Source: Escherichia phage ECP2303. From it: a DNA stretch of 64,000 nt. This document shows, piece after piece, positions 1 through 64,000 of the stretch; position 1 is the stretch's first letter, and every line of letters starts with the position of its first letter. A program made the translations under genes and the position numbers. The notes below the pieces were generated by a model. That model had not been told where the DNA came from, did not search any database, and worked only from the letters and a program-made list of their open reading frames with translations. The DNA is taken from the sequence record PP261279.1; one strand, given 5' to 3'.

Positions 1-562
1 TGATACGAGGATCATAGCATTTTTTACCAACCTTGACGAGTGTAACGTTTGGCAACCCAAAAGGGAACTTGTTAGGGTCAAACCTGAAGCTGGCACGTAG
101 CCAACTGATCCCTCTACCTATCATGTCTGGTGACCACGACGGGCAGTGTGTACCCATGAAAGGATCAGATGTTTTTCTGTCGTTATGTAGCTCCCACGAT
201 ATCAAATCTCCATACGAGGAAATAGGATTACCGTCGATGAGTATATCTTCTATACCTTCCAGGGGATGATTGGCAAGAACAATAGCACAATGGAGGGTCC
301 TGTCCCTGTCCTGCTCCAAAAACGCAAGTAATCCAGATGTGCGTGTCTTCCCATACACTACAGAGCAAGGTGCAGCAGAAGATCTGAGAAGCTTTTGTCT
401 ATCTTGCTGACTTCTGTAAGATTTGTTGCCCTCAAAAATCTTATCCAGAGTTCTGGTGGTAACAGTGTTCAGGCTGTCAGCCAGAGCTGCCTTGGATGCG
501 TTCCAGTCATAACTTGAAGATCTTGCAGAAGCAACGATGTTATCAATCATTGCAATTGGCAT
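1..562 (-). CDS. tail/baseplate-associated protein, N-terminal part (gene runs off the window start)
   Basis: Open frame on the minus strand from ATG at 562 (RBS GGAGGT upstream, ATG overlaps the stop of the upstream gene as TAATG) to position 1 with no stop; not in the ORF track because it lacks a stop. Position in the tail module; family not recognised. Confidence 0.4.
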   Translation of the reverse strand, partial: MPIAMIDNIVASARSSSYDWNASKAALADSLNTVTTRTLDKIFEGNKSYRSQQDRQKLLRSSAAPCSVVYGKTRTSGLLAFLEQDRDRTLHCAIVLANHPLEGIEDILIDGNPISSYGDLISWELHNDRKTSDPFMGTHCPSWSPDMIGRGISWLRASFRFDPNKFPFGLPNVTLVKVGKKCYDPRI

Positions 563-999
563 TAATACCTCCAGACATCAACAACAATAGAATCTTTCAT
601 GTCGAACATAAAGACCCCTTTATCACCTTTCGCCCAAATCTGGTTGTTCCAGAACACACCCGCGGTGAGTCCGTTCAGTCCTTCGAAAATAACAATATCC
701 CCACGCTGAACCTGTTTAGGAGTGTCCAGTCGAGTCATAAAGAAATCAAAAATAGTAGGCAGGTGTGTGGTTTTGAAATGAAGCATGCACCATCTCTTGC
801 TTTCCAACTCTGTTTTATACGTTCCTTCGAAGTTAGAAAGAAAATCTGTTCCGTATTGGGCATCAACACACTTAGCCGCAAAGGTGCAACAATCGTGGAA
901 TCCCCATTCAAAAGGTATGGTGGCCTCTTCGTCAAACACTTTCCACAACCTTTCTTGCCAGTCCACTAGACGAGGATGTGTGCTCATTAAACCTCCCAA
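562..999 (-). CDS. hypothetical tail-module protein (Cys-containing, weak NlpC/P60-like pattern)
   Basis: 145-aa ORF; WGFHDCCTF then GDIVIF resembles the NlpC/P60 Cys and GDxxF segments, but no downstream His is present; translationally coupled to flanking genes. Confidence 0.35.
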   Translation of the reverse strand: MGGLMSTHPRLVDWQERLWKVFDEEATIPFEWGFHDCCTFAAKCVDAQYGTDFLSNFEGTYKTELESKRWCMLHFKTTHLPTIFDFFMTRLDTPKQVQRGDIVIFEGLNGLTAGVFWNNQIWAKGDKGVFMFDMKDSIVVDVWRY

Positions 1000-1553
1000 A
1001 TGATCGGGCGGCTCGCCACCTGATCCACATATTTAAAAAATCTGTCGTTATCGTTTCTTGAGCTGTGGCTTTCCTCCGTGTACCGATAAGGAAAACCTCT
1101 TAACCAGCTGTTGAAGATGGAAGAGATGGATATGGACAAAGCACTATTCTCTCCTGTCTGGATAGCCATATCTGTTATAAGGCCGTCAAACAAGCCATTA
1201 GTTGTGACAGGCAGACCATTCTCCATAGCGGTAATGTACAACGTGGCACGACAACCAGAATACTCCGTCTTCAGCAGATCACCCACATACTTAGGATCAA
1301 ACCCGTTCAATGTTGCTACCACAGATCCGAAGTTGGTGGCATCTTTCTCAGACACAGCGGTCAATGTTGCTGATCCGCCTATCCCTATAAAATGTTGACC
1401 CTCAATTACTACAACACCAGTGCCTGAGCACACCCTGACAGTGCCTGTCGGTAGCTCCAGCTTTGCAGCAATTAAGATCTCAACACCATCAAGCTCTAGC
1501 TTTTCAAGAAATAAATTATCTAATGGCGCTCTGATCATCTTAGAAATCCTCAA
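987..1553 (-). CDS. hypothetical tail/baseplate protein
   Basis: 188-aa ORF in the co-oriented tail gene string with overlapping start/stop. Confidence 0.35.
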   Translation of the reverse strand: MRISKMIRAPLDNLFLEKLELDGVEILIAAKLELPTGTVRVCSGTGVVVIEGQHFIGIGGSATLTAVSEKDATNFGSVVATLNGFDPKYVGDLLKTEYSGCRATLYITAMENGLPVTTNGLFDGLITDMAIQTGENSALSISISSIFNSWLRGFPYRYTEESHSSRNDNDRFFKYVDQVASRPIIWEV

Positions 1554-2130
1554 AGAAGTTGATAACTATATTATCACCTTTTTGCATAGCATCGACTTTT
1601 TGCTTAATTTTATAAATATCTCTGATATGGAACCTACCCTTCGGGGATTGAGTTATTATCTTCATAGTGTCCCCTGCGGCAATAGGTTTTCTAAGTCTTG
1701 GAGATATGCTTATAACAGCAGACCCAACACCATCACTACGCACTGGAGCTGTTACCACTTTCAATTCATCATTGACAGATATTTTATCCCCAGCTCTGGC
1801 TATGTCTCTGTTTGGCTCCCATCCGACCGTATTCAAAAAATCGTCGTTGCCAGTAGGCCCAAGGGCGATTGGCTCATTAGCTGTTACTGAGTGACCGTAA
1901 GTTTTAATGAGAAAGATGTTCCCATCTTTATACACCTGATCAACAAAGCTTTTAAGCTCTAGCAACTGTGACTCGCTGATATTGGAGACCGTCAAAGTGC
2001 CTTTCCAGTTAGGTGTGGCATAGGTTACTTTTTGCGTCTTACCTGTAAACGGACTTTTAAACGTAACAATATCTGCCAGCAGCTCCAATCTAATATCTGG
2101 AAGGTATCTAGGCCTTTCCCATAAAAACAT
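1540..2130 (-). CDS. hypothetical tail/baseplate protein
   Basis: 196-aa ORF directly downstream of the tail fiber gene terminator; no motif recognised. Confidence 0.35.
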   Translation of the reverse strand: MFLWERPRYLPDIRLELLADIVTFKSPFTGKTQKVTYATPNWKGTLTVSNISESQLLELKSFVDQVYKDGNIFLIKTYGHSVTANEPIALGPTGNDDFLNTVGWEPNRDIARAGDKISVNDELKVVTAPVRSDGVGSAVISISPRLRKPIAAGDTMKIITQSPKGRFHIRDIYKIKQKVDAMQKGDNIVINFFEDF

Positions 2131-2191
2131 TGTGCCTCCAGGTTAAACAATCATGATAGTTATTTTACCAGATTTTGAGTTAATACGCAAT

Positions 2192-2222
2192 ACAAACAAA
2201 AAGCCCCCGCCGAAGCGAGGGC
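2192..2222 (-). terminator. Rho-independent terminator after the tail fiber gene
   Basis: Minus-strand RNA GCCCTCGC-UUCG-GCGGGGGC hairpin followed by UUUUUGUUUGU, just 3' of the stop at 2230. Confidence 0.6.
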
Positions 2223-2229
2223 AAAACAG

Positions 2230-5200
2230 TTACTTCAATTTCTCTTGCAATCCAGTAACAACCTCTGTCAATTTTTTAACCTGCTCCTCAAGGGCGGTTA
2301 TTTTATCGTCCTGTTCCCTGCAAACCTGGACAAGCAAGCCTGTTACAGCTGCGTAGTCAACGTTATAGAACCTTTCCTCAGTCATTAAAGGAATGCCGTC
2401 TTGAGTAGGACCTTCTATTTCCTTCCTTTTCACGAAAGATCCTACTGCCTCTGGCAATGCTTCCATAACCTCTTGAGCAATCACGCCTGCATAAGGCATA
2501 CCATTCTCTTTCAAGGTGTAGGTATAGCCTTTCATCTTTCTAATTGCTTCCAGAGCGTTAGGTATGACCTCTATGTTATCCTTCAGGTCCCTATCGGAAC
2601 TTTGACTAACAGTAGTACATTCTACCGTGCCGTTGACAGCAAAATATCTTGATTTAGCCTCATCTGCCTTAGCACCACAGTGGAATACCCAGCTGGCGAC
2701 TGTTGAGTTATCACTTATCTGAAACTCCAGCACATTCTTCCTATCTGCGCCATTACCCCAATAGTACAACCTACCTGTATTAGAAGGCATGTTGGAAGTG
2801 TTGGTAACATCCGCACCACCACCTGTGTGTATTGTGAACTCCGGTTCAAGATTGGATCCTTGAGTTTTTAAAGTGATACCTTTACCACCAAGCTGCTGCC
2901 AATGGCCCCATGTGAAAACACCACCTATCGTTGTTCCATAACGCAGGAATTTTTCTCCAAGATATGTCGTATATTCCTGTACGCAACTCTCTGGAACGTT
3001 GGCATAGTTTCTGTAGACAACGAGAGTACCTGCCTGGGAGCATGGGTAGTTTTTATCAAGTGCGGCCTGAGCATTAGCCTCCTGATGATAAAAACCCTCT
3101 CTATCCCCTTTGTAGTCGTTAAGGTCATTAGTCCCCAGCCCTTGACCACGGTGCTGAATAACTTTGTTCCATGCCCTATGGTTACCACCCTCGATAGATC
3201 TGGTGTATAGCTGATCAAGGCGACCAGCCATTTGGAAGGCATAGTTTCCAGAAAACGCCACAGACAGCCCACCAACAACCATCGAACCTTCAGGTCCGTT
3301 GACATTGCCTGCCATTATTTTAGAAGGGTTGTTAGGACCAAACTGGTTGTTCCAGTCTGCACCAGTATGGCATACAAAACCACCTGGAGCTGAGAAAGTA
3401 CCATCCTTGTTGAAGTTGTAGAATCTATGAGCTGTGCCTACAACATCGCGAACAATAACTTGACCAGCTTCCGGAGTAGATCTGAACTCTGCCTGGCCTT
3501 TGAGACCAGCACCATTACCGCATTTAGAGGTAAACGTACCGTTAGTCAGATCCTCTGTCCCATCAGATGCACACTGGAATCCTGCATTAGAGAATAACGC
3601 CTTTCTAGGACTGCCGTAGCACAAATAGTCAAGACCGTCTGCCCATAGCTCGACTTTTGGCATATTCATTTTGCTCATCACAGCATAGCGTTCAGCAGTG
3701 CCTATATAGTGCCACTGTGTGCCGCCGCCAGTGTAGAACCCTGAAGTACCTTTAAAATCAACAATAGGTCTGGTATTGGTGTTGTTATCTCCAAGAATGG
3801 CAAGATTCAAATCTGCTGACTGAAGAGGTGCAACGAACTTAACCCCATCCTGATTGTCTGTTACAGAGCCAACCTGGTAATCTTGCTCTCTGGTAAACAC
3901 TTCGACAACATTTCTACTTGCGTATATGCTGACAGGGAAAGCACGAGCCTCTACATAGAAAGCAACATACTCTTGTTTACCCCTTGTTGGAGCAACCATC
4001 CCAAGAAGTGCTTTTTCATTCTGGTAGAAATTTACTACCCCGTAGAAAGCGTCCCCTCTGTCTGTCCAACCACCAGTTCTATAGTGACACTGTAAGGTAG
4101 CACAGTTCATAGGGTCACCGCCGGATGACGATCTGGTAACTATGGTAATATCAGTGCCAGTTGCTGGAGCATAGTACGGATCTGTTCTAACGATAATTGG
4201 GTAGTATTTCCCATCTTCCATCCCTGCGGTTCTTGGCAGTGTTAAGAAGTCTTTTACACCTGCTGCTATAGGAACTTTGAACAGATTCTGAGCATCTGCT
4301 AAAGTTGTGGCTCCAGTACCACCTGCGGCGTGAGGTAAAGGTTCCCACTTGGCCTTCCGGTTGTTATAAACACCCCATTCCAAACTGCCGTTACCGGATT
4401 CGTCCATCCCGCCATCCCAGATAACCATCTTGGCGGCTTTCTTGGACCCCCAAAAGCCTCTTTCTGCTCCTGAACTACGGATCCACTCCCCAAGTCCCCA
4501 GTTTGTCAGCTGACCAGTAAGATCCCCAACCTGCATATATTTAGGACAGTCTAATACACCGTCCTCGCGGAAACCTAAATATCTATGAGTTTCAGATCCT
4601 TTTGCACCTTTGTGGAGGTGGATTGTCAACCAAGCCTTATTGTCGTTTCTTACCTCAGAATAGATCCTATAACCATGCTCAAGAATACCATCAGTATTAT
4701 ATTTATCTCCATGGAGAATACCTGAGGCCGATTTAACATCTCCAGAGTATTGAGCTAAGTAAAGGTGCCCGAAGGCTGGCGAGTTGTTTTTACCAAGGCC
4801 GATATGAGATCTGAAAGTATCATCGTTACGAGGTCTGACCATCGGCTGCCATGCAGTCCACTGGTTTGTGTTGGCCTGATAGGTTCTCAAATACCAAACA
4901 TCTACGTTAGAAAATGGATAGTATTCCTGACGACAACCTGTACCGCCGTTAGCATTGTTCTGCCAAACAATCAAGTGACCAGCACCAGAACCTGCAGGGT
5001 AACCATTTGCCTCAGTTGCATAAGCAGTCATCGGCTGGTAGTATACGCCATCCTGATTACCAGTCAAGTTATTGATATTGAAATTTGGCTCAAGGGCTGC
5101 ACGTTGCTTATAGAAAGCACCGATATTGATACGGACTCCAGCGGCATCTCTAGCCCCTGTGCCGCCTTGCTCTATAGCAAGAGGTTGCCACGAAGCTGTT

Positions 5201-6030
5201 TGTTGGTTCCACATACCCCAACGGCCTGTTGCATCAAGCTGCAAGTACCCTGCCGTATTTAAATCATCTCCAGCACGGATAACTGTTCTTGTTGGGTTGT
5301 TTGCCTCTAGGCGTTTAAATTCATCACGAAGTGCTATTCTTTTCGTTGTTGCTACACCGTTGGTTACTGCAATGGTGTACATGGCTCCGGTGGTAGCGCC
5401 ACGGAAAATACCATCAACAGTTGTAGTATCACGACGAGATACCACACCGTTCAGAAATTTTTCACCAGCTGCTACAGAAGGGTAGTTGGTAGTTCTTCCC
5501 TCTTCAATAACTGCAGGGCCAACAAAGTTATCGAGGTGAATAACATCGCCTACAGTGTGCACTGTACCAAAATCTACACGCTGTGCAAGTGCTTTGGCAT
5601 CGTTAGCTGTCTGAACAGTAACATCCATTACATCCTGGACAGACTGCCCTTCGGCTGTCATGATCATAGATGCGCCAATGGTAGATTCCAGCTCCTCCCT
5701 TAATGACGGATCTGTATATACCATCCATGCAGCGTCAGTAATCCCACCATCGGAGTACGGTGAAGACAGTGCAGGAACAGTGTGTGGAAATTCGCCTTTC
5801 CAACGTAGGTAGAGGTCTTCCTCTTCGAAGTAGGCAAAATCCATTGGGCCGTTTAACTTACCACCTTCCTTAAAGGAGATTACATGAGAAACAGTCCCAT
5901 CAACATGGACAACATCGCCAATTTTTACACGACGGGTCAGGTCTGGTTGTTGAACAACCAGGTAATCATCCTCTGTCACTGCGGTAGTGGCAGGAAGAGA
6001 TTCAATTCTGACAACTTTAATATCAGCCAT
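2230..6030 (-). CDS. long tail fiber / tailspike with C-terminal intramolecular chaperone (peptidase S74-type) domain
   Basis: 1266 aa; C-terminus SDRDLKDNIEVI...GYTYT...coiled coil matches the autoproteolytic chaperone domain of endosialidase/L-shaped fibers; N-terminal ~110 aa homologous to the N-terminus of the 222-aa protein at 8665-9333. Confidence 0.8.
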   Translation of the reverse strand: MADIKVVRIESLPATTAVTEDDYLVVQQPDLTRRVKIGDVVHVDGTVSHVISFKEGGKLNGPMDFAYFEEEDLYLRWKGEFPHTVPALSSPYSDGGITDAAWMVYTDPSLREELESTIGASMIMTAEGQSVQDVMDVTVQTANDAKALAQRVDFGTVHTVGDVIHLDNFVGPAVIEEGRTTNYPSVAAGEKFLNGVVSRRDTTTVDGIFRGATTGAMYTIAVTNGVATTKRIALRDEFKRLEANNPTRTVIRAGDDLNTAGYLQLDATGRWGMWNQQTASWQPLAIEQGGTGARDAAGVRINIGAFYKQRAALEPNFNINNLTGNQDGVYYQPMTAYATEANGYPAGSGAGHLIVWQNNANGGTGCRQEYYPFSNVDVWYLRTYQANTNQWTAWQPMVRPRNDDTFRSHIGLGKNNSPAFGHLYLAQYSGDVKSASGILHGDKYNTDGILEHGYRIYSEVRNDNKAWLTIHLHKGAKGSETHRYLGFREDGVLDCPKYMQVGDLTGQLTNWGLGEWIRSSGAERGFWGSKKAAKMVIWDGGMDESGNGSLEWGVYNNRKAKWEPLPHAAGGTGATTLADAQNLFKVPIAAGVKDFLTLPRTAGMEDGKYYPIIVRTDPYYAPATGTDITIVTRSSSGGDPMNCATLQCHYRTGGWTDRGDAFYGVVNFYQNEKALLGMVAPTRGKQEYVAFYVEARAFPVSIYASRNVVEVFTREQDYQVGSVTDNQDGVKFVAPLQSADLNLAILGDNNTNTRPIVDFKGTSGFYTGGGTQWHYIGTAERYAVMSKMNMPKVELWADGLDYLCYGSPRKALFSNAGFQCASDGTEDLTNGTFTSKCGNGAGLKGQAEFRSTPEAGQVIVRDVVGTAHRFYNFNKDGTFSAPGGFVCHTGADWNNQFGPNNPSKIMAGNVNGPEGSMVVGGLSVAFSGNYAFQMAGRLDQLYTRSIEGGNHRAWNKVIQHRGQGLGTNDLNDYKGDREGFYHQEANAQAALDKNYPCSQAGTLVVYRNYANVPESCVQEYTTYLGEKFLRYGTTIGGVFTWGHWQQLGGKGITLKTQGSNLEPEFTIHTGGGADVTNTSNMPSNTGRLYYWGNGADRKNVLEFQISDNSTVASWVFHCGAKADEAKSRYFAVNGTVECTTVSQSSDRDLKDNIEVIPNALEAIRKMKGYTYTLKENGMPYAGVIAQEVMEALPEAVGSFVKRKEIEGPTQDGIPLMTEERFYNVDYAAVTGLLVQVCREQDDKITALEEQVKKLTEVVTGLQEKLK

Positions 6031-6065
6031 TCTTTCTCCTGAAAGGGGGCAAACAGCCCCCTATG

Positions 6066-8663
6066 TTAAAGGTACAATCCACGGTATTGAGCATAGAGGC
6101 CCAGACCGCGAAGGATTTCGCCAGAGTGATAGCCTACCGGATCAGAAACTGCCCAGCAGCCGTTTAAAACATTATCCCCATTAATGAAGTGGTGCTTTTG
6201 CAGTAGCTTCACACAGGCTTCTACAACAATGTCTATTTGAGGTATTGTCTCTGAATACCCACACAGACCTAGCCAGCAGCAACCTGCAAGCCATTCACCT
6301 ACCACCCACATCCTGTCTCCTCTGTCTTGATAAGAATATCCCCCAGAGGTGTTAAAGTCTGTAGGCAGATTTCCTGAATGAGATGACTGGAATCTGTTGA
6401 GGAACCATGCCCATTTCTGGCAGAACAGGAATAGTCTTTCATCAACAGGTTCTTTATGTTTCTTGAGCTCATATATTGTGCGGCACGCAGCAACAAAAGA
6501 TCTTGACTGGAGCTTAGAGTTATCTACCATCTCCCACCAACCAGTCAACCCTTCATTACCTCTTTGCCATACATAACGTGAGGCAACTGGACCCTCTGTC
6601 TTAAATGTATTATTATACCAGACTTGAGCGTCATACAGAAAGCCTATTGTATTTGACAATCTATGGCGATCTATGTTTTCTGCACCCATACAGTAGACTG
6701 CTGGGTATTGCATGCCAGGGTAGGGCCAATTTGGCCTTTCCTCTAAGAGATAGTTTTCCTTATCTATCACCTTTCCGGCAGGGAACACCCCTGGCGTGTG
6801 CCTGTATGCACCTTGCTTGTAGTTTCTGACATAGCAATCGCCAACCTTAGCGGTTGATTCTGTCTTGCTTGCCATCCATACGCTAAACCAGATTAGATAA
6901 GCATCCCTGTCTGCAATATAGAATTGCGGCAGCGTGTTGACGCAGTACAGATCAAACAAGCCATTACCTATCTGCCTGTCGCTTAGGCTGAAATCTACAG
7001 AGGTGAGCCCCTTAGGATTAGCAAAGAAAGGTTTAATCTCTTCTTCGGTGTGATGAGGTTGTGTCGGATCTAGTTTGAAATCTCCTAGAGTAAGAGTTTC
7101 TGTTATCCATTGTCCATTAGTGGCATATAGATCAGCATACCATAACCACCTGTCTTTGTCAAGAAATTTGACCCTTACCATCTCATCATCTGATCGATAA
7201 GTTACTGAGTTTAAAGAAATCTCTCTTCCAAAATTGAAAGTTACTTTACCTCTTGCTATATTACAACGGGTGAAGTTGTCAGAGTGGTTGTAAATGTCGG
7301 TATCATACTGCATACCAACACCAGCACCACCGCTTACGGCAATGTTTTCCTCTTTAGGTAAGAGATACGGATTACCGTCTTTACCAACCACCTCTACGAA
7401 ATCAGTAACCTTGGCAACTATTTCTGTTACCTCTGCACCTCCAAAAGGGACACCTATCCTGTACTGTTTTTTGTTATTGTTACCATCATTAAGGATGAAA
7501 TGCGGCTGGAACAGAACACCTTCTCCTCCGAAATTCATAACAATTTCAGCATCTCTACCTATTTTGTATGTAGTCCCTTTTTGAATTATTTCGCAAGGCT
7601 GGCGTGCGTTCATTCTAAAATTGATATACCCGTCACTGTCCCTGCTCATGACAGGAACTGTTCCTGCAACAAGACAAGCACCATCTGTGAACGGTGCCTT
7701 AATCAACGTGGTCTTTCTAAACAGCTTGTCGTAGGCGTTTATATCACTGAAATTAAGCAACTTGTTGTAAGACTGTTTAAACGCGGTGTAATACTTTTCC
7801 TCACCTGTCAAGGTGTAGAGTTGATAACAAGCGTCACACCACATTTCTTCCCCGTCCAACTCCGGGGCCTGATTATCTGCAACCACGTTTATAGGATTTA
7901 CAATTACAGGGGATCCTGCAGGTATCACCGATCCACCCTGCTCTTGAGGTAATCTTACACAATAGGTCACCTTGTGGCTGCCTGTAACACCCTTATCTTG
8001 TAATTGGATTGTGCCGAACTCTACAGATGTATGACCACTGTCGGCTATGCTACCGTTAGCCCAATAGCGGTTACCATCCCATGCTATATACCACTCAACC
8101 CACCAACTTAATCCGGATGTTGTCCAATCCGGGTTAGCATCTGTGCCGCCGTAAACATCAGAGTCTACAGTGTTTCTTCCTAACACACCGTTATACGCTT
8201 GGAATGCCTTGTCCAGGTATTCCCCCCATGTCGGAGATCCAGCTGGGATTTTTCCTCTACCATTGGTAAAAGACACCACCACATCTTTAAACCCACCATG
8301 TGATGGAACCCCGTCTGTGGATAGAGGGTAGTGGGACAATCTTTGCATTTTACTTTCTACAGCATATGCACCCAGAAGATGACTATTGTAAGCTTCCCAA
8401 GCATCTTTTGCCCTATCCAGATAGAAATCGCTTTTCGATGCCCTATATGCTTCAATGTATCCCAGAATCAACACAGCTTGGGACTCATGCATTGCCCAAT
8501 CATTATTTATCTTATTACCTGCCCACCCTGCAGCTATAAGACCATCAGGGTTTACTAGCTTATTTTGTGTAGGGGTGTTGGTAATACCTGTGTTGTTATC
8601 GAGGCACTTCCTGTGCCCCTCAATCATCTGAAATACGTTATCAATGTTGTGTTGAATACGCAT
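6066..8663 (-). CDS. putative tailspike enzymatic subunit (polysaccharide depolymerase/glycosidase-like)
   Basis: 865 aa; translationally coupled to the upstream 222-aa anchor-domain protein (GGAG then ATG 1 nt after its stop); Trp/Tyr/Gly-rich composition typical of carbohydrate-active beta-helix or alpha-toroid proteins; no motif confirmed. Confidence 0.45.
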   Translation of the reverse strand: MRIQHNIDNVFQMIEGHRKCLDNNTGITNTPTQNKLVNPDGLIAAGWAGNKINNDWAMHESQAVLILGYIEAYRASKSDFYLDRAKDAWEAYNSHLLGAYAVESKMQRLSHYPLSTDGVPSHGGFKDVVVSFTNGRGKIPAGSPTWGEYLDKAFQAYNGVLGRNTVDSDVYGGTDANPDWTTSGLSWWVEWYIAWDGNRYWANGSIADSGHTSVEFGTIQLQDKGVTGSHKVTYCVRLPQEQGGSVIPAGSPVIVNPINVVADNQAPELDGEEMWCDACYQLYTLTGEEKYYTAFKQSYNKLLNFSDINAYDKLFRKTTLIKAPFTDGACLVAGTVPVMSRDSDGYINFRMNARQPCEIIQKGTTYKIGRDAEIVMNFGGEGVLFQPHFILNDGNNNKKQYRIGVPFGGAEVTEIVAKVTDFVEVVGKDGNPYLLPKEENIAVSGGAGVGMQYDTDIYNHSDNFTRCNIARGKVTFNFGREISLNSVTYRSDDEMVRVKFLDKDRWLWYADLYATNGQWITETLTLGDFKLDPTQPHHTEEEIKPFFANPKGLTSVDFSLSDRQIGNGLFDLYCVNTLPQFYIADRDAYLIWFSVWMASKTESTAKVGDCYVRNYKQGAYRHTPGVFPAGKVIDKENYLLEERPNWPYPGMQYPAVYCMGAENIDRHRLSNTIGFLYDAQVWYNNTFKTEGPVASRYVWQRGNEGLTGWWEMVDNSKLQSRSFVAACRTIYELKKHKEPVDERLFLFCQKWAWFLNRFQSSHSGNLPTDFNTSGGYSYQDRGDRMWVVGEWLAGCCWLGLCGYSETIPQIDIVVEACVKLLQKHHFINGDNVLNGCWAVSDPVGYHSGEILRGLGLYAQYRGLYL

Positions 8664-8664
8664 C

Positions 8665-9333
8665 TTAGATAGCTCCTGCGATAATCAGTGCCCCGTACCA
8701 AGTTAACCCGTTGTCGTAGGTTTCCAACTTGAAAATATCTGTTGCACCAGCTGTAAATGTTAGGATAGGATCTCTTCCGTAGGACCATTTAACATTGTCA
8801 GGCCAATAGACTTTGTTGCCGCCAGAGGTCTGAGTAATGCATACGGTTATAGTTCTCGCCACCCCTTCAAGACCTTCTGTTTGATTTTCAAAAGAGATTG
8901 TGGTATTTGAAGTTAGTCGAACTTTAAAGGTATCCGCAACTTCAAGATCCATATCAAGCTGACCACCGATAGATCCGTAATCAACTATTCTGCCATAAGA
9001 AGTTGCAGCAAGCTCACCAAAAACAGACCATGCATTTGCAGACACACCCCCAGCACCCTCTACAGTGGAGTCTGGGAGGATTATTTTAGGATAATCCCCG
9101 TTCCACGTGTAGTAGCGCTTAGTCTCTGGGTCATAAGCAAAGTCCTTCTTGCTCTTAAGATAGCCACCCTCTGTGAAATAGACTATCTTAGTAATGCTAA
9201 GATCGTTGACAACATCGTCAATCTTAGCCTTTCTTGTCCCATCAGTCTGGTTGACAACCAAGAAGTCATCACTCAGGACTGTTTCTGCATCTTCAAGATC
9301 TGGAATTGGTATTGTAGGATAAGCTACAGCCAT
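8665..9333 (-). CDS. tail fiber/spike adaptor with conserved N-terminal particle-anchor domain
   Basis: 222 aa; N-terminus (DDFLVV..TDGTRKAKIDDVV...EGGYL...DFAY) aligns with the N-terminus of the 1266-aa fiber (DDYLVV..DLTRRVKIGDVV...EGGKL...DFAY). Confidence 0.5.
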   Translation of the reverse strand: MAVAYPTIPIPDLEDAETVLSDDFLVVNQTDGTRKAKIDDVVNDLSITKIVYFTEGGYLKSKKDFAYDPETKRYYTWNGDYPKIILPDSTVEGAGGVSANAWSVFGELAATSYGRIVDYGSIGGQLDMDLEVADTFKVRLTSNTTISFENQTEGLEGVARTITVCITQTSGGNKVYWPDNVKWSYGRDPILTFTAGATDIFKLETYDNGLTWYGALIIAGAI

Positions 9334-9342
9334 GATTTCTCC

Positions 9343-10059
9343 TTAGTTAACATCAATAGCACGACCAGACTGGTTGGCAATGGCCTCATCATTGGAGGTA
9401 GCAATAACACCAGAGTATTCGCGCTCATCTGGAGCAAGCGTCCAGGTATTGCGGTTAATGGTTTGTTCTGCCTCAGTCATCAGCAGATCTTTATCCTGAG
9501 TCAACAGAGAGCCTACAGGGATCGGGTTTTCCATCTCAGGACCAGCATACTGGTTCCACCATGTGGCATCTCCGGTTCTAGGCAATCTGAAGTTGATCAG
9601 ATAGTACAGTTTATTAGCCCACTTAATCCAACCCTCATCATCACAGAGAGAGGTTGTCCCAGAATCAGGCTGTGGGTAGGTGAACTGATCAAGACCTACG
9701 AAAGCCAGCCTTACAATCTCGTTCTCTTTGGTAACAACCTCAAAGAACGCTTGGTATGTTCTCGATCTTCGATCCATGGTAGACTGGAAGTTTATGATGT
9801 TTAGCACATCCGGCTCTTGTCTTGCCACTTCCATAATCTTGTTATCAAGAACAGTCTTCATGACCTTCTTACTGAGAAAGTCCATATAAGGGAAGCCAAA
9901 CAACTCGTCAAAGTACCAGCTCCCCTTCCACGTATTAAACCTCATCCACAAGCGCTGGCGCAGACTTACTTGGTTTGAATCTATCAACTCAAGACCTTTG
10001 TCTATCGCCAAATCGCCTGTCTGTGGGTCCATCAATATATCACTATAAAGCGTAGCCAT
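9343..10059 (-). CDS. baseplate wedge protein (putative)
   Basis: 238 aa between the spike and the fiber genes; N-terminal D..GDLAIDKG...W..F...W pattern reminiscent of small baseplate wedge proteins. Confidence 0.4.
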   Translation of the reverse strand: MATLYSDILMDPQTGDLAIDKGLELIDSNQVSLRQRLWMRFNTWKGSWYFDELFGFPYMDFLSKKVMKTVLDNKIMEVARQEPDVLNIINFQSTMDRRSRTYQAFFEVVTKENEIVRLAFVGLDQFTYPQPDSGTTSLCDDEGWIKWANKLYYLINFRLPRTGDATWWNQYAGPEMENPIPVGSLLTQDKDLLMTEAEQTINRNTWTLAPDEREYSGVIATSNDEAIANQSGRAIDVN

Positions 10060-10071
10060 GAAAGCCCTCTA

Positions 10072-10749
10072 TTAGTGCGGTCCACTTGTCTCGCCATCAG
10101 GGCAAGAGTGGGTATGACCTTTATATTCTGCATAGAATGAATCCAAATCCACACCAGCAGCAGTTATAATTCTACCAGATGGGTCTATTGTGGCACCATT
10201 CATTCTGATATTTCCATCCACAGCAGCTCGCAAATTGGCAGCCCCGTTAGTGAAAGAAAACTCCCCGCTACTGTCGCACCGTAATGTCCCACCAGGTGTT
10301 TGAAGCTCAAAATCGCCAGAAGGTGTCAGTTTAAAATAAACCATATCATTCCATAACTCTACGTTATCAGGATCGATCTGTAAAGCGTTTGAGTCTGAAT
10401 GAACAGAGGTGATTGCCCACCCTGGAAACAGGCCGTGAGTTTGTTGATCGTCGTTATTGTTTTCATTTCTCTCTGAAAACTGCAATCCTACAACATCCCC
10501 AGCCTTAATAGGAAGTGTTAACCTTGCCTTTCCGCTGTTTGCAGACATCACCTGAATTGGAACGTCATAGATAAGAGGGTATCTCTCCACATCCCCGTCA
10601 TCAAACGTGGTTTCAGCTATTGGCTGCACGGCTGCAGAAGGTATACTGTAGTCAACACTGACAACTCTGGCCCTGATACTGGTGTGATAGTCCCTCATTA
10701 TTTTTTCTATAAAGGATCTTACAGCAGCATCTTTCCTATTTATTGCCAT
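10072..10749 (-). CDS. baseplate central spike protein (gpV/gp45-like)
   Basis: 225 aa; C-terminal GHTHSCPDGETSGPH contains the HxH motif characteristic of metal-binding spike apex domains; sits between hub-like and wedge-like genes. Confidence 0.55.
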   Translation of the reverse strand: MAINRKDAAVRSFIEKIMRDYHTSIRARVVSVDYSIPSAAVQPIAETTFDDGDVERYPLIYDVPIQVMSANSGKARLTLPIKAGDVVGLQFSERNENNNDDQQTHGLFPGWAITSVHSDSNALQIDPDNVELWNDMVYFKLTPSGDFELQTPGGTLRCDSSGEFSFTNGAANLRAAVDGNIRMNGATIDPSGRIITAAGVDLDSFYAEYKGHTHSCPDGETSGPH

Positions 10750-11747
10750 TATACCTCCTCAGTTTTGTCAACAACTCCACCCACTGTTTCCCCAAGGCCA
10801 AGCTCTGTAGTGTAATCACCGCCTTCTATGGTGCCCTTATGATGCACCGTGATCACCTTATAGAAGCCTGTATATTGCCTGCTTTTAAGATAAATAGTGG
10901 ACTCTGGGAGGATAGCTCCGTTAAGGCATGTGGTTACAGTAAGGCCAACATCCTCTCTCGGGTTTTTCTTTTTCTTACGTGTGCCACCTTTCGCAGCAGC
11001 TTTAGCTTTTCGCTTTTTAGCAGGTTCTGGGTTTTTAGGGGTAGGTGATCCGTGCATCCCAGACTCTGCACTTATTTCAAACACAGAGTCTTTAAACCTT
11101 TTTCCAACCTTAGTCCAATACAAAGCCCCATCCTGAACGCTAAATGTGGAGTTGGTCAGCCTTGCAAACCTGCGGAGGTTCTCTGCAGTGTTTCCAGAGA
11201 AAGCCATAGAGTATTGCAAAGTCTGGTTTCCAAAACCAACAACCCTACCTTTTGGCAAGTTCATATCCTTCAGCAGGTCATTAAGCACAGAGTTCAGAGG
11301 TGTACCTTTCTGATAAGATCTTGTGCTTTGGCACTTAATGATGTTCTCAGTGCCATCCCCAAAGATGAACTTAGTTTTTCTGGTCGGGCCTTCCCATCTG
11401 TCCTCAACAAACTCTACAGTTCCAGAGAATATCAACTGGTTCTCATTGTCATAGCCAGCCTCAAACATAACTGCAAGAGCATCAGCTTGATGCATATCCA
11501 GATAGTTAACTGTATCGTCAGACAGGTTGTAAACTGTCACATAGCCTTTGTTTGGCTCTTTGGTATTGTCCTTTTGTATGTCAAACTCTATATTGGCAGC
11601 ACCAGTGTCCGAGCTAATCTCATAAACTCCGGAATCACTCTCTCCTTTCTTTTCAACAGATTTTGGGATATTGGTTTTTGATTTACCGCCATGCTCTACA
11701 GGACGACCAAATAATAATCGCCATGTTCTACGTCTGTACTCTGCCAT
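10749..11747 (-). CDS. baseplate hub-like protein (putative)
   Basis: 332 aa immediately upstream of the spike gene with ATG/stop overlap; the call is positional. Confidence 0.4.
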   Translation of the reverse strand: MAEYRRRTWRLLFGRPVEHGGKSKTNIPKSVEKKGESDSGVYEISSDTGAANIEFDIQKDNTKEPNKGYVTVYNLSDDTVNYLDMHQADALAVMFEAGYDNENQLIFSGTVEFVEDRWEGPTRKTKFIFGDGTENIIKCQSTRSYQKGTPLNSVLNDLLKDMNLPKGRVVGFGNQTLQYSMAFSGNTAENLRRFARLTNSTFSVQDGALYWTKVGKRFKDSVFEISAESGMHGSPTPKNPEPAKKRKAKAAAKGGTRKKKKNPREDVGLTVTTCLNGAILPESTIYLKSRQYTGFYKVITVHHKGTIEGGDYTTELGLGETVGGVVDKTEEV

Positions 11748-12127
11748 TATTCTAACCCTTGCTGTTCCTTGTAAAGATCAACTGGGGTGCCGTATACAAG
11801 CTGTAGCTCGGATCTTGCTCCAAGGTTGTATCTTCCAACCCTGCCCCAATATTGATCATCTTTAAACGACAGCGCCATCAATCTACCTTTCGGTAAATCG
11901 TCTCTGTAATGCAGTCCGTCTAAGATATCTTGACAAGCTGTTACTTTTCTGGTTACTAAAGGGCTGTCACCTACCGGACCAAGGGATAACCACCAAGACT
12001 CATCCCTCTCATTCCATTGCATACGCATTTCATATGTTTCATTGTCTAAAACAACACGCATGGTTTGATCAGGAAAGCCGTCAATGTCCCACACAAAGGT
12101 GATTATGCACCAATCTTTAAGCTCCAT
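11747..12127 (-). CDS. hypothetical tail/baseplate protein
   Basis: 126-aa ORF coupled between the 303-aa and 332-aa genes. Confidence 0.3.
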   Translation of the reverse strand: MELKDWCIITFVWDIDGFPDQTMRVVLDNETYEMRMQWNERDESWWLSLGPVGDSPLVTRKVTACQDILDGLHYRDDLPKGRLMALSFKDDQYWGRVGRYNLGARSELQLVYGTPVDLYKEQQGLE

Positions 12128-12139
12128 TACACGCTCCCC

Positions 12140-13051
12140 TTATTTTCCGTTAACTTTGTTGTAGTTTCCCTGCTCAGATGGGACTATGGTAGAAGGTCTT
12201 CCATATTCCTGGTAATACCAATCCGCAGCAGATTGGGTAACACCGTTTTCATCTGTCCACATCATAGATTTGTATGGCTGCCACTCTTCTGCAGCATTTG
12301 TGGATGCAGTGTCTGCAAATGCCCCTGTGTCCCTCTTGTTACCTACGTTACTGCCATTCTTACAATCGTTGACAGCACCTTTTTGCTGGGTCTTGCCTAC
12401 TTTCTTAGGGTTGCTGTATACAGTTGCATTAACAACCTTGTTCAAGTAGAATGTGCGGAACTCTGTAAGTTCTACATCAAACACCATCGCAGCACCTTCA
12501 CCAACAGACTTGTTGGCAGAAAGACTGGTTATGATGTAGTTCTCAAGGAGCCTCTCCTCGGTAACCAAAGAAACCAACTGGCGCTTATTAATGATCTCAG
12601 TCAAAGCCTCCAGTGCAGCGCCTGGTCGCATAGATGCTGCAGGGTTTTTAGAGTCAGTATTCCTGTCAATGTAGTTTTGCTCATAGATTATGTGTGGTGA
12701 TGTATTTACCCTACCAGTAAAAGAAAATACACCATCTTTAATTACAGCGTGGTCTGACAGGGTAGATTTATCTTCCACCGCAAAATCAGTCTTATCAACA
12801 GAATGTTTGAAAGAGTAATTCTCAATCTGATCGAAGATGATGGCAAGATCGTTAGTAAAGTTTTTGCCCTTCATCTCCGTATTGCGACCACCATAGTTAA
12901 GACCGCTGACAAACATAGTGTACTTTACATCGCTTTCAGTTTGTTGCTCTGCCTTTTCAGCCTTTGGAGATTTAACCTCTTGAGGCTTGTACAGGTCTTT
13001 TTCATCAACTATATTGCTTGGCATAACCTCTCCAGGACACTCCGATACCAT
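12140..13051 (-). CDS. hypothetical tail protein (distal tail/baseplate region)
   Basis: 303-aa ORF directly downstream of the tape measure gene. Confidence 0.3.
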   Translation of the reverse strand: MVSECPGEVMPSNIVDEKDLYKPQEVKSPKAEKAEQQTESDVKYTMFVSGLNYGGRNTEMKGKNFTNDLAIIFDQIENYSFKHSVDKTDFAVEDKSTLSDHAVIKDGVFSFTGRVNTSPHIIYEQNYIDRNTDSKNPAASMRPGAALEALTEIINKRQLVSLVTEERLLENYIITSLSANKSVGEGAAMVFDVELTEFRTFYLNKVVNATVYSNPKKVGKTQQKGAVNDCKNGSNVGNKRDTGAFADTASTNAAEEWQPYKSMMWTDENGVTQSAADWYYQEYGRPSTIVPSEQGNYNKVNGK

Positions 13052-13130
13052 CTAAATATTGTATCATAAAATAGCCGTTTTTACAACACCGATAAAATAA
13101 AGGGGGCCGGAGCCCCCTGTGTGCTGTTTA

Positions 13131-15470
13131 TTACCAAAGATCTGTTGACATAAAGTTAATATCCTTGTTGTTCTCCCACTCAAGTTTTGCATCAAGTATT
13201 TTGCTAAACTCCCCCTCATCTATTGAAATCGTGATTTTACCATCACTAATCTCTAAAGGGAGCATTTCCATAGTTCTTAATTGAGAAGCAAAACCAGGGC
13301 CACCGGGCAACGGAAGAGTCCCTCCCGGTAAGGTGTCCAAAGGATCAACAAACCCGTTACCTCCAGATATGATATCTTTGCGAATCATATCGCTGATAGT
13401 ATCCAGTTGCTGATTTCTCTCACTCAGTGGGTTGAAACGGTCATTAAATAACTCCCCGGCGCTTAATATTGTACCGATAATACCAAGCTTACCAAGCAGG
13501 CCAACTTTACCACCAGGTGTCTTGAGGCCACCTCCCCCTTTTCCTGCCGCACCACCACCAGATCCTTCTGTGGTAGCTGCACCTGCACCTGCTGCTCCAG
13601 CTGCACCTCTTATAGAACTAAGGAATTTGAAGGTTTTTACAAGCATAGATGCCATGACAAAACCTTTTGTCAGGGCGTTCACTACCAGCATAATGGCAGC
13701 AGCAAACCCTGCCCATTTAGCATAGCTAAAGGTGTCATTAAGCTCTTCAGAATATTCCTTCGTCTTAGCTGTTATGAGTCCCCATTTAATCCCCCATTCA
13801 AGGAAAAACATGCGGATCTTGACTATGGTATTGTTTAGTTCACCAACTACCCAGTTGAGACCTCTCACAAAACCACTAACAAAATCACCAGAGGCATCCC
13901 ACACAAATTGCAAAGTCTCACCAGTGCGAATCAGTGTATAATAGAACTCTGTTAGTTCATCAGCCCAACGGGTGAATAGTTTCTGACGAGACAGTTCAAT
14001 GAAGGTTTTCAGTCTGTTTTCTGCCAGTACGTTAGACTTCTGCATTCTTTCATAACCAGCTGCAGATGCCTCGTTCATGTACTTAGCCACATACTTCATG
14101 ATCTTGGCTGTCTTAACCTCACCTTTCTTCATCATGTCCATGAACTGATCCATGGATAGTTCAGAAAGACCAAAAGCCTCTTTGGTGGCTTTGATAAAAG
14201 GTTCGTATGCACCAGGCAATGCTTCAGCAAGTTGTTGCTTCAGTTCTTCGGACATTACCTGTCCTTTACCGAGCATTTGCTGGATTGCCATGATGCCACG
14301 CTGGTATTTTACCTCATCTGCACCGTAAGCAGCAGCATACTGTGAGTATGCAGAGAATAGCTCATGCACCTCTTGATTTGTCATCTGGTTTTTGGCGTTT
14401 ACCGCCATCTGGGCGTAACCTTGAAGACCAGATTTGAGATCAAAACCAAGACGCATAGCCTCTTGCTGGACAAACGCAACCTCACTGTTGGCTTTGTTTG
14501 GATCTCCAGTAACAGCAGTAAGAGCAGCACTTGCCCCCTCCATCATGTGACCAGATCTGTTCACAGCAGTAAATCCAGAGAAAGCCGTATACGCAGCTGT
14601 TGCATTAATAACAGACCTACGTAAGTCTCTCATGGCATCACCAAGTGTAAGCGTTTGGCTGGTGGCGCTTTTAAATCCAGACTGCAGAGCTGACAGGTGG
14701 GCGTTAAAGGTTGACTTTTTCATCTCTCCGCGAGCAAACCTGGACTCTAACTCTGAGTATCCTGGCAAGCTTCCACGGAATCCGGCCCCATACTTGGCAG
14801 AAAGTCTTATCGCAGAGTTGTAGAGGTGGGTTCTCCTTGCCTCACGATCCGACATAAGCTTATTATCCATACCAGCTTTACTGTCTCTTCTTAGCTGCCT
14901 ATGATAACGATTCATAGCGGCTGTCTGAGCTTTCACAAGGTTAGGGTCGGAAGCCACACCACCCATATTAGGGTTACCTGGGATATACTTGAAAGATTTG
15001 GCATTAGCCAAAACTCTTGCCTTAGGTGCCTTATAACCGCCGTAAGACACTGGTGCAGATTTGGTAGCCTTTTTGGCCTCTTTAGCTTGCTGCTGGTAGA
15101 ACTTACGCATCCTAGCCATTTCTGGATTTTTAGCGGTAAGATTACCCACAGCTTGTTTACGTCTCGCGTTCTCCCTACGTTCTATTGCAGCCCTTACTGC
15201 AGCCTCTTTCTTGGCCTGTGCTACGCTCTCCCTGTGCAGTTTAGCATTTGCCTGATATTGCTGTCTGGCAACCCGCTGCATTGTTTGCTGGGTTTTAACA
15301 GCCACTGCCTGCCATCTACTCATTGGGTTGGCTGAGTTAAAATCCTCGCCCAGTTTCCTGAACTCCCTCCCAATACTGCGAATTTTCTCTACAGCTTTTT
15401 TGTAGGAGGAGTTCTCTATCTCAAAGCCAATCTTGTTGACTGTTGTGGCAACTATTTTGTTTGTAGCCAT
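13131..15470 (-). CDS. tail tape measure protein
   Basis: 779 aa; long helical, coiled-coil-rich sequence with a Gly-rich segment (GAAGAGAATTEGSGGGAAGKGGGG); located after the chaperone pair. Confidence 0.75.
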   Translation of the reverse strand: MATNKIVATTVNKIGFEIENSSYKKAVEKIRSIGREFRKLGEDFNSANPMSRWQAVAVKTQQTMQRVARQQYQANAKLHRESVAQAKKEAAVRAAIERRENARRKQAVGNLTAKNPEMARMRKFYQQQAKEAKKATKSAPVSYGGYKAPKARVLANAKSFKYIPGNPNMGGVASDPNLVKAQTAAMNRYHRQLRRDSKAGMDNKLMSDREARRTHLYNSAIRLSAKYGAGFRGSLPGYSELESRFARGEMKKSTFNAHLSALQSGFKSATSQTLTLGDAMRDLRRSVINATAAYTAFSGFTAVNRSGHMMEGASAALTAVTGDPNKANSEVAFVQQEAMRLGFDLKSGLQGYAQMAVNAKNQMTNQEVHELFSAYSQYAAAYGADEVKYQRGIMAIQQMLGKGQVMSEELKQQLAEALPGAYEPFIKATKEAFGLSELSMDQFMDMMKKGEVKTAKIMKYVAKYMNEASAAGYERMQKSNVLAENRLKTFIELSRQKLFTRWADELTEFYYTLIRTGETLQFVWDASGDFVSGFVRGLNWVVGELNNTIVKIRMFFLEWGIKWGLITAKTKEYSEELNDTFSYAKWAGFAAAIMLVVNALTKGFVMASMLVKTFKFLSSIRGAAGAAGAGAATTEGSGGGAAGKGGGGLKTPGGKVGLLGKLGIIGTILSAGELFNDRFNPLSERNQQLDTISDMIRKDIISGGNGFVDPLDTLPGGTLPLPGGPGFASQLRTMEMLPLEISDGKITISIDEGEFSKILDAKLEWENNKDINFMSTDLW

Positions 15471-15524
15471 GCTTTCCTCATAATAAAAAGGGCCAGATCC
15501 CAGAAAAGGAATCCGGCCCTTAGA

Positions 15525-15773
15525 TTATCCTCTCCTGCGCTTAGCTTTCGCAGCAGCTGCGGCAGCCTTCTGCTCCCGCTCCATTTCCCTGTTTTGGACG
15601 GTATCTAGGAATTCTTCGATATCAAGATACTCACAGAGCTTCAGGAAATACGCCATATCTGCAAGATTTAGCGATTCAAAATTTTCCCCTTTGAAATTCT
15701 TGAGCACCCTGCACCAAAGAAAGTCGAACCAGTTAAGTGAACTGTTCTTAGCTGCCCACTCACTGGCCCTCAC
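15525..15773 (-). CDS. tail assembly chaperone C-terminal extension (reached by -1 frameshift)
   Basis: 82-aa frame lies in the -1 frame relative to the upstream chaperone ORF and stays open back across the slippery site; classic G/GT-type arrangement between tube and tape measure genes. Confidence 0.5.
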   Translation of the reverse strand: MRASEWAAKNSSLNWFDFLWCRVLKNFKGENFESLNLADMAYFLKLCEYLDIEEFLDTVQNREMEREQKAAAAAAKAKRRRG

Positions 15774-15784
15774 AACAACCTTGC

Positions 15785-16258
15785 TTATTCCTGCTCTTCC
15801 GGAGTCTGATCCAGATTGTTCACCTGCTGGATCATACCCATCTGCTGTAACATCTCCAGAAGGCTTCCTAAACCGTCTTGTGTGAAAAAACAGCCGTAGT
15901 TAACCTCCAGAACCTTACCTGCCAGCTTAATCATCTCCAGCAGATGCCCTGCAAACACAACATCAGGGTTAAGCTTATCCACACCATCCACGGTAATATC
16001 TTCGAACAAGATTTTAAATAACTCTTCAATAGAGTTATCATCAAGTTCTTGGAACAGGTAAGCTAGGGCTGTAGGAAGGACCTCTGCCATATTCTGACCG
16101 CCTGAGAGAATAGATCCACCGATAGCACCTAGCGGGACAGCCACAATCTTACCGATTTTAGGCATGTTTTTCATTGCTTTCATCGGTCCCCAGTGGGTGA
16201 TCACAAAGTTGTGCCCTGCTAAATCAATCTCTGTTGTAGGTCTAAAGTTTATAGCCAT
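15785..16258 (-). CDS. tail assembly chaperone
   Basis: 157-aa acidic protein between the tube and tape measure genes; carries in-frame heptamer T-TTT-TTC near its 3' end. Confidence 0.55.
   Translation of the reverse strand: MAINFRPTTEIDLAGHNFVITHWGPMKAMKNMPKIGKIVAVPLGAIGGSILSGGQNMAEVLPTALAYLFQELDDNSIEELFKILFEDITVDGVDKLNPDVVFAGHLLEMIKLAGKVLEVNYGCFFTQDGLGSLLEMLQQMGMIQQVNNLDQTPEEQE
15884..15890 (-). other. programmed -1 ribosomal frameshift slippery heptamer (U UUU UUC)
   Basis: Plus-strand gaaaaaa equals minus-strand TTTTTTC, in phase X-XXY-YYZ with the chaperone frame (TGT TTT TTC); the -1 frame is open from here into the 15525-15773 ORF. Confidence 0.5.
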
Positions 16259-16371
16259 TTTATAGCATCCTTATTAGTCATGTTGTGCACCATATTTGTG
16301 TATTTTACCATGATTACGGTGCATTGTCAATTTAACCTTTCAAGCAACTCAAGAACGTGTGTCAAAACCAT

Positions 16372-16402
16372 AAAAGCAAAAAGCCCCACCCGAAGGTGAG
16401 GC
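16372..16402 (-). terminator. Rho-independent terminator after the tube gene
   Basis: Minus-strand RNA GCCUCACC-UUCG-GGUGGGGC followed by UUUUUGCUUUU; the G-U pair exists only on the minus transcript. Confidence 0.6.
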
Positions 16403-16420
16403 CTATGCTAAAGTGTGCCC

Positions 16421-16894
16421 TTAGATAATACCTGCAAGACCTGCGAGGCCAGTGAGAGCACCAGTGATGTTGTCACGGTTGAGCCATGCATCCAGAATAC
16501 CGATATCCCAGTCCAGCTGACCTACTTCGGTTCCGTAAGTTAGGTCAGGCTGTTTCTGGATCCAACCGATTGTAGCAATGCCAGGGCCCTGGCTACCTTC
16601 CAGCAGAACCGGGAAGAATACCAGACCAGTAATAGATGCCTGTTTCTGCCAGTCAGAAAGGTAAGCGTTCCATACAGAAGTGTTCTGCAAGGATACAGTC
16701 ATAACACCAGATTGGTTACGAGACAGAGCTGCAGACATTTCACCATCCACACCAACGTGAGGGTAGATGTTGTCTTCGTTTCTTGAAACAACGATCTTGG
16801 TGTCAGCAGCGAAGCCAGTGACACGCTGCTGCATCAGATACAGTTTGACCTTTTTAGGGTCATACGCATAAGGAGTTAAAATTTGAGTTTCCAT
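16421..16894 (-). CDS. tail tube protein (putative)
   Basis: 157 aa immediately downstream of the sheath-like gene and upstream of a terminator and the chaperones. Confidence 0.5.
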   Translation of the reverse strand: METQILTPYAYDPKKVKLYLMQQRVTGFAADTKIVVSRNEDNIYPHVGVDGEMSAALSRNQSGVMTVSLQNTSVWNAYLSDWQKQASITGLVFFPVLLEGSQGPGIATIGWIQKQPDLTYGTEVGQLDWDIGILDAWLNRDNITGALTGLAGLAGII

Positions 16895-16904
16895 CTAGTC
16901 TTCC

Positions 16905-18281
16905 TTATTCAGTCATTGCAACAGCATTGGTGGATTTAGAACCAACTTTGTCCAGAAGGACGTTGATCCGGATACGAACGAAGTGCAGGGCGTTGTTATA
17001 CACCAGTTCTACTTTCACACCTTCCAGAACACGAGCAGCCAACTGATTGGTTGGGATTTCTGCACGTTTAGGAACTGTGATGATCGGGTCGTAGAATACA
17101 TTATTGTCTTCGTCAAAACCTGTCAGGATCGCACCATTTTTAATGCCAGTATTGATCGGGTTGTTCATCAGAACAGACTTGATAACCGGAAGATCATCAT
17201 CAGACATCTTCATGCTTAAGCCCATATTGGAGCGGCGATGCATGTACCCAAACATGGACTCTTCAGATCTGAACTTGATCCAGTGTGCAAAACGGATAGC
17301 GTCTGCATACTGACCTGAAGCACACTTACCTTCCCAGAAAGCGCCAACACCGTTAATCATTCTATAGAAGTTAACGTGGTTTTCCCAAATCGCCATACGC
17401 TGAGTTAAAGTCAGGGATGGTGCAATAACGCCCGGCATCTGTTTTAAATGCAAGCTGTCGCCGTAAGACGGATCGTTGGATGCCATAGCGCCTACGATAC
17501 CACCCTCTGGAAAATCTTTATCCGCACGAGGATCGTACATGCCGACACTATCATATTGTGCAGCCATCAGTTTGGTGGCGATGTTATTTTCTTTGCCAGT
17601 CACATCTTCTGCAGTAGAATAGACATGGAGCTTGTAGTTAGCCTGAGCCCACTTAGCACATGCTTCAATGTCGGTGTGGTCTTCATGGCACAGGAAGTAC
17701 CAATTATCACGCTCAGCATTGATCTTATCAACTACTGTAGAAGGTTTTTCAGAATTGGCGATATTTTTGATTGTATAGTTACCAGTATGATAACCAACAG
17801 TGCAGTCACCAGTGATGGTAATAACACCTTCAGAAGCCTCTACAGTGATATCGTTCAAGTTATCATCTGCTTCGATTTTAGTCTTCATTGATTCTGCAAT
17901 CTGAGTTGCACCTGTTCCACCAGAGATAGGTACTATCAGAGAAGTATTGTAGCCACCTTTTGCAATGGTCATTACGACATCGGTATCAGCTGCGGCAGCA
18001 ATACCTTTAAAATCTACAGTGGTTTTTTCTTTAGCCTGTCTGCCGATCATAACGTATTGTGGAGGGAATACACCGCCGAAAGCTTTTGCTGCAAACTCAT
18101 ACGCTGCAGAGCCTTGTGCGAAACCGTCTTCCACCATCTGGTCCAGCTCCGCATACACGCGAGCTCGCTCAGTAAAGTTGTTGTGGATAGCGATGAACAG
18201 CGGGGTTTCGAAACCTACAGTGTCAATAGGCTGGGTTCCGAGGTTAACTGTAACATCTACCACTTTATCTAAATATGGCAT
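16905..18281 (-). CDS. tail sheath protein (putative) or major tail protein
   Basis: 458 aa, first gene of the tail block; size and order relative to tube, chaperone and tape measure fit a contractile-tail sheath. Confidence 0.5.
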   Translation of the reverse strand: MPYLDKVVDVTVNLGTQPIDTVGFETPLFIAIHNNFTERARVYAELDQMVEDGFAQGSAAYEFAAKAFGGVFPPQYVMIGRQAKEKTTVDFKGIAAAADTDVVMTIAKGGYNTSLIVPISGGTGATQIAESMKTKIEADDNLNDITVEASEGVITITGDCTVGYHTGNYTIKNIANSEKPSTVVDKINAERDNWYFLCHEDHTDIEACAKWAQANYKLHVYSTAEDVTGKENNIATKLMAAQYDSVGMYDPRADKDFPEGGIVGAMASNDPSYGDSLHLKQMPGVIAPSLTLTQRMAIWENHVNFYRMINGVGAFWEGKCASGQYADAIRFAHWIKFRSEESMFGYMHRRSNMGLSMKMSDDDLPVIKSVLMNNPINTGIKNGAILTGFDEDNNVFYDPIITVPKRAEIPTNQLAARVLEGVKVELVYNNALHFVRIRINVLLDKVGSKSTNAVAMTE

Positions 18282-18353
18282 TTGTTTCCTCTTAATATCT
18301 GTGCACGGATATCAAACACGCAGTGTAATCATTACACTACACAATTATAACGA

Positions 18354-18905
18354 TTACTGACCACTGTCTGTAACCGATTTATCAGAATTGGGTGAAGGGA
18401 AGTGCGTGGTTATTTCAGCCTTAATTCCCTGAAGATCCTCAAAAGCCCCAATGTCTGTCTCAACAAACCTTACGTTAAATGTCAGCATTACCGTGGCTCT
18501 ATTTTCATACGTCTGCTTATTCAACGGCACCCTTTGAGGGGAGATTGTTGAATTGTTAGAGTAAGCAAAGCACGACCCCAGAGGGAAATACTTGTCATAA
18601 AACATTGGAAGATTTATTGCTTGCAATACTCTGCTAAGTGCAGCATGTGCCCTGCCACGATAAGCTGTTAACAGATAGGTAACAGTGTAACTGTGTGTTA
18701 CGTAAGCATTACCCTCCGCATCTTGAAACTCATTATCTTCCCAAGTGGTTGGATTGATCGCCAAGGTTTGTAAAAGTACAAACTCACCTTCCGGCTTCGG
18801 TATGGTAGAGCTTTCTGCCAGAACTACAGTTCTTCCTGTGGCAACCTTGACAAGCTTAGCAATGGTTGTTTCAAGATCAGAAAAAACTTTTTCGAAAGCT
18901 TCCAT
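18354..18905 (-). CDS. hypothetical head-tail joining protein
   Basis: 183-aa ORF between head and tail blocks. Confidence 0.3.
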   Translation of the reverse strand: MEAFEKVFSDLETTIAKLVKVATGRTVVLAESSTIPKPEGEFVLLQTLAINPTTWEDNEFQDAEGNAYVTHSYTVTYLLTAYRGRAHAALSRVLQAINLPMFYDKYFPLGSCFAYSNNSTISPQRVPLNKQTYENRATVMLTFNVRFVETDIGAFEDLQGIKAEITTHFPSPNSDKSVTDSGQ

Positions 18906-19330
18906 CAGTCTTCTCCTTCAGGCTCTTCTACCACAAAAAATCTATATCTTCCACCACCAGACGTGACATATGCATCGCATTTTAAAACGGTAAACCATTT
19001 CAAGTCACCACGGATGTCAGGCAGCTGAATTTGATCAGCCATTGCATATGTTCCTTCATCTGGACTATACAACTTGGTTGAGGAGTAAACTGTAAAAGCC
19101 TCGTACTGTCTGTCACCTTCGGGATTTATTTGAGAGGAGTAATCTTTAGCTGCCCTTCCTGTCAACGGCTGCACAACACACTCTAAGACATCAAACTCTT
19201 CATACTCAAGTTCTAACCCCTCGTTAGCAAAAGGACCACCAACTGTTTTGTTATACACTCTGTGGCGACCTTTGAATGTTTTGCGGGGTATTAGCCTGTT
19301 CTTTCCTATCAGCTTATAACCTGCTGCCAC
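18905..19330 (-). CDS. hypothetical head-tail joining protein
   Basis: 141-aa ORF, start/stop overlap with neighbours. Confidence 0.3.
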   Translation of the reverse strand: MAAGYKLIGKNRLIPRKTFKGRHRVYNKTVGGPFANEGLELEYEEFDVLECVVQPLTGRAAKDYSSQINPEGDRQYEAFTVYSSTKLYSPDEGTYAMADQIQLPDIRGDLKWFTVLKCDAYVTSGGGRYRFFVVEEPEGED

Positions 19331-19339
19331 TCAACCCCC

Positions 19340-19816
19340 TTATTTTTGCTGTCCAATTTTAAAGGTTGCAGATTCCAGCAGCACATCGTAATGCCGCATA
19401 GCCTCGTTGAAGCCCTTCTCTTGTGCCCACTGCTCACTAACAGTAGGGTTACTAAACTGCCCAGCCTCAATAACAAACTGGATAGCTTTGGCTCCTGTGT
19501 CCCCCATCTGCTTAAGAACAGCCTCTGCACTTGATCCTCTAGCCATAGCTCTCAACAATTTTTCTGTCAAGGTCTGCAGTTGCGTGCTGTGAAATGCAAA
19601 GGCCGTCTCCATGAAATTGCGAACAGGCAGCCCGTTCCAACCGAAGTTGTGAATAGCTGCCAATGTTGCCATATTTAAGCCTGACGGGTGAGGTTCATCA
19701 TAAAAGCCGTAGGTTATTGTTTTGCTTTCAAGTTTCACAAGGTCTTTATAAAAGCGATCTAAACGCTTTAAGTTGAACCTTGTTTGACATTTAACCTTTA
19801 GCATTATATTCCTCAC
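19340..19816 (-). CDS. hypothetical head completion/neck protein
   Basis: 158-aa ORF in the connector region. Confidence 0.3.
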   Translation of the reverse strand: MRNIMLKVKCQTRFNLKRLDRFYKDLVKLESKTITYGFYDEPHPSGLNMATLAAIHNFGWNGLPVRNFMETAFAFHSTQLQTLTEKLLRAMARGSSAEAVLKQMGDTGAKAIQFVIEAGQFSNPTVSEQWAQEKGFNEAMRHYDVLLESATFKIGQQK

Positions 19817-19857
19817 TAATGTATTTTACCACAAAGATACATCAAAAGCAACAATTT

Positions 19858-20535
19858 TTAAAAACTGCGTTTGCGTCTTGGGTGGCGAGGAGGTTGATTA
19901 TTTAGACCACTGATAGGTGTAATCCCTTGGACATCGAAAGGGCCGTTACTGTTTTCATTAAATTTAACCCGAATTCCTTCGTCTACACGAACACCCCCAA
20001 TGATAATCATTCTGCTATAAGCATCTAACTCAGAGTCTACATAGTCAGGGTGTGCCAGCAGCCAATCAAGGAAATCTTTCCACTGGGCGTAGGAAGATCC
20101 ACCACGGATCTCTATGGTCTCATCACCTATCTTTTCCAGACGAGAAGTTATACTTGCATTACCGCTGGACACTTCCTGCATCATCAGCCACCGCACAAGC
20201 TGCACAAGCACATTGTACTTAAGCAGTGGTAGCTTATCAGGGTCTGCCGGATAATTTAGTTTCAGCTTCTCCATGTCAAGGAATGTTTTAATTACTCCGT
20301 CAGGGAGTGTTTCCTCATCAATATTGCCAAGCAATAACCTCATAATATCAATAAGAGGTTGGTCTGGATCAGGTTCCGGAGGTACAGGATCTTCTTTTGG
20401 TGGTTCTTCTGGGGTATCGACTACACCATCATGGTTAGGCGGGGACGGGATAATCTCTTCATCTTCATACCATGCCATTTGAAAATACCTCGTAAAAATA
20501 AAGCCCCATTCCTGATTTGGAAGGGGCCTTAACAA
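19858..20535 (-). CDS. hypothetical head-tail connector protein
   Basis: 225-aa acidic ORF downstream of the capsid gene block. Confidence 0.3.
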   Translation of the reverse strand: MLRPLPNQEWGFIFTRYFQMAWYEDEEIIPSPPNHDGVVDTPEEPPKEDPVPPEPDPDQPLIDIMRLLLGNIDEETLPDGVIKTFLDMEKLKLNYPADPDKLPLLKYNVLVQLVRWLMMQEVSSGNASITSRLEKIGDETIEIRGGSSYAQWKDFLDWLLAHPDYVDSELDAYSRMIIIGGVRVDEGIRVKFNENSNGPFDVQGITPISGLNNQPPRHPRRKRSF

Positions 20536-20537
20536 AA

Positions 20538-21392
20538 TTATGCCAGTGCAGCCTCAAAATCTTTCATCATATTTTGGAAAGTTTTTGCCTTACTTAAGGT
20601 AACACCGTACTCTTTAGCAAAGGTTTGGAGTGCATCTTTTGAACCACTTTTGTCATCTTCGTTGTTAAGAGCTGCGGCTTGCTGCAGTATGGCATCAGTA
20701 TCACTGTGAGAAGATCTTGATTCTTGTGCCTGTTCAGGATCCTGCTCAGTACCTTCCGTACCTTCCGGTGCAGTCGGGCCTGGTGATTCCTCGCCGCCAC
20801 CACCAGGTTCAGTAGGGCCTACAGGTGGCTCCGGCTCAGGTTCAGGCTCTGGAGCCACTGTAGAAGTTAGCCCAAGATTTACAACCTGAGAACGTTTCTT
20901 AGGCCACTCAATAGTGAAAGTTTGGGTATCTTCTTCATAAACAATGCTGCATTGCTCATCGTTTATGGTCACTTTTTTAGGCATCCCTACAGGGTCCCAC
21001 AGATGTCCCTCTGCCACGGAAACTTTGAAAGCGGCATCTACCTCTTTAAACACTGACGGAGTGAGTGTGATATTGACATCTCCGCTTTGCAGTGTTAAAG
21101 TGCTTTCATCAAGGTTCTCTGTGAAGAACAGAAGAATAACACCCATACGGATAGTTGAAATACCGGTATCAATTGGCAGGCCTGTATGTTTTGCAATCTT
21201 CTCGAAGAAGTCTACAATAGTTCTGCATGGATAGTGAACACTGCCAATAACGAATTCTGTTGGTGGCAGCAAGGCTGATAAACCAACATTGATTTCTGGG
21301 TTATATTGTGCTAAAAATTGATAGAAACTTAACTGATTGTTGAAAACTCTTAATAGAGGATCATACTCAACTGGATATACGGCTCTCTTCAC
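20538..21392 (-). CDS. hypothetical structural protein with (PE)n linker
   Basis: 284 aa; two domains joined by PEPEPEPEPPVGPTEPGGGGEE linker; first gene after the capsid terminator. Confidence 0.3.
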   Translation of the reverse strand: MKRAVYPVEYDPLLRVFNNQLSFYQFLAQYNPEINVGLSALLPPTEFVIGSVHYPCRTIVDFFEKIAKHTGLPIDTGISTIRMGVILLFFTENLDESTLTLQSGDVNITLTPSVFKEVDAAFKVSVAEGHLWDPVGMPKKVTINDEQCSIVYEEDTQTFTIEWPKKRSQVVNLGLTSTVAPEPEPEPEPPVGPTEPGGGGEESPGPTAPEGTEGTEQDPEQAQESRSSHSDTDAILQQAAALNNEDDKSGSKDALQTFAKEYGVTLSKAKTFQNMMKDFEAALA

Positions 21393-21413
21393 GGGACACT
21401 CCTGTTAAACCCT

Positions 21414-21448
21414 AATAAATAAAAAGGGGAGGGGAGAACCCCCTCCCC
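21414..21448 (-). terminator. Rho-independent terminator after the major capsid gene
   Basis: Minus-strand RNA GGGGAGGGG-guucu-CCCCUCCCC (9-bp GC stem) followed by UUUUUAUUUAUU. Confidence 0.7.
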
Positions 21449-21472
21449 ATATGGGATGAATCACCTTAGTGA

Positions 21473-22483
21473 TTAGCCACCGTTTTTCAGAGTTACTTTA
21501 ACAACCAACTCTGGACGGGTGTTAACTGCCAGCATGGAAGTTTCAGATTCAATCTTCTCTTCACGCAGGTATGCAGAGTGTTTGTACCACATATACAGTT
21601 CCTGTGCTGGAGTGTTTGCTTCGTTAACATCATCTGCCGGAGCAAAGTGCAGCTGGAACATCTGATCAATACCCATCGGCAGAATGCGAGCTTCTTTCTT
21701 AGGAATATTGCCAGAGATATCTTCGATAAAGGTGATACCTTTATGTTCAAACACACGGTATACGCTGTCTTGACCGCCAGCACCAAGACGGCGACGCAGA
21801 GGTTCCTGAGCAGAGCCGTAATAGGTGTATGCCAGTTCTACCAGCGGGTGATGGGTAATAGCACTGAAGAACTCTGGTGAGCACAGAGCTACAATACGAT
21901 AGCCAGCTGCGTTATCACCAGCTTGCAGTGCGATGTGCAGACGAGCTTCTTCCAGAACCTCCATAGGATCCTGATCTGCTTTTGCAGGGTCAATCTCAAC
22001 AGATTTCTGTTCAACACCCCACAGAGTGTAGTAGTCATACTGACAGGTGGTGTCACCAGGTGCATAGGATTTACCCAGAATAGCCTGGAACAGCGCTTTC
22101 TCACGCAGTGCTTCATGAGAAACACGGATACGGCGAACAACGCGGGTTACTACGTCCTGAACAGTTTTCGGAGCATCAGGGGTGAAGTAACGACGGAAGT
22201 TCTGAACATCTGCGGCAGTGATGCCTTTGTCCAGAGGGAAGAACGGGATGTTCAGGTTTTTAACCTGGGCACGTTCACTACCAACGTAGTTACGCTCACC
22301 ACCACGACGGCGTGCCGGAATGTCGGTTACAACTTCATCAACACGCTCGATCTGAGCAATCGTTGAGGTGCCGAGACGGGTTTCGAACAGATCCATACCA
22401 GTAATCAGTCGGAATTGGCGCGGAACAAGTTCCAGAGTAGCACCTAAATCAACAATGCCAAATTCATCTTTACGAGTAATCAT
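21473..22483 (-). CDS. major capsid protein (lambda gpE-like family)
   Basis: 336 aa, size and sequence pattern similar to lambda gpE; preceded by decoration and scaffold genes and followed by a strong terminator. Confidence 0.75.
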   Translation of the reverse strand: MITRKDEFGIVDLGATLELVPRQFRLITGMDLFETRLGTSTIAQIERVDEVVTDIPARRRGGERNYVGSERAQVKNLNIPFFPLDKGITAADVQNFRRYFTPDAPKTVQDVVTRVVRRIRVSHEALREKALFQAILGKSYAPGDTTCQYDYYTLWGVEQKSVEIDPAKADQDPMEVLEEARLHIALQAGDNAAGYRIVALCSPEFFSAITHHPLVELAYTYYGSAQEPLRRRLGAGGQDSVYRVFEHKGITFIEDISGNIPKKEARILPMGIDQMFQLHFAPADDVNEANTPAQELYMWYKHSAYLREEKIESETSMLAVNTRPELVVKVTLKNGG

Positions 22484-22530
22484 TTATTTCTCCAAAGTAA
22501 AACTTAAATATTTCCCGAACAATTTAGGGC

Positions 22531-22920
22531 TTACTCATCACCAAGGGTCTGGACTTGAACCTTGTTACCAAGGGCCTCAAGCTTGTCTAACACAGCCTGT
22601 GCTGCTTTAGCGCCACCAGTTGCCAGCAATTTATCCTTGGCAAAAGTAACACCACGTACAGCAACAACCAGTTTATATTTCTTTGTGCCAAGAGGTTCAG
22701 CGATATGCACTTTACCAGCAGAGTCTGGAATTAAAGCACGATCCACCAGAACGCCGTAAGCGTCTGAACCGTCCTGATTGGCAATGCTACCATCTTTGGT
22801 CACAACCGTGCCAGCGTGGTGATGCTCTGTCAGTGTAATTTCCATCTCTTTAAAATTGTAGCCAGCATCGCTAGAATCAACTTTGCCGAGCACGATATCA
22901 GAATATTGAGCGGTAATCAT
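22531..22920 (-). CDS. head decoration protein (lambda gpD-like)
   Basis: 129 aa directly upstream of the capsid gene; size and Gly/Ala-rich pattern fit gpD-type decoration proteins. Confidence 0.65.
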   Translation of the reverse strand: MITAQYSDIVLGKVDSSDAGYNFKEMEITLTEHHHAGTVVTKDGSIANQDGSDAYGVLVDRALIPDSAGKVHIAEPLGTKKYKLVVAVRGVTFAKDKLLATGGAKAAQAVLDKLEALGNKVQVQTLGDE

Positions 22921-22940
22921 TTATTTCCCCCGTTAATGTC

Positions 22941-23918
22941 TTATTTGGTAGATTCTGCACGTGCACGAGCAAGTGCTTTTGCAACGTTTTCAGCAAGAAT
23001 TTCTTCTGCGGATTTTGCAATATCATCCACAACAGGTTCGCCATCATTACCATGTTCAGTGGTGGCAAACTCTTCTTTGGTTTTATGCACCTCTGCTTCC
23101 AGCTCTTTAATTTTGGCTTGAGCTTTCTCCAGCATAGCTACGATAGGTTCGTTAGCTTTTTCCAGCATGAAGTCAACCAGGGTTGCATGATCTTCTTCAC
23201 CAACAAAGCTTAAAGCTTGAGCTTTAGCCAGCATTTTAGCTTTTTCAACTTCAACCTGGGCCTTGATGATTTCTTCAGCTTTACTCTGGGTTGCTTTCAG
23301 CTCTTCTACTTGCTTCAGCAGATCCAGATACTCTTTAGTTTTGGTTACGTCCACCGGATTCTCCTCGGTATTTGCGGATTTTGCAACATCATCCACCTCG
23401 GTAGTTTTATCCACCTCAGTAGGTTCCTGTACCGCCTTGATCAGGTTCCCTTCTTTATCGAAGAGATCAGCGGTTACTTGTTCAAAAATCTGTTGTGTTT
23501 TTAACAGGCTGTACTGATCTACCACACTAAGCTGCTTGCCTTCTTTTGCAGCTTTATGAATGGTCACGTTATCACAACGCTCTTCCAGCCATGCAATGCA
23601 AGACTCTGCGTCAGCTTGCGCCCATTCCCAATCAGGATGCTCTTTAGCCCAAGCTTCCTCTTCAATCTCAAAACCAAGCATGTGTGCGAGTGCTTTGGCA
23701 TCGTCATACCACATATCGAAGAAACGACGCAGGTATTCTTCAAAACTCAGCTCCACAGTAACTTGGCGAAGTGCCTTAACAATATCGTCTGTTAACTGCT
23801 CAGGCTGAAGATCACTCTTCATCAAAAGAGATACAGGTCTGTTGTTAGCGCTATAGCCTTGAGCCTTATGGCACAGGGCAATCCCCTTCTCTTTAATAGT
23901 GATTGTTTTTTCAGACAT
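22941..23918 (-). CDS. scaffolding protein
   Basis: 325 aa, highly acidic and helical (long KAEE/EVEKAK coiled coil) between protease and decoration genes. Confidence 0.6.
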   Translation of the reverse strand: MSEKTITIKEKGIALCHKAQGYSANNRPVSLLMKSDLQPEQLTDDIVKALRQVTVELSFEEYLRRFFDMWYDDAKALAHMLGFEIEEEAWAKEHPDWEWAQADAESCIAWLEERCDNVTIHKAAKEGKQLSVVDQYSLLKTQQIFEQVTADLFDKEGNLIKAVQEPTEVDKTTEVDDVAKSANTEENPVDVTKTKEYLDLLKQVEELKATQSKAEEIIKAQVEVEKAKMLAKAQALSFVGEEDHATLVDFMLEKANEPIVAMLEKAQAKIKELEAEVHKTKEEFATTEHGNDGEPVVDDIAKSAEEILAENVAKALARARAESTK

Positions 23919-24337
23919 TATTCATTGCCCTCTTCTACAACACTGATCCCGAAATTTACGTTGGTAATTTCGCCCGTCTCTTCATCAACATTGCCTGTTG
24001 CCTGAATGCTTAGGCCACCAACAATGCCAGCCTTCTTAGCTTCCCATAATTCAGGATTATTGTATTTAACTTTAGCAACCCAAGAGCCAGCCTTGATGAC
24101 CTGCTCAGTACCAATTACTACAACATCAAACTCTTCTTGAATCCACGTCTTTTCAATAGTGAAAGCATCTGTAGAGGTCAAGTGGAAAAGGTTTTCAGAA
24201 ACTAGGCCTGCGGCGTATGCTGCGTCCCAATTATCTTTAGCCTTTTTGATGGTGTCTTTACTCATCCACTCACCGTGAGCGTCTTTAGTGTCCGGTTCGT
24301 AGATGATTTCGTAGGAAATCATTTCTTCCTGTGGCAT
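23918..24337 (-). CDS. prohead protease (XkdF-like, putative)
   Basis: YEIIYEPDTKDAHGEWMSKDTIKKAKDNW matches the XkdF-type phage protease core; longest ORF extends to 24493 but overlaps the portal gene by 89 nt, so start assigned to the in-frame ATG at 24337. Confidence 0.45.
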   Translation of the reverse strand: MPQEEMISYEIIYEPDTKDAHGEWMSKDTIKKAKDNWDAAYAAGLVSENLFHLTSTDAFTIEKTWIQEEFDVVVIGTEQVIKAGSWVAKVKYNNPELWEAKKAGIVGGLSIQATGNVDEETGEITNVNFGISVVEEGNE

Positions 24338-24404
24338 CTTATTCCCCATGTGGATTATTTTATCACGCCAAAGGAGGTTTTGCAACCCCCTGTGTTGATA
24401 ATTT

Positions 24405-25961
24405 TTAATTTTCCATGTTGGATATGGAATTATCTCTGGTTGATGACATCTTAGAAGTGCCGTTGCCAGTGGATCCTGCAGCCATACCATCACCAGCCCT
24501 GCTGATATCCTGGCCCAAAAGCTTCATCAGCTCTTCTTGATCCATGTCTTCGTCAAATCTTTCATCAAACCCGCCTACTTCAAGAATCTTATTAATTACT
24601 GTAGGAGTTTTTGGCAAGTAACCTACAGCACCGATCCTCTGGACAAACTTGGAGAAGCTCTCCATGTCCACTTCTTCAATCAGACCAGGTTTCAGTTTAG
24701 GCATATCATCATCTTCAAGGATGATACCATTCAATGCCAGAAGCTGTGGAATAAGATCTTTATTGAAGGCCTCAGTGATAATATCTATATCACGCTGAAC
24801 AAAATGCCCATGGATGGATTGTTTTGACTCAGACAGAGAGAAGGACCCAACGTTATCGTTACCAAGGTTAATAAAGCCAGCACCGAAACGGTCAAGAATC
24901 GCCTTCTTACGGGCATCAATCAAATCTTTAGTGGAATACTGCTTACCCATACCATCAACCCCCTTCAGGGTCATGGAGTAAAGCTCTTTACCAGACTTAT
25001 CTCTATCAGACGGAAGTATAAAGAAACTTTGCTCCCCACTATGGGCGTTTGCTGCGTCCAACATAAGATCTGCAACCATTCTCCCTTCCATCGAATTCGG
25101 GTCAATGCTGGCCTTGTTCAAAATATTGGAAGGAATTTTCAGCTCAAGCACACCACCAAGGTCTTTGGAGCAGCCAACAACCTCAAGGTTTTCAATCAAA
25201 ACTTTCTCACGGAAAGATCTGTAGCAACCTATCATCGGTGACACACCTGCAGGATTAGATTCTGTTCCTGACAGAGTCATGAGCATAAGCTTTTTAGCAG
25301 GGATGAAAATTTCAGGCTCATTAAAGCCTTTTGAAGGCATTGCAGCAAGAGGACCAGCCCAGCGTGCATTCTGCGTGTTTAGAAATGCATTAGGTGATTG
25401 ATAAATACCTGTCAGTGTTCTACTATTCTTGTCAAAGACAAACGGCTCTGATCTGGACAAACTGGCCTGTGGTCGGAACGCAATCTTATCAATAAGAAGC
25501 ATCCCGGCGTATTTACCTTCTTTCTCTCTGCGGTATACTTTCTCAAACAGTGAAAAACCATACTCGTTAAAGGTAGCTGCGCTTCTTGCAATATCTCGAA
25601 GAGTTTGTTGGTTTGCCAAATTACGCAAAGAATACTCTACAAGCTCGGCAGCTTTCTTAGAGTCTTCACTTTTAACATTATAAAGTATCTTAAAATCATT
25701 AAATGCTTTCGTGATGAAAACATATTTTGTATCTAAGGCAGTAGCAACTGTGGAATCACATTTCATAGTTTCCACTGTAGCAATCAGCTGAGGCCAACGC
25801 AATTCCTCAACCATCATAGATTGTGATTCTGCCATAATTTGGGAAAGTGCGCCAGAACCGATCTCACTCATACGAACATTATGAGTTGGTGCGCCTGCGT
25901 TCCCAGATTTATTCACAGTTTTGGCTGTGGCGTTGTGTTTCCTGCGGTTCTTTTTGGACAC
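24405..25961 (-). CDS. portal protein
   Basis: 518 aa directly downstream of the terminase large subunit, basic N-terminus and acidic C-terminus; the call is positional. Confidence 0.7.
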   Translation of the reverse strand: MSKKNRRKHNATAKTVNKSGNAGAPTHNVRMSEIGSGALSQIMAESQSMMVEELRWPQLIATVETMKCDSTVATALDTKYVFITKAFNDFKILYNVKSEDSKKAAELVEYSLRNLANQQTLRDIARSAATFNEYGFSLFEKVYRREKEGKYAGMLLIDKIAFRPQASLSRSEPFVFDKNSRTLTGIYQSPNAFLNTQNARWAGPLAAMPSKGFNEPEIFIPAKKLMLMTLSGTESNPAGVSPMIGCYRSFREKVLIENLEVVGCSKDLGGVLELKIPSNILNKASIDPNSMEGRMVADLMLDAANAHSGEQSFFILPSDRDKSGKELYSMTLKGVDGMGKQYSTKDLIDARKKAILDRFGAGFINLGNDNVGSFSLSESKQSIHGHFVQRDIDIITEAFNKDLIPQLLALNGIILEDDDMPKLKPGLIEEVDMESFSKFVQRIGAVGYLPKTPTVINKILEVGGFDERFDEDMDQEELMKLLGQDISRAGDGMAAGSTGNGTSKMSSTRDNSISNMEN

Positions 25962-26063
25962 AAGCTTTACCCCTCAAAACAGTATAACAAAATAGCCCTC
26001 GTGTCAGAGGGCTAGTATCTCCGATTACTCTATTCTACCACATCTAATTAAGATTGGCAACAC

Positions 26064-27611
26064 TTAGATAAAACGCTTGAACATAGAAGGTGATGAGATT
26101 GATGGAATCACACAAGGCAGCGCTACCTCCTCTTTCTCTAGGAAATTAATCGCAGAAGCTACACAGTCGGCCCAGTCGTCTTTTCTGTTAAATGTTGATC
26201 TTTCCCCGTTGAACTTTTCAAGTTCAGTCAGAAATGCTTCCAGAGTGTCAGGATGGAAACTGGATTTTACAATCCTCACCATTCCTTGTTGGGCAAGATT
26301 GGCAAAAGGTGAGAACCTTGTCAGTTTAGATTTGTTGGAAGGCATTGGATCTTCTTCAACCCTGAACCCTTCGGCGAGCAAGGATCTGGATGAGGTTAAG
26401 AACTCACTCTTACCTGCCTGGCCGGGGTCCACAGAAAATACGATTATGCAATCATCTCCATCAAACTGTGCCTGTTTCCTGATGATCACATCTCGTTCCC
26501 CAGCCTTTTTACAGAACTTGCCTTCCAGACCTGTGGAATACCTACCGTCATCCACGTTCTCAGGACAATAATCTCCGGACAGGTAATAAAAGCCGTCGCT
26601 ATCTTTACTTACCTTAACACTGGCGGTAAAGTCAGGAAATTTATTACCGGAAGTTCTCTCGGTCCCTGCCTTATCCCATGCCCTGCAAGATACTGATCCA
26701 AGAGGTACTCTATCGGCATCCCGAAGGAAAGATCTTTGGAAATAGTTTGCACCCTCAGGTTTGGCAAACCAGTTGCCATGAAGAAGCTGGGCTTTTTCAA
26801 GCTCTGGCAGACCTTCAAGGAAAGCAAGGTATTCTGGGTTGTCTCTCAAGCAGACAGGATTATCGAAAATTGTTGCGCCTATAAACGAGAATGACAACGG
26901 TCTTGGCTTGATCTCCACACCCAGTCCGTTAACCGTGGTGTATTTCTCTATTAACTCTTCTTTAGAGTCTCCCCAAATAAATTCACCGTCGCGTCGGATA
27001 AAATATCTTTTCTTACCACATTTCTCCGGATCTGGATACCCTTCATCGTCCAACCACCACCTAACCAGTTTGGCAAGCATGTGTTCTGAGTCGGGGTTAC
27101 AGCTGATAACCATTCTTGATGGATACTTTGACTGAGATCGCAGACGAGACATCAAATAGTCTATCTGCTCCCATTCGAATTGCGTGCCTTCATCGAAGCA
27201 AACCATGGTGTACTCAAGGCCTTGATGGTTAAGCTTATCTTGGACATACTCCATGTGGCAGTATTTTACAACGGCCCCCTTTTTGCTCCTATCCCACTTG
27301 CCAGTGCTCGGATCAAACCGTGGAAAAATAAACTTATGATCCTTCTCTCTGAACTTTGGTTTAATGTTTTCAGGCAGATCACTGTAAATAGCTACTGCTT
27401 TAGGCCATAGCCCACCCTCACCTTCCAACTGGGGAGTTGTTCTTCGGAACATAACCACAGAGCTGTGCGGGTCATCAATAATTTTAAGCGGCATTAGCTG
27501 CAAGAGGAACGACTTGCCAGACCCAGCTGCACCTCCGATCACCAAAATATCTGCATCGTTCTCTAGGATCATCTTCTGCTTTTCAGAACACGGTCCGTAA
27601 ATCTTAGACAT
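26064..27611 (-). CDS. terminase large subunit
   Basis: Walker A GGAAGSGKS, Walker B-like VCFDEG, C-terminal nuclease-domain acidic motifs (SVDPGQ); 515 aa. Confidence 0.85.
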   Translation of the reverse strand: MSKIYGPCSEKQKMILENDADILVIGGAAGSGKSFLLQLMPLKIIDDPHSSVVMFRRTTPQLEGEGGLWPKAVAIYSDLPENIKPKFREKDHKFIFPRFDPSTGKWDRSKKGAVVKYCHMEYVQDKLNHQGLEYTMVCFDEGTQFEWEQIDYLMSRLRSQSKYPSRMVISCNPDSEHMLAKLVRWWLDDEGYPDPEKCGKKRYFIRRDGEFIWGDSKEELIEKYTTVNGLGVEIKPRPLSFSFIGATIFDNPVCLRDNPEYLAFLEGLPELEKAQLLHGNWFAKPEGANYFQRSFLRDADRVPLGSVSCRAWDKAGTERTSGNKFPDFTASVKVSKDSDGFYYLSGDYCPENVDDGRYSTGLEGKFCKKAGERDVIIRKQAQFDGDDCIIVFSVDPGQAGKSEFLTSSRSLLAEGFRVEEDPMPSNKSKLTRFSPFANLAQQGMVRIVKSSFHPDTLEAFLTELEKFNGERSTFNRKDDWADCVASAINFLEKEEVALPCVIPSISSPSMFKRFI

Positions 27612-27898
27612 TAACCTCTCTCCTTTGGAAACAGTGTTCTTATATAGTCTTGCAAAATGATCAATTTAGCTCTATCATTACTACAAGACAGGTTATTATC
27701 CCTCATAATGCCAGAATTCACCGCATCTGGCGCACCTTTCTTCAAAGGGATAGCTTTAGCAGGTGGTTTCATAGCACCCTCGGGAGGTTTAACAATCAAC
27801 CTTCCTACATTCGGAGGGTCAATCTTGTATTCTCTCTCAACGCTGGTTGCACACCCACACAATAACAAGCACAAAACAACCAGTGCAGTAACTCTCAT
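27611..27898 (-). CDS. o-spanin (Rz1-like outer-membrane lipoprotein)
   Basis: 95 aa; signal peptide with Cys cluster (LLCGC), proline-rich mature part; start overlaps the i-spanin stop. Confidence 0.55.
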   Translation of the reverse strand: MRVTALVVLCLLLCGCATSVEREYKIDPPNVGRLIVKPPEGAMKPPAKAIPLKKGAPDAVNSGIMRDNNLSCSNDRAKLIILQDYIRTLFPKERG

Positions 27899-28293
27899 CG
27901 AACCTCCTGATTGATACTCTCATTATAAATATCTATTAGCTGATCAGGAAGTGTTGACTTCTTACCTTCAGGAGATTGGAGGTAGATAATCTGCTTTTCT
28001 TTACCTGCCTTCTCAGCCATATTTAATTTATCCTGTAGATCAGAAAGAGATTTTTCAAGGTTTTTAACCTCCTCTGCGTGGCCCATTTTAATTTTGTCGG
28101 CCTGCTTTTGTTGTTGGTCAAGGATCCGTTCCCACTTTAACTCTGTTGCTGACACACCTTCTTGATAAGCATCATTGAGCTTAGAGTTAAACCAATACAC
28201 GGCCCCAAGATAAGCCATGCCTATAGCCGCTGCAAAAACTAAACCTTTTATGATCCCTCTGTGTTTACTCATCAATGTTAAAACTGAAATCAT
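27895..28293 (-). CDS. i-spanin (Rz-like)
   Basis: 132 aa; N-terminal transmembrane helix then charged coiled coil; immediately followed by the lipoprotein gene. Confidence 0.55.
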   Translation of the reverse strand: MISVLTLMSKHRGIIKGLVFAAAIGMAYLGAVYWFNSKLNDAYQEGVSATELKWERILDQQQKQADKIKMGHAEEVKNLEKSLSDLQDKLNMAEKAGKEKQIIYLQSPEGKKSTLPDQLIDIYNESINQEVR

Positions 28294-28310
28294 TTTTAAG
28301 GCTCCAGAAA

Positions 28311-28345
28311 CGAAAAAACCCCGCAGCTATACAGCTAACGGGGCG
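28311..28345 (-). terminator. Rho-independent terminator at the early/late boundary
   Basis: Minus-strand GC-rich hairpin (CCCCG...AGCU-guau-AGCU...CGGGG) followed by UUUUUU. Confidence 0.55.
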
Positions 28346-28399
28346 GGTTAAAATTGAGTAACCTAAATAGATCGAAACTAACTAAAAGGAGACTAATAC

Positions 28400-28669
28400 T
28401 TATCGAGGCACTCGGTGGATGATTCTGACAGTAACCGCATTCTCATTCATCAAGTAAGCATCCACATCTCTGTAAATATAAAACTTCTGCTCGCTATCAA
28501 CAACACAAGCTACTGCCCCTTCAGAGTTGTCTTCAAAGAAGACCACAACTGCATCGCAGCTTAGTTCATGATACGACTCTCGAAGATTTACAGCAAGAGG
28601 GTTGAAATCGTCACGAAGATCTAAAGTATGGGTTGGATTTACACGTTCTACAATTTTAAGTGTATACAT
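28400..28669 (-). CDS. hypothetical protein
   Basis: 89-aa ORF downstream of the tRNA cluster with AAGGAA RBS. Confidence 0.4.
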   Translation of the reverse strand: MYTLKIVERVNPTHTLDLRDDFNPLAVNLRESYHELSCDAVVVFFEDNSEGAVACVVDSEQKFYIYRDVDAYLMNENAVTVRIIHRVPR

Positions 28670-28715
28670 TTTAAAGGTTCCTTTTGTGTGTATATATTTA
28701 AAGTATAACTAAAGG

Positions 28716-28792
28716 TGGTCTCCACGGAGTGATTCGAACACTCGACCTCCTGATCCCAAATCAGGCGCTCTACCAAGCTGAGCTACGCGGAG
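28716..28792 (-). tRNA. tRNA-Pro (anticodon UGG)
   Basis: Hand-folded cloverleaf: acceptor with C1-G72, D-arm GCTCAGCTTGGTAGAGC, anticodon loop UUUGGGA, T-arm GAGTG-TTCGAAT-CACTC, CCA encoded. Confidence 0.7.
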
Positions 28793-28803
28793 TATTTATT
28801 ATT

Positions 28804-28878
28804 TGGTGGCCCTGGGTGGAATTGAACCACCGTCTGGCGATTATGAGTCGCTTGCTTGAACCTTCCAGCTACAGGGCC
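28804..28878 (-). tRNA. tRNA-Met (anticodon CAU; initiator-like loop CUCAUAA)
   Basis: Acceptor GGCCCTG/CAGGGCC, anticodon loop CUCAUAA, T-arm GGTGG-TTCAATT-CCACC, CCA encoded; could alternatively be a lysidine-modified Ile tRNA. Confidence 0.6.
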
Positions 28879-28879
28879 A

Positions 28880-28955
28880 TGGTGCTGATGGCAGGACTTG
28901 AACCTGCAACCTATTGATTACAAATCAATTGCACTGACAATTGTGCTACATCAGC
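28880..28955 (-). tRNA. tRNA-Thr (anticodon UGU)
   Basis: Acceptor GCTGATG/CATCAGC, D-stem GCAC/GTGC, anticodon stem ATTGA/TCAAT with loop UUUGUAA, T-arm GCAGG-TTCAAGT-CCTGC, CCA encoded; 1-nt spacer from tRNA-Met. Confidence 0.7.
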
Positions 28956-28959
28956 AAAA

Positions 28960-29058
28960 GGTGCTAGGTGATGGAATCGAACCACCTATGTATTCAACGA
29001 CTACCTCGTCTATTTTCAGGATTAAAAATCCTCGCCCTTGCCAAAGGGCTTACCTAGC
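28960..29058 (-). tRNA. atypical tRNA-like gene (99 nt; Lys-type UUUUUAA anticodon loop; ~30-nt insertion before the T-arm)
   Basis: Perfect 7-bp acceptor (GCTAGGT/ACCTAGC), D-arm GCCC-TTTGGCAA-GGGC, 4-bp anticodon stem AGGA/TCCT with loop UUUUUAA, extra hairpin ACGA-GGTAG-TCGT, T-arm GGTGG-TTCGATT-CCATC; too long for a canonical type I tRNA and not folding as a standard type II. Confidence 0.35.
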
Positions 29059-29156
29059 GCAATATGTTGACCATGTGGCTAGTCGGCGATGACGACTGTA
29101 ACATTTGATAATCCGGTTCTGCTTCCGGCTTTCGCTTAATTACAAGGTCAACAATG

Positions 29157-29247
29157 TGGCGGAGAGTAATGGAATCGAACCATCATCGAGTTATCCTCAA
29201 CGGGACGGTTTTCAAGACCGCTTGAGCACCATTGCTCCCTACCCTCC
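29157..29247 (-). tRNA. tRNA-Ser (anticodon UGA), type II
   Basis: Anticodon arm GCGGT-CUUGAAA-ACCGT nearly identical to E. coli tRNA-Ser(UGA); long variable arm; T-arm GATGG-TTCGATT-CCATT; CCA encoded; 91 nt. Confidence 0.7.
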
Positions 29248-29361
29248 TTTATAAATTACACTGATAATGACACTGATTTTCGAGCAGTTAGTGACTAGTA
29301 TAAACGACGATAAATATCAATGTCATTATCTGTATGATTTATGCATTTAAAAATATAAATT

Positions 29362-29448
29362 TGGTGGGGAGTGGTGGAGTCGAACCACCCGAGTCGCAAT
29401 GACAATAGATTTACAGTCTACACCGCTACCTCTACGGGATAACTCCCC
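29362..29448 (-). tRNA. tRNA-Tyr (anticodon GUA), type II
   Basis: Anticodon arm GTAGA-CUGUAAA-TCTAT and variable region TGTCATTGCGACTCG resemble E. coli tRNA-Tyr; T-arm GGTGG-TTCGACT-CCACC; CCA encoded; 87 nt. Confidence 0.65.
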
Positions 29449-29452
29449 AATT

Positions 29453-29527
29453 TGGCACCCCGTACTGGACTCGAACCAGTGTCAACGGCTTAGAAGGCCG
29501 CTGCTTTATCCACTAAGCTAACAGGGC
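29453..29527 (-). tRNA. tRNA-Arg (anticodon UCU)
   Basis: Acceptor GCCCTGT/ACGGGGT (two G-U pairs), D-stem GCTT/AAGC, anticodon stem GCGGC/GCCGT with loop CUUCUAA, T-arm ACTGG-TTCGAGT-CCAGT, CCA encoded. Confidence 0.65.
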
Positions 29528-29585
29528 ACTGGGTGGCTTTCTTTTACACCTGAGCCGCCAGAAAAGGTGGGAGACCATGTTTATA

Positions 29586-29614
29586 ATATTACACTGTTAG
29601 GCAAAGTTTGTCAA
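29586..29614 (-). promoter_or_regulatory. sigma70-type promoter for the tRNA cluster
   Basis: Minus-strand TTGACA (29609-29614), 17-nt spacer, TAATAT (29586-29591) preceded by TG; about 55 nt upstream of tRNA-Arg. Confidence 0.5.
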
Positions 29615-29623
29615 GAAAATATT

Positions 29624-29962
29624 TTAACTATTGCCAACAGGCTGTATTTCTGTGGTAAATGGCATAAAAGGTGCTGGTTTTTCAGCCTCTTCTACTACCA
29701 CCTCTTCCTCTTCACCAAACATCTCATCATATTCTTCCTGCATTCGGTCTGCCTTATCAAGAACATACTCTGCAATGCTTTGACGAATATTTTGTTTGGT
29801 TTTCGGGTCCAACATCAGCTCTCTTAAAACTTTGTGAGCTTCTGGAACCATCGCTATAAAAGATTCCTTCATATCAAGGATGTTCTTCTCTAGCTGAATG
29901 GCGTTGGACTCCTCTTTCAGAGGTCTGCCTCTACGGCGACGCTTTTTAGTTGTATCCGCCAT
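29624..29962 (-). CDS. small basic/acidic protein with AT-hook-like KKRRRRGRP motif
   Basis: Start assigned to ATG at 29962 (GGAGGAAAC RBS), 112 aa; N-terminal Arg/Lys cluster with GRP core, C-terminal acidic tail; the longer track ORF (to 30082) would overlap the promoter. Confidence 0.45.
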   Translation of the reverse strand: MADTTKKRRRRGRPLKEESNAIQLEKNILDMKESFIAMVPEAHKVLRELMLDPKTKQNIRQSIAEYVLDKADRMQEEYDEMFGEEEEVVVEEAEKPAPFMPFTTEIQPVGNS

Positions 29963-29990
29963 GTTTCCTCCATTATCACGTGATAGGTGG

Positions 29991-30019
29991 ATTTTATCAC
30001 GGCAAATACTGATTGTCAA
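29991..30019 (-). promoter_or_regulatory. sigma70-type promoter
   Basis: Minus-strand TTGACA (30014-30019), 17-nt spacer, TAAAAT (29991-29996); a 7-bp-stem hairpin (30026-30046) abuts the -35. Confidence 0.45.
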
Positions 30020-30307
30020 GTTCGCCGCAGGGTGGTATTCCCTGCGACTTGCCCAGCGTCCTGGACCAGCAAGACCCAACAAGTGGGTTACCAGATACCC
30101 ATTACCGCGCTCTGGCTCGACCTTATTACAGGTTGGCTGGGGTCACATCGTCATGTGCTGGCTGCCCCTACCATTTTAAGTGTGGTGCACTATCAAGCCC
30201 TCTAAGGGGAACTCAGACTTCTCCGAACCCTGTTTCAAAGCATCCGGAGATAAAGCCATCAAACTCATCTTTAAATTGGATATTCATCATGATACACGAA
30301 AACAACC

Positions 30308-30550
30308 TCATTGTAAAGCACAAATAAATAAAACATACTTAATTTGTTTGTTATCGGGCTCAGGGTAGAAGTAGAAGATCTTGCTATCACCAATCTGCAC
30401 ACCACCATCCCAACAACATAAACCATAACCCGTATTCATACAAGCTAAGTCGTTTGCAAAATCTATTGCATCATCTAGTGCACGAAATTCACCTTCATCT
30501 TCTAAATAATCCTCATTCATGGAACGGAAAACGAGCTTAACCTTAAACAT
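30308..30550 (-). CDS. hypothetical early protein
   Basis: 80-aa acidic ORF. Confidence 0.4.
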   Translation of the reverse strand: MFKVKLVFRSMNEDYLEDEGEFRALDDAIDFANDLACMNTGYGLCCWDGGVQIGDSKIFYFYPEPDNKQIKYVLFICALQ

Positions 30551-30626
30551 AGCATTACCTGTAGACCTCGTAAGTTAAAATTGTATCACATCATATTGCA
30601 GATCTTATCAGGTAACATTATTTTTG

Positions 30627-30815
30627 TCAACAGATTCCGGCCTTATCCCTCCTGTCTGCGTATTCTTTAATCGCAACCTCACCTGCATTGGTAACCAGAT
30701 CTTCAAAGTAATTCTCAAGCTCCTCGTCAATGTCCGGTGACCAGCTCTTTTTCCTGTCAGTGTGAATTGCAGACTTGTTGAACTTATTACAATTCTTTGC
30801 TACCGGATTGTTCAT
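30627..30815 (-). CDS. hypothetical early protein
   Basis: 62-aa ORF. Confidence 0.35.
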   Translation of the reverse strand: MNNPVAKNCNKFNKSAIHTDRKKSWSPDIDEELENYFEDLVTNAGEVAIKEYADRRDKAGIC

Positions 30816-30825
30816 TAAGCTCTCC

Positions 30826-31404
30826 TCAACGTTCGTAGTAAATCTTATTCAACATTACCTCATCGTTTGCAGAAAGGATATCAAGATATGCATCACCAAA
30901 TCTGCCTGCAACAACCTCTGCATGATACATCACTTCGTTAACATCGTCAAGAGTGATAACCGGATGACCATATCTTTCTGAATATTGTCTCAGTGTGCGA
31001 TGTAACGAGTCGTCATCATATGCAGACTTTTTAATATCACAAACACGACGAATGGCCTTGATGTCGAAAAAACCTGTGCGATACCACCCAAGAAAAAAGT
31101 TCCGTGTAGTGTCAACATCTACATCAATACCATTAAGAACCTTATCTACAAGATAGCTGTCATCCTTTGGACTAGCGTCCTTAGTGCGAATGTAGTTGCC
31201 ATCTTTTCCAGGTGATAGCTCCTTCTCATCACCAACTTGCATGCCATCATTTGGCGGTGTTAGCCACTTATCAGGATGCTTACGATCACGAGCGTTAGAA
31301 TGATTACGCTGGAAACCTGGCTTCCACTTGAAAGTTTTCTCCATCTGTTCTTCATTCTGATAACGTTTTGCAATCTTTTCACTGGCATCTTTGCGTGAAC
31401 TCAT
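30826..31404 (-). CDS. hypothetical early protein
   Basis: 192-aa ORF with GAGGAG RBS; first gene downstream of the 660-bp non-coding hub. Confidence 0.45.
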   Translation of the reverse strand: MSSRKDASEKIAKRYQNEEQMEKTFKWKPGFQRNHSNARDRKHPDKWLTPPNDGMQVGDEKELSPGKDGNYIRTKDASPKDDSYLVDKVLNGIDVDVDTTRNFFLGWYRTGFFDIKAIRRVCDIKKSAYDDDSLHRTLRQYSERYGHPVITLDDVNEVMYHAEVVAGRFGDAYLDILSANDEVMLNKIYYER

Positions 31405-31908
31405 AGCAGACTCCTCTTCAAGTTATAGAAAAACTCACTGTATCGCTTTGTAACGAGCTTTTCTATCAAACTGGTGCGATTGCCTTACTTGGTATAGTTT
31501 ATATAGCTGTGGAGCGATTTAGGGGCCTTCTTGTCAGTTTCCACACATAAACTTTATCCGAACTCGCGCGGGAGGCTCTCAACCGACTCCTTCCGGCGCT
31601 GGCAAGCTTTCGTCGGTGGTACACATTAGTGCTCGGCCTTTGGCCTGCGCTATCGCTTCGCTCCCACACATGTTAACAGTCCTGCATGTATGCACTTCTG
31701 TTATTGTGTGCACTATGGAGGCCCGGCATCTCGCCCCTCGTAGGCGAGTGCCAATGAAGGGCCGACACTACCCATAATAAGTAATAAATTTAAAACATGG
31801 TACTTAGGATCTAGTATATTCTACATAAGTTAAGTATATGTACTTTAGTACCATAAGTACTAGATCTTTTATTTTTATTATTTAGTTATTTTAGTTATAT
31901 TCTTTATG

Positions 31909-31989
31909 TGTCCGTATCACGGACAGTTAGTGTCCGTATTACGGGCAGATGTGTCCGCGTGACGGACAGTAGTGTCCGTATCACGGACA
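31909..31989. repeat. array of four 17-bp palindromic iterons (TGTCCGT-ATC-ACGGACA) phased at 21-22 bp
   Basis: Copies at 31909-31925, 31931-31947 (variant), 31952-31968 (variant centre), 31973-31989; each has 7-bp inverted arms; read directly from sequence. Confidence 0.85.
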
Positions 31990-32064
31990 GTTACTAACCT
32001 CTGTTCCAGAGTGAACATAAAACATACAAATCCTTATAGTACAGATGTTTAAGTTTTTACTGGT

Positions 32065-32415
32065 CTAACCAGTTGTTGACATTCGAATAACTTCTTCTGG
32101 TGGCAAAACTTTGTAAAATGTGCATCTTTTACCTCTCCCTTGTGTGGATATTTCAACCACTCCTGCACATTCTAAAGTTTTAACGCACGCTGCTGCTTTT
32201 GTTTTCTTTATCCCAACATCTGCTGCAATTTTCCTTGTGCTGGGTGTGAAGCGTGAATTTTCTCCAAGCTTATACCAGTTGTGCAGATAGCAGTATACGA
32301 TCTTGTCATATAAGTCAAGAACAACAACCTCCCCAGTTGTGTCATTCAAAACTTTTGACATAGACAGTATTTCAAGGGGGACTTTAAGATATAGCAGCTT
32401 ATCCCCATCTTTCAT
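32065..32415 (-). CDS. winged-helix DNA-binding protein (putative transcriptional regulator or initiator)
   Basis: 116 aa; TRKIAADVGIKKTKAAACVKTLECAGVVEI has the helix-turn-helix pattern of wHTH regulators; gene ends ~75 bp from the iteron array. Confidence 0.5.
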   Translation of the reverse strand: MKDGDKLLYLKVPLEILSMSKVLNDTTGEVVVLDLYDKIVYCYLHNWYKLGENSRFTPSTRKIAADVGIKKTKAAACVKTLECAGVVEISTQGRGKRCTFYKVLPPEEVIRMSTTG

Positions 32416-32462
32416 ATCTCCTGATTCTCCTTGTGTGGCAATTTTCTTTAAAATAGCAGGGA

Positions 32463-33017
32463 TTACTCCCCGCTGTCAATAGCAAGACTCATTGCAATAC
32501 GGTATGCCTCTTCTAATGGTAAGAGTCTCCCCCACACATCCCAACCGACATCAAACTGCCTGCCAAACAACTGCTGTGTGGTTCCGTGAGCATGACCGAA
32601 CAGTTGGACTGATCCGTGAGGCTTTCTGTTCCACTTTGCAAACTGGTAATGGCTCATACAGATCAAATTCTTGTTGTGGCGAAGCTCGTAATAATCTACA
32701 ACCTCATGACCGAACTCTTTCATAATTCTGACAGTCGTTCTTGTGTCATGGTTACCACGAACAAGAATAATATGTCCGTTCAACATATTTAGAACATCTG
32801 GAAGCAGTTTGTTGATATTCTTATCATTAGTGCACGCAATATCCCCCAAGTGAAACACAGTGTCTGCAGGTGACACAACAGAGTTCCACTTGGTGATGAT
32901 TCCCGCATTCATACTGTCAAGATTGTGATCATACTGAGATCTGTGTTTTTGACATGAGTCGAACTCCATTACCCGCTGGTGGAGAAAGTGTGTGTCGCTT
33001 GTTACAAAGTATTTCAT
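32463..33017 (-). CDS. calcineurin-like metallophosphoesterase (putative RNA/DNA 3'-phosphatase)
   Basis: Start at ATG 33017 (GAGGAA RBS); motifs SDTHF, GDIACT, GNHD, GHAHG correspond to metallophosphatase motifs; coupled to the kinase gene. Confidence 0.65.
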   Translation of the reverse strand: MKYFVTSDTHFLHQRVMEFDSCQKHRSQYDHNLDSMNAGIITKWNSVVSPADTVFHLGDIACTNDKNINKLLPDVLNMLNGHIILVRGNHDTRTTVRIMKEFGHEVVDYYELRHNKNLICMSHYQFAKWNRKPHGSVQLFGHAHGTTQQLFGRQFDVGWDVWGRLLPLEEAYRIAMSLAIDSGE

Positions 33018-33024
33018 ACATTCC

Positions 33025-33435
33025 TCATTTAAGTTTAATGCAGTTTTTAAGCTGGCGTTCCATACGATCCACAACCCTGTCTGGAACATCATGAATGCTT
33101 TTATTACCATGGCGGTTTTCAACCACGATCACGGTATAACTATATCCATGACTGATCGCCATGTCAATATATTCTTGCACATATTTTTCTTTTGTAAACG
33201 TATTACTTACCACGATACGGTCGTAGCCCATACGCATCATATCTTCTACGTTATCTTTGCACCATTTTGCTGCAAGTGTTACTTTACTTGCATCCCAATT
33301 GTAATTGCCGTCATCGTCGTACCAGAACATATCGTTCTCAAAATGTGGATACAGACCTTCTAAAGATAGCGCATTTGCCAGTGTTGATTTGCCAGACCCT
33401 GGTAGACCACGCACGATATATAGCATTTTAGACAT
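33025..33435 (-). CDS. P-loop polynucleotide kinase-like protein
   Basis: Start at ATG 33435 (GGAGAG RBS); Walker A GLPGSGKST near N-terminus as in T4 Pnk kinase domain; 136 aa. Confidence 0.6.
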   Translation of the reverse strand: MSKMLYIVRGLPGSGKSTLANALSLEGLYPHFENDMFWYDDDGNYNWDASKVTLAAKWCKDNVEDMMRMGYDRIVVSNTFTKEKYVQEYIDMAISHGYSYTVIVVENRHGNKSIHDVPDRVVDRMERQLKNCIKLK

Positions 33436-33463
33436 AGTAACTCTCCGTTTTAATTTTAATGAT

Positions 33464-33492
33464 AGTATACCTAACTGTTTTGTTAATTTCAA
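33464..33492 (-). promoter_or_regulatory. sigma70-type promoter for the kinase/phosphatase operon
   Basis: Minus-strand TTGAAA, 17-nt spacer, TATACT; about 30 nt upstream of the kinase start. Confidence 0.4.
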
Positions 33493-33495
33493 GTG

Positions 33496-33524
33496 TTGAC
33501 ACCAGGTTATTTGTGTGGCAGAAT
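33496..33524 (+). promoter_or_regulatory. sigma70-type promoter opening the plus-strand block
   Basis: TTGACA, 17-nt spacer ending TGTGG, then CAGAAT; divergent from the minus-strand promoter. Confidence 0.4.
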
Positions 33525-33556
33525 AAAGGGACAAAATGACAAATGAGGAATGTATG

Positions 33557-34471
33557 ATGAAGTATTTTAATGCAGACGACCTGGTTGACAAAGGTCTTGT
33601 AACCAGCAGATATTACCCAGATCTTGGATTAAAGATCTACAAATATGCCAGAAAAGTATTCTACAACAATTTATGGCATTTGTCTCCGCGTTTACTAGAG
33701 TGCCGAGGCATTGTTGTCGGTAATGAAGGAAATGTTGTGGCATGGCCCTTCACAAAAGTGTTTAATTTGGGAGAAAACTCCACCAACCTGCCTGACAATA
33801 AACTTGTGACGGCGGTAGAGAAAAAGAACGGATTCCTTGGTGTGGTATCATCTCATAAAGGTGAACTATTGTTTTCAACAACCGGGTCTCTTGATTCTCC
33901 ATATTGTAACCTTGCAAAGGAAACCATCCAGGAGCAATGTGGTAATTTAGATCTCATCAAAAAGGTTATGGGCCATGAAAACATGACATTCATGTTTGAA
34001 ATTTGTCACCCTTCAGATCCGCATATTGTTCAGGAAGACCATGGCGCATATTTGATAGGTTGCAGATATAACGATTCTGGAATAATGCTACCAGAAGCAG
34101 CTTTAGATGGGATTGCCAAATACCTTGGTGCAAAACGTCCTCACACTGTGCGTGAAATTCCGTTCAGCTATGCAAAAGAATTAGCTGCAGAAACAAGAGG
34201 TGAAGGGTATATGATTCGTAAGCCTTACTACCCTTATGATCTGCAGCTGAAGATCAAGTCTCCATACTATTTGGCACGGAAGGCCGTAATGAGGGGTAAA
34301 GCTTGGAAGATTTGGGATGATGATATCTTTAAACGTATTGACGAAGAGTTTTACGGCATGGTAAACTTCATTCGTAACAATTACACAGAAGATGTGTGGA
34401 ACTGCCTCCTAGAGCAGGAACGCCGTGAGATACTTGACTGCTATTTCCACAACGAGGACTATATGCAATGA
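33557..34471 (+). CDS. RNA ligase 1 (T4 RnlA-like)
   Basis: LECRGIVVGNEG and FNLGEN match T4 Rnl1 (LECRGIMFEMDG, FNLNEN); nucleotidyltransferase motif I KKNGFL matches KEDGSL; start assigned to ATG with GAGGAA RBS (track start 33536). Confidence 0.75.
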   Translation: MKYFNADDLVDKGLVTSRYYPDLGLKIYKYARKVFYNNLWHLSPRLLECRGIVVGNEGNVVAWPFTKVFNLGENSTNLPDNKLVTAVEKKNGFLGVVSSHKGELLFSTTGSLDSPYCNLAKETIQEQCGNLDLIKKVMGHENMTFMFEICHPSDPHIVQEDHGAYLIGCRYNDSGIMLPEAALDGIAKYLGAKRPHTVREIPFSYAKELAAETRGEGYMIRKPYYPYDLQLKIKSPYYLARKAVMRGKAWKIWDDDIFKRIDEEFYGMVNFIRNNYTEDVWNCLLEQERREILDCYFHNEDYMQ

Positions 34472-34818
34472 AGAAGTTGATTGTGTGGCTGGATGACTTG
34501 AGAGATCCGTCAAATTATGGGCTCCCAGATGCTCTTTGGCTAAAGAATTCCTCTGAGTTTATGGATTTTATTAACGATAAGGGAAAGCTCTACAGGCGCG
34601 TTTCTGAGTGGCACATGGACAACGACCTTGGAGAGGTATTTGAAGGGTACGATTGCCTATCTATGCTGGAGGAAAAATTTGTATTTGGTAAGCCTCCTGT
34701 AGTTGACAACGTGAAGATTTTCGTGCATACTTCTAACCCATCAGCTGCTCGTAAATTCATGCTTGCTGCTGACTCGTTTAAAAAGTTTGGAATAGAGATT
34801 AAACAAAACATCTACTGA
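34468..34818 (+). CDS. hypothetical protein
   Basis: 116-aa ORF coupled between RNA ligase and Sir2-like genes; no motif recognised. Confidence 0.4.
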   Translation: MKKLIVWLDDLRDPSNYGLPDALWLKNSSEFMDFINDKGKLYRRVSEWHMDNDLGEVFEGYDCLSMLEEKFVFGKPPVVDNVKIFVHTSNPSAARKFMLAADSFKKFGIEIKQNIY

Positions 34819-34826
34819 GGACACTT

Positions 34827-35588
34827 ATGCGACGACTGATCATTATCTCCGGTGCTGGTTTGAGCGCTGAATCTGGTATCCCAACTTTCCGATCTGGTGG
34901 CACTGCAATGTGGGAGAATTTCAGCATCGATGAGGTGTGTAACATCCACACCTTTGCCAAGAACTACTATAAGGTTCATGACTTTTACAATGCACGGCGT
35001 GTAGCTCTTGGCAGTGTTGATCCTAACCTTGCACATCTCCGGATCGCTGAGTGGTATTCCCGCTGGTCTGGTCGTGTGATCAACCTGACCACCAATGTAG
35101 ATGATTTGCTGGAGCGTGCTGGTGTAAAACATGAAGATATTTTACATGTCCACGGATATTTGCCAGAAATAGTCTACAAGGATGATGAAGGGAGTAACGT
35201 CATTAAAGACATTGGATACTCTGAGGTAGATGCAAGCAAGTATACTTGGGTTAAGCCTAATGTAGTGTTCTTCGGAGAAGTAGCTCCAAAGTATACAGAC
35301 ATGTATGACCTGTTGACTTCTCTGACGAGCAATGATATGGTTATCCTTGTAGGGTGCTCCAACACAGTTATCAATTTTAACTGGGAGCTATTCCCTGCCT
35401 GTAATAAGGGGACCAAACTGCTGATCGTTAACAAATACGACTCACAGCATTTAGGGGAGAATGGCATTTCACGTAGTGACATTTACCAGTATGAGGATCG
35501 CGGCATCCCAGTTTGGTTTAACGGGGCTGTTGACGCTTTCTCTGATAAAACATTCATTGACATCGTAGAAAACTTTATGGAACTGTAA
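34827..35588 (+). CDS. Sir2-family (sirtuin-like) NAD-dependent protein, lacking the zinc ribbon
   Basis: GAGLSAESGIPTFR, TTNVDDLLERAG, catalytic-type HG (LHVHGYL), VVFFGE, LVGCS; no CxxC...CxxC zinc motif. Confidence 0.8.
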   Translation: MRRLIIISGAGLSAESGIPTFRSGGTAMWENFSIDEVCNIHTFAKNYYKVHDFYNARRVALGSVDPNLAHLRIAEWYSRWSGRVINLTTNVDDLLERAGVKHEDILHVHGYLPEIVYKDDEGSNVIKDIGYSEVDASKYTWVKPNVVFFGEVAPKYTDMYDLLTSLTSNDMVILVGCSNTVINFNWELFPACNKGTKLLIVNKYDSQHLGENGISRSDIYQYEDRGIPVWFNGAVDAFSDKTFIDIVENFMEL

Positions 35589-35602
35589 GCGGAGGCCTTT
35601 TA

Positions 35603-36316
35603 ATGCTGAATACTAAACTGATTGACAACTTGGAAAAACTGTCTCAGCCTGAAAACTACCTTTGGTCTGCCAACTGGGTGGAAAATTGGAACCGTGTAGC
35701 AGCTAAAGTGAAAAAATCATACACACCATTCGAACTTCAGCTGAGTTTCATTGAGGAAGAGTTCAATGAAGTTTTGGAAGAGTTGGAGAAAGGTGATGGT
35801 GGGGATCATCTCCTAAAAGAGGCCTGCGATCTTCACGTTGTCACAAGTTATGCCGCTTATCTTGTTAACGATAACCATGAAAAGTGGTCAAACCTGTTTG
35901 ATAATCCGCGAGGTCTTAAGTTTAAGATCGGTGAATTTTATGATACATTGATCGCTGCGAAAAATACCTCTAAGCAAAGAGCGTCTGCTTACCGCTTAGC
36001 AGAGTTGTCAACAGCTTTGCTGTTCCAGCTTCGCGGTGATGTGTGCGGGATGATGCGGAAGGTTCTAAAATCTAATGACAGCAAGTTTGCACGCGTCAAC
36101 CATCTGCGGTATTCACACGGTGCCAGTGCAGATATGCCTGCTGAACAACTTATCGAGTTGGAGATTAAAGATCTTGAGCGACGCTTTGATGGTCGCTATG
36201 AAGGTTTTGTTGCTAAAGAAGAATTCTACAACGGAAATAAAGTTATCATATTCCTCGACAGTAAAGGTAAGATTATGAAGCCTTCAAGCTTCAAGGATGT
36301 AACAGAATATATTTAA
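35603..36316 (+). CDS. MazG-like nucleotide pyrophosphohydrolase domain protein (putative)
   Basis: N-terminal FIEEEFNEVLEELEKGD resembles the EExxE/ExxE MazG motif; C-terminal 120 aa unassigned. Confidence 0.45.
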   Translation: MLNTKLIDNLEKLSQPENYLWSANWVENWNRVAAKVKKSYTPFELQLSFIEEEFNEVLEELEKGDGGDHLLKEACDLHVVTSYAAYLVNDNHEKWSNLFDNPRGLKFKIGEFYDTLIAAKNTSKQRASAYRLAELSTALLFQLRGDVCGMMRKVLKSNDSKFARVNHLRYSHGASADMPAEQLIELEIKDLERRFDGRYEGFVAKEEFYNGNKVIIFLDSKGKIMKPSSFKDVTEYI

Positions 36317-36322
36317 TAACAT

Positions 36323-36345
36323 AGCCGGGGCGATCCCGGCTTTAC
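36323..36345 (+). terminator. Rho-independent terminator
   Basis: GCCGGG-gcgau-CCCGGC followed by TTTACTTGTTT. Confidence 0.6.
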
Positions 36346-36380
36346 TTGTTTAGGAAAGTATGCAAGTGAGGTAGAAAGTT

Positions 36381-36689
36381 ATGTACAAGCACTCCAGAGA
36401 TCTTGAAAACGATGCTGTGTTTGGGGATCAGATGAAAGAATTGGTTAAACTTATAGGTAGGATAGAGGATAAGTTTGACACTAAGATCTACATCGACAGC
36501 AAAGTATTCAACCACAAAATATGGACAAATCTGTGTGTTGGACTGCATGGAGATAAAGATGTGGTAAATTTAGTTGTAATTAAGTTCATAGTGTGGCAGA
36601 ATAAAACTATAAATTATTACGATCCGCACCTGCTTGTTTACCCGATAAAAGACCTATTAGAGAAGGAGGACTGCAATGCCGTTATTTAA
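36381..36689 (+). CDS. hypothetical protein
   Basis: 102-aa ORF. Confidence 0.4.
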   Translation: MYKHSRDLENDAVFGDQMKELVKLIGRIEDKFDTKIYIDSKVFNHKIWTNLCVGLHGDKDVVNLVVIKFIVWQNKTINYYDPHLLVYPIKDLLEKEDCNAVI

Positions 36690-36945
36690 TCTTGCTAAAC
36701 CTGTAGAAGCACACCAGTTTGACGGAAGCTCTTCATCAGTATCTGATCTGCAACGGTGGATTGATACAGGTGTGTTTACACCGTCACCTGTTCGGACCAG
36801 AGATATTCTTCGCATGTGTGAGCTTGTGGAGCCGTTTGGTAACCTGGTCTTGTACCAAGGGGATTGGTTAGTTGACTTTATGGGAGACTGGTTGGTAATG
36901 AGCAAAGAAGAGATGTTTAAAATTTTTAAGGAAGAGGCTGAGTAA
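36676..36945 (+). CDS. hypothetical protein
   Basis: 89-aa ORF coupled to the ligase gene. Confidence 0.4.
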   Translation: MPLFNLAKPVEAHQFDGSSSSVSDLQRWIDTGVFTPSPVRTRDILRMCELVEPFGNLVLYQGDWLVDFMGDWLVMSKEEMFKIFKEEAE

Positions 36946-38228
36946 TGCATCAGATCAAAACAACACTGTACGCACTGAACAAAGATGGCAGCTACCAACA
37001 GTGGAAAGTATTCACGGATGGTGATAAGGTTATTGTAGAGTTTGGCAAGCTTGATGGTAAACTGCAATACAAAGAGACGATCTGCACACCTAAGAACGTG
37101 GGTCGTGCCAATGAAACTACAGCTGAGCAACAGGCTGAGCTGGAAGCGATCAGTAAGTGGGAAAAACAAGTCCGTCTGGGGTATGTTGAAAATATGGAAG
37201 ATTGCGAGCAGGGTGTTGACCTTTTACCCATGCTGGTGCATGACTACCTGAAGCGTGGAAAGGCACTTAAATTACCTTGCTGGATCTTGCGTAAGTTAGA
37301 TGGCCTTCGTCTACTGGTTGTTTTCCAAAACGGTGAGCCTAAATTTATTTCCCGTGGTAATAAGTCCTACCCTATTCAAGGAAAGCTTCTGGAGCAACTT
37401 CGTTCTTTCCACTTCACCACCGGGATTAAACAGCTCGACGGAGAGATCTATATTCATGGTCTGCCTCTGCAGAAAATAGTGTCTCTTGCTAAACGTTGGC
37501 GCACACAGGAAGAGATTCAGGCCGAGATCGATAAAGACTACGAGGCAGATAAAAAACGCCGTCATGCCGCAATTAAGGCAGGCTTATCAACATACAAAAA
37601 CTTCAATAAGGTAGATATTCCTGTTGATGTTGAGCCTGTTCGTGATGATTTGCGTTACGGAGGGTACTGTAGCTATGACTTAGAGTATCATATTTTCGAC
37701 ATTCCTAGTGACAAGGTATGGTGGGATCCTGAAACAGAATCTGGACGATGCAAGGATCTTATGGATGCAGAAGATACCATTACCACCCTGATGCTTGACC
37801 ATATCAAGGTTGTTGACGCAGAGCTTGCGTACACAGTTGATCATTGCGAAGAATCTGTTGGTGTATTCATGTCCGAAGGATATGAAGGTACTATCATGCG
37901 TAACTTCTGTGGTAAATATGAATATGGTCAGCGAACATCTGAAGCATTGAAATGGAAAAAGTTCAACGATGCTGAGGTGAAAGTTATTGACGTTGAGAAA
38001 GATAAGAATGATGAAGGTGTTCTTATCTGCGTTGACAAGGAAGGTATAGTTGTTAAAATGAAGATGAAAGGCACGCACGAGGAGCGTAGCTATGACAGGA
38101 TGCAGGAAATGATCGGCAAGTTTGTCACCTTCAAATATCAAGCAAGGACAGAAGACAACAACTACCAATTCCCTGTCGGCATCTGCGTCCGAAATGTTAA
38201 CCCGGACACTTGGGAGGTTCTGGAATGA
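36945..38228 (+). CDS. ATP-dependent DNA ligase
   Basis: Adenylation motif I KLDGLR (KxDGxR) and downstream nucleotidyltransferase/OB-fold pattern; 427 aa. Confidence 0.8.
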   Translation: MHQIKTTLYALNKDGSYQQWKVFTDGDKVIVEFGKLDGKLQYKETICTPKNVGRANETTAEQQAELEAISKWEKQVRLGYVENMEDCEQGVDLLPMLVHDYLKRGKALKLPCWILRKLDGLRLLVVFQNGEPKFISRGNKSYPIQGKLLEQLRSFHFTTGIKQLDGEIYIHGLPLQKIVSLAKRWRTQEEIQAEIDKDYEADKKRRHAAIKAGLSTYKNFNKVDIPVDVEPVRDDLRYGGYCSYDLEYHIFDIPSDKVWWDPETESGRCKDLMDAEDTITTLMLDHIKVVDAELAYTVDHCEESVGVFMSEGYEGTIMRNFCGKYEYGQRTSEALKWKKFNDAEVKVIDVEKDKNDEGVLICVDKEGIVVKMKMKGTHEERSYDRMQEMIGKFVTFKYQARTEDNNYQFPVGICVRNVNPDTWEVLE

Positions 38229-38352
38229 TGTAGGAAGGTTTAGTAGGTAACGGTAGCCAATTGAATGATGGTTTTTCAATTGGCACCTGCATAACCACAT
38301 TATGCAGTGTTGTTGATCGGGTTAGTTATGAGTAAATTGGAGAGTATGAAAA

Positions 38353-38823
38353 ATGAAACTTGATAAAAATGTTCAACGAAAAGCTTTCTTGGATATGATC
38401 GCATATTCAGAAGGTACAGATAACGGTAGACAACCTACCAAGGATCGGGGCTATGATGTCATAGTCGGTGGCAAGCTGTTTAGCGATTACAGCAAGCATC
38501 CGGGTGTGTACGTTAAGCTAAATGCTAAACTTACCTCCTCTGCTGCGGGGCGCTACCAAGTTTTGGAGAAGTTTGCTAAACACTATATGAAACAGTTAGG
38601 ATTACCAGATTTTGGCCCTGCCAGTCAGGATAAGATCGCACTACAATTGATCCGTGAGTGCAAGGCGCTCGATGATATTGATGAAGGTCGTATTCATCAG
38701 GCCATCCATCTTTGCAGATCCCGATGGGCAAGCCTTCCTGGTGCAGGGTATGGTCAGCACGAACAGAAGATCGAAAAGTTGATCGAGGTGTTTAAAAAGT
38801 CAGGCGGTGTTGTCCTAGATTAA
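38353..38823 (+). CDS. R: endolysin, lambda R-type lytic transglycosylase
   Basis: NVQRKAFLDMIAYSEGTDNGRQPTKDRGYDVIVGG...AGRYQ...WASLPGAGYGQHEQK is near-identical in pattern to lambda R. Confidence 0.9.
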   Translation: MKLDKNVQRKAFLDMIAYSEGTDNGRQPTKDRGYDVIVGGKLFSDYSKHPGVYVKLNAKLTSSAAGRYQVLEKFAKHYMKQLGLPDFGPASQDKIALQLIRECKALDDIDEGRIHQAIHLCRSRWASLPGAGYGQHEQKIEKLIEVFKKSGGVVLD

Positions 38824-38826
38824 TCA

Positions 38827-38855
38827 TTGACATGACCACATGGATGTGGTATTGT
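38827..38855 (+). promoter_or_regulatory. sigma70-type promoter with palindrome in the spacer
   Basis: TTGACA, 17-nt spacer containing CCACATGGATGTGG, then TATTGT. Confidence 0.4.
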
Positions 38856-38886
38856 TACCCAGTAAAATGTTAAGGAGAGTTTAACC

Positions 38887-39093
38887 ATGAAAGATTTTCT
38901 GTTGGCAATTTTATTCATGGCAGCATGCTTTGCCTGTGGTGTCGTGTTTGCAGGTGAAACAGCGTATCTTGTAGATGTATATCGGGACAATGGTAAACGT
39001 ATTTGCCTTTATGAAACAAGCCAAGGTGAGCTCTACGAGCTTGTGAAACAAGGCGAGGCTGGATCTTGTCCTCGGACTCACTTCTTCGAATAA
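38887..39093 (+). CDS. small secreted/lipoprotein-like protein
   Basis: 68 aa; hydrophobic N-terminus with Cys cluster (MAACFACG); AAGGAG RBS; adjacent to endolysin. Confidence 0.4.
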   Translation: MKDFLLAILFMAACFACGVVFAGETAYLVDVYRDNGKRICLYETSQGELYELVKQGEAGSCPRTHFFE

Positions 39094-39103
39094 GGGTGGT
39101 AAT

Positions 39104-39322
39104 ATGGCTTTAGAAGGCACTGATTATATTCACGATTATCGTGGGAGTGCAGTGTATGTGGGAGATACTGTTGCAGTATACTACGGTTATGGTTCCCTAG
39201 AAACAGCGAAGGTCATACAGATCAAGAATGACCGTGCTAAGCTTGAAGTTTATTACTCTAATGGCGAAAGATCGATTTCTAAGTGGAAAGATGGTCATTG
39301 TATGGTCAAATTGGAGGGCTGA
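39104..39322 (+). CDS. hypothetical protein
   Basis: 72-aa ORF. Confidence 0.35.
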   Translation: MALEGTDYIHDYRGSAVYVGDTVAVYYGYGSLETAKVIQIKNDRAKLEVYYSNGERSISKWKDGHCMVKLEG

Positions 39323-39786
39323 TGGAAGACGGACGTTTAATGAAGTCTGAACGCAGGCTTATTGTGCAACTGATCCCGGAAACAGCTTGGTATAATAACC
39401 TCAGAAACGCTGTGAAGAAGAGTGAGTGGGATAAGATCCGTAAGAAGTGCTACAGAGAAGCCAACTACACTTGTGAGGTGTGCGGTGGTAAAGGCAGCAA
39501 ACATCCGGTGGAGTGTCATGAACTTTACACTTTCGAAGATGGAGTGATCCGGCTTGTCGGACTGATAGCGTTGTGCCCAGATTGTCACACATCGGTGCAT
39601 CCTGGGTTAGCAAATATCCGTGGAAAGTATGCTCAGGCAGTTAATCAGTTGGCTAAGGTGAATAAGATCACCAAGGGTATGGCAGAGGCGTATTACCGAG
39701 ACTGCTTTGCAGAGTGGCGTGAGCTTAGTAAAGTTCCAGAATGGAAGACTGACTTTTCGTGGATAGAGGGTTACCTTGATGGCTAA
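39322..39786 (+). CDS. zinc-binding protein, HNH-like (putative nuclease)
   Basis: Start at ATG overlapping upstream stop (TGATG) with GGAGGG RBS; CEVCGG...HPVECHE...CPDCH...H pattern. Confidence 0.4.
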   Translation: MEDGRLMKSERRLIVQLIPETAWYNNLRNAVKKSEWDKIRKKCYREANYTCEVCGGKGSKHPVECHELYTFEDGVIRLVGLIALCPDCHTSVHPGLANIRGKYAQAVNQLAKVNKITKGMAEAYYRDCFAEWRELSKVPEWKTDFSWIEGYLDG

Positions 39787-40069
39787 GAAACCTGTAAAAG
39801 AGAAATTCGATAAGACAGCTTTTGTATTTGATACGCCTCTGGACGACATTATCAGAGGTATGCAAGCACTGTATCGAAAGGCTGAATCTGAGCAGTTGTC
39901 TGAATCAGAACTTTACTGGCTTGGTTGGTGGGAGTTAAACCTGCCTAAAGCTGAAAGTTCTTGTCTGAGAACTGTTAAAACGTGCGCCCAAGAAAACGCT
40001 GCACTTGGAATCTACCACAAAAGGAAAAGATCAACAAAAGGCTCTCCAAGAAAGACTAAAAAGTCTTGA
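39776..40069 (+). CDS. hypothetical basic protein
   Basis: 97 aa, Lys/Arg-rich C-terminus. Confidence 0.35.
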   Translation: MMAKKPVKEKFDKTAFVFDTPLDDIIRGMQALYRKAESEQLSESELYWLGWWELNLPKAESSCLRTVKTCAQENAALGIYHKRKRSTKGSPRKTKKS

Positions 40070-40095
40070 CAAAAGTGCTATTAATCTGATATTAT
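40066..40095 (+). promoter_or_regulatory. sigma70-type promoter
   Basis: TTGACA, 18-nt spacer, TATTAT; about 35 nt upstream of the 40129 start. Confidence 0.45.
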
Positions 40096-40128
40096 CAGTC
40101 AGATATTTATAAACTAGGAGAACTAGAC

Positions 40129-40437
40129 ATGCTTAAAATTTTTATTGTTGAAGATAAAGATATTGTCCAGTTGTATGCAAACGAGAATCATAAAGGTATG
40201 ATCCTGAAGAAGGCAAGCAACCTTCATGAAAACACCATTCAACCTGGCGATGTAATTAAGATCTGTGGCTATCTGATACCAGACTCCTTGATGAAAATAA
40301 CCCACCACTGGGGGTCTAATCCGTTCCTTTTTGAAAAATATTGGGATGTTGAGTCGCTTATTGCAGAGAGTGATGATGCATTCCATTACAGCATCCAACC
40401 ATCTTGCAGAATAACTAACAGGAGGGTCTTTGAGTAG
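40129..40437 (+). CDS. hypothetical protein
   Basis: 102-aa ORF with AGGAG RBS. Confidence 0.4.
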   Translation: MLKIFIVEDKDIVQLYANENHKGMILKKASNLHENTIQPGDVIKICGYLIPDSLMKITHHWGSNPFLFEKYWDVESLIAESDDAFHYSIQPSCRITNRRVFE

Positions 40438-41569
40438 AGAATATCCGCTTATTGAGTCCATAGATTGTCTAGCTGATCTTCTTGAACCTGACGCTATAGT
40501 TTATTATGACTTCGATCAGGTTGCATATCAAGCTGCAGCAAGTTGTGAAAAAAGGACAATTGAGGTAACACATAAAGCCTCAGGACGTAAGAAGGTGTTT
40601 AAAACACGAACAGAGTTTTGGGGGAGGCAGAAGAACGCAGTTGGCGGCTGGTTAAAGGCTGAGAACACCAACCGTGAAGCTGCATGTAAAAAAGCTGGCA
40701 AGGAGTTTATTCCGTGGACACGCGAAGATTTCGATGTCTTGGATATCCAAACCCCCGATCCTGTAGAGAACTGCTTGCACACAATTAAGTGTAAAGCTAA
40801 TGCAGTCCTTAACTATCTAGGTATTCCTGAAGATCGGTGCGTAGGAGTGCTTGGGGGTACTGGTAATTTCAGACTAGATCTTCCCATGCCGGAACGATAT
40901 AAAGCCAACCGTAACAATACTCTTCGACCACTGTTGCTTGAAGATGCAAGACAGTATCTCCAAAAGCAATATAACGCTCAAGTGATCAACGGTATTGAAG
41001 CTGACGACTGGTTAGCTATCCAGCAATTTGAAGGTTGGAACCACTACCAGAAAACAGGAAAGTTCAACAAGTTTATTATCTCTATAGATAAGGACCAGCG
41101 AACACTTCCTGGGCTTGTATTCGATCCGATGAGGAACGATAAAGGTGATTTTGTAAGAGAAACCCCTATGCTCATTGATAACGGTATGGGTAACATATTC
41201 ATGAAGCCAAACGGTGATGTTGGTGGGTATGGAATGTTGTTCTTCGGTTATCAAATGCTGTGTGGTGATTCGGCTGACAATATTAAGCCTTACCAAGGGC
41301 TTATTGGTAAAGGAAAGTTCGGGGATGCATCTGCATTCTCCTTACTGTCTCAGTGCAGCACACCGAAAGAGATGTGGTTAGCAATCATTGATCAGTATAA
41401 AAAATGGTTTCCGAAAGGTGCCGTTAAGTATACTGATTTCAATGGCATAGACCGTAGGATTTCCGTAGGTCAGTGGATGAGTATAATTTTCGACTGTTTG
41501 TATATGAAGCGATCATTCAATGACCAAACAAAACTTGTTAACGTTCTTAGAAATGTTGGAGCAATTTGA
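40430..41569 (+). CDS. 5'-3' exonuclease / flap endonuclease (T5 D15 / T4 RNase H family)
   Basis: NGIEADDWLAI, SIDKDQ and GDSADNI correspond to the conserved acidic clusters of FEN-type nucleases. Confidence 0.8.
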   Translation: MSREYPLIESIDCLADLLEPDAIVYYDFDQVAYQAAASCEKRTIEVTHKASGRKKVFKTRTEFWGRQKNAVGGWLKAENTNREAACKKAGKEFIPWTREDFDVLDIQTPDPVENCLHTIKCKANAVLNYLGIPEDRCVGVLGGTGNFRLDLPMPERYKANRNNTLRPLLLEDARQYLQKQYNAQVINGIEADDWLAIQQFEGWNHYQKTGKFNKFIISIDKDQRTLPGLVFDPMRNDKGDFVRETPMLIDNGMGNIFMKPNGDVGGYGMLFFGYQMLCGDSADNIKPYQGLIGKGKFGDASAFSLLSQCSTPKEMWLAIIDQYKKWFPKGAVKYTDFNGIDRRISVGQWMSIIFDCLYMKRSFNDQTKLVNVLRNVGAI

Positions 41570-41892
41570 TGACTAAAAATTCTGTAGATAATGCAATTAT
41601 GGAAGCTGTTTTTGAGGATGACCATACAACAGGTACCATTAAAACAAAAAATACATTTATTGTTGCCACAGGTATGTGGCGGTTGTATGAAGATGACACT
41701 ATTGCATACATCCTGTATACTGATGATTACGCAGATGATCGTGTATGGTCTGCTGTTTTAAAAGAGGATTGCGAGCTGATTGAGGGCGAGCGGTTATGCA
41801 TGTTTACCAGCGTGGAAACAGACGTTAAGCTTTGCTCTCTTGTGCTATTCAAAGACAAAGCTTATTCTCCAGATGAAGAGGAAACAGCATGA
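41566..41892 (+). CDS. hypothetical protein
   Basis: 108-aa acidic ORF. Confidence 0.35.
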   Translation: MMTKNSVDNAIMEAVFEDDHTTGTIKTKNTFIVATGMWRLYEDDTIAYILYTDDYADDRVWSAVLKEDCELIEGERLCMFTSVETDVKLCSLVLFKDKAYSPDEEETA

Positions 41893-42518
41893 GAGAAAGA
41901 CTGCTGTCTATAGACCAGTCTCTTACCCACACAGCCTGTGTTGTATGGGACGATGGTAGGCCTGTTCATAAGGTTGTGTTACGCACACAAAGCTCATCTG
42001 CAAAAGAGAAGAAACCAGGGACGGTTTCTTTTGCAACAGCTGCTGAGCGTATTGACTGGATCTGCAAACAGGTTAGATATTATATCCACACGCACGGCGT
42101 TGACACCGTGGTTATGGAAGGGCTCTCCTTCGGATCGCGAGGAGATGCCACACGTGAACTGGCTGGGTTGTTTTACGGTCTTGAAGTTATGCTTTGGGAT
42201 GCTTTAGCAGATTGTGAAAATGACGGCCTGTTTAAGGTTCACACAGTGACACCAACAACTGCCAAAAAGTTTGCTCGTAGTCATCTTCCTGAAGAACTTG
42301 CTTTTGAGGAGAAGAAAAAGCTTGACAAAAGGACAGGTAAAGAGCATACTGTGAAGAAACCTGTTACGATGGATAAAAAGTTGATGGTTAAGGCCTGTGA
42401 AGTATCTGAACCTGGGTTCCTGGATGGGATCAACTTGGTACAAGGTAAGGCCGATCTCGCAGATGCTTATTGGATAGGTAGGGCGCATCTGGAGGGATTA
42501 TCGCAAAGCGTAAAATAA
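41889..42518 (+). CDS. RuvC-like Holliday junction resolvase
   Basis: N-terminal LSIDQSLTHTACVVWD and central MEGLSFGSRGDATRELAGL fit the RNase H-fold RuvC/resolvase pattern. Confidence 0.65.
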   Translation: MRERLLSIDQSLTHTACVVWDDGRPVHKVVLRTQSSSAKEKKPGTVSFATAAERIDWICKQVRYYIHTHGVDTVVMEGLSFGSRGDATRELAGLFYGLEVMLWDALADCENDGLFKVHTVTPTTAKKFARSHLPEELAFEEKKKLDKRTGKEHTVKKPVTMDKKLMVKACEVSEPGFLDGINLVQGKADLADAYWIGRAHLEGLSQSVK

Positions 42519-42595
42519 GAAAGAAAGCTGTCAAAGCCCCCGTCCATAGCGGGTGGCTAAAAGATTCTAAGGACATAGCCGACTTTCGGAAAGAA

Positions 42596-43075
42596 TTGTC
42601 AGAAGAGCAGGATGGTCTTGATCCAATCTTGTGCGAACCACTTCGTAAGCCTTGTTTAGACCATGATCATCTGACTGGTCGTTGCAGGGGTGTTTTGTCC
42701 CAATGCACTAATACCTTTGAGGGGTATGTGCTTAAATACTGGATGAAATACTGTAACGAGTATACAGATTGCAGTTTATCAGAGGCGTTACGCCGGATGG
42801 CTGACTATCTGGAGAAAGACTACAGCGACTTCCCGCTCCACAAAAACTACAGAGATGATATGACAAAGTTCTTGAGGAGATGCTCTAAAGCTACGATTAT
42901 TGCACGTGCAGAATCAGATCTCGGTCTTGTCATTAATTCAGAGTATACCAAGCATGAGGCTATTGAGGCCTACATGCAGGAGTTTATAAAGAAAACTGAG
43001 GAGAGAGATTTCTATGGGGACGAAAAAGGTATTCAATCCTTGCGATTCAGTTCTGATCAGGATGAAATACCGTAA
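42596..43075 (+). CDS. recombination endonuclease VII (T4 gp49-like)
   Basis: CEPLRKPCLDHDHLTGRCRGVLSQCTN matches the CxxC-DHDH-TG-RG-LC-CN signature. Confidence 0.8.
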   Translation: MSEEQDGLDPILCEPLRKPCLDHDHLTGRCRGVLSQCTNTFEGYVLKYWMKYCNEYTDCSLSEALRRMADYLEKDYSDFPLHKNYRDDMTKFLRRCSKATIIARAESDLGLVINSEYTKHEAIEAYMQEFIKKTEERDFYGDEKGIQSLRFSSDQDEIP

Positions 43076-43235
43076 CTGGAAAGGTGTTGTTGCAGATCGC
43101 TGCGTTACTGAGCCTAATTTATGGTTTGGCTCTACAGAGTATCATAAAGAAGAGCAGTGGTTGATGCATGCATTTGACGTAGATAAGGGCGAATACCGTG
43201 ACTTCGCTTTAAAAGACATTCTTCAGTTTTACTAA
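43014..43235 (+). CDS. hypothetical protein (start uncertain)
   Basis: 73-aa ORF overlapping the endonuclease VII 3' end by ~60 nt; the true start may be internal. Confidence 0.25.
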   Translation: MGTKKVFNPCDSVLIRMKYRNWKGVVADRCVTEPNLWFGSTEYHKEEQWLMHAFDVDKGEYRDFALKDILQFY

Positions 43236-43247
43236 GGAATCTTAACG

Positions 43248-44231
43248 ATGATGACAAAGTTAACTCTTGAGCAAATTTTAACACTAAAGCAACAGGGATA
43301 CACTAATAGACAAATTGCTCGTGAATTTTTAGGGCGTGAGTCGCGTGAGAGCTGGATCCGACTACAGCTTAAACGTGCACAAGAGAATATGTCAGAGATT
43401 GTAGGAGAGGCAACGGAGCGCTTCCTTGAAGAACATAAAGGTGCTAAAGTTTGGGTGTATGACACAGAGACATCTCCAACAAACGGCTGGTTCTTTGGGC
43501 ATTATAAGACCAACATTCAAACCTGCGGTATTGAAATTATGCCCTATATGCTGACTTTCGCAGGTAAGTGGTTAGATAGCCCTAGCGTGGTTGACTGTGG
43601 TCTTCCTGATTACAAAATGTGGGACGAGGATATTCACAACGATCTTGAACTGATTCAAGATTTGTGGTATTATCTGGATAAATGTGATGTCGCAGTAGCG
43701 CACAACTCCGGTTTTGACTGTGGATGGGCCAACCAACGATTTGCATTTCACGGTTTGCCTCCAACAAGTCCATACAAAGAGGTTGACACCCTCAAGATGA
43801 TTAAAAAGGCATTCCGTTTGAATGCAAACACGTTAGAGTATGCATGTAAATACTTCCAACTGGCCCGACAGAAGCTGATTGACCACACATTTGAAATGTG
43901 GATCAAGTGTGTTCATGGTGATCTTGAGGCGTTTAAACAGATGCGGGAGTATAATGTTGGGGACATCTTGTCTCTGGAAGGCCTGTATTTGCTGGCGCGT
44001 CCGTTTGCTAAGCAGCACCCTAACATGTCATTGTACTACCAAGATGAGGAGTCAAAAGTTCGTTGCCCACGTTGTGGTGGAGAACACCTTCACGAGGAAG
44101 AAGCTTTGGCGTATACTCAGCTGAGTGCATTTAAAACATACCGCTGCGAAAGTTGTGGATCTGTTGTTCGTGATCGTAACAACATCCGTACTAGGGAAGA
44201 GATGAAAAACACCCTTATTCAGATAATCTAA
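43248..44231 (+). CDS. DnaQ-like 3'-5' exonuclease with N-terminal HTH and C-terminal zinc ribbon
   Basis: Exo motifs VYDTETS, AHNSGFD, YNVGD (DEDDy); N-terminal QQGYTNRQIAREF HTH; C-terminal CPRCGG...CESCG. Confidence 0.7.
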   Translation: MMTKLTLEQILTLKQQGYTNRQIAREFLGRESRESWIRLQLKRAQENMSEIVGEATERFLEEHKGAKVWVYDTETSPTNGWFFGHYKTNIQTCGIEIMPYMLTFAGKWLDSPSVVDCGLPDYKMWDEDIHNDLELIQDLWYYLDKCDVAVAHNSGFDCGWANQRFAFHGLPPTSPYKEVDTLKMIKKAFRLNANTLEYACKYFQLARQKLIDHTFEMWIKCVHGDLEAFKQMREYNVGDILSLEGLYLLARPFAKQHPNMSLYYQDEESKVRCPRCGGEHLHEEEALAYTQLSAFKTYRCESCGSVVRDRNNIRTREEMKNTLIQII

Positions 44232-44239
44232 CAAGTAGA

Positions 44240-44266
44240 GGGAGGCTTGCGCCTCCCTTTTCCTTT
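44240..44266 (+). terminator. Rho-independent terminator
   Basis: GGGAGGC-uugc-GCCUCCC followed by TTTTCCTTTT. Confidence 0.7.
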
Positions 44267-44276
44267 TGGAGGCACT

Positions 44277-45083
44277 TTGAGCAAGAAAGAGTCCAACGAC
44301 AAATATTACACAGACCCCGAGTATGCAGAATATCTTGTTGGTAAAGTAAAAGGTAAGTATGGGAATTGTGCATACGTTGAGCCTTCTGCTGGAAAGGGTT
44401 CTTTTTCAAAACTATTTTCAGAGATACTGTCGTATGATTTGGTACCAGATCCTGAATTTGAAGGCCCAACCCCGTGTATTAAGGCAAACTTCTTAGAGGT
44501 GTATCCCAAGGCTGATGTATTCATAGGTAATCCTCCATTCGGCAAAAATTCGTCTTTAGCTTGCAAGTTCTTTAACCACTGTGCATCATTGCTAGAGCCT
44601 GGTGGAGCTATAGCCTTCATCTTGCCACGGACTTTTGAAAAAATATTTTTTGCAAACAAACTGGACATGTCGATGCACCTTATTTATAGCGAAAGGTGCC
44701 CCAAGAACTCGTTTTTACTTAACGGCAAACCTTATGACGTGCCATGTGTTTTCCAAATTTGGGAGAAAAAGGTGTGCAGTAGGGATCCTGTAGAGATCGG
44801 GGAGAATAAGTTATTTTCTTTTAGCACTCCGGATGATTACGACTTCTGTATAAGACGTGTTGGGTATAATGCTGGGAAAGTATTGGGAGAGGATGACCCA
44901 AAATCTGAAGAATCAACATATTTCATAAAATCTTTAGTTGATGGTGTTGACAGAGTGTTTGCTGAGTGCTATTCTTCTTTTCAAGAAGAAGCAGGTAAGA
45001 CTGCTGGAATGAAGAGTATAGGCAAGAAAGAACTACAATACATTTTGGAGACCAGGTATGATCAAAAGCATAGACTTGACTAA
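44277..45083 (+). CDS. DNA N6-adenine methyltransferase
   Basis: Motif I VEPSAGKGSF and motif IV NPPFG; start moved to TTG 44277 (GGAGG RBS) because the track start 44247 lies inside the terminator hairpin. Confidence 0.75.
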   Translation: MSKKESNDKYYTDPEYAEYLVGKVKGKYGNCAYVEPSAGKGSFSKLFSEILSYDLVPDPEFEGPTPCIKANFLEVYPKADVFIGNPPFGKNSSLACKFFNHCASLLEPGGAIAFILPRTFEKIFFANKLDMSMHLIYSERCPKNSFLLNGKPYDVPCVFQIWEKKVCSRDPVEIGENKLFSFSTPDDYDFCIRRVGYNAGKVLGEDDPKSEESTYFIKSLVDGVDRVFAECYSSFQEEAGKTAGMKSIGKKELQYILETRYDQKHRLD

Positions 45084-45516
45084 AGAGCTTTCCGATGCAA
45101 AAGCTTTTGGTGAGACAGCCGTGCAAAGGGGACAGGCTATGGGGCTGGCACTACCTTTTGTCTTAAAAGAGCATTTTACAGATTTTCAGCTTATCCGGGG
45201 TGAAAAGGGTATGCTTATTCTGGAACATAAGCTGAGTAAGAAACGTTATAAAGTTGTTTTTAATTCTAAAGCTCCAACAAAACTTGGATTCAGAACTTAC
45301 AATCTCAACCCTTCTTATACTAAGGGTGTTGGAAGAGTGGAGCAGCAGCATTTCAGTGCTAGAGCTTCTTTAGCCCCTTTGATGATAAATTTCTCAGGTG
45401 TGGCTTTAGGATACCTAGATAAGAAAAGAGTTCTTCATGTTCGTTTTACAGACTTTGTAACGCTTTTAGCTAACAACGAAGTAGATGAAAAGGGACGTGT
45501 AAAAACAAACTTCTAA
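45058..45516 (+). CDS. hypothetical protein
   Basis: 152-aa ORF. Confidence 0.35.
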   Translation: MIKSIDLTKELSDAKAFGETAVQRGQAMGLALPFVLKEHFTDFQLIRGEKGMLILEHKLSKKRYKVVFNSKAPTKLGFRTYNLNPSYTKGVGRVEQQHFSARASLAPLMINFSGVALGYLDKKRVLHVRFTDFVTLLANNEVDEKGRVKTNF

Positions 45517-45531
45517 TAACGCACAATATGA

Positions 45532-45735
45532 TTGGAGACCGCAATGACACCAGAGTTAACAATTCCAGACAGCTTTTCAGAAGACTTTGTTCCAGAGATG
45601 ATGGGGAAGATGCGAACACTACTTGATCAGATTGAGGAGGCTGTTTGGGAAGATGATGCTGTAGTGGCTAACGAGCTGGTAGATAAGTGTAAAAGTATTA
45701 TTGATGCAGTCGAAGAATATCACGGAGGTTTTTAA
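45532..45735 (+). CDS. hypothetical acidic protein
   Basis: 67-aa ORF with GGAGAC RBS. Confidence 0.35.
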   Translation: METAMTPELTIPDSFSEDFVPEMMGKMRTLLDQIEEAVWEDDAVVANELVDKCKSIIDAVEEYHGGF

Positions 45736-46349
45736 TGGATATTATTGTTCTTAATGCCCCACCAAGTTCTGGAAAAGACCATATCGCAGATCTTTTGTTG
45801 GAAGCTATTCCAAACTCGCATCACCGCGAGGTAAAGGAAATGCTATTCAGCGTGGCAATTAAGGCAGCAGGTATTTCACCACAGTTGTGGAATGCATTCT
45901 ATGATCGCCGCTATAAAGAAGAGCCGTGCCCGTTCTTGATGATCGATGGCAAGCACGTTTCTCCTCGTGAGTGGATGATCCATTGTAGCGAGGCCCTGAT
46001 TAAACCTGTATTCGGCAGTGATGCCTTCGGAAAGGCCAGTGTTGCTTCTCTGGAGAAAGATTTCCCAGAAGGTAAAGGGGTTGTTGTTTACTCCGATGGT
46101 GGCTTCAAAGAGGAGCTGGCATGCCTTAGCGAGTACGCATACAGCACAGGTGGAGATCTGTTGTTGTTCCGTATTCACCGGGCCGGATATGACTGGGGAA
46201 ATGATTCCAGAACCTATCTAAGTCTGGAAAAGAACGGAATAAAAGGAATTGAGTTCGATGTTGTAAACCCTGAAGGTGCACCTTGGGAATGTGCATCGGA
46301 GATTGTGTGCAAGTATATTGATGCTAAAGAGGCCCAAGAAGAATGTTAA
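45735..46349 (+). CDS. P-loop kinase, dNMP kinase-like (T4 gp1-like)
   Basis: N-terminal Walker A LNAPPSSGKD comparable to T4 gp1 LSGVKRSGKD; 204 aa. Confidence 0.5.
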   Translation: MDIIVLNAPPSSGKDHIADLLLEAIPNSHHREVKEMLFSVAIKAAGISPQLWNAFYDRRYKEEPCPFLMIDGKHVSPREWMIHCSEALIKPVFGSDAFGKASVASLEKDFPEGKGVVVYSDGGFKEELACLSEYAYSTGGDLLLFRIHRAGYDWGNDSRTYLSLEKNGIKGIEFDVVNPEGAPWECASEIVCKYIDAKEAQEEC

Positions 46350-46936
46350 TCGGAATTGATGTAGATTTGACACTGGTAGATTCAGGAACAGCATGGTGGG
46401 AGTGGTTGGAGCGTTTGTATGGTCCAGCCAGTAAGACAGTTGCTAAACCTTCTAACGGACTGATGTATTACGATCTGTCAAAGTATTGGCCTGATCGCCC
46501 CAAAGAAAACATCATAGGGCCTTTTGATTTCTGGAGTGATCCGTTCCTCTACGACTTTCTTAAGCCTGAAGAGGGGGCTATTGAGGTTATGAAAGATTTG
46601 GTGGCTCGTGGTCACAAGCTTGCATTTATCTCGGTATGCAAGAAAGGTCACCTTGCATCTAAATCAAGGTTCTTAAAGCGTTGGACCAGTGATTTTATGG
46701 ATCTGGACGATCACACCCAGGGCCACGGCTTCTACGCCACACATTTCAAAGGTAATGTGGCTGTAGATGTTATAATTGACGACAGGCATGAATACCTGAA
46801 CCAATTCGCTTCACGCCCTGAAGTTATTAAAATCTTAAAAGACACTCCTTATGAGCAATTCGAGGAGTTGAAGGTCAGTGTTGACTATACCACCAATAGT
46901 TGGTATAAAATAGGAAAGTTTTTAGAAGGTATTTGA
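46343..46936 (+). CDS. HAD-superfamily phosphatase (putative 5'-deoxynucleotidase)
   Basis: Motif I GIDVDLTLVDS (DxDxT) and C-terminal IIDDR. Confidence 0.6.
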   Translation: MLIGIDVDLTLVDSGTAWWEWLERLYGPASKTVAKPSNGLMYYDLSKYWPDRPKENIIGPFDFWSDPFLYDFLKPEEGAIEVMKDLVARGHKLAFISVCKKGHLASKSRFLKRWTSDFMDLDDHTQGHGFYATHFKGNVAVDVIIDDRHEYLNQFASRPEVIKILKDTPYEQFEELKVSVDYTTNSWYKIGKFLEGI

Positions 46937-46937
46937 A

Positions 46938-47138
46938 ATGGGCAGATGTTCTAAAGGTGGCGATCCTGTAGTCAGATACGGTGACTGGCTAGAGGTATAT
47001 GATCTTGGAGGTAAGCTAGTGTATGCCTCCAGGATCACCCAAGACATGTGCTCTGATATGTTTAACAGATACCTTGCATTTAAGGCCAACATAAACCCAG
47101 ACGAAATTTCCAAAATTAAAACAAGGAGAGCTAAATAA
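46938..47138 (+). CDS. hypothetical protein
   Basis: 66-aa ORF. Confidence 0.3.
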   Translation: MGRCSKGGDPVVRYGDWLEVYDLGGKLVYASRITQDMCSDMFNRYLAFKANINPDEISKIKTRRAK

Positions 47139-48121
47139 TGCTAAAACTGTGCACTGCAAAGATTATTGCCGACAGTATTTCCGAGAAAGGTAAGCGTATC
47201 ACCACTTTTGAGCTAGAGTATCCTCGAATTATTCACTCAGAGCTTATGACACATCGAGTGTTCAGCCGAAACGCCATGTCTTCTCGTGCAGTTCCTGTCG
47301 GTAAGATGCTGCAGCAGATCGTGGAGAATCCGGCAATGCCAGTTCGCTTCGGTGTAAATAAGCGAGGGATGGAAGATGGTGGGGAACACGATCAAAAGAT
47401 CCGTGTAGAGTATACCGACATGGAGTTAACTCCTGAAGAGTTTTGGAAAGAAGCTGCAAAAAACGCCGCGTGGCATGCAGAGAAGTTCGCCCTTGCTGGT
47501 TACCATAAGCAGGTATGTAATCGCTTAGTGGAGCCGTTTCAGCGCATGAAAACAGTTGTAACAAGCACCGAGTGGAATAATTTTTTCCACCTGCGTTGCT
47601 GGCACGATGCTGATCCTACGATTCAGATGCTGGCTAATTGTATGTGGGATGCTCTTATGAATAGCACTCCTGAAACCCTTAAACCGGGTCAATGGCACAC
47701 CCCATATGTAGAGCACGTTTATTTGGACGGTGAGTTTAACTACGCTGTACGTGACACAGAAGGGAAGCTATGCATTCTCGATACTAAAGAAGCCCTATCT
47801 ATTAGTGCTAGTTGCTGTGCACAAGTATCTTATCGAAATATTGACAGCACGTTTGAAAAGGCAGACAGTGTGGCTAAAAAATTGATTGGCGGGGATCGTA
47901 TTCATGCAAGCCCTTACGAGCACCAGGCAACACCTATGGATCACGATAACGCAATGGAACGTTTAAACTACTACCTGTCTTCATGTGAAATCACACAGGA
48001 CAGCTGTGTTTGGCAGGAAGGTGTAACCCATCAAGACCGTGATGGTAAATTCTGGTCTGCCAACTTTTGTGGGTGGGTTCAGCACAGACAGCTGCTTAAT
48101 AACCACTTCATGAAAGGTTAA
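47138..48121 (+). CDS. thyX: flavin-dependent thymidylate synthase (ThyX-like)
   Basis: ELMTHRVFSRNAMSSRA resembles the ThyX RHR-x7-S signature; 327 aa. Confidence 0.65.
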   Translation: MLKLCTAKIIADSISEKGKRITTFELEYPRIIHSELMTHRVFSRNAMSSRAVPVGKMLQQIVENPAMPVRFGVNKRGMEDGGEHDQKIRVEYTDMELTPEEFWKEAAKNAAWHAEKFALAGYHKQVCNRLVEPFQRMKTVVTSTEWNNFFHLRCWHDADPTIQMLANCMWDALMNSTPETLKPGQWHTPYVEHVYLDGEFNYAVRDTEGKLCILDTKEALSISASCCAQVSYRNIDSTFEKADSVAKKLIGGDRIHASPYEHQATPMDHDNAMERLNYYLSSCEITQDSCVWQEGVTHQDRDGKFWSANFCGWVQHRQLLNNHFMKG

Positions 48122-48150
48122 TCCTATCACAGCGATAGGTAACTTTTGTG

Positions 48151-48179
48151 TTGACTAATAGTATTAGATAATCTATAAT
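48151..48179 (+). promoter_or_regulatory. sigma70-type promoter
   Basis: TTGACT, 17-nt spacer, TATAAT; preceded by hairpin CCTATC-acagc-GATAGG at the thyX stop. Confidence 0.5.
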
Positions 48180-48219
48180 AATGGCTCACTTTGTTGGTGA
48201 GCCAGAAATGGAGACAGAT

Positions 48220-48681
48220 ATGAGTAATGTTATGATTCCTAAAAAGACATTTATTTCAGTTACTTTAGATTTCCTATCTACTGTTCCCGGATTTAACGTT
48301 CGCACACGAAACGGTCTCCGAGCTGCACTCTTTGCTGTAGGGTTTGATTTAAAAAATATTGATGTTCTTCGTGGAAAAAACGTTCGATGCAAAAATAAGC
48401 CAACACATTATAGAAAGGCAGATGTATTTGCTGGTGTCATGCGTGCAGACTTTAGATACCCGCAAATGTATAACGGTGTAGATATTTTAGATGTAGATAA
48501 AGCACCCGATGAGGCAATGCTTGTTCAAGATCTTCCCTATGATATCCCTGTAGAAGATCGTGTTAATGTAAGAAAGTATACAAAACAATCTGAAAAGGCT
48601 GAAGATATTCATATTGTTGATGAACCTTTCAATTTTGAAGATCTGCATCGCCTGGAAAAATTATTCGGTATTGAAAGCTAA
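48220..48681 (+). CDS. hypothetical protein
   Basis: Start assigned to ATG 48220 (GGAG RBS 6 nt upstream); the track start 48181 lies within 2 nt of the -10 hexamer. Confidence 0.4.
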   Translation: MSNVMIPKKTFISVTLDFLSTVPGFNVRTRNGLRAALFAVGFDLKNIDVLRGKNVRCKNKPTHYRKADVFAGVMRADFRYPQMYNGVDILDVDKAPDEAMLVQDLPYDIPVEDRVNVRKYTKQSEKAEDIHIVDEPFNFEDLHRLEKLFGIES

Positions 48682-48691
48682 GGTGGTGAAG

Positions 48692-48922
48692 ATGAGTCAT
48701 AACTCCAAGTGGAAGGATCTTGGTTTTGCAAGTCGGGCAGAATATGTTGGTTGGCTTTGGTTCAACGGTCTGACAAACGATATTAAAATGTATGATGATG
48801 TTTACTATGACGAGTATACAGGTAAAATTATAAATATCTCTGTAGAAGAGGATACCTTTGTCCAGCAAGATACTGATACCTGCCTTGATAAATACGTTGA
48901 TGAAGTGGAGGAAGCAAATTGA
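48692..48922 (+). CDS. hypothetical protein
   Basis: Start at ATG 48692 with AAGGTGGTG RBS; 76 aa. Confidence 0.4.
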   Translation: MSHNSKWKDLGFASRAEYVGWLWFNGLTNDIKMYDDVYYDEYTGKIINISVEEDTFVQQDTDTCLDKYVDEVEEAN

Positions 48923-51234
48923 TCACCAAGGTAATTAAAAGCAACGGATGTGAAGTGGCATTCGATCCAGAACGTTTAAATAAGGCGGCTATTTTCGGTG
49001 ACGACGGTAACGGCAATTGGTCACATATTGCACTGGATGCATACAAGCGGCTGTATGATGGATGTACAACCAAAGAAGTTAACCAAGCTATTATAGACTC
49101 TTGTGTTAGCCGTAAAGACGAAGCACATTCCCGTATGGCTGGTCGTGTTCTTATTGGTCAGATTTATAAAGAGGCTTTTGGAGGGTTTACAAAGATCCCT
49201 TCCTTACCATCATTTTACAATACCATGGTTGAGAAAGGGTATTGGGAGGATATGGGTTATAGCTTTACCGAGCTAAACACTTTAGACGCTGTTATTGACC
49301 ACAGTAAAGATCTCGGTTATGGCTATGCAGTCCTTAAACAGTTTCGAGACAAATACGGGATCAAGGATACTCTTAAAGACACCCTGTTCGAATCTCCACA
49401 GATGATGTTTATGGGGATAGCGATGGCTGTCATGAAAAATATGCCGAAAGAACGCCGTATTGACGATGTTGTAAAATTATACACTTATCTGTCAGACTTA
49501 AAGATCAATGCCCCGACACCGTACTTAAACGGTCTACGCACAGGTAAGACAGGGTATGCATCTTGTTGTGTAATAAAAGCTGACGATACAGCAAAATCTA
49601 TTGGTGTGGCACGTGAAGTTGCGTACACAATGACGGTTAACCAAGCAGGTATCGGCTACTATTTATCATCAAGATCTGCAGGCGATGGTGTTCGTGGTAA
49701 CACTATTAAACATATGGGTAAGATTCCATATTATCGAGGTATTGATGCTGGGGTTAAGGAGAACAGACAACAATCACGTGGCGGTTCTGCAACAGTATCA
49801 TTCCTTGCACTGGACCCGCAGATTGATGAGCTAATCCGTTTGAGAAACCCTATGACTGTTGCTTCAAAAAGAATCAACACCATGGACTACTCCATCGGTA
49901 TTAATAGGTCGTTTATCAACCGTGTGGCTAAGAATTTAGATTGGATGCTTGTTTCTTATAAGCACGCTCCTCAACTGCATGAGGGTATCTTCACCATGTC
50001 TATGGAGGAGTTTGATGCAGAGGTTGAGCGTATTGCTAAAGATGACAGTATTCCTAAAACATGGATCCGAGCCAGAGATCTTGCTGTTGAACTGATCACG
50101 CAGCGTACTGAGGTGGGAAGGCTGTATGTATACTGGACAGATGAGATGAATAGACATACACCTTTTAAAGATGTGATCTATTCAAGTAACCTGTGTGCAG
50201 AAATAGCCCTCCCGACAAAAGGCTATTCAGATATGCGTAATATCTTCAAGTACGATGCTGATGATGGAGAGGTTGCATTGTGCTTCCTGTCATCTCTTGT
50301 AGCTGGAAGGGTTACTCCAGAGGAGTATGAGGATGTTGCATACTACACGGTGCTTATGATTGACAATGTTATGGAAATCATGACATATCCGTATGAAAAT
50401 ATGGAAAGCACAGTTAAAAAACGCAGATCCATCGGGGTTGGCCTTACCAATGTTGCACATTTTATTGCCAGCCACAAGGTTACTTACGGATCTCCTGAAA
50501 GTAAACAGCTCGTTCACGATCTTGCAGAACTTCACAGCTACAGCTTGCATAAGGCAAGTTTACGGTTGGCAAAAGAGCGTGGTGTCTGCGAGTGGATGCA
50601 TAAAACAAAATATCCAGAAGGTTGGTTACCAATCGACACCTATAACAAAGAGGTCGATAGCGTGGTGAAAGATCCTTCTCTTAAACAGGATTGGGAAGGG
50701 TTACGTAAAGAAATCATTGAAAATGGTGGGCTACGTAATAGCGTTCTTGAAGCATATATGCCTAATGAAAGCTCTTCGCTGGCAACAAACACCACTAACG
50801 GGGTTTATCCTGTCCGTGAGCACATTATCTTTAAAAAGTCGCCACAAGGGCAGGTGCTGTTTATCGTTCCTGACTATGATGAGTTGAAAGAGTATTACAC
50901 TTCGGCTTGGGACGTTGATACTAACGACATGATCGATATGTATGCTGTGATTCAAAAATTCACAGGTCAGGCAATCAGCGCGGATTTATACATAGACTAC
51001 ACCAAGTTGAAAGATGGTAAAATTTCAATGAAGGAGCAGCTAGGGTACCTTATCCGTGCCACTAAATTCGGGATGAAGACATGGTATTATTTAAACTCTA
51101 GGGTTGGTGCTGGTGACTCCTTGGCAGAGGAACTTCATGCCAAGAAACAGGCTGAAGATGAAACCAGAAAGAATTATCCTTTGATTGCAGATAGTTCAGT
51201 TGAAGATCCGTATTGCGAAAGTTGTGCACTATAA
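48919..51234 (+). CDS. nrdA: ribonucleotide reductase class I alpha subunit
   Basis: N-terminal ATP-cone, SNLCAEIALPT active-site region; TTG start with GGAGGA RBS; 771 aa. Confidence 0.9.
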   Translation: MITKVIKSNGCEVAFDPERLNKAAIFGDDGNGNWSHIALDAYKRLYDGCTTKEVNQAIIDSCVSRKDEAHSRMAGRVLIGQIYKEAFGGFTKIPSLPSFYNTMVEKGYWEDMGYSFTELNTLDAVIDHSKDLGYGYAVLKQFRDKYGIKDTLKDTLFESPQMMFMGIAMAVMKNMPKERRIDDVVKLYTYLSDLKINAPTPYLNGLRTGKTGYASCCVIKADDTAKSIGVAREVAYTMTVNQAGIGYYLSSRSAGDGVRGNTIKHMGKIPYYRGIDAGVKENRQQSRGGSATVSFLALDPQIDELIRLRNPMTVASKRINTMDYSIGINRSFINRVAKNLDWMLVSYKHAPQLHEGIFTMSMEEFDAEVERIAKDDSIPKTWIRARDLAVELITQRTEVGRLYVYWTDEMNRHTPFKDVIYSSNLCAEIALPTKGYSDMRNIFKYDADDGEVALCFLSSLVAGRVTPEEYEDVAYYTVLMIDNVMEIMTYPYENMESTVKKRRSIGVGLTNVAHFIASHKVTYGSPESKQLVHDLAELHSYSLHKASLRLAKERGVCEWMHKTKYPEGWLPIDTYNKEVDSVVKDPSLKQDWEGLRKEIIENGGLRNSVLEAYMPNESSSLATNTTNGVYPVREHIIFKKSPQGQVLFIVPDYDELKEYYTSAWDVDTNDMIDMYAVIQKFTGQAISADLYIDYTKLKDGKISMKEQLGYLIRATKFGMKTWYYLNSRVGAGDSLAEELHAKKQAEDETRKNYPLIADSSVEDPYCESCAL

Positions 51235-51241
51235 TTTTAAA

Positions 51242-51260
51242 GGGGCTTCGGCCCCATTTT
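51242..51260 (+). terminator. Rho-independent terminator
   Basis: GGGGC-uucg-GCCCC followed by ATTTT. Confidence 0.65.
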
Positions 51261-51273
51261 AGAGGTTAGAATA

Positions 51274-52362
51274 ATGGCTGTATTTAATGCTGAGAACACC
51301 GCTCATAAAACTGGTGATTATCCGCTGTTTCTAGGACAGCAGATGGGGATGTACGACTCTATTAACAAAAAGTACCCACAACTGTTTGAACTATATAAAA
51401 AACAAAAAGAACAGGATTGGGCAGAGGACGAAGTAGATTTGTCACAGTCTATTTCGGATTTCGTAACATGCTCAAAGTCAACTTACGATGTGATGGTGCA
51501 GACACTGATGTGGCAATGGGAGGCAGACAGTGTTGCAGCAAGATCTATCATTTGCCTGTTTTCACCATTTATCACCAATAGTGAGCTTTTCACCTTGTTG
51601 ATGAAGCAGTCTGAGATTGAGGTTCTTCATGCACTAACTTACTCAGAGATTGTTAGACAATGCCTTCCTAATGCTCGTGAGATTATAGAAGAGATCCAGG
51701 AAAACCAGAACGTGCTGAGCAGATCTGGAGTTATTGTCAAATATATGCAAGAGCTTGAGGTTATTGGTGCAAAATACCGACTGGATACTTCCAGTGTTGA
51801 AGAAGATGTTGTACGGAAATGTATCCTTAGAGCACTTTTTGCACTTTTAGCTTTAGAAAGTATTGAGTTTATTGCAAGTTTTGCATGTACGTTCGCAGTA
51901 GCTGAGCAAGGTATTTTTGTTCAAGTGGCACAACTTGTTCAAAAAATTATGCTTGATGAAATGCTGCATTCGAAAGGTGATTTTGCTATCATCGATATCC
52001 TGCTTGATGATCCTGCATGGGAGCAAAGCTTCCTTGAGATTAAGGGTGAGTTAAAAGAAATTCTTGACGAAGTGCGGACCAAGGAGTACGGTTGGAGTGA
52101 CTATATTTTCAGCGAAGGAAGAGCGATTATAGGTCTTAATTCACCGTTGCTTAAAGAATGGGTTGACTATAACTGCTCACCGATTTATGATTATTACGAC
52201 ATCGACAAAGACTTTGTGCCGCCAACAAAAGACCCGCTACCGTTTATGCAGGTGTGGATGAAACCTTCACTGCAACAGACGGCTAACCAGGAAATGTCTA
52301 ACACCGACTACCGCGTCAACACAACCGTTAACGACGCTGAAGAAGAAATTTGGGAGTTTTAA
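51274..52362 (+). CDS. nrdB: ribonucleotide reductase class I beta subunit
   Basis: Di-iron ligand pattern (EVLHALTYSE, ESIEFIASFACTF, DEMLHS); 362 aa. Confidence 0.85.
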   Translation: MAVFNAENTAHKTGDYPLFLGQQMGMYDSINKKYPQLFELYKKQKEQDWAEDEVDLSQSISDFVTCSKSTYDVMVQTLMWQWEADSVAARSIICLFSPFITNSELFTLLMKQSEIEVLHALTYSEIVRQCLPNAREIIEEIQENQNVLSRSGVIVKYMQELEVIGAKYRLDTSSVEEDVVRKCILRALFALLALESIEFIASFACTFAVAEQGIFVQVAQLVQKIMLDEMLHSKGDFAIIDILLDDPAWEQSFLEIKGELKEILDEVRTKEYGWSDYIFSEGRAIIGLNSPLLKEWVDYNCSPIYDYYDIDKDFVPPTKDPLPFMQVWMKPSLQQTANQEMSNTDYRVNTTVNDAEEEIWEF

Positions 52363-52365
52363 TAT

Positions 52366-52644
52366 ATGAGCTGCGAAAAATCTTTTTTCATCATCATTTA
52401 CGGCAAGGATAACTGCCCACATTGTGTAAGAGCAAAAGAATTTGCAGTCAGCAAAGGCATACCTTTCGTATACAAGACGCTAGGTGAGGGATACACAAAA
52501 GAAGAGCTTATCGAGAAGTGTAGCCCATTTGTTCCCAGAACGTTGCCTCAGATCTTCTTGGAAAGCAACCTTGACAGTATCCACATAGGTGGTGCTGACG
52601 ATTTCATCTCTTTTGTTAAGAATGGTTTTGGAGAGAAAAAGTGA
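52366..52644 (+). CDS. glutaredoxin-like protein
   Basis: CPHC active site (KDNCPHCVRAKEF); 92 aa between nrdB and nrdD. Confidence 0.7.
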   Translation: MSCEKSFFIIIYGKDNCPHCVRAKEFAVSKGIPFVYKTLGEGYTKEELIEKCSPFVPRTLPQIFLESNLDSIHIGGADDFISFVKNGFGEKK

Positions 52645-54761
52645 AAGTTGTAAAACGGGACGGTAGAGAAGAGTTTTATAACGGAATTAAGGTGATCAAG
52701 GCGGCAGAGTCCGCCTTACTTGAGTCTGGACATACTGAAGAAGAAGCTTACCGGATTGCCTGTGCGGTTAATGAAGTTGTTGCCAACAATCTGCCAACCG
52801 ACCAGTGCACGATCTCTGTAAAAAATATCCATATCCTTGTTGAAGATGCTCTTATGGATATGGGTTTAAAATGTGCAGCCAGAGAATACATCCAGTATAG
52901 ACAGACAAGAGATAATAACAGAGAGGCAGGTGGAAAACTGCTTGCAGATATTAGTGGCTTCTTGGATCGTACTTGTGATGAATTTACAAAAGAAAACGCA
53001 AATAAGCCTACTAATCATGTACACACTCATCGTGACCTGCTTGCAGGTATCCTTAGCAAACACCTTGCATCAACACAGATCCTGCCAGATCGTGTCTCAG
53101 AAGAGCACAACAAGGGCTTCATCCATGTGCATGATCTTGACTACTTGATCAGCCCGTTAACAAACTGTTGTTTGGTGAATTATCCGGATATGCTGGAAAA
53201 CGGATTCAACATTGGCAACGCCCATGTCAGTAAGCCGAAGTCAATAGGGGTTGCAACAACAATCCTTAGCCAAATCTCTAGTGCAGTAGCTAGTGCTCAA
53301 TATGGCGGTCAGACCATGAGCCATATTGATCATTATCTGGCACAGTATGCTGAAGCAACCTATGAGAAGAACCTTAAATTTTGTCAGGAACATTGGTTGC
53401 CAGATGCTGAGACTGTTGCAATGCAAATGACAGATAAAGACGTGTTTGATAGTATGCAAACTTTGCTCTACCAAATCAATACGTTAACTTCTGTCAACGG
53501 GCAAACTCCATTCATCACACTAAGTTTAGGGCTGGATACCTCGGTCTTTGGTAGAATGATTACCAAAAACTACTTGAAAGTTCACAAAATGGGTCTCGGT
53601 GAAGAACGGATCACACCTGTGTTCCCTAAAGTGCTGTTCTTCTTAGAGGAGGGTGTCAACATGAACCCTGGGGATCCTAACTATGATTTGAAACGATTGG
53701 CATTAGAATGCTCTGCAGAGCGGATTTATCCTGACTTTGTTTCTGTTCCGCTAAATCGTAAAGTGACAGGTTCAACAGACGGCAAAGTAACAAGCATGGG
53801 ATGTAGGTCGTTCCTTGGAAAATACGTTACACCGGAGGGTGATGAAAAATACCTTGGCAGATTCAACTTGGGTGTTGTTAGCCTTAACCTACCAATGATT
53901 GCGGCAAAAGCTAAGACGGAAGGTATTGATTTCTTTGCAGTTCTTGACGAATACTTGGATCTTGCATACGAGGCTCACCTTGTAAGGGTTAACCGTCTAA
54001 AAGGAACAAAGGCAGGGCAGAACCCTATCATGTGGTGTGAAGGAGCTCTTGCTCGCCTGGATCCTGAAGAGAGTATCGATAAACTCTTCTATGACGGGTA
54101 CGCTTCCATCAGTATTGGGTATATTGGTGTGTATGAAACCTGTCAGATTTTGGGTAGAGAGGGTGACAAGGCTTTAGCTCTTGAAATCCTTCAGCACATG
54201 AGAGATGCTTGTGAGCGATACAAGAAGGAAAGTAGACTAGCATTTAGCTTGTACGGCACTCCTTCTGAGAGTCTATGCTATAAAGCTGCAACCTGTCTGG
54301 ATCGTGAATATCCGGAAGTGTTGAAGCACGAGCATGAATATCTCACCAACAGTTTCCATCAGCCAGTATGGATAAATAGCTCCCCTTTTGATAAGTGGGA
54401 GTATGAGGAAGGTTTTGCTATGATCTCCTCCGGTGGCAACATCGGATACGTAGAGACACCTAACCTGAAAAACAACCTGGATGCTTTAGAGGCTCTTGTT
54501 GACTTCGGGTATAAACATATTATGTATTTTGGTATTAACCAACCTGTGGATAAATGTCTCAAGTGTGGTTTCTCTGGTGAGTTCAGTGCAACAGCTAAAG
54601 GCTTTGTATGCCCAGAGTGTGGAAACCATGAAGAGGGAACGATCAGTGTAATTCGACGTGTGTCTGGATACCTTTCCAGTCCTAACTCCCGTCCTTACAA
54701 TAAAGGTAAGCAAGCGGAAGTTATCGAGCGAGTTAAGCACTATGGAAGTTGTAGTTGCTGA
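52641..54761 (+). CDS. nrdD: anaerobic ribonucleotide reductase (class III)
   Basis: C-terminal CLKCGFSGE...CPECG zinc site and glycyl-radical motif RVSGYL; 706 aa. Confidence 0.9.
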   Translation: MKVVKRDGREEFYNGIKVIKAAESALLESGHTEEEAYRIACAVNEVVANNLPTDQCTISVKNIHILVEDALMDMGLKCAAREYIQYRQTRDNNREAGGKLLADISGFLDRTCDEFTKENANKPTNHVHTHRDLLAGILSKHLASTQILPDRVSEEHNKGFIHVHDLDYLISPLTNCCLVNYPDMLENGFNIGNAHVSKPKSIGVATTILSQISSAVASAQYGGQTMSHIDHYLAQYAEATYEKNLKFCQEHWLPDAETVAMQMTDKDVFDSMQTLLYQINTLTSVNGQTPFITLSLGLDTSVFGRMITKNYLKVHKMGLGEERITPVFPKVLFFLEEGVNMNPGDPNYDLKRLALECSAERIYPDFVSVPLNRKVTGSTDGKVTSMGCRSFLGKYVTPEGDEKYLGRFNLGVVSLNLPMIAAKAKTEGIDFFAVLDEYLDLAYEAHLVRVNRLKGTKAGQNPIMWCEGALARLDPEESIDKLFYDGYASISIGYIGVYETCQILGREGDKALALEILQHMRDACERYKKESRLAFSLYGTPSESLCYKAATCLDREYPEVLKHEHEYLTNSFHQPVWINSSPFDKWEYEEGFAMISSGGNIGYVETPNLKNNLDALEALVDFGYKHIMYFGINQPVDKCLKCGFSGEFSATAKGFVCPECGNHEEGTISVIRRVSGYLSSPNSRPYNKGKQAEVIERVKHYGSCSC

Positions 54762-54764
54762 TAC

Positions 54765-54794
54765 TTGACAAAAGCCACAAGGATGTGGCATATT
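54765..54794 (+). promoter_or_regulatory. sigma70-type promoter with palindrome in the spacer
   Basis: TTGACA, 18-nt spacer containing CCACAAGGATGTGG, then CATATT. Confidence 0.35.
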
Positions 54795-54824
54795 ATTGGC
54801 ACACAGTGAGCTAGGAGGTACAGT

Positions 54825-54941
54825 ATGTCTAAAGGTATTTATAAAATTTGCAAGTGTGGTTGTCGTTGTAATCTTCGGTGGTGCAAGGCATTAGACGATT
54901 TTATTTGGCATTGCCCTAAATGCGATGCGGAGTACTTATAA
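54825..54941 (+). CDS. small Cys-rich zinc-ribbon protein (38 aa)
   Basis: ATG with strong RBS TAGGAGGT; CKCGCRC...CPKCD pattern; below the ORF-track size cutoff. Confidence 0.4.
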   Translation: MSKGIYKICKCGCRCNLRWCKALDDFIWHCPKCDAEYL

Positions 54942-55092
54942 GCATAAGGGGTCGAAATGCGGAAATCTATCAAGAAAATCAAGATAAAATTGTTAGCACT
55001 GAAGCGTAAGTATAAAAAGTTATACGGCTTCATCAAATGGACTTTTATAGGTTTATCTTGAATAGAAGCACACCACAGAAGAGAGGTTCCTT

Positions 55093-55329
55093 ATGATAGG
55101 TGTCTGTGTAAAAGCTAACAGATGGTTTACATTCGGTAAGGATTACGAAATTATCTTTCATTCGGACAGAGCCACAACAGTAGAAAGCGATGATGGGTGC
55201 CACTGGTTCGTTAGTTACCATGGTGATGGGTATTATAGATCTACTGATTCCAGAGGGGAAGAAGCTGTTTTCTTGGATAGAGCTTATTGTGGGCCTGAAT
55301 ATCCTTACCTAAAAGAGGATAAGGAATGA
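55093..55329 (+). CDS. hypothetical protein
   Basis: 78-aa ORF with AGAGAGG RBS, coupled to nrdG. Confidence 0.4.
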   Translation: MIGVCVKANRWFTFGKDYEIIFHSDRATTVESDDGCHWFVSYHGDGYYRSTDSRGEEAVFLDRAYCGPEYPYLKEDKE

Positions 55330-55799
55330 ATGTTGTTAATATTATAGAGTGTAGCATGGTTGACGGCCCAGGCATTAGGACAACGGTGTTCTGTTCTGGT
55401 TGCCCACATCACTGCGTCGGTTGCCAAAACAAAAGTGTTTGGTCGCCAGCTAAAGGGGAACCGTTAACAAATGACACTATTGAGAGTATACTTCACTCTA
55501 TAGAGCCGAAACACATTACTGGCGTTACATTATGCGGTGGCGAACCTTTAGCGCCTTACAATATTGAGGGTATGTACTCGATCATTCGCGCTATCCGTGA
55601 ACACTTCGGCAACACAAAAACTATCTGGGTGTACACAGGGTATTTGTTTGAAGAGGTTCCCGATTACATTAAAGATAGTGTCGATTACATTATGGATGGT
55701 AAGTACGAAAAAGATAACCCAACCAAAAAACCCTTCAGAGGTAGTGATAACCAAAGAATGTTTAAAAAGGTAGCAGGTGGTTGGGTTCAGGTTGACTAA
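55326..55799 (+). CDS. nrdG: anaerobic ribonucleotide reductase activating protein (radical SAM)
   Basis: CSGCPHHCVGC cluster and GGEPL motif; 157 aa. Confidence 0.85.
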   Translation: MNVVNIIECSMVDGPGIRTTVFCSGCPHHCVGCQNKSVWSPAKGEPLTNDTIESILHSIEPKHITGVTLCGGEPLAPYNIEGMYSIIRAIREHFGNTKTIWVYTGYLFEEVPDYIKDSVDYIMDGKYEKDNPTKKPFRGSDNQRMFKKVAGGWVQVD

Positions 55800-55802
55800 T
55801 TG

Positions 55803-55832
55803 TTGACAAAGTTTTGTTAAGTTGGTTATAAT
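55803..55832 (+). promoter_or_regulatory. consensus sigma70 promoter
   Basis: TTGACA, 18-nt spacer, TATAAT. Confidence 0.55.
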
Positions 55833-55861
55833 TAGCGTAATGAAAGCAGAGGAGGTGCCAA

Positions 55862-55975
55862 ATGGCTAAAAAAGCCTTGAAGAAGGCGTACAAGAAAGAG
55901 ATTGCGCTTGAGCTTAAGAAAAAACACAAGCGTGAAAAGAAACATCATGAAGATGAAGAGGGGGTGCAACAGTGA
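55862..55975 (+). CDS. small lysine-rich basic protein (37 aa)
   Basis: ATG with AGGAGGTG RBS 30 nt downstream of the consensus promoter; MAKKALKKAYKKEIALELKKKHKREKK...; stop overlaps the next GTG start. Confidence 0.35.
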   Translation: MAKKALKKAYKKEIALELKKKHKREKKHHEDEEGVQQ

Positions 55976-56322
55976 CACAAGAACGTATCGATTTGGCTAA
56001 TAAGTTTGTAGACCTCATTTTGCCACGGTTAGTTACTCAACATGCAGATGCTATTTCTACTAATCTTGATGGCTTACGCCTAATGCTGAATCGCACAGAT
56101 GACCCTCGTATTCGGGCTGATTTAGAAGCCTCTGCCAACAAACTGGAAAAGTTCTTGCAAGTAGACACGCAAGAAGCCTTGCACAAGATTATGGTGGAAG
56201 GTTTCTCTAAAGAATTTACCATTAAAGAGCTTAAGGAGCTGATCCACCAAGAAGAGATGAATATCCGAGTTCAGGCTGTTGCAAGCAGCATGGAAGCGGC
56301 TATTGAAAAACTGTTGCAGTAA
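55972..56322 (+). CDS. hypothetical protein
   Basis: 116-aa helical acidic ORF. Confidence 0.4.
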   Translation: MTQERIDLANKFVDLILPRLVTQHADAISTNLDGLRLMLNRTDDPRIRADLEASANKLEKFLQVDTQEALHKIMVEGFSKEFTIKELKELIHQEEMNIRVQAVASSMEAAIEKLLQ

Positions 56323-56360
56323 AAGTACTTGGCACATCTCAATCTGAAAGGAGTCCCAAC

Positions 56361-57149
56361 ATGGGTCGAGCTAAAGAAACAAAACGCATGCGTGATGAAG
56401 CTAGAGAGGCTCGCAAATCTGATCGCCTGCGTAAGGCTGCTGAGAAATTTGCTGACGAAAGAGAGCACACCGCTCCAGCTCTCCGACCAATGAATAAGAA
56501 GCAGCAAAAGTATCTTGATTATCTAGGGTCACGTAAGATTATTATTGTAAACGGTGTGTTTGGATCCGGTAAGACATTTATGGCATCTGCATATGCAGGT
56601 GATCTTCTGCGTAAGAACGAGATTGATAAGATCATTGTTGCACGTCCTTACGTCCAGACAGGAAAGACTTCAGGATTTAAACCTGGAAATGCAATGCAGA
56701 AACTGTGGCCCTATCTTAGAAGCATGATGGACACGATTTGTCGTCGTGTTGGCAAAGGTGCTTTTGCAGCAATGCTTGGGGACGGTCAGAACAGCCGTAT
56801 CGAGATTTGTGAGGTTGAAAGCATTCGTGGTCGTAGTTTTGATGAACGATGCTTTGTCCTTATTGATGAAGCACAGCAAACTAACCCTGAAGAAATGTTG
56901 TCAATTATCACAAGGATCTCTGATCAGGCCACCCTTGTAATTATGGGTGATAATAGCCAACGTGACATCCCTGGTAAATCTGGCCTTGCATGGGTGACAG
57001 ATTTCTTTACTCGCCATCCAGATCCTGATGTTGGAATGATTAGCTTTGATAGTCCAGACGATGTCGTTCGTTCCGGGTTAGGCCGTCAGATTGCACTCAA
57101 TCTTATTGAGGATCGTGCAAATCATATTTGGACTCCTGTTTCCGAGTAA
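56361..57149 (+). CDS. phoH: PhoH-like ATPase
   Basis: Walker A GVFGSGKTF and PhoH-type core; 262 aa. Confidence 0.85.
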   Translation: MGRAKETKRMRDEAREARKSDRLRKAAEKFADEREHTAPALRPMNKKQQKYLDYLGSRKIIIVNGVFGSGKTFMASAYAGDLLRKNEIDKIIVARPYVQTGKTSGFKPGNAMQKLWPYLRSMMDTICRRVGKGAFAAMLGDGQNSRIEICEVESIRGRSFDERCFVLIDEAQQTNPEEMLSIITRISDQATLVIMGDNSQRDIPGKSGLAWVTDFFTRHPDPDVGMISFDSPDDVVRSGLGRQIALNLIEDRANHIWTPVSE

Positions 57150-57155
57150 TACAGA

Positions 57156-57178
57156 AGGGTGGTTATTCCACCCTTAAA
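57156..57178 (+). terminator. Rho-independent terminator (weak U-tract)
   Basis: AGGGTGG-uuauu-CCACCCT followed by TAAATATCT. Confidence 0.45.
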
Positions 57179-57193
57179 TATCTAAAACAGTTG

Positions 57194-57222
57194 TTGACAA
57201 ACAGGTGAGCTTTAGATATTAT
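57194..57222 (+). promoter_or_regulatory. sigma70-type promoter
   Basis: TTGACA, 17-nt spacer, TATTAT. Confidence 0.5.
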
Positions 57223-57252
57223 TATTGGACAAAACAAGGAGAAGGGCACAGT

Positions 57253-57564
57253 ATGGCTACAATACAAGAGAGACTGAATAAAATATACTGCCTGTTTGTG
57301 CATAACGGCGAGACAATTTTGGCAAATAAGGGATTCAAGAATGTGTGGACCAAGGACAGTGGTGGTAATATAATCAACCTAGCGTTGCTACGTGAGCGCC
57401 GACACAGATTCTTTATCGAGTCTCGGATTATTGAAAGCAGCACCTGCTACAGAACAGGCGATAAAGTAATTGTTGACAATGATACGTGGTATGTGGTAGA
57501 CTGGCAATCATTGAGCTGTGATGCTTCTGACAATCGTAAGTATTCTATAGTGATTGCTAAATAA
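57253..57564 (+). CDS. hypothetical protein
   Basis: Start at ATG 57253 (AAGGAG RBS); the track start 57205 lies inside the promoter spacer. Confidence 0.4.
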   Translation: MATIQERLNKIYCLFVHNGETILANKGFKNVWTKDSGGNIINLALLRERRHRFFIESRIIESSTCYRTGDKVIVDNDTWYVVDWQSLSCDASDNRKYSIVIAK

Positions 57565-57624
57565 AGGTAAATGTGAATCAGGTTTAAATAAATAGCTTTC
57601 AACTTCCAATATTAAGGATTTCTC

Positions 57625-58674
57625 ATGAATTTAACACCTCGCAGCACCATGGTACACGGCATGAAAGAAAAACAGAACGGTTTCGAACCTATGAGTAATA
57701 AAATGTTCGGTATGCCGGGTGGTATTATGGAGACATACAGCTACCCAACACCTGTTGTTGACCACGTTCTTTATATCGACGATTTGGAAGACCTGCAGGA
57801 TCATATGTCTCGCCTGCAGACGATCCGTATGGCTCAGCCTGAAGAAAGCATTCGAGTGATCATTAACAGCCCTGGTGGTTGCGTGCACATTGCGATGGCT
57901 TATCTGCAGGCATTCCGCGAGTCTCAGGCAAGCGTTGTTGCACATGCGGAAGGGATGTGCTGCTCTGCGGGAACAATCTTATGGCTGGGTTGCAAAGAAC
58001 GTACTGTGGCTCCGGACACAGAATTTATGTTCCACTACTATCAAGGTGGCACTTATGGTAACGGTGTGAACATGAATACTCAGGTCAGCTACTGGAAAAA
58101 GCGTTTCGAACGCCTGATCGAAAAATACTACGGTTGGGTGCTGACAGAAGATGAGATCGCATCCATCACAGCTGGTGGTGAAGTGTGGTTGGACGGAGAG
58201 GAGCTGGCAGCTCGAACTGGAGCTATCATTCTGGATGAAGGTAACATACAACGCATCCAGAACGGACAAAAACCGAAAAAGCTTCTGGCAAAAGGTGATG
58301 AAGAAGGTGTGTTAGGTGAAGCAGGTCTCCCGGAGATTCACCAGTGTACCTCTTTAGATGAGTTAGTTCATGCTGTTGAATCTGCAAAAGCTGGTGGTTC
58401 GAAAGGTGATGTTCACACTGTGTTCCTGAACCTGCAGATGGAAAGTGGTGAGACCGTTAAGATTGCCTTAGGTGAGATTACCTCAGAAGATCTGCAGCGA
58501 TTCTCTGTCGTTGAACTTCAAGACATTTTGTCCCAATTGAAGACAACCCTAAACGGCGGTGAAGAGGTTAAGGTAAAAGATAAGACTCGCAAGCGTCTGG
58601 TGGACAATATTATTAAAACAGCAAAAGAGCTCAATGAAAAAATCCTGGGTGCAGGAATTGTCGAAGAAGCTTAA
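57625..58674 (+). CDS. ClpP-like serine protease with C-terminal extension
   Basis: INSPGG and MCCSAG active-site regions as in ClpP; ~150-aa charged helical C-terminal tail; 349 aa. Confidence 0.7.
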   Translation: MNLTPRSTMVHGMKEKQNGFEPMSNKMFGMPGGIMETYSYPTPVVDHVLYIDDLEDLQDHMSRLQTIRMAQPEESIRVIINSPGGCVHIAMAYLQAFRESQASVVAHAEGMCCSAGTILWLGCKERTVAPDTEFMFHYYQGGTYGNGVNMNTQVSYWKKRFERLIEKYYGWVLTEDEIASITAGGEVWLDGEELAARTGAIILDEGNIQRIQNGQKPKKLLAKGDEEGVLGEAGLPEIHQCTSLDELVHAVESAKAGGSKGDVHTVFLNLQMESGETVKIALGEITSEDLQRFSVVELQDILSQLKTTLNGGEEVKVKDKTRKRLVDNIIKTAKELNEKILGAGIVEEA

Positions 58675-58686
58675 ACATTAATTCTA

Positions 58687-58708
58687 AAGCCCTCTTCGGA
58701 GGGCTTTT
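58687..58708 (+). terminator. Rho-independent terminator
   Basis: AAGCCCUC-uucg-GAGGGCUU followed by TTAT. Confidence 0.65.
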
Positions 58709-58725
58709 ATGATCTGGAGATTTGC

Positions 58726-59259
58726 ATGACTTGTGCTCGAAAACCTGATGAACAACGTAACGCCTACGATGAGTATGTGACACCGGAGTGGTGTGCAGAA
58801 GGGCTGTATGACCTTATTCCGTTCCCAGAAGACTGGACCTACTTAGAGCCTTGCAGGAATAGTGCCTCAGGTGTGTTCTACTCCCGTATGCCGTTAGGAT
58901 CTGCATGGGGAGAAATCCAAGAAGGTGTTGACTATCTGAATACAGAATACAACCATGTTGACTGTATTATCACCAACCCACCATACAGTTTGGCTCGTGA
59001 GTTTGTAGACAAGGCGTTGAAAGATGCTGACGTAGTTATTATGCTTTTGCGTCTTAATTTTCTGGAAAGCAAAGCCAGATTTGAATGGTGGCTTGATAAT
59101 GCACCTACCACTGTGATCACAATATCTAAGCGTCCATCTTTTCAATCAAATGGCAGAACTGACGGGCAAGCATATGCATATTTTGTGTGGGATAAGAAAA
59201 ACCGTTTAGGCTTGCCGCCGTTTATGTGGTTGGCACCCCCAGAGGTAGACCTGAAATGA
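58726..59259 (+). CDS. phage Dam-type DNA N6-adenine methyltransferase (small)
   Basis: CIITNPPYSLA (NPPY catalytic motif) in a 177-aa protein. Confidence 0.7.
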   Translation: MTCARKPDEQRNAYDEYVTPEWCAEGLYDLIPFPEDWTYLEPCRNSASGVFYSRMPLGSAWGEIQEGVDYLNTEYNHVDCIITNPPYSLAREFVDKALKDADVVIMLLRLNFLESKARFEWWLDNAPTTVITISKRPSFQSNGRTDGQAYAYFVWDKKNRLGLPPFMWLAPPEVDLK

Positions 59260-59540
59260 AAATGAGTGCTAAGGACAAATTACACCAGCTAGCGCTAAAA
59301 CGCCCTGTAACGCTCCCTGACGAGCTTAACTCCATTTATGATGCGATTGTAGGGGAGATACAAAATAAAGCGTTAGCAGGCTTTCTGGGGTGCGGATTTT
59401 CGATAAATCTACCCTCGCATCTCTCAGATTACTTCCCGCACATTGTTGGAGATTTAAGGGCAGGAGGTCTGCAGGTAGATGTTGTTGGCATCTCCCCAGA
59501 GAAAAATAATACGGTTGCCTACTTGACAGTAACCTGGTAG
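59256..59540 (+). CDS. hypothetical protein
   Basis: Start at ATG overlapping the upstream stop (ATGA); 94 aa. Confidence 0.35.
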   Translation: MKMSAKDKLHQLALKRPVTLPDELNSIYDAIVGEIQNKALAGFLGCGFSINLPSHLSDYFPHIVGDLRAGGLQVDVVGISPEKNNTVAYLTVTW

Positions 59541-59542
59541 TT

Positions 59543-59815
59543 GTGTATTGTTGTTTTCAACAAGAGGGGTCATTTATGTACAAGTCATTTTCAATCTACT
59601 CAAGACAGGCGAAACACTACACAGAGATCCTGATCACTCAGAAAAAATCTGTGGAAGGTGAGTGGGAATATCACCATAAAATGTTGCGTCCAGACTGGGT
59701 TTTTGATAGACTTATTGCTATGATCCCTCTCGGAGAAGTATACCCTCTGACAGCCCATCGCGATGCTTGGGATTTAATTGATTACATAGATTCATTTAAG
59801 GAGCCTAGATTATGA
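59543..59815 (+). CDS. hypothetical protein
   Basis: 90-aa ORF. Confidence 0.35.
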   Translation: MYCCFQQEGSFMYKSFSIYSRQAKHYTEILITQKKSVEGEWEYHHKMLRPDWVFDRLIAMIPLGEVYPLTAHRDAWDLIDYIDSFKEPRL

Positions 59816-60210
59816 AGATTGAGATTACTAAAGAAGGTAAGAAAGTGTCCGGCAACTATGCAACAGTAATTCGGGATTTAATGTTTGAAGCCACCAAGAT
59901 CGGTACATCTAAAGTTGGTCAAACTGTTAGTGTGAAAAGTAATATCTCCACAGGAGAGAAGGTATTCATTGTGGTCAAAGGGCAGGATCCCGTGGAAGGA
60001 ACAGTGGGCCGAGGTGGCTACCTGTGCATTTCTGAAGAGCCGCGTATGTTAGTGGCTGACGCTACTATGGGTGGGAAACGTGTGTGCGAGGCGGATGAGG
60101 TAATGATTATCCAACCTGTTGATCCAGATGACCCAGCAACTTGGGTGGTAGGAAATGAAATCTTCTCTTTAGAAGAGTTATCCTTCCCAGCACCGCGCTC
60201 TGTTCAGTAA
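59812..60210 (+). CDS. hypothetical protein
   Basis: 132-aa ORF with GGAG RBS. Confidence 0.4.
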   Translation: MKIEITKEGKKVSGNYATVIRDLMFEATKIGTSKVGQTVSVKSNISTGEKVFIVVKGQDPVEGTVGRGGYLCISEEPRMLVADATMGGKRVCEADEVMIIQPVDPDDPATWVVGNEIFSLEELSFPAPRSVQ

Positions 60211-60247
60211 TAATTTATCTTACCAGGGACGGTAGGTAGGAGGTAGC

Positions 60248-60481
60248 ATGAAAGTTAAATTTCTTACAGATTTAGGGTACCCTTCCTTGGTTGACTGTGT
60301 TGGTAAAATTGTGGAAGCAAAACGGCTATCTGCAAACGAGAATGTTGTCCTGGTTAAAGGGAAGGATTTACTAGCTGCAGGTGCAGAGTCTGGCAGGATC
60401 TCTCCTGATTATATGTATTACCTATCTTTAAGTAATCTGCCAGAGCGAGGCGGTAAAGGCCTTGAAGTTGTGGAGGAGTGA
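60248..60481 (+). CDS. hypothetical protein
   Basis: 77-aa ORF with AGGAGG RBS. Confidence 0.4.
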   Translation: MKVKFLTDLGYPSLVDCVGKIVEAKRLSANENVVLVKGKDLLAAGAESGRISPDYMYYLSLSNLPERGGKGLEVVEE

Positions 60482-61011
60482 CAGGTATGCTTCTGATTAA
60501 CTGGGAAGACCTCTATGGGGACAAAGACCCTGTTGCGTTTGTTGATCGTAGGTGGAGATACACTGAAGAACAACTGGCGGCAAAAAATTTAACTGCAAAA
60601 CGCAGAAAGATCATCCAGTGCAAGTACAAATACGCACAGTTTGCTGCAAAAGTGTCTCCACAAATCGAGAGCTTTGTGCTTAAATTGTATGACGAGTACC
60701 TCAAATTCAAATTGGATTTTGTGCAGGTGTACCGTGCACAGGTACGACCAGATACCAACATATGTAGATGGAAGGTTGTTTGTGAAGGTAAAGATTTGCC
60801 GCTCAGCTTGACAATTGAGTGGCGTTATGGGTATCATGAGTGTGGTCTGTATGATATTTGGGATGTCATTGTAGATCCTGCTAAGCATCTGAACACAGAG
60901 GAGCTGGAATATATCAATAAGGTTATTCTCGATATGTTTTTCAGCTACACACATGAAAACTCTGAGAAAGAACGGGATAATTTTCTTGACACCCTCAGCG
61001 ACCATTTGTAG
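60478..61011 (+). CDS. hypothetical protein
   Basis: 177-aa ORF. Confidence 0.4.
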   Translation: MTGMLLINWEDLYGDKDPVAFVDRRWRYTEEQLAAKNLTAKRRKIIQCKYKYAQFAAKVSPQIESFVLKLYDEYLKFKLDFVQVYRAQVRPDTNICRWKVVCEGKDLPLSLTIEWRYGYHECGLYDIWDVIVDPAKHLNTEELEYINKVILDMFFSYTHENSEKERDNFLDTLSDHL

Positions 61012-61041
61012 TATACAATTTAACCTACAAAGGGAGGACCA

Positions 61042-61269
61042 ATGAGTATAAATGTTGTGCTAATAGGTTACCTGGTAATGTCCGTTATAACAGCGGTATT
61101 CTTGACAGGTGTATGCATCGTGTCCAGACGAAGGGTGAAGTTTGATGATTTTATCACCATCATCACTGCTGCACCTTTTTGGCCTGTTGTTATCTTCATC
61201 GTAATAATGTGCCTAGTTGATTACTACAAGAATATCAGGAAGGAGAGTAGGGATGGAGACCGCACCTAA
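61042..61269 (+). CDS. small membrane protein (two predicted transmembrane helices)
   Basis: 75 aa, two hydrophobic stretches and a charged C-terminus; GGGAGG RBS. Confidence 0.45.
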   Translation: MSINVVLIGYLVMSVITAVFLTGVCIVSRRRVKFDDFITIITAAPFWPVVIFIVIMCLVDYYKNIRKESRDGDRT

Positions 61270-61382
61270 AACTATCTATACTGTTCTTAAAGAGATTGCG
61301 TTCTACGCAGATCTTAGCCAGGCACCTTTATGGGAAAAGAGCATGTATTTAAAATGGTGCGTTAATTTAGGGAGACCTTCCA

Positions 61383-61502
61383 GTGTTTCAAGCCATGTTT
61401 ATTGAGATGCTATCTGGGATATTGTTACTGGTAGCCATCTTAGGTGGTGCAGTTCTGATGTATAACTATCTTGAAAAAGGAGACAGCAATGGTAAAAAAT
61501 AA
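61383..61502 (+). CDS. small membrane peptide (39 aa)
   Basis: GTG start 6 nt after GGGAGA; single hydrophobic helix (LSGILLLVAILGGAVLM). Confidence 0.3.
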   Translation: MFQAMFIEMLSGILLLVAILGGAVLMYNYLEKGDSNGKK

Positions 61503-61674
61503 ATCTTTAGAGCAGGCTGAAAACCTTCTCCACGAGCTGGTAAAGGAGTGGAAAGTTGAATACTCAGATTTTAATGCACGAGAGGGTGAAGATTATTGGC
61601 CTACGGAGCGCTCAGAGGGCGAATGGTATCAAGATTTTATAGAGTGGTTATATCAGACGTGCGATGAGGGGTGA
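61489..61674 (+). CDS. hypothetical acidic protein
   Basis: Start at ATG 61489 with AAGGAG RBS (track start 61471). Confidence 0.4.
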   Translation: MVKNKSLEQAENLLHELVKEWKVEYSDFNAREGEDYWPTERSEGEWYQDFIEWLYQTCDEG

Positions 61675-62141
61675 CGATGTTTGTTAAATATGTAAAAACG
61701 TGCCTCAACAGTCTTGGCAGAGAGCATTGGTACACCTTGCTTGAAAAAGGGGAAATTTTAACAAAATCTGGAAAGATAACTTTGATACCTCTTGATAGTA
61801 AAGGTAAAGACCCGTCACGACTTGTTATAGATGATTACGTTACAGGTGTGACGTTCGAGGTCTCTGTGGAGAGGTTAATACGCAGAGCTGGCGGCCCTTA
61901 TGACCGAAGAGAGTATGTTTTCGATTCCGTTACAGAGATGGGGGAGCATCCGTCTTTAATGTTCAGGATGGTAATCAGAGATATGAGGTCATCTATAGAT
62001 AGGATCGTAAAGGACATTAAGGAACCTTTTAGAGTAAAAGTTAAGAAGTTTTTCGATTCTAAGATTAACATACTCGCCGTTGCACTAGGTGTAGTTCAAC
62101 TTCTGTTAATTTTGCACTATTTTGAACTACTATTTAAGTAG
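61671..62141 (+). CDS. hypothetical protein with C-terminal transmembrane anchor
   Basis: 156 aa, hydrophobic C-terminus (ILAVALGVVQLLLILHYF). Confidence 0.4.
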   Translation: MTMFVKYVKTCLNSLGREHWYTLLEKGEILTKSGKITLIPLDSKGKDPSRLVIDDYVTGVTFEVSVERLIRRAGGPYDRREYVFDSVTEMGEHPSLMFRMVIRDMRSSIDRIVKDIKEPFRVKVKKFFDSKINILAVALGVVQLLLILHYFELLFK

Positions 62142-62203
62142 TAGTTGAGATATGGCACAAAGGATGTGCCATAGTGAAATAAACTAAGAAAGAGGTAGAG
62201 AGA

Positions 62204-62551
62204 ATGCCAAAGATTAAAACGTTATTACTGTGGGTAGCTGTTTTAGCTTTTATAGGGTACTGGACTTGGGAAACTGAATTAAAAGATATCGGATATACCA
62301 GTCTTGAGAGCAAGGCGTGCATTGGCATAACCGATGCGTTCAGGCAAAATGCTATGGATCACGAATGTGTTGATGCAGATATAGATGAGAAACTGTCTAA
62401 GGACAAAGATTTTTACCATGGGTATGCTTTACTTGATAGTGGTGACACTGTAGAGTTCTGGTCGTGGTTTCGTGAAGATGGAACAATAAAAACAGCAGTA
62501 AAGATCTCTAACAAAGAGTTAATGCTGTTGCAGCAAAAGGAGGCTCAATGA
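62204..62551 (+). CDS. hypothetical secreted/membrane-anchored protein
   Basis: 115 aa, N-terminal signal-anchor-like helix; AGAGG RBS. Confidence 0.4.
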   Translation: MPKIKTLLLWVAVLAFIGYWTWETELKDIGYTSLESKACIGITDAFRQNAMDHECVDADIDEKLSKDKDFYHGYALLDSGDTVEFWSWFREDGTIKTAVKISNKELMLLQQKEAQ

Positions 62552-62835
62552 TCTGGATATCCTATGCTGATGGCACCATGCTGTATACTGCAGGTACCAG
62601 ATATGAAGTTCAGGAGAACGATAAAAAATTTATCGTAAAAACATTTGACAAGGACGACAACCTTTTGCTAGAATTGACTTACAAAGTTGGAGAGGTATCC
62701 AATATCCAGTTGGATTGTGGTCATAAAGATAATCCACTCAAAAAACCTGGAGTAGGTAAGGCTTCAGAAGAACGTCTGTCTCGTATTGCAGAAAGCGTTT
62801 CTCCCCAAAAATCTAAGAAGAGGACTAGAAAATGA
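62548..62835 (+). CDS. hypothetical protein
   Basis: 95-aa ORF. Confidence 0.35.
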   Translation: MIWISYADGTMLYTAGTRYEVQENDKKFIVKTFDKDDNLLLELTYKVGEVSNIQLDCGHKDNPLKKPGVGKASEERLSRIAESVSPQKSKKRTRK

Positions 62836-63026
62836 AAAACTTACGTTTTAACACTTATTACTACAACACATTGAATGATTTGTATTATATTGTTCGAAGT
62901 AAAAGTCCTGAAACAGTCCTATTCTGCCGCGAACCTTTCAAAGGGGAGGAAGTAGAGTCTGAGATGAATGTTAGCCAGATCACCTCTTTGTTGCTCTCAG
63001 GCGCAATGGAAGAAGCAATATTCTAA
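62832..63026 (+). CDS. hypothetical protein
   Basis: 64-aa ORF. Confidence 0.3.
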   Translation: MKNLRFNTYYYNTLNDLYYIVRSKSPETVLFCREPFKGEEVESEMNVSQITSLLLSGAMEEAIF

Positions 63027-63044
63027 ACCAGGCAGGAGGGTTTT

Positions 63045-63230
63045 ATGAAGCACTATTGCCTGTCTGGTAGAATGGGTGCAGATTGTGATTGGGTTTTCTT
63101 AAAACTTGTCAGCATTCGAGAGTTCATCCCAGAGGAAGAGCAAGAAAGCGAGCTGATGTCATGGATCAACCATTACGGTAACACTTTTCGGCATGTTAAG
63201 GTAGAAGAGTTGCCAAGCGAGGCTGATTGA
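63045..63230 (+). CDS. hypothetical protein
   Basis: 61-aa ORF with AGGAGGG RBS. Confidence 0.35.
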   Translation: MKHYCLSGRMGADCDWVFLKLVSIREFIPEEEQESELMSWINHYGNTFRHVKVEELPSEAD

Positions 63231-63232
63231 CT

Positions 63233-63322
63233 ATGATTGCATCAATATTAACGTTTATAGGTGGCGTGGCATTCGGATTCATTGTTTGCCTGTTTATAGT
63301 GATTATGTCTATGCGAGGCTGA
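63233..63322 (+). CDS. small hydrophobic peptide (29 aa)
   Basis: ATG 2 nt after the upstream stop; single predicted transmembrane helix. Confidence 0.25.
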   Translation: MIASILTFIGGVAFGFIVCLFIVIMSMRG

Positions 63323-63325
63323 ATT

Positions 63326-63622
63326 ATGAAACTTTTTGAGTGGTTTAAAAAGTTTAAATATAAAGCTGTAGCCATCGTGCCGTGGTCCATTCAGTGGGTT
63401 GATGAAGGTGGTCTACCGATACCTGGTGACAAAGATACTGGGTACTGGATTATGATGGAGAACGGGTTTGGAAAGCGAAAGTATACGTGCACAAACTCTA
63501 CTCGATCTGCACTTAATAGAGTTCCTGGTTACAAACTTATGGTTGTGTGGAAAATGTCAGGCGTGCCTCCAGCCAATGCTCAATTTCTTACTGACAATCC
63601 GACCACGGTAGAGGGAGATTGA
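63326..63622 (+). CDS. hypothetical protein
   Basis: 98-aa ORF. Confidence 0.35.
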   Translation: MKLFEWFKKFKYKAVAIVPWSIQWVDEGGLPIPGDKDTGYWIMMENGFGKRKYTCTNSTRSALNRVPGYKLMVVWKMSGVPPANAQFLTDNPTTVEGD

Positions 63623-63906
63623 TAATGAAAAAGATTAACAGTAGTGAAGTAGAGTTTAAACTTGTCGGAAAAGGCACTTACTGGGAAGTTCGTCAAAAGG
63701 TATATTTGTTCGGTATTATTCCCTACTGGTCTAAATTCTACTGGGGAGCTAACGAGTGGGGAAGATACGCCACCAAATCAATGGCACTTATTGGTATAGC
63801 AGAGTACATTGCAGCCCGAGATAGGGTTGGAACCACTTATTACTACACTGCTGACGATATTCGTAACAGTGTTTACGTCCCACAACCGCCTGAGGGAGAC
63901 CGTTGA
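63619..63906 (+). CDS. hypothetical protein
   Basis: 95-aa ORF. Confidence 0.35.
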   Translation: MIMKKINSSEVEFKLVGKGTYWEVRQKVYLFGIIPYWSKFYWGANEWGRYATKSMALIGIAEYIAARDRVGTTYYYTADDIRNSVYVPQPPEGDR

Positions 63907-64000
63907 TGAAAGTTAAAGTTTTAGATTCAAGCTTCTATATTGGTCAGGAGCCTTTAGTGGGGAAAGTGTTTACCGCTATCCCTAACGAAGATTATCCTGA
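63906..64000 (+). CDS. hypothetical protein, N-terminal fragment (runs off the window end)
   Basis: ATG overlapping the upstream stop (TGATG); open to the window end. Confidence 0.3.
   Translation, partial: MKVKVLDSSFYIGQEPLVGKVFTAIPNEDYP

Follow-up and report, generated by a model that had tools for sequence, protein, structure and literature searches.

A lateral tail fibre gene of Escherichia phage ECP2303 with an S74-type C-terminal chaperone domain and a predicted self-cleavage site

The window, which is the whole 64,000-nucleotide stretch of Escherichia phage ECP2303 (PP261279.1) analysed here, carries a complete ATG-to-stop reading frame for a tail fibre on its minus strand, an orientation left unstated in the first-pass annotation (Table 1). 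The earlier reading of a 1266-aa tail fiber at 2230-6030 agrees with the ORF list, the translation, and an identical deposited protein, WXX18343.1 (PP464953.1; 100% identity), which was named "lateral tail fiber protein". The window itself matched Escherichia phage ECP2309 (Vequintavirus, rV5-like) at 100% identity, and the protein matched phrog_6578, tail fiber (E=0). On sequence grounds, the gene product is the precursor of one lateral (side) tail fibre of a Vequintavirus and the orthologue of rV5 gp41. The gene is flanked by two hairpins, one of which begins just past its stop codon. The other, 5' of the gene, was not among the output of the terminator scan, and its role as a terminator is therefore putative. 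The genes immediately downstream are tail gene homologues, one for a distal tail protein and the other for a tail protein (phrog_1302 and phrog_2048).

Table 1. Positions of the fibre gene, its flanking signals, the domains of its product, and peptides diagnostic of cleavage (positions are those of the window)
Feature	Position	Strand	Remarks
Hairpin GGGGGC-TGTTT-GCCCCC, then TTT	6045..6061	-	separates the gp42 homologue upstream from the fibre gene
Ribosome-binding site AGGAGA	6035..6040	-	4 nt 5' of the ATG, read in the 40 nt upstream
Lateral tail fibre CDS, complete	2230..6030	-	1266 aa, precursor 138.7 kDa; rV5 gp41 orthologue
N-terminal anchor domain Tail_spike_N (CBA120 TSP1 / G7C gp66 type), aa 46-103	5722..5895	-	Pfam PF18668, E=2.3e-10
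Pyocin-knob-like domain 1, aa 317-397	4840..5082	-	internal paralogy with aa 968-1047
Pyocin-knob-like domain 2, aa 968-1047	2890..3129	-	start of the allele-variable tip
Distal tip, aa 1048-1144	2599..2889	-	end of the mature fibre, presumed to bind the receptor
Intramolecular chaperone / Peptidase_S74, aa 1145-1266	2233..2598	-	122 residues, 13.7 kDa; predicted release after trimer folding
Ser1145 codon, predicted nucleophile	2596..2598	-	predicted scissile bond Ser1144|Ser1145
Lys1150 codon, predicted general base of the Ser-Lys dyad	2581..2583	-	
Long C-terminal chaperone helix, aa 1226-1265	2236..2355	-	model residues 92-131, pLDDT 90-96; predicted trimeric coiled coil
Terminator-like hairpin, 8 pairs (7 G-C), then TTTTTGTTTG	2203..2222	-	begins 8 nt past the stop codon
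Predicted C-terminal peptide of the mature fibre, aa 1129-1144 (semi-tryptic)			YFAVNGTVECTTVSQS
C-terminal peptide corresponding to a cut after Ser1145			YFAVNGTVECTTVSQSS
Tryptic peptide spanning the predicted cleavage site			YFAVNGTVECTTVSQSSDR
Chaperone tryptic peptides, examples			DNIEVIPNALEAIR, FYNVDYAAVTGLLVQVCR

From the N terminus, the protein begins with a Tail_spike_N anchor, for which phmmer matched the N-terminal parts of the solved tail fibre or tailspike chains 9occ, 9lna, 9d84, 4qnl, 5w6h, and 4oj5, and which probably serves to anchor the protein in the fibre network of the baseplate. The two pyocin-knob-like domains proved to be internal paralogues, with a Smith-Waterman score of 102 against 29+/-5.7 for shuffles (z=12.7); the label 'pyocin knob' was taken from the names of NCBI homologues and from domain D7 in PMC12143355. 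The last tip domain (WGN..DR..V.E....VNG.V.CT) is related to a domain that recurs in T4 gp34. Its profile matched the T4 gp34 structures 5nxf, 5nxh, and 4uxe with E about 1e-8, the matches stopping one residue before the SDR motif, and Foldseek paired the tip with the R1 pyocin fibre 6cl5. After the anchor, the mature fibre would be laid out as a long shaft, conserved across the genus and bearing one pyocin-knob-like domain, and distal to it the second knob together with the variable tip that would bind the receptor (about aa 950-1144).

The extreme C terminus, comprising the last 122 of the 1266 residues after the T4 gp34/pyocin-fibre-related knob, is a Peptidase_S74 domain. Pfam PF13884 matched aa 1145-1196 over profile positions 1-57 of 58 with E=7.1e-15 and 55.5 bits, above the curated cut-off of 22 and far beyond chance, bearing out the S74-type domain that had been proposed with a Pfam search as its check. 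The proposed C-terminal location also stands; the length given at first, "last ~125 residues", is corrected to 122, because the peptide SDRDLKDNIEVIPNALEAIRKMKGYTYTLKENG begins at residue 1145. An NCBIfam search gave no match, and a second fibre bearing an S74 chaperone was found neither in the 64-kb window nor in a 28-kb fibre locus. The AF2 model of 132 residues (pLDDT 80) presents the expected order of short helices, a hairpin, a long hairpin, and a long C-terminal helix, so that, as modelled, the domain has the fold of an intramolecular chaperone, in which a mixed alpha/beta body is joined by a long beta-hairpin, the 'tentacle', and by a C-terminal helix expected to assemble into a trimeric coiled coil. 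The coiled coil suggested for the C-terminal domain is consistent with this helix, whose region gave weak profile matches to trimeric coiled-coil peptides. The T5 chaperone has been described as a central trimeric coiled coil (PMC4690869).

A Ser-Lys dyad with the spacing S-x4-K sits at the N-terminal edge of the S74 domain. Ser1145, Asp1146, and Lys1150 (SDRDLK) are invariant in both alignments of diverse homologues (27 and 32 sequences), and S-D-x-x-L-K is kept in 119 of 120 homologues. BLASTP placed Ser1145 and Lys1150 opposite Ser1264 and Lys1269 of T5 pb1 in an alignment that is itself non-significant (E=0.21); these two pb1 residues are the experimentally defined catalytic dyad (PMC4690869). 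The cleavage-site Ser leaves together with the chaperone in T5 and K1F; the phi29 appendage was modelled with this Ser at the end of the mature chain (PMC4690869), and among family members the cut may fall on either side of the conserved Ser. For the present phage, both cleavage itself and the exact bond, Ser1144|Ser1145, are predictions from the T5 and K1F precedent. Since the conserved Ser departs with the chaperone in these two phages, the expected last residue of the mature fibre is 1144, which gives a mass of 125 kDa and the release of a 13.7 kDa fragment. The mature end had been put at the conserved Ser just before the domain; a cut next to the domain edge is indeed predicted, and the conserved Ser1145 is the first residue of the domain rather than one preceding it. 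Residue 1144 is also a Ser here but is variable among homologues.

The K1F endoNF C-terminal chaperone (PDB 3GW6), with which the Pfam family Peptidase_S74 was founded, was not found by single-sequence phmmer searches of the PDB with the whole protein and the last 218 aa, and neither was that of T5, while S16 gp37 and MyRF were recovered. A profile of 27 sequences likewise reached neither the K1F nor the T5 chaperone, and hhalign of the profile with the T5 pb1 C terminus returned a probability of 6.6%, although the expected residues were aligned. Because these sequence-only searches missed both chaperones, it is the Pfam model, the aligned motif, and the fold that connect the domain to K1F and T5. 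Among solved chains, S16 gp37 (PDB 6F45) comes closest in sequence at the cleavage site and in the chaperone, with '...C..L..SSDR.IK.DI...'; the MyRF ICA domain (PDB 7DC3) belongs to a eukaryotic membrane-bound transcription factor of unrelated context and substrate.

By analogy, the C terminus of the fibre is predicted to work like that of a T5-type fibre, whereas the remainder differs. T5 pb1 gave no significant BLASTP alignment, the best segment other than the cleavage motif having E=0.06, and no pb1 homology was found along the shaft and tip. The pb1 tip is a 'bullet' domain in contrast to the T4 gp34/pyocin-fibre-related knob, and the virion here is that of a myovirus with several fibre sets. 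Considering that pb1 had no significant match and that fibres of the large siphoviruses Salmonella phage Kenya-K33 and Escherichia phage HASG4 aligned over 72-76% of the length with 34-37% identity, the protein is related to some large-siphovirus fibres and is not a pb1 orthologue.

The likeness to K1F endoNF bears on another reading, in which the fibre would be an endosialidase tailspike; this reading follows the annotation of the phage PDX and V18 orthologues as 'endo-N-acetylneuraminidase'. The C terminus does resemble endoNF, but the likeness is restricted to the chaperone, with only 11-14% identity in structural alignments, and the sialidase catalytic domain of endoNF is absent here: no sialidase or beta-propeller domain was detected by Pfam at E<=1 across the fibre protein, and the endosialidase function was rejected on this basis. 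In the PDB, sequence matches of the protein were limited to anchor domains at the N terminus and the chaperone region of S16 gp37, and the PHROG matches (best 25 of 44) were, with two exceptions, annotated as tail fibre or other tail/baseplate proteins, which together make an endosialidase extremely improbable. Since only the chaperone resembles endoNF, the orthologues appear to be misnamed, and their label looks like a name transfer from the chaperone domain. The two exceptions among the same 25 PHROG matches were one family of unknown function and one named 'haemolysin-type calcium binding'.

By homology with K1F endoNF and T5 pb1, three chaperone domains would associate through the C-terminal coiled coil and beta-hairpin 'tentacles', and this association would nucleate and register the trimer folding of the adjoining tip. 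After correct folding, Ser1145 activated by Lys1150 would attack the Ser1144-Ser1145 peptide bond, and the departure of the chaperone would unmask the tip of the mature fibre. Taken as a whole, this explanation with an anchor, a shaft, a tip, and a self-cleaved chaperone is considered very likely.

Release from the virion is indirectly supported by a relative. In the 2025 cryo-EM study of MaxBurger, the S74 domain had no density on the virion fibre in a low-resolution map of 7-9 A (PMC12143355). The MaxBurger fibre at the same locus, where 'RBP_11' is presumably bas54_0027, is 85% identical overall with a nearly identical chaperone, and the map would by analogy speak for removal of the chaperone here. 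It is very unlikely that the S74-homologous domain is instead retained uncleaved, as a coiled-coil cap that permanently trimerises the virion fibre: the dyad and the surrounding motif are invariant, which is unexpected in a non-catalytic remnant, the domain is missing from the MaxBurger map, and the uncleaved chaperone of T5 masks the receptor-binding tip and abolishes adsorption competition (PMC4690869). Retention is compatible with the peptide data for rV5 gp41, which was identified as a virion protein by mass spectrometry in 2013 (PMC3606486). All eight of its virion peptides lie N-terminal of the chaperone, at a coverage of 8.1%, a distribution that is not significant. Only 6 of the 52 observable tryptic peptides fall in the chaperone, so the rV5 peptides are too sparse to show its absence; from these counts, we estimate that none among eight would be expected about 37% of the time.

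A literature search for a Vequintavirus tail fiber with S74 found no paper. The S74-chaperone interpretation of this gene family is already known since 2013, when rV5 gp41 was annotated with PF13884 and similarity to 3GW6 (PMC3606486), and in 2019 the similarities of the 1266-aa orf40 of rV5-like JK phages to the T5 fibre, the K1F chaperone, and S16 were described (PMC6832132). The current view of S74 chaperones and of Vequintavirus host recognition is unchanged. For annotation, the predicted end of the mature fibre is to be recorded as residue 1144, and for expression or re-targeting the chaperone is predicted to be needed in the construct for folding and to be absent from the product.

The closest known relatives of the fibre are rV5 gp41 (YP_002003543.1, 1272 aa) and other Vequintavirus orthologues, such as MaxBurger bas54_0027 and the orf40 protein of the JK phages, which share the locus, the gene order, and the architecture; rV5 gp41 likewise carries an N-terminal Tail_spike_N and a C-terminal Peptidase_S74 domain. 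In blocks of 50 residues, identity to rV5 gp41 over aa 1-950 is 94-100% except for two dips of 82% and 84%, and the chaperone is 84-100% identical. Between them, identity falls to 42-60% in the tip (about aa 950-1144), which also differs in length by 6 residues; in the second knob region it is 56%. The present gene is thus another allele of the rV5 gene, distinct in its receptor-binding part.

This variation bears on which protein binds the receptor. The chaperone might be cleaved as proposed and the exposed tip dock a separate small adhesin, as gp38 does on S16 gp37, a possibility raised for MaxBurger by its authors (PMC12143355) and in line with S16 gp37 (6F45) being the best PDB sequence match of the chaperone region. 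Such an adhesin is quite unlikely. Unlike in S16, no gp38-like gene adjoins the fibre gene, its immediate downstream neighbours being the tail homologues named above, and the MaxBurger map contained no adhesin density (PMC12143355). Moreover, no other part of the protein varies as much as the tip, which is what a receptor-contacting surface would be expected to show, and E. coli prophage side fibres bear the tip-plus-chaperone module as a stand-alone gene.

The tip varies in a cassette-like manner. From about aa 1000-1050 onward, the nimi-type allele is wholly divergent, many genomes match the fibre gene over its last ~430 nt only, and some Vequintaviruses carry at the same locus a 1479-aa allele that lacks an S74 match and has a weak lectin-like match. 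The tip-plus-chaperone module is also shared, at 45-67% identity, with E. coli prophage side tail fibres (about 450-530 aa), which are much shorter and have another N-terminal attachment region. With moderate confidence, we suggest a tip-exchange cassette whose 3' homology arm would be the conserved chaperone with the terminator behind it and whose 5' arm would be the conserved shaft. By this route, a virulent Vequintavirus could exchange tips with E. coli prophage side fibres, or even have the whole tip-plus-chaperone unit replaced by a chaperone-less lectin-head allele. Tail-fibre mosaicism of this kind and lectin-head replacement have already been described (PMC8594841; PMC12143355). One prophage-type homologue is encoded in a prophage-like region, where the gene for a GpJ-like central fibre lies upstream of it, and the prophage side fibres go under the names 'tail fiber domain-containing protein' and 'pyocin knob domain-containing S74 family peptidase'.

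The C-terminus of the 1266-aa lateral tail fibre encoded by Escherichia phage ECP2303 carries an S74-type chaperone domain, as the first-pass annotation had claimed from the sequence. A Pfam Peptidase_S74 HMM search matched PF13884 ('chaperone of endosialidase') to aa 1145-1196 over model positions 1-57 of 58, with an E-value of 7.1e-15 and 55.5 bits (gathering score 22). The C-terminal location of the domain was right, whereas the proposed extent of about 125 residues is corrected to 122, since the peptide quoted for it starts at residue 1145. When the last 306 residues served as query, 119 of 120 database homologues kept S-D-x-x-L-K at the matching site, and Ser1145, Asp1146 and Lys1150 showed no substitution in two alignments of diverse homologues; the position ahead of the conserved Ser is variable and holds S, L, I, N, T, G, H, V or A. 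A BLASTP alignment with T5 pb1, weak overall, paired '...AVNGT...SDRDLKDN' with T5 '...AVNGTINTSDARLKND', placing Ser1145 on Ser1264 and Lys1150 on Lys1269, the scissile, catalytic Ser and the activating Lys of the T5 protein, in which replacement of the catalytic Ser by Ala blocked processing (PMC4690869). No second chaperone-bearing gene was found in the window or the 28-kb fibre locus; only the fibre gene carries one.

The mature C-terminus had been placed at a conserved Ser just before the domain. A conserved Ser does lie at the domain edge, but it is Ser1145, the first residue of the domain itself. Mature T5 protein, and reportedly that of K1F, lacks density for this Ser (PMC4690869), which is therefore taken to depart with the chaperone; the sole exception is the phi29 appendage, where the conserved Ser was modelled as the final mature residue (PMC4690869). 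The mature fibre is best predicted to span aa 1-1144 (125.0 kDa), with aa 1145-1266 (13.7 kDa) being released. Residue 1144 of this fibre is a Ser, at a position not conserved among homologues.

Virion data from relatives bear on the removal of the chaperone. The 2025 RBPseg study described a peptidase S74 domain at the end of the MaxBurger fibre RBP_11 and a lectin-like head on the EmilHeitz fibre RBP_10, and the S74 domain was absent from the virion map (PMC12143355). Based on the matching architecture and the S74-versus-lectin-head allele pair, we infer that RBP_11 is bas54_0027 (1272 aa), which is 85% identical to the ECP2303 fibre with an almost identical chaperone. In the rV5 virion proteome, gp41 was represented by 8 peptides, all within aa 434-1073; as only 6 of its 52 observable tryptic peptides fall in the chaperone, these data fit removal rather than provide evidence for it.

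Comparison with rV5 gp41 (1272 aa) showed 94-100% identity per 50-residue block to about aa 950, with two lower blocks at aa 801-850 (84%) and aa 901-950 (82%), then 42-60% over aa 951-1150 and 84-100% in the chaperone. In nucleotide comparisons, the match of many Vequintavirus genomes is confined to the final ~430 nt of the gene. A second allele type of 1479 aa occupies the same locus in phages nimi and rV5_ev146, being 94-95% identical over aligned aa 1-1046; by block, identity is mostly >94% to about aa 950, then drops to ~80% over aa 951-1000 and to ~40% over aa 1001-1050, after which the two proteins share no real similarity. This allele contains no S74 domain and shows a weak concanavalin/lectin-like match at its C terminus (Laminin_G_3/ConA-like, aa 1421-1472). 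E. coli proteins of ~450-530 aa share the tip-plus-chaperone module (45-67% identity); the gene for one of them lies downstream of a gene for a GpJ-like central fibre, in a region resembling a prophage. Judged from the low tip identity, the 1479-aa allele and the module in E. coli proteins, the receptor-binding end is an exchangeable cassette. At the nimi and rV5_ev146 loci (L003 and L004, allele at 1501-5940), a ~110-aa ORF from 5940 overlaps the end of the 1479-aa allele. It has no counterpart in ECP2309, rV5 or MaxBurger, where a 196-aa distal tail protein homologue comes next, and may provide this allele with a separate chaperone or adhesin.

These features have been described before. Kropinski et al. 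(2013) annotated rV5 gp41 with PF13884 and reported an HHpred match to 3GW6 and a coiled coil (PMC3606486). For a 1266-aa protein encoded by orf40 in rV5-like phages, Kaczorowska et al. (2019) described resemblance to the L-shaped fibre of T5, the chaperone of K1F and the receptor-binding protein of S16 (PMC6832132). Maffei et al. (2021) found this gene to vary strongly between alleles (PMC8594841), and the S74-versus-lectin-head replacement was treated in the RBPseg paper (PMC12143355). The first-pass reading is correct, and the feature is an ordinary one.

No sialidase domain was found in the fibre by Pfam, so 'endo-N-acetylneuraminidase', the name given to the orthologues in the PDX and V18 phage records, seems to have been carried over from the chaperone, and an endosialidase identity was rejected. 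In V18 (KY683736, locus L005, 1501-4432), the orthologue is split into three annotated CDSs, a 599-aa 'endo-N-acetylneuraminidase', its name probably transferred from the chaperone match, and two hypothetical proteins; frameshifts or sequencing errors could account for the split, or the fibre may truly be disrupted.

The ORF runs from ATG to stop over 1266 codons as annotated, on the minus strand, which had gone unmentioned. Megablast showed 100% identity of the window to PP464953.1 (Escherichia phage ECP2309; Vequintavirus, rV5-like), where the ORF is WXX18343.1, 'lateral tail fiber protein', within a long series of tail, baseplate and fibre genes on the minus strand. PHROGs assigned the protein to tail-fibre family phrog_6578 (E=0) and its neighbours to tail, baseplate and fibre families. 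Because G+C-rich hairpins flank the gene at both ends, it may form a unit with termination of its own, which would fit cassette-like exchange between genomes. GC skew, negative up to about 34 kb, becomes positive there, consistent with a minus- to plus-strand transcription switch from the structural module to the next.

Features of the fibre gene and its surroundings
Feature	Position	Strand	Basis
Fibre gene	2230-6030	minus	
Ribosome-binding site AGGAGA	ahead of fibre ATG	minus	read from sequence
Strong terminator-like hairpin, beginning 8 nt past fibre stop codon	2203-2222	minus	
Hairpin, other flank of fibre gene	6045-6061	minus	
Tail_spike_N anchor domain, N terminus	aa 46-103		Pfam
First ~140 fibre residues	5600-6030	minus	PHROGs
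Junction-like motif, copy 1	aa 289-293; 5152-5166	minus	
Junction-like motif, copy 2	aa 570-574; 4309-4323	minus	
222-aa protein, two genes upstream of fibre	8665-9333	minus	PHROGs
'Distal tail protein' phrog_1302 and 'tail protein' phrog_2048, directly 3' of fibre gene	987-2130	minus	PHROGs
GC-skew sign change	around 33000-35000		

Several tail fibres and tailspikes of solved structure have N-terminal parts that match the anchor domain. Within the fibre, residues 317-397 are paralogous to residues 968-1047 (z=12.7 versus shuffles), and both segments correspond to 'pyocin knob' domains as named by NCBI and the RBPseg study. The last pre-cleavage domain is related to a repeated domain of T4 gp34 (5NXF, 4UXE; E about 1e-8), with a weaker relationship to the R1 pyocin fibre. 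Two copies of W-(Q/E)-P-L-x4-GGTGA-x-(D/T)-x-A, each closing a block, resemble the conserved junction motif of many phage fibres and could delimit modules.

Both the 222-aa protein, which is homologous to rV5 gp43, and the N-terminal ~140 residues of the fibre matched phrog_7760 and had several tailspike N-terminal families in common, indicating paralogous N-terminal anchor modules that perhaps dock to the same baseplate partner. The rV5 counterparts of the phrog_1302 and phrog_2048 genes were noted to resemble Yersinia phage PY54 proteins, and the 1279-aa protein beyond them was assigned to COG4733 (phage-related tail component) in the rV5 paper (PMC3606486); this region extends before the window start (6494-11901 of locus L001), and the three look like tail-tip genes, placed here within the fibre locus of a phage with a contractile tail. 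Between 11 and 25 unannotated 'Campylobacter phage' records of 135-143 kb (host Campylobacter jejuni; e.g. MG065646, MG065658) matched the fibre gene with identities of about 82-93%; the stated host seems doubtful, and contaminating coliphages may be the source.

Follow-up and report, generated by a model that had tools for sequence, protein, structure and literature searches.

The tail locus of Escherichia phage ECP2303 (record PP261279.1) raises the question of how a large protein that lacks an attachment module would be mounted on the virion, and what it would do there. Two of the genes of this locus, coding for a 222-aa protein and a 1266-aa long fibre, flank the gene of the 865-aa protein concerned. 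We have addressed this question by computational comparison, starting from a window of 64,000 nt (the whole stretch of DNA analysed, counted from its first letter) of this rV5-like Vequintavirus, in a region that is 100% identical to phage ECP2309. Our preferred explanation, to which we give a probability of roughly 60%, is a receptor-binding cassette made up of the 222-aa and 865-aa genes, in which an adaptor made of an anchor and a C-terminal domain docks a separately encoded, glycosidase-like protein. The three open reading frames, first proposed in a sequence-only reading of this DNA, were reproduced by the ORF listing at the coordinates given there, and all lie on the minus strand (Table 1). 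All three have counterparts (gp43, gp42 and gp41) that were detected by mass spectrometry in the virion proteome of rV5 (PMC3606486). The 238-aa baseplate protein encoded directly upstream of the pair is related to phi92 gp139 (25% identity, E=1.8e-15), which is the sheath initiator (PMC13450770). At the other end, the Peptidase_S74 domain of the long fibre scored 55.5 bits (cut-off 22), and the terminator-like hairpin beyond this gene, with 8 pairs of which 7 are GC and the tail TTTTTGTTTG, probably closes the transcription unit. The GC-rich hairpin in the 35-nt spacer that separates the 865-aa gene from the 1266-aa gene was given no terminator call by the same scan.

Table 1. Features of the tail locus, in coordinates of the 64,000-nt window
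Feature	Position	Strand	Basis or remark
238-aa baseplate protein, directly upstream of the 222-aa gene	9343..10059	(-)	phrog_4233
222-aa protein, probable adaptor	8665..9333 (including stop codon)	(-)	ORF; homologue of rV5 gp43 and phi92 gp140
N-terminal anchor of the probable adaptor, aa 1-107	9013..9333	(-)	peptide of ~45 aa, then Tail_spike_N at aa ~51-105
C-terminal all-beta domain of the probable adaptor, aa ~115-222, proposed to dock the 865-aa protein	8668..8991	(-)	
Coupling junction	8661..8677	(-)	AGGAG 8677-8673, TAA 8667-8665, one base, ATG 8663-8661
865-aa (alpha/alpha)6-barrel, glycoside-hydrolase-like protein (predicted fold)	6066..8663	(-)	homologue of rV5 gp42 and phi92 gp141
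GC-rich hairpin GGGGGC-TGTTT-GCCCCC	6045..6061	(-)	sequence read directly
1266-aa long fibre	2230..6030	(-)	homologue of rV5 gp41; Pfam and BLASTP
N-terminal anchor of the long fibre, aa 1-105	5716-6030	(-)	paralogous to the anchor of the 222-aa protein
C-terminal Peptidase_S74 intramolecular chaperone of the long fibre, aa 1145-1196	2443-2598	(-)	PF13884
Intrinsic-terminator-like hairpin and T-run just past the 1266-aa gene	2203..2222	(-)	terminator scan

The two genes of the pair meet on the minus strand as ...GCAGGAGCTATC TAA G ATG, so that the single base 8664 separates the stop from the start, as had been read before, and the AGGAG Shine-Dalgarno of the 865-aa gene falls inside the end of the 222-aa gene. 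Such an arrangement would favour coupled, near-stoichiometric synthesis of both proteins. Tight spacing nevertheless runs through the whole late operon (9 nt upstream of the pair, 35 nt downstream), and coupling at this junction is therefore not special in itself. The equivalent junction is TAATG, with an overlap of 1 nt, in six of eight other loci. We ruled out a programmed frameshift or a split gene because there is no slippery site and because the stop, the Shine-Dalgarno and the start are kept across all loci.

The homology between the N-termini of the 222-aa and 1266-aa proteins, which had been proposed from conserved blocks, was borne out by several approaches. BLASTP aligned residues 8-105 of the former with residues 7-105 of the latter (38% identity over 99 aa, E=4e-18), each of the blocks DDxLVV, TR[KR]xKIxDVV, EGGxL and DFAY was found, and both proteins are members of PF18668 (Tail_spike_N, the N-terminal domain of TSP1/gp66) with 41 and 40.9 bits, respectively, against a gathering cut-off of 25; BLASTP and Pfam thus agree on a common attachment module. 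The anchor of the 222-aa protein also matches the N-terminal regions of the solved tailspikes 9occ_G, 8x8m, 5w6h and 4oj5. In the identical phage ECP2309, 15 proteins of the tail locus were compared and the anchor is confined to the 222-aa and 1266-aa proteins; the 865-aa protein showed neither similarity to it at E<=10 nor a PF18668 match, as the earlier reading had stated. The 222-aa protein is built in two parts, as expected for the adaptor of a complex, with the anchor (aa 1-107) followed by a separate C-domain (aa ~115-222) whose conservation is limited to partners of the 865-aa family. The best matches of this C-domain, all weak, are to phage attachment or branching modules, including the N-terminus of CBA120 TSP4 and a T4 gp9-like protein. 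A word-indexed homologue search gave only six relatives for the 865-aa protein and four for the 222-aa protein, and when the search was repeated with a profile of the latter, most of the output consisted of Burkholderia SPRY proteins. The AF2 models were of moderate quality (pLDDT 70 and 51), that of the adaptor being without the anchor half.

As every gene of the cluster is tightly spaced, the adjacency of the pair could be mere packing of unrelated late genes, with no functional meaning. This was countered by two independent tblastn queries, since the C-domain alone and the 865-aa protein each gave 524 records and 532 places among 50,697 phage records and nearly the same counts per genus, and by adjacency that persists, with differing neighbours, in no fewer than eight divergent backgrounds of phages or prophages. 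Co-occurrence and conserved adjacency effectively refute this explanation, which we consider most improbable, and together they provide the genetic linkage expected of an adaptor-mediated complex. The two-gene cassette is present in about 1% of sequenced phage genomes, with Escherichia, Salmonella, Vibrio, Erwinia, Klebsiella, Stenotrophomonas and Burkholderia as hosts. In all nine loci that we inspected (including the window, a T4-like contig, Kolesnikvirus, a Burkholderia prophage, Phapecoctavirus, PVP-SE1, Rosemountvirus and phi92), the small gene lies directly ahead of the large one, with gaps of -1, 0, 1 or 12 nt, and each locus has exactly one copy of the C-domain. The genomic neighbourhood differs among these loci (in Rosemountvirus the cassette is located near head and neck genes), and the N-terminus of the small protein varies by phage group. 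Among 105 related records the gene pair is 95-99% identical in DNA, unlike the large fibre genes, which are the variable ones (PMC8594841). In the Vequintavirinae genus Septuagintavirus, the neighbouring baseplate protein is present and the pair is absent from the virion list (PMC11370258).

It could be argued that the small protein is itself a short fibre or receptor-binding protein with the C-domain as its tip, the large protein being attached elsewhere and the adjacency reflecting a shared function or a dependence in assembly, for instance on a chaperone. The PHROGs annotation, in which many small C-domain proteins are called "tail fiber protein" (the 222-aa protein matches phrog_7760 of this name at E=5e-119), speaks for this possibility, as does the phi92 cryo-EM paper, which takes gp140 as a candidate for a stand-alone fibre (PMC13450770). 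There is also no co-divergence signal: a mirror-tree comparison of C-domain and large-protein divergence gave a poor and uninformative correlation (r=0.18 over 7 pairs), and between Phapecoctavirus and PVP-SE1 the large protein is 74% identical and the C-domain 45%. However, the AF3 models of the phi92 fibre candidates, gp140 included, fit the fibre II density poorly (PMC13450770), and the almost one-to-one co-occurrence in a fixed order extends to unrelated contexts, including the prophage and the head and neck region of Rosemountvirus. Both proteins are virion components, which argues against a transient chaperone relationship, and no anchor can be recognised in the large protein outside its fusions to Dit-like or gpJ-like sequences. 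Taken together, we regard a stand-alone short fibre as quite unlikely.

These fusions are informative for the adaptor reading that we prefer. Among the distant members of the 865-aa family, some are joined to a lambda gpM-like Phage_min_tail domain and others stand at the C-terminal end of gpJ-like proteins of ~2000 aa, and a 277-aa N-extension also occurs in the family, at the syntenic position of the small gene; in the sequence examined around such fused or N-extended members, we found no separate C-domain gene. The Dit-type and gpJ-type fusions imply that the module is displayed at tail tips by direct fusion. A Rosetta-stone comparison of the N-extensions of three members (P0038, P0041 and P0043) with the C-domain returned P0041 only, weakly (HMM E=2.6e-4, with an hhalign probability of 6%), and we do not rely on it. 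With co-occurrence, adjacency, the variable N-terminus and the fused members without a C-domain gene all pointing the same way, the comparison supports the earlier proposal that the 222-aa protein is probably a docking adaptor for the 865-aa protein.

The putative activity of the 865-aa protein was then considered from its fold. The structure prediction gave an (alpha/alpha)6 barrel of glycoside-hydrolase-like type, in keeping with the enzyme-like character suggested earlier and with the six-hairpin glycosidase superfamily, interrupted by two beta-rich insertions (aa ~100-260 and ~329-613). A central parallel beta-helix is absent from this predicted fold, and the label "tailspike", in the sense of the classical trimeric beta-helix type, does not apply. 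When the family profile was compared with the PDB, hairpin motifs of GH76 and cellobiose 2-epimerase were matched, the GH76 match spanning a single hairpin motif of ~33 residues. At the sequence level the protein fits none of the CAZy families GH8, GH48, GH76, GH88 and GH105, it matched no glycoside-hydrolase family of Pfam or NCBIfam above threshold, and a single-sequence search of PDB sequences gave no match; Glyco_hydro_76 was matched below threshold in 3 of 44 family members (best E=0.0034). These 44 members are 17-56% identical to the query, and E60, D270, D502, E849, W274, W699, W715 and R721 are near-invariant among them, with E60, D270 and E849 at the starts of predicted barrel helices. 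A candidate role as the NGR/ECA deacetylase receptor-binding protein of Vequintavirinae was rejected for want of homology to N4 gp65 (BLASTP best E=0.36 against the N4 160-kDa protein, taken as gp65 by its position after gp64). The receptor-binding protein for NGR is encoded by another gene, of the phi92 gp142 type.

Alternatively, the two proteins may form a complex in which the large one has no catalytic role and serves as a scaffold or lectin, an "arm" for binding glycans or carrying other fibres rather than a depolymerase. The absence of a sequence match to glycoside-hydrolase families would agree with this, the (alpha/alpha)6 fold is common to epimerases, terpene cyclases and non-enzymes, the large beta-sandwich insertions resemble CBM/CIA30 jelly rolls, and virions of the phi92 type have L-shaped arms as well as unassigned fibre density (PMC13450770). 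Against such an arm, the conservation of carboxylates at helix starts across the 44 members is a pattern met more typically in active sites than in scaffolds, and phi92 gp141 is listed as a glycosidase in the table of PMC5380687, after Schwarzer et al. (2012). We therefore find a non-catalytic arm rather unlikely, and favour a docked, glycosidase-like protein.

Clear differences separate this pair from known systems. In Kuttervirus CBA120 (TSP1-4) and in G7C (gp63.1/gp66), the subunits are all trimeric spikes of beta-helix or esterase type, each docking through an N-terminal domain of its own, whereas here the adaptor is tiny (222 aa) and has no enzymatic body, and its partner is a predicted (alpha/alpha)6 barrel with no recognisable anchor. 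The K1-5/K1E/SP6-like podophages, whose gp37-type adaptor bears two tailspikes, are alike in having a small separate adaptor that links enzymatic receptor-binding proteins to the tail, and their L-shaped fibres have been compared with the fibre I density of phi92 (PMC13450770). We detected no sequence relationship with that adaptor, however, and the present case concerns a myovirus baseplate and a partner whose fold is neither a sialidase nor a beta-helix. Compared with GH8, GH48, GH76, GH88, GH105 and the AGE-type epimerases, the barrel of the 865-aa protein is split by its two large insertions, and its homologue is a virion component. A conserved His pair is a mechanistic feature of AGE-type epimerases; the 865-aa family lacks it, and no His is conserved among the 44 members. 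Siphophages bear modules that bind or hydrolyse carbohydrates on their "evolved" Dit proteins and on tail-tip proteins of the gpJ type. The fusions seen in remote members of the 865-aa family are comparable, but the window encodes the module as a polypeptide of its own, which would need a dedicated adaptor. The direct homologues are phi92 gp140/gp141 and PVP-SE1 gp51/gp50, orthologous pairs that share the 1-nt overlap, neither of which has so far been described as a complex. The 865-aa protein is 35% identical to phi92 gp141 (E=6e-177) and the C-domain 42% identical to gp140, which at 157 aa has no Tail_spike_N and keeps only the N-terminal peptide of ~45 aa. A 2026 cryo-EM study of phi92 makes no mention of gp141 (PMC13450770), and our literature searches on (alpha/alpha)6 or six-hairpin phage tail glycosidases and on Rosemountvirus receptor-binding proteins returned nothing relevant. 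On these comparative grounds, we rate the pair as a previously uncharacterised member of the adaptor-mediated receptor-binding complexes.

Based on these comparisons, the N-terminal ~107 aa of the adaptor, an anchor of the same kind as that of the long fibre, would plug into the baseplate or a fibre hub, and its C-terminal beta domain of ~105 aa would hold the 865-aa protein, which, having no anchor of its own, begins directly at the first predicted barrel helix. The latter would combine an (alpha/alpha)6 glycoside-hydrolase-like module with beta-sandwich domains of carbohydrate-binding appearance, and most likely attaches to a conserved polysaccharide of the host surface, which it probably also cleaves. 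Displayed on the baseplate periphery, the complex could serve as an accessory and invariant receptor-binding or depolymerising unit beside the variable long fibre. That the virion would have two receptor-binding specificities, as the sequence-only reading proposed, is an understatement, since the virion has more than two receptor-binding proteins. A wider proposal, possible but somewhat unlikely as a whole, is that of a portable "dock-and-display" cassette, made of a conserved docking domain and an (alpha/alpha)6 glycosidase and retargeted either by swapping the N-terminus of the adaptor or by direct fusion of the enzyme, with gp140-gp141 (gp43-gp42) accounting for unassigned fibre density of phi92/rV5-type virions, such as fibre II or the fibre I arm. 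Its candidate sites would be the myovirus baseplate, the siphophage Dit or gpJ and, possibly, the neck in Rosemountvirus.

In conclusion, rV5-like and phi92-like phages are valued for their broad host range, and our results point to a highly conserved, putatively glycan-active virion protein that has hitherto been uncharacterised. Considering gp43/gp42 (phi92 gp140/gp141) as a single adaptor-enzyme unit would offer a concrete complex to fit into maps. Should the docking domain prove truly modular, it may also represent a handle to display other cargo on phage tails.

The comparative and fold evidence supports the 222-aa and 865-aa proteins as an uncharacterised adaptor-type receptor-binding complex of a familiar kind. 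In the sequence-only reading the small protein was an adaptor displaying a separate, probably enzymatic subunit, and our results favor this view, with docking and catalysis being putative. The 222-aa protein has two parts, an N-terminal anchor (aa 1-107) and a C-terminal domain of ~105 aa (the C-domain). When we inspected homologues of the 865-aa protein (26-28% identity) in a T4-like metagenomic contig, a Felix O1-like contig and a Burkholderia prophage, the gene directly upstream ended in the C-domain in all three, and its N-terminal part was wholly different in each. The same small-then-large arrangement is found in annotated Phapecoctavirus, PVP-SE1, Rosemountvirus, Kolesnikvirus and phi92 (gp140/gp141) genomes, where a TAATG overlap of stop and start is usual. 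Among 50,697 phage records, independent tblastn queries with the C-domain only and with the 865-aa protein only found 524 records and 532 places apiece, and the genus breakdown was nearly equal; the loci examined hold one C-domain copy each.

An exhaustive profile search gave 363 representative members of the 865-aa family, most of which have the family's N-terminus as their start. Fusion to a lambda gpM-like Phage_min_tail domain occurs in some, others form the end of ~2000-aa gpJ-like proteins, and another variant has a 277-aa extension syntenic with the position of the small gene; a separate C-domain gene was absent beside the fused or extended members at the loci read. Because these distant members (P0069, P0071, P0092, P0106 and P0122, ~1000 aa; P0072 and P0127, ~2000 aa) carry a Phage_min_tail fusion or lie at the C-terminal end of a gpJ-like tail-tip protein, siphophage-type tails use the same barrel module by direct fusion. 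We also noted a 293-aa protein, P0067, whose first ~195 aa resemble the N-terminal part of the family and run straight into an adaptor-type C-domain (residues 203-282, E=3e-20). A recombinant, a shortened variant or an assembly chimera could each explain it, and its layout hints that the large protein's first ~190 aa are a separable unit.

A C-domain that is conserved and dedicated to the partner, an N-terminus that varies and is specific to the virion, and direct fusion as an alternative route together form the pattern expected from an adaptor. Fusion evidence for the pair itself is marginal at the sequence level and the divergence of the two partners is uncorrelated (r=0.18), and both points argue against the adaptor model. 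Between Phapecoctavirus nieznany (L006) and PVP-SE1 (L007), the large proteins are 74% identical and the adaptor C-domains 45%, and the adaptors differ by the presence or absence of a Tail_spike_N domain; here evolution or exchange seems faster for the adaptor than for its partner. The cassette of Salmonella phage vB_SEnST11_KE24 (Rosemountvirus; L008, 4725-8305) lies outside any baseplate cluster, between head-completion/neck genes and Ig-domain and sheath genes, and its adaptor has a coiled-coil-like N-terminus; this module may be shown at another virion site, e.g. the neck. DUF7941 proteins lie before the cassette in the T4-like contig (at L002 7010-7573) and, in another contig (at L011 5228-6001), before the N-terminally extended large protein P0043; such a protein may belong to the conserved set as its third member in that lineage.

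The anchor is shared with the 1266-aa fibre, as had been proposed: the two N-termini are 38% identical over 99 residues (BLASTP, E=4e-18), both proteins exceed the Pfam gathering score for Tail_spike_N (PF18668), and sequence comparison found no trace of the module in the 865-aa protein. In the identical phage ECP2309, no other protein of the whole tail locus carries it. The stretch also matches N-terminal parts of solved tailspikes, e.g. CBA120 TSP1, TSP3 and TSP4. On visual comparison, phi92 gp140 (L014, 4239-4712; MADLTTIKVSDLPVTTSVSDTDYFVTDQSGITKKTSL...) starts with ~40 residues like those at the N-terminus of the endosialidase gp143 (L014, 9765-12521; MSTTITNLPETSKVNSSDYLVLDQPDKTVKSTV...) and at the N-termini of our 222-aa and 1266-aa proteins, with BLAST support only for the 1266-aa match (E=7e-6). 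This peptide may be an attachment element common to phi92- and rV5-type phages.

Pfam, NCBIfam and PDB sequence searches with the 865-aa protein alone were empty. In its AF2 model (pLDDT 70), paired long helices at 59-95, 269-306 and 655-860 are broken up by two beta-rich segments (~100-260 and ~329-613). Four carboxylates (E60, D270, D502, E849) are near-invariant in the family, together with Trp and Arg residues and no His, which we take to be closer to a glycosidase-type site than to an AGE-type epimerase. From this predicted fold and these carboxylates without His, the protein would be enzyme-like, with a putative activity. On the same grounds it is not a beta-helix tailspike. Membership of a defined GH family was rejected at the sequence level, as was an N4 gp65-like deacetylase fibre recognising NGR glycan. 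The protein is nearly invariant within Vequintavirus, as opposed to the variable large fibres of these phages (PMC8594841), which points to a glycan target that is itself conserved.

Over 6066-9333 the sequence shares 100% identity with Escherichia phage ECP2309 and 95-99% with 105 other rV5-like records (genus Vequintavirus). Matches under the name "Campylobacter phage" (18 records at the DNA level, 23 in protein searches, including MG065652, MG065644 and MG065682) look more like mis-assignments or coliphage contaminants than like genuine Campylobacter phages; three tabulated records have 98.0-98.1% DNA identity, and a fourth, MG065682, 99.1% at the protein level. The surrounding genes make up a tail and baseplate operon of myovirus type. 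GC skew goes from negative values to positive ones near 34 kb (~33000-35000), marking the coding-strand switch that separates the structural-gene block from the remainder of the window. By position and size, the 222-aa, 865-aa and 1266-aa genes are rV5 gp43, gp42 and gp41, all found in virions by mass spectrometry; the gp43 N-terminus was previously compared to that of the P22 tailspike (PMC3606486). The three ORFs have exactly the coordinates and sizes first read, and the junction AGGAG-N5-TAA-G-ATG confirms a large-protein start 1 nt past the small-protein stop. The terminator scan made no call for the hairpin before the 1266-aa gene, which could be a weak attenuator or RNA-stability element fixing the ratio of long fibre to upstream product. 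The terminator-like hairpin past that gene suggests that the three genes close a transcription unit there.

Features of the tail locus, in operon order
Feature	Position	Strand	Remark
Tape measure	13131-15470	-	First operon gene listed
Dit-like tube initiator, plug, hub, spike		-	In this order after the tape measure
238-aa baseplate protein		-	Directly before the 222-aa gene; homologue of phi92 gp139 sheath initiator
222-aa gene	8665-9333	-	After the 238-aa gene
865-aa gene	6066-8663	-	
GC-rich hairpin	6045-6061	-	GGGGGC-TGTTT-GCCCCC, then TTTC; in the 35-nt gap from 865-aa stop to 1266-aa Shine-Dalgarno/start
1266-aa gene	2230-6030	-	Listed last in operon
Strong intrinsic-terminator-like hairpin	2203-2222	-	8 pairs, 7 GC, plus T-run; directly past the 1266-aa gene; terminator scan

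The pair resembles the adaptor-mediated or branched receptor-binding complexes of the CBA120 TSPs, G7C gp63.1/gp66 and the K1-5 adaptor; unlike in those systems, its adaptor is minimal and its partner is a predicted alpha/alpha barrel without an anchor of its own. Public records label these genes "tail fiber", "tail protein", "sialidase domain protein" or "lateral tail fiber protein with glycosidase domains", and phi92 gp141 appears in a listing as a glycosidase (PMC5380687). Our literature search found no paper that handles the two proteins as a complex; the 2026 phi92 structure paper (PMC13450770) discusses gp140 by itself and makes no mention of gp141. The pair defines a widespread two-gene cassette, and represents a testable assignment for unresolved fibre components of rV5- and phi92-type virions.

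What the first reader, a model, noticed from the sequence alone, without database searches (positions are those of the whole stretch)
15525..16258. Programmed -1 frameshift in the tail assembly chaperone pair
An in-phase U UUU UUC heptamer (plus coordinates 15884-15890) lies ~100 nt before the stop of the 157-aa chaperone ORF, and the -1 frame is open from that site through the following 82-aa ORF. This would yield a long fusion chaperone alongside the short form, the conserved strategy between tube and tape measure genes in tailed phages.
Basis: partly seen in the sequence, partly recalled or inferred. Interest (0 to 1): 0.4.

Follow-up and report, generated by a model that had tools for sequence, protein, structure and literature searches.

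The report
Frameshift site in phage tail chaperone
This rV5-like E. coli phage almost certainly makes a short and a long tail-assembly chaperone from one message by a programmed -1 ribosomal slip on U UUU UUC; the trick is textbook for tailed phages, but the database records I inspected for this phage group do not annotate it.

Summary
On the minus strand, a 157-aa tail assembly chaperone gene (15785-16258) lies between the tube and tape-measure genes. It holds an in-phase T TTT TTC (15890..15884), 32 codons before its stop. The -1 frame opens 3 codons upstream of that site and stays open for 121 codons to 15525, giving a predicted 244-aa fusion.

In this one genome the coincidence is only modestly unlikely. 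The comparative evidence is decisive:
- The same heptamer, phase and long -1 ORF occur in all 50 related loci examined, down to about 29% protein identity.
- The three synonymous positions inside the heptamer never vary, while neighbouring ones drift.
- A Rheinheimera phage has G GGA AAG at the equivalent place.
- The conserved core of the -1 protein lies upstream of any usable start codon in most lineages, so it cannot be made by independent initiation.

No conserved downstream RNA structure was found. None of the 18 GenBank/RefSeq records inspected annotates a joined CDS; rV5 itself gives the -1 ORF a CTG "start". This is a new, unannotated member of the well-known lambda G/GT and P2 E/E+E' kind: real, but ordinary. 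No experiment has yet detected the fusion protein.

The parts
15785..16258 (-). Short tail assembly chaperone ORF (zero frame; lambda gpG analogue), 157 aa, 17.3 kDa, pI 4.5
   Evidence: Pfam PF21822 Phage_TAC_15 E 1.1e-23. phrog_3840 'tail assembly chaperone' E 6e-69. Translation. All 73 database homologues are 149-159 aa.
15884..15890 (-). Slippery heptamer U UUU UUC, in phase (X XXY YYZ), the proposed -1 shift site
   Evidence: Sequence and phase. Identical heptamer and phase in 50 of 50 eligible related loci and 32 unique contexts: wobble T 32/32 across Cys, Pro and Ser codons, TTT 32/32, TTC 32/32. Background codon usage gives P(TGT TTT TTC | Cys-Phe-Phe) = 0.13. Highly shift-prone class in E. 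coli (PMC4066793).
15525..15884 (-). -1 frame extension (lambda T-domain analogue), 119 aa after the slip, ending at TAA 15527-15525. It comprises an RFR motif, a Gly/Ser/Asp-rich linker, a conserved helical domain (KNSSLxWFDFLW...) and a basic C-terminal tail (KAKRRRG)
   Evidence: Translation. phrog_10409 E 9e-51 over the last 82 aa. Alignment of the -1 products of 12 lineages. The AlphaFold model shows a disordered linker and a helical C-part at low confidence.
15785..15890 (-). Dual-coding overlap of the zero frame (tail of the short form) and the -1 frame (start of the extension)
   Evidence: Both frames are conserved as protein. Invariant CGGTTT lies 9 nt 3' of the heptamer and reads Gly-Phe in frame 0 and Arg-Phe-Arg in frame -1. 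The frame-0 Gly codon there is GGT in 19 of 19 contexts and the Phe codon is always TTC.
15900..15902 (-). TAA stop in the -1 frame, 3 codons 5' of the heptamer, so the -1 ORF opens just before the shift site
   Evidence: In relatives the -1 frame opens 3-31 codons before the site.
15771..15773 (-). GTG, the first possible start codon in the -1 frame and the nominal start of the '82-aa ORF'. Probably not used
   Evidence: It lies 39 codons after the slip site with only AAGG upstream. The first start codon falls 32-85 codons after the site in relatives, inside or after the conserved domain. Annotated starts in relatives disagree.
15904..15908 (-). GGAGG (Shine-Dalgarno-like), 13 nt 5' of the heptamer. 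A possible stimulator, not established
   Evidence: GGAG(G) at this position in 7 of 13 lineages, GAGG alone in one more, absent in 5. Glu codon GAG in 24 of 29 contexts against a 0.49 background. Confounded with conserved Leu-Glu codons. Spacing is within the 6-17 nt range used by Sharma et al..
16302..16330 (-). Sigma-70-type promoter TTGACA-17-TAAAAT (with TG) in front of the chaperone gene
   Evidence: 11 of 12 matches. The rV5 record annotates promoter P51 at the homologous place.
16381..16404 (-). Intrinsic terminator after the tube gene
15488..15521 (-). Intrinsic terminator 3 nt after the -1 frame stop and before the tape measure gene
   Evidence: 14-bp stem plus T-run. The rV5 record annotates a rho-independent terminator here.
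16421..16894 (-). Tail tube gene (context)
   Evidence: PF11681 KPP10_Orf10. rV5 gp52 is the tail tube by mass spectrometry.
13131..15470 (-). Tape measure protein gene (context)
   Evidence: PF20155 TMP_3 E 4e-18. phrog_5255 E 0.

Best explanation
The chaperone locus is translated in two ways.

Most ribosomes read frame 0 from ATG 16258 to the stop at 15785 and make the 157-aa acidic short chaperone. This step is shown by sequence and profile matches.

A minority of ribosomes have Phe-tRNAs on UUU (P site) and UUC (A site). These slip one base 5' on U UUU UUC (15890..15884), re-pair to UUU UUU, and continue in the -1 frame to the stop at 15525. The product is a 244-aa protein: the first 125 residues of the chaperone, a flexible Gly/Ser/Asp linker, a conserved helical C-terminal domain and a basic tail. 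This step is inferred from conservation and has not been observed.

By analogy with lambda gpG/gpGT and P2 gpE/gpE+E' (my own knowledge of Xu, Hendrix & Duda 2004 and later work), I infer three things. The C-terminal domain of the long form binds the tape measure protein. The shared N-terminal domain coats it and recruits tube subunits. The fixed low shift frequency sets the short:long ratio, and neither form ends up in the virion.

The slip appears to rely on the heptamer alone. An upstream GGAGG may help. No conserved downstream RNA structure is detectable.
For: - Anatomy and phase.
- Chaperone identity and the tube-chaperone-tape measure gene order.
- Conservation in unbiased tblastn hits: 12 GenBank phages had the in-phase T TTT TTC plus a -1 ORF of 111-154 codons (L014/WPEC1, 154, runs on past a breakpoint in its T-domain). 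They come from five named Vequintavirinae genera, two unclassified members of that subfamily, Stephanstirmvirinae and an Aeromonas phage, at 29-58% identity. The thirteenth, Barbavirus, has G GGA AAG and a 95-codon -1 ORF whose product aligns with the others.
- All 38 IMG/VR loci carry the same site.
- Synonymous sites within the heptamer are invariant in 32 unique contexts across three different preceding amino acids. Nearby Tyr, Gly, Glu and Phe codons vary. Background codon usage is close to 50:50.
- The -1 frame opens only 3-31 codons before the site. The conserved domain lies 5' of the first start codon in L007, L008, L010, L011, L015 and L016.
- Dual-coding constraint (RFR in frame -1, GF in frame 0) begins immediately after the site.
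- No homologue among 5.8 billion proteins has the halves fused in one frame, and the -1 part is only ever called as 80-82-aa fragments.
- U_UU.U_UU.C is among the most efficient heptamers in E. coli, is under-represented in ordinary genes, and is used by IS elements (PMC4066793).
- The modelled N-domain ends exactly at the slip site (helix 106-125) and is followed by a disordered linker.
- rV5 genes 50 and 51 have no mass-spectrometry evidence in virions, while tube and sheath do.
- Sister families are proposed to use a -1 shift on a GTTTTT motif at the same locus (PMC12846349).
Against: - There is no experimental detection of the fusion product in any rV5-like phage. The rV5 paper does not mention it.
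- No conserved downstream hairpin or pseudoknot was found. RNAalifold gives 0 pairs, and single-sequence z-scores are -1.9 and -0.4. Efficiency may therefore be low and is unknown.
- Within this one genome the coincidence of a heptamer with a long -1 ORF is only moderately improbable, about 0.2 expected.
- The IMG/VR set was seeded with the peptide ...[CP]FF, so it is biased toward Phe-Phe.
- The C-terminal domain model has low confidence, and the fold search did not clearly recover known chaperone structures.
- Binding of the extension to the tape measure is pure analogy.
Confidence: 0.85

Rival explanations
1. Transcriptional slippage. RNA polymerase occasionally adds one extra U while copying the T6 run. 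A subset of mRNAs would then encode the same 244-aa fusion in one continuous frame, and the ribosome would not slip.
For: The site is a homopolymeric run of six T. One inserted U would give exactly the same protein (...CFFH...). The invariant wobble T that extends the run from 5 to 6 would help this mechanism too. No downstream RNA stimulator for ribosomal slippage was found.
Against: - Six residues is short for efficient polymerase slippage. From my own knowledge, known cases use runs of about 8-9 or more.
- Position 7 is C in 32 of 32 contexts, although TTT would be synonymous and would lengthen the run.
- The Barbavirus homologue has G GGA AAG, which is not a homopolymer run but is a classic tandem-slippage heptamer, at the same place.
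- U_UU.U_UU.C is experimentally an efficient ribosomal shift site in E. coli.
Confidence: 0.07
2. There are two separate genes and no recoding. The downstream ORF is translated on its own, from GTG 15773 or from the CTG used in the rV5 record, to give an independent small protein that works with the chaperone.
For: Most GenBank records annotate it this way: an 82-aa 'hypothetical protein', or rV5 gp050 of 122 aa from a CTG. phrog_10409 is an 82-residue family. According to the title of Vladimirov et al. 2022, T4-like phages make their chaperone proteins by a mechanism other than frameshifting (cited).
Against: - The first ATG/GTG/TTG in the -1 frame lies 32-85 codons after the slip site. It falls inside or after the most conserved block in six of twelve lineages, and in Klebsiella KpS8 it would leave only 43 aa.
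- Annotated starts disagree between relatives, and some records omit the ORF.
- The GTG in the window has only a weak AAGG upstream.
- The -1 peptide is conserved (RFR motif) from the heptamer onward, where no start exists.
- This model does not explain the invariant heptamer.
Confidence: 0.05
3. Chance or a non-functional feature. The heptamer simply encodes a conserved Phe-Phe, and the -1 ORF is fortuitously open or is a decaying remnant.
For: Phe-Phe is conserved at protein level. About 0.2 heptamers with a -1 ORF of at least 121 codons are expected per window by chance.
Against: Synonymous sites are invariant, including the wobble of three different preceding amino acids. The -1 ORF is open and conserved as protein in all 51 loci, at down to 29% identity. 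Barbavirus has a different canonical heptamer at the same place.
Confidence: 0.02

Closest known systems
Phage lambda gpG / gpGT tail assembly chaperones (Levin et al. 1993; Xu, Hendrix & Duda 2004, Mol Cell 16:11, cited in PMC8785237)
   Same: Two overlapping ORFs lie between the major tail (tube) gene and the tape measure gene. [quoted passage not shown] A -1 shift gives a long form that shares the N-terminal domain. No RNA stimulator is required. Neither product is found in virions (for rV5).
   Different: Lambda has a non-contractile tail and uses G GGA AAG. Here the tail is contractile and the heptamer is U UUU UUC; only the Barbavirus relative uses G GGA AAG. The Pfam family differs (Phage_TAC_15), and I did not detect sequence similarity. 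Lambda's fusion is proven experimentally; this one is not.
Phage P2 gpE / gpE+E' (-1 shift on TTTTTTG in the FETUD tail operon; Christie et al. 2002; my own knowledge)
   Same: It is a contractile-tail phage with the order sheath, tube, chaperone pair, tape measure. The slippery run is U-rich (U UUU UUG). The extension is in the -1 frame.
   Different: The last base differs (G against C). No sequence homology was detected here: the fusion found no P2-like hits. The P2 extension is shorter.
Proposed -1 frameshift at a conserved GTTTTT motif in the chaperone locus of Vandenendeviridae (Pakpunavirus Adele) and Andersonviridae (PMC12846349)
   Same: These are sister lineages with the same virion architecture (DUF3383 sheath, KPP10-type tube). 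The downstream ORF is routinely annotated as 'hypothetical'. [quoted passage not shown] The -1 frame is uninterrupted in all alleles. The evidence is also purely in silico.
   Different: That paper analysed Vandenendeviridae and Andersonviridae, not Vequintavirinae or Stephanstirmvirinae. The motif is described as GTTTTT, whereas here the full in-phase heptamer is [T] TTT TTC preceded by G, C or a further run. I did not test homology of the two chaperone families directly.
E. coli dnaX tau/gamma frameshift (A AAA AAG with an upstream Shine-Dalgarno-like element and a downstream hairpin; my own knowledge, and the context of PMC4066793)
   Same: It is a tandem -1 slippage on a heptamer in E. coli. 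The possible upstream SD-like stimulator at about 10-14 nt matches the GGAGG found 13 nt upstream here.
   Different: The dnaX shift gives a shorter product and needs a strong hairpin. Here the product is longer, no hairpin is conserved, and the SD-like element is present in only about 60% of lineages.

Membership tests
G/GT-type tail assembly chaperone with programmed -1 frameshift (Xu, Hendrix & Duda 2004) | Two overlapping ORFs located between the major tail/tube gene and the tape measure gene | tested here: met
   Order is tube 16421-16894, ORF 15785-16258, -1 ORF to 15525, tape measure 13131-15470.
G/GT-type tail assembly chaperone with programmed -1 frameshift (Xu, Hendrix & Duda 2004) | [quoted passage not shown] | tested here: met
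   T TTT TTC at 15890..15884, codons 123-125 of 157.
G/GT-type tail assembly chaperone with programmed -1 frameshift (Xu, Hendrix & Duda 2004) | Downstream ORF in the -1 frame, open from the slip site, without its own conserved initiation signals | tested here: met
   The -1 frame is open for 121 codons. The first start codon is 39 codons downstream here and 32-85 in relatives, inside or after the conserved domain in six of twelve lineages.
G/GT-type tail assembly chaperone with programmed -1 frameshift (Xu, Hendrix & Duda 2004) | Slip site and frame arrangement conserved among diverged relatives, with suppressed synonymous variation at the site | tested here: met
   50 of 50 loci and 32 unique contexts are invariant at the three synonymous positions. 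Barbavirus has G GGA AAG instead.
G/GT-type tail assembly chaperone with programmed -1 frameshift (Xu, Hendrix & Duda 2004) | Both the short and the frameshifted long product are made in infected cells, at a fixed low ratio | not testable with these tools
   Needs a western blot, mass spectrometry or a reporter assay. No paper in the library reports it for rV5-like phages.
G/GT-type tail assembly chaperone with programmed -1 frameshift (Xu, Hendrix & Duda 2004) | Products needed for tail assembly but absent from mature virions; the long form's extension binds the tape measure | tested here: inconclusive
   The rV5 virion proteome lists tube, sheath and tape measure with mass-spectrometry evidence but not genes 50 or 51. 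That fits, but it is negative evidence only. Binding and requirement cannot be tested here.
Pfam PF21822 Phage_TAC_15 (tail assembly chaperone family) | Profile match above the curated gathering threshold | tested here: met
   84.5 bits against a cut-off of 22, E 1.1e-23, covering residues 15-129 and profile positions 2-125 of 127. All 73 homologues carry PF21822.
Structurally characterised tail assembly chaperone fold (for example XkdN-like YqbN, PDB 3klu) | Significant structural similarity of the N-domain model to a solved chaperone | tested here: inconclusive
   [not shown]
Stimulated bacterial -1 frameshift signal (dnaX / IS3 type) | Conserved downstream hairpin or pseudoknot 5-9 nt after the heptamer | tested here: not met
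   RNAalifold on 10 lineages gives 0 consensus pairs. Single-sequence folds are inconsistent, with z-scores of -0.4 to -1.9.
Stimulated bacterial -1 frameshift signal (dnaX / IS3 type) | Conserved upstream Shine-Dalgarno-like element 6-17 nt before the heptamer | tested here: inconclusive
   GGAGG lies 13 nt upstream in the window. GGAG(G) is present in 7 of 13 lineages, GAGG alone in one more, and it is absent in 5. There is a mild GAG excess, 24 of 29 against a 0.49 background, confounded by conserved Leu-Glu.

The most novel reading that the evidence does not exclude
The signal may be more than a bare heptamer. The absolutely invariant U6-C is never U7, although that would be synonymous. 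Together with the frequent GGAG 13 nt upstream and the invariant CGGUUU 9 nt downstream, it could form a structure-free stimulatory context. That context might act through mRNA-rRNA or nascent-peptide contacts to tune the short:long chaperone ratio, and it would have been frozen across at least two phage subfamilies and beyond. Alternatively, the same site could work partly by polymerase slippage.
Probability: 0.12. Interest if true: 0.4.

Novelty: new member of a known kind. Interest (0 to 1): 0.25.

Why it matters
The practical value is mostly in annotation. None of the 18 records I inspected for rV5-like and related phages (Vequintavirinae, Stephanstirmvirinae and relatives) annotates the frameshift. 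Many of these phages are therapy or biocontrol candidates, and hundreds of related genome records exist. The records call the second half a "hypothetical protein" with arbitrary starts, omit it, or in the type phage rV5 give it a CTG start. Recognising the frameshift gives that ORF a function, corrects the gene models, and adds a clean, deeply conserved U UUU UUC example with no detectable RNA stimulator to the catalogue of bacterial recoding sites. It does not change how we think tails are assembled.

Tried and rejected
- Downstream stimulatory RNA. Single-sequence folds gave z-scores of -1.9 and -0.4, per-lineage MFE structures disagreed, and RNAalifold on 10 lineages gave no pairs. I rejected it as a conserved feature.
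- Upstream GGAGG as a stimulator. It is present in only about 60% of lineages and is confounded with coding. I left it open.
- Other frameshift candidates in the window. The only other heptamer with a -1 ORF over 100 codons (3111..3105) lies in a spurious ORF nested in the 1266-aa gene 2230-6030. Rejected.
- Fused or deposited long forms. I searched 5.8 billion proteins with the fusion and with the -1 part and found none.
- A solved-structure relative by sequence. None found.
- Fold comparison of an AlphaFold model. The N-domain had moderate confidence, the C-part was poor, and no convincing match to a solved chaperone appeared.
- Published descriptions. Six library searches and the rV5 paper with its supplements gave none for this phage group. 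The only related item is the in-silico proposal for sister families (PMC12846349).
- Synonymous-rate analysis among the near-identical Vequintavirus genomes. I did not pursue it, because the sequences I held were about 98-100% identical and had too few substitutions.
Full report
**What the window is.** The 1-kb stretch around the finding is 100% identical to Escherichia phage ECP2309. It is 98-99% identical to FV3, rV5-derived and many other Vequintavirus genomes. The genes here run on the minus strand. Profile searches give this order:
- neck/tail terminator, 18354-18905
- sheath, 16905-18281 (DUF3383, phrog_205)
- tube, 16421-16894 (KPP10_Orf10)
- a 157-aa protein, 15785-16258, matching Pfam Phage_TAC_15 (E 1e-23, 84.5 bits against a cut-off of 22) and phrog_3840 "tail assembly chaperone" (E 6e-69)
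- a small ORF, 15525-15773 (phrog_10409, unknown function)
- the 779-aa tape measure protein, 13131-15470
- baseplate components

**Checking the observation.** The zero frame reads ...AAC TAC GGC TGT TTT TTC ACA CAA... (N Y G C F F T Q). T(15890) TTT TTC(15884) is therefore an in-phase X XXY YYZ heptamer at exactly the coordinates given. It ends 32 codons before the stop of the 157-aa ORF. In the -1 frame there is a TAA at 15902-15900, three codons 5' of the heptamer. From there the frame stays open for 121 codons to TAA 15527-15525. The "82-aa ORF" is simply the part of this open frame after its first possible start codon, GTG 15773. A -1 slip would give a 244-aa, 27.1-kDa protein beside the 157-aa, 17.3-kDa short form.

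**Is it more than chance?** Within this genome alone, only moderately.
- ATG-ORFs of at least 100 aa hold 62 in-phase heptamers, and their -1 frames are open for a median of about 9 codons.
- Only two exceed 100 codons. The other lies in a spurious ORF nested inside the 1266-aa gene 2230-6030.
- About 0.4% of in-gene positions have at least 121 open -1 codons, so about 0.2 such heptamers would be expected per window.

**Comparative evidence: GenBank relatives.** A tblastn search with the predicted fusion found 489 phage records. The matches came in two pieces, meaning a frame change, and covered about 90% of the query in relatives down to 29% identity. I fetched 13 diverged representatives besides the near-identical records:
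- Vequintavirinae: Seunavirus, Henunavirus, Mydovirus, Certrevirus, and the unclassified A73 and SSBI34
- Stephanstirmvirinae: Phapecoctavirus, Justusliebigvirus and Tr1
- WPEC1, an Aeromonas phage and a Rheinheimera Barbavirus

Twelve of the thirteen have T TTT TTC in phase at the homologous position, and from it the -1 frame is open for 111-154 codons (the 154 is WPEC1, whose frame runs on past a breakpoint in its T-domain). The thirteenth, Barbavirus, has G GGA AAG, the lambda heptamer. Its -1 ORF of 95 codons gives a product that aligns with the others.

**Comparative evidence: viral contigs and codon choice.** A scan of IMG/VR added 38 loci, all with the same site. That scan was seeded with the peptide ...[CP]FF, so it is biased toward Phe-Phe, but not toward any particular codons.
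- All 50 eligible loci matched, giving 32 unique 110-nt contexts.
- The codon before the run is TGT (18), CCT (13) or AGT (1). The wobble T is kept across three different amino acids.
- The first Phe is TTT in 32 of 32 and the second is TTC in 32 of 32.
- Nearby conserved residues drift: Tyr TAC 24 / TAT 8, Glu GAG 24 / GAA 5, Gly GGC/GGA/GGT, and a nearby Phe TTC 9 / TTT 4.
- This phage's codon usage is near 50:50 for Phe and Cys, so Cys-Phe-Phe would be written TGT TTT TTC only 13% of the time per independent lineage.

**The main rival: independent translation of the downstream ORF.** I aligned the -1 products of 12 lineages and marked the first ATG/GTG/TTG in each.
- The first start lies 32-85 codons after the slip site.
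- The most conserved block (...A-I/L-E-Y-x-x-K-N-S-S-L-x-W-F-D-Y-L-W...) lies wholly or largely upstream of the first start in six lineages: Henunavirus, Mydovirus, SSBI34, Certrevirus, Aeromonas and Barbavirus. In KpS8, initiation could yield only the last 43 residues.
- The peptide directly after the slip (H/R-x-R-R-F-R) is conserved where no start exists.
- The nucleotides CGGTTT, 9 nt after the heptamer, are invariant. They encode Gly-Phe in frame 0 and Arg-Phe-Arg in frame -1. This is a dual-coding signature, and it shows the -1 frame is read from the site onward.
- Annotators' start choices for this ORF differ from record to record, and several records omit it.
- In 5.8 billion database proteins the N-half appears only as 149-159-aa proteins and the -1 half only as 80-82-aa fragments. 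The two are never fused in one frame.

**Ribosome or polymerase?** One extra U added by RNA polymerase on the T6 run would give the same protein. I rate this unlikely, for four reasons.
- The run is short.
- Position 7 is always C, although a seventh T would be synonymous.
- Barbavirus has a non-homopolymeric tandem-slippage heptamer at the same place.
- U_UU.U_UU.C is in the most shift-prone heptamer class measured in E. coli (H_HH.U_UU.Y). It shifts at more than 0.1% without stimulators, is under-represented in ordinary genes, and is used by IS elements (Sharma et al. 2014, PMC4066793).

Only RNA sequencing can exclude polymerase slippage.

**Stimulators.** No conserved downstream structure exists. 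Single-sequence folds are weak and inconsistent (z -1.9 and -0.4), and RNAalifold on ten lineages predicts no pairs. A GGAGG lies 13 nt upstream (15908..15904). That spacing is within the range that stimulates -1 shifts in E. coli (6-17 nt in PMC4066793). GGAG(G) is present in 7 of 13 lineages, GAGG alone in one more, and it overlaps conserved Leu-Glu codons. I treat it as a possibility only. From my own knowledge, lambda G/GT also needs no RNA structure.

**Architecture of the products.** An AlphaFold model of the fusion has mean pLDDT 57.7, with the N-domain at 56-89 and the C-part below 50 for lack of alignment depth.
- It places the slip site at the end of the last N-domain helix (residues 106-125).
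- A disordered Gly/Ser/Asp-rich linker follows; its length varies between lineages.
- A helical region comes next, ending in a conserved basic tail (KAKRRRG).

The chaperone assignment therefore rests on the Pfam and PHROG profile matches and on gene order, not on fold.

**Transcription context.**
- A terminator follows the tube gene (16404..16381).
- A near-consensus promoter, TTGACA-17-TAAAAT, precedes the chaperone gene (16330..16302).
- A second terminator sits 3 nt after the -1 stop (15521..15488).

The rV5 record annotates the same promoter and the downstream terminator. The chaperone pair is thus a compact unit whose 3' boundary is set by the end of the -1 ORF, not by the end of the short form.

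**What is already known.** The rV5 genome and proteome paper never mentions a frameshift, a chaperone or a tape measure. Its gene table gives genes 50 and 51 no function and no mass-spectrometry evidence, while tube gp52 and sheath gp53 have it. That fits non-structural chaperones. The rV5 RefSeq record annotates gp050 as a 122-aa protein overlapping gp051 by 109 nt and starting at a CTG one codon before the U-run (LFFHTRRF...). The depositors saw the open frame but not the recoding. None of the 18 records inspected carries a joined CDS. Library searches found no description for Vequintavirinae or Stephanstirmvirinae. A 2025 paper argues in silico for a conserved -1 shift on a GTTTTT motif at the same locus in the related Vandenendeviridae and Andersonviridae (PMC12846349). 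The general phenomenon is textbook (Xu, Hendrix & Duda 2004, cited).

**Verdict.** I put the probability at about 0.85 that this is a genuine programmed -1 ribosomal frameshift producing a gpG/gpGT-like chaperone pair. It is a new, so far unannotated member of a well-known kind. It has annotation value and gives a clean structure-free U UUU UUC example, but it would not surprise a specialist. The shown steps are the anatomy, phase, family membership of the short form, deep conservation, the lack of an independent start, and dual coding. The inferred steps are the slip itself, its efficiency, the binding of the extension to the tape measure, and the need for both forms.

Noticed in passing
L055:1015-1383 (NC_011041 rV5, 47514-47882, minus strand): The type phage's record annotates gp050 as a 122-aa stand-alone protein that starts at a non-canonical CTG one codon before the U-run and overlaps the chaperone gene by 109 nt. 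This is the entire -1 ORF, annotated without any slippage note.
   Followed up: yes
window 16404..16381, 16330..16302, 15521..15488 (minus strand): The chaperone pair forms its own small transcription unit. A terminator follows the tube gene, a near-consensus sigma-70 promoter (TTGACA-17-TAAAAT) comes next, and a strong terminator sits 3 nt after the -1 frame stop, before the tape measure gene. How the tape measure gene is then transcribed (read-through or its own promoter) was not examined.
   Followed up: partly
L014 (PV659873 Escherichia phage WPEC1) about 1575-2039: The -1 ORF departs from the conserved T-domain midway (after ...GVDYLF) into a twice-repeated VNKNYIWIFKYSILFVE.KKDTRSM sequence. 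No tape measure gene follows; reverse-strand ORFs and a tRNA-Gln lie there instead. It looks like a rearrangement or assembly breakpoint inside the chaperone locus.
   Followed up: no
L016 (MK719713 Rheinheimera phage Barba8A) 1824-1830: This distant relative has G GGA AAG, the lambda G/GT heptamer, instead of T TTT TTC at the equivalent place. Its -1 product aligns with the others, so the slip signal appears to have been replaced while the recoding was kept.
   Followed up: partly
L002, L012, L013 and L034-L054 (Stephanstirmvirinae-like loci), at the slip site: These lineages carry C CCT TTT TTC, which is two overlapping in-phase heptamers (C CCT TTT and T TTT TTC). The shift could occur at either of two adjacent positions.
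   Followed up: no
window 15866..15875 (minus strand), 9 nt 3' of the heptamer: CGGTTT is invariant in Vequintavirinae, and GGTTTC is shared with Stephanstirmvirinae. It is dual-coded as Gly-Phe in frame 0 and Arg-Phe-Arg in frame -1. Coding constraint explains it, but a role in the shift itself was not excluded.
   Followed up: partly
window 2925-3305 (minus strand), inside gene 2230-6030: An in-phase AAAGGGG heptamer (3111..3105) has a 293-codon -1 extension. It turned out to lie in a spurious 126-aa ORF nested in a 1266-aa gene, so it is not a frameshift candidate.
   Followed up: yes
one search hit list (MG065646, MG065647, MG065654 and others): About 18-23 records named 'Campylobacter phage', with host given as C. 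jejuni, are about 98% identical to this E. coli rV5-like phage over the region. The host labels look doubtful.
   Followed up: no
[not shown]
   Followed up: no
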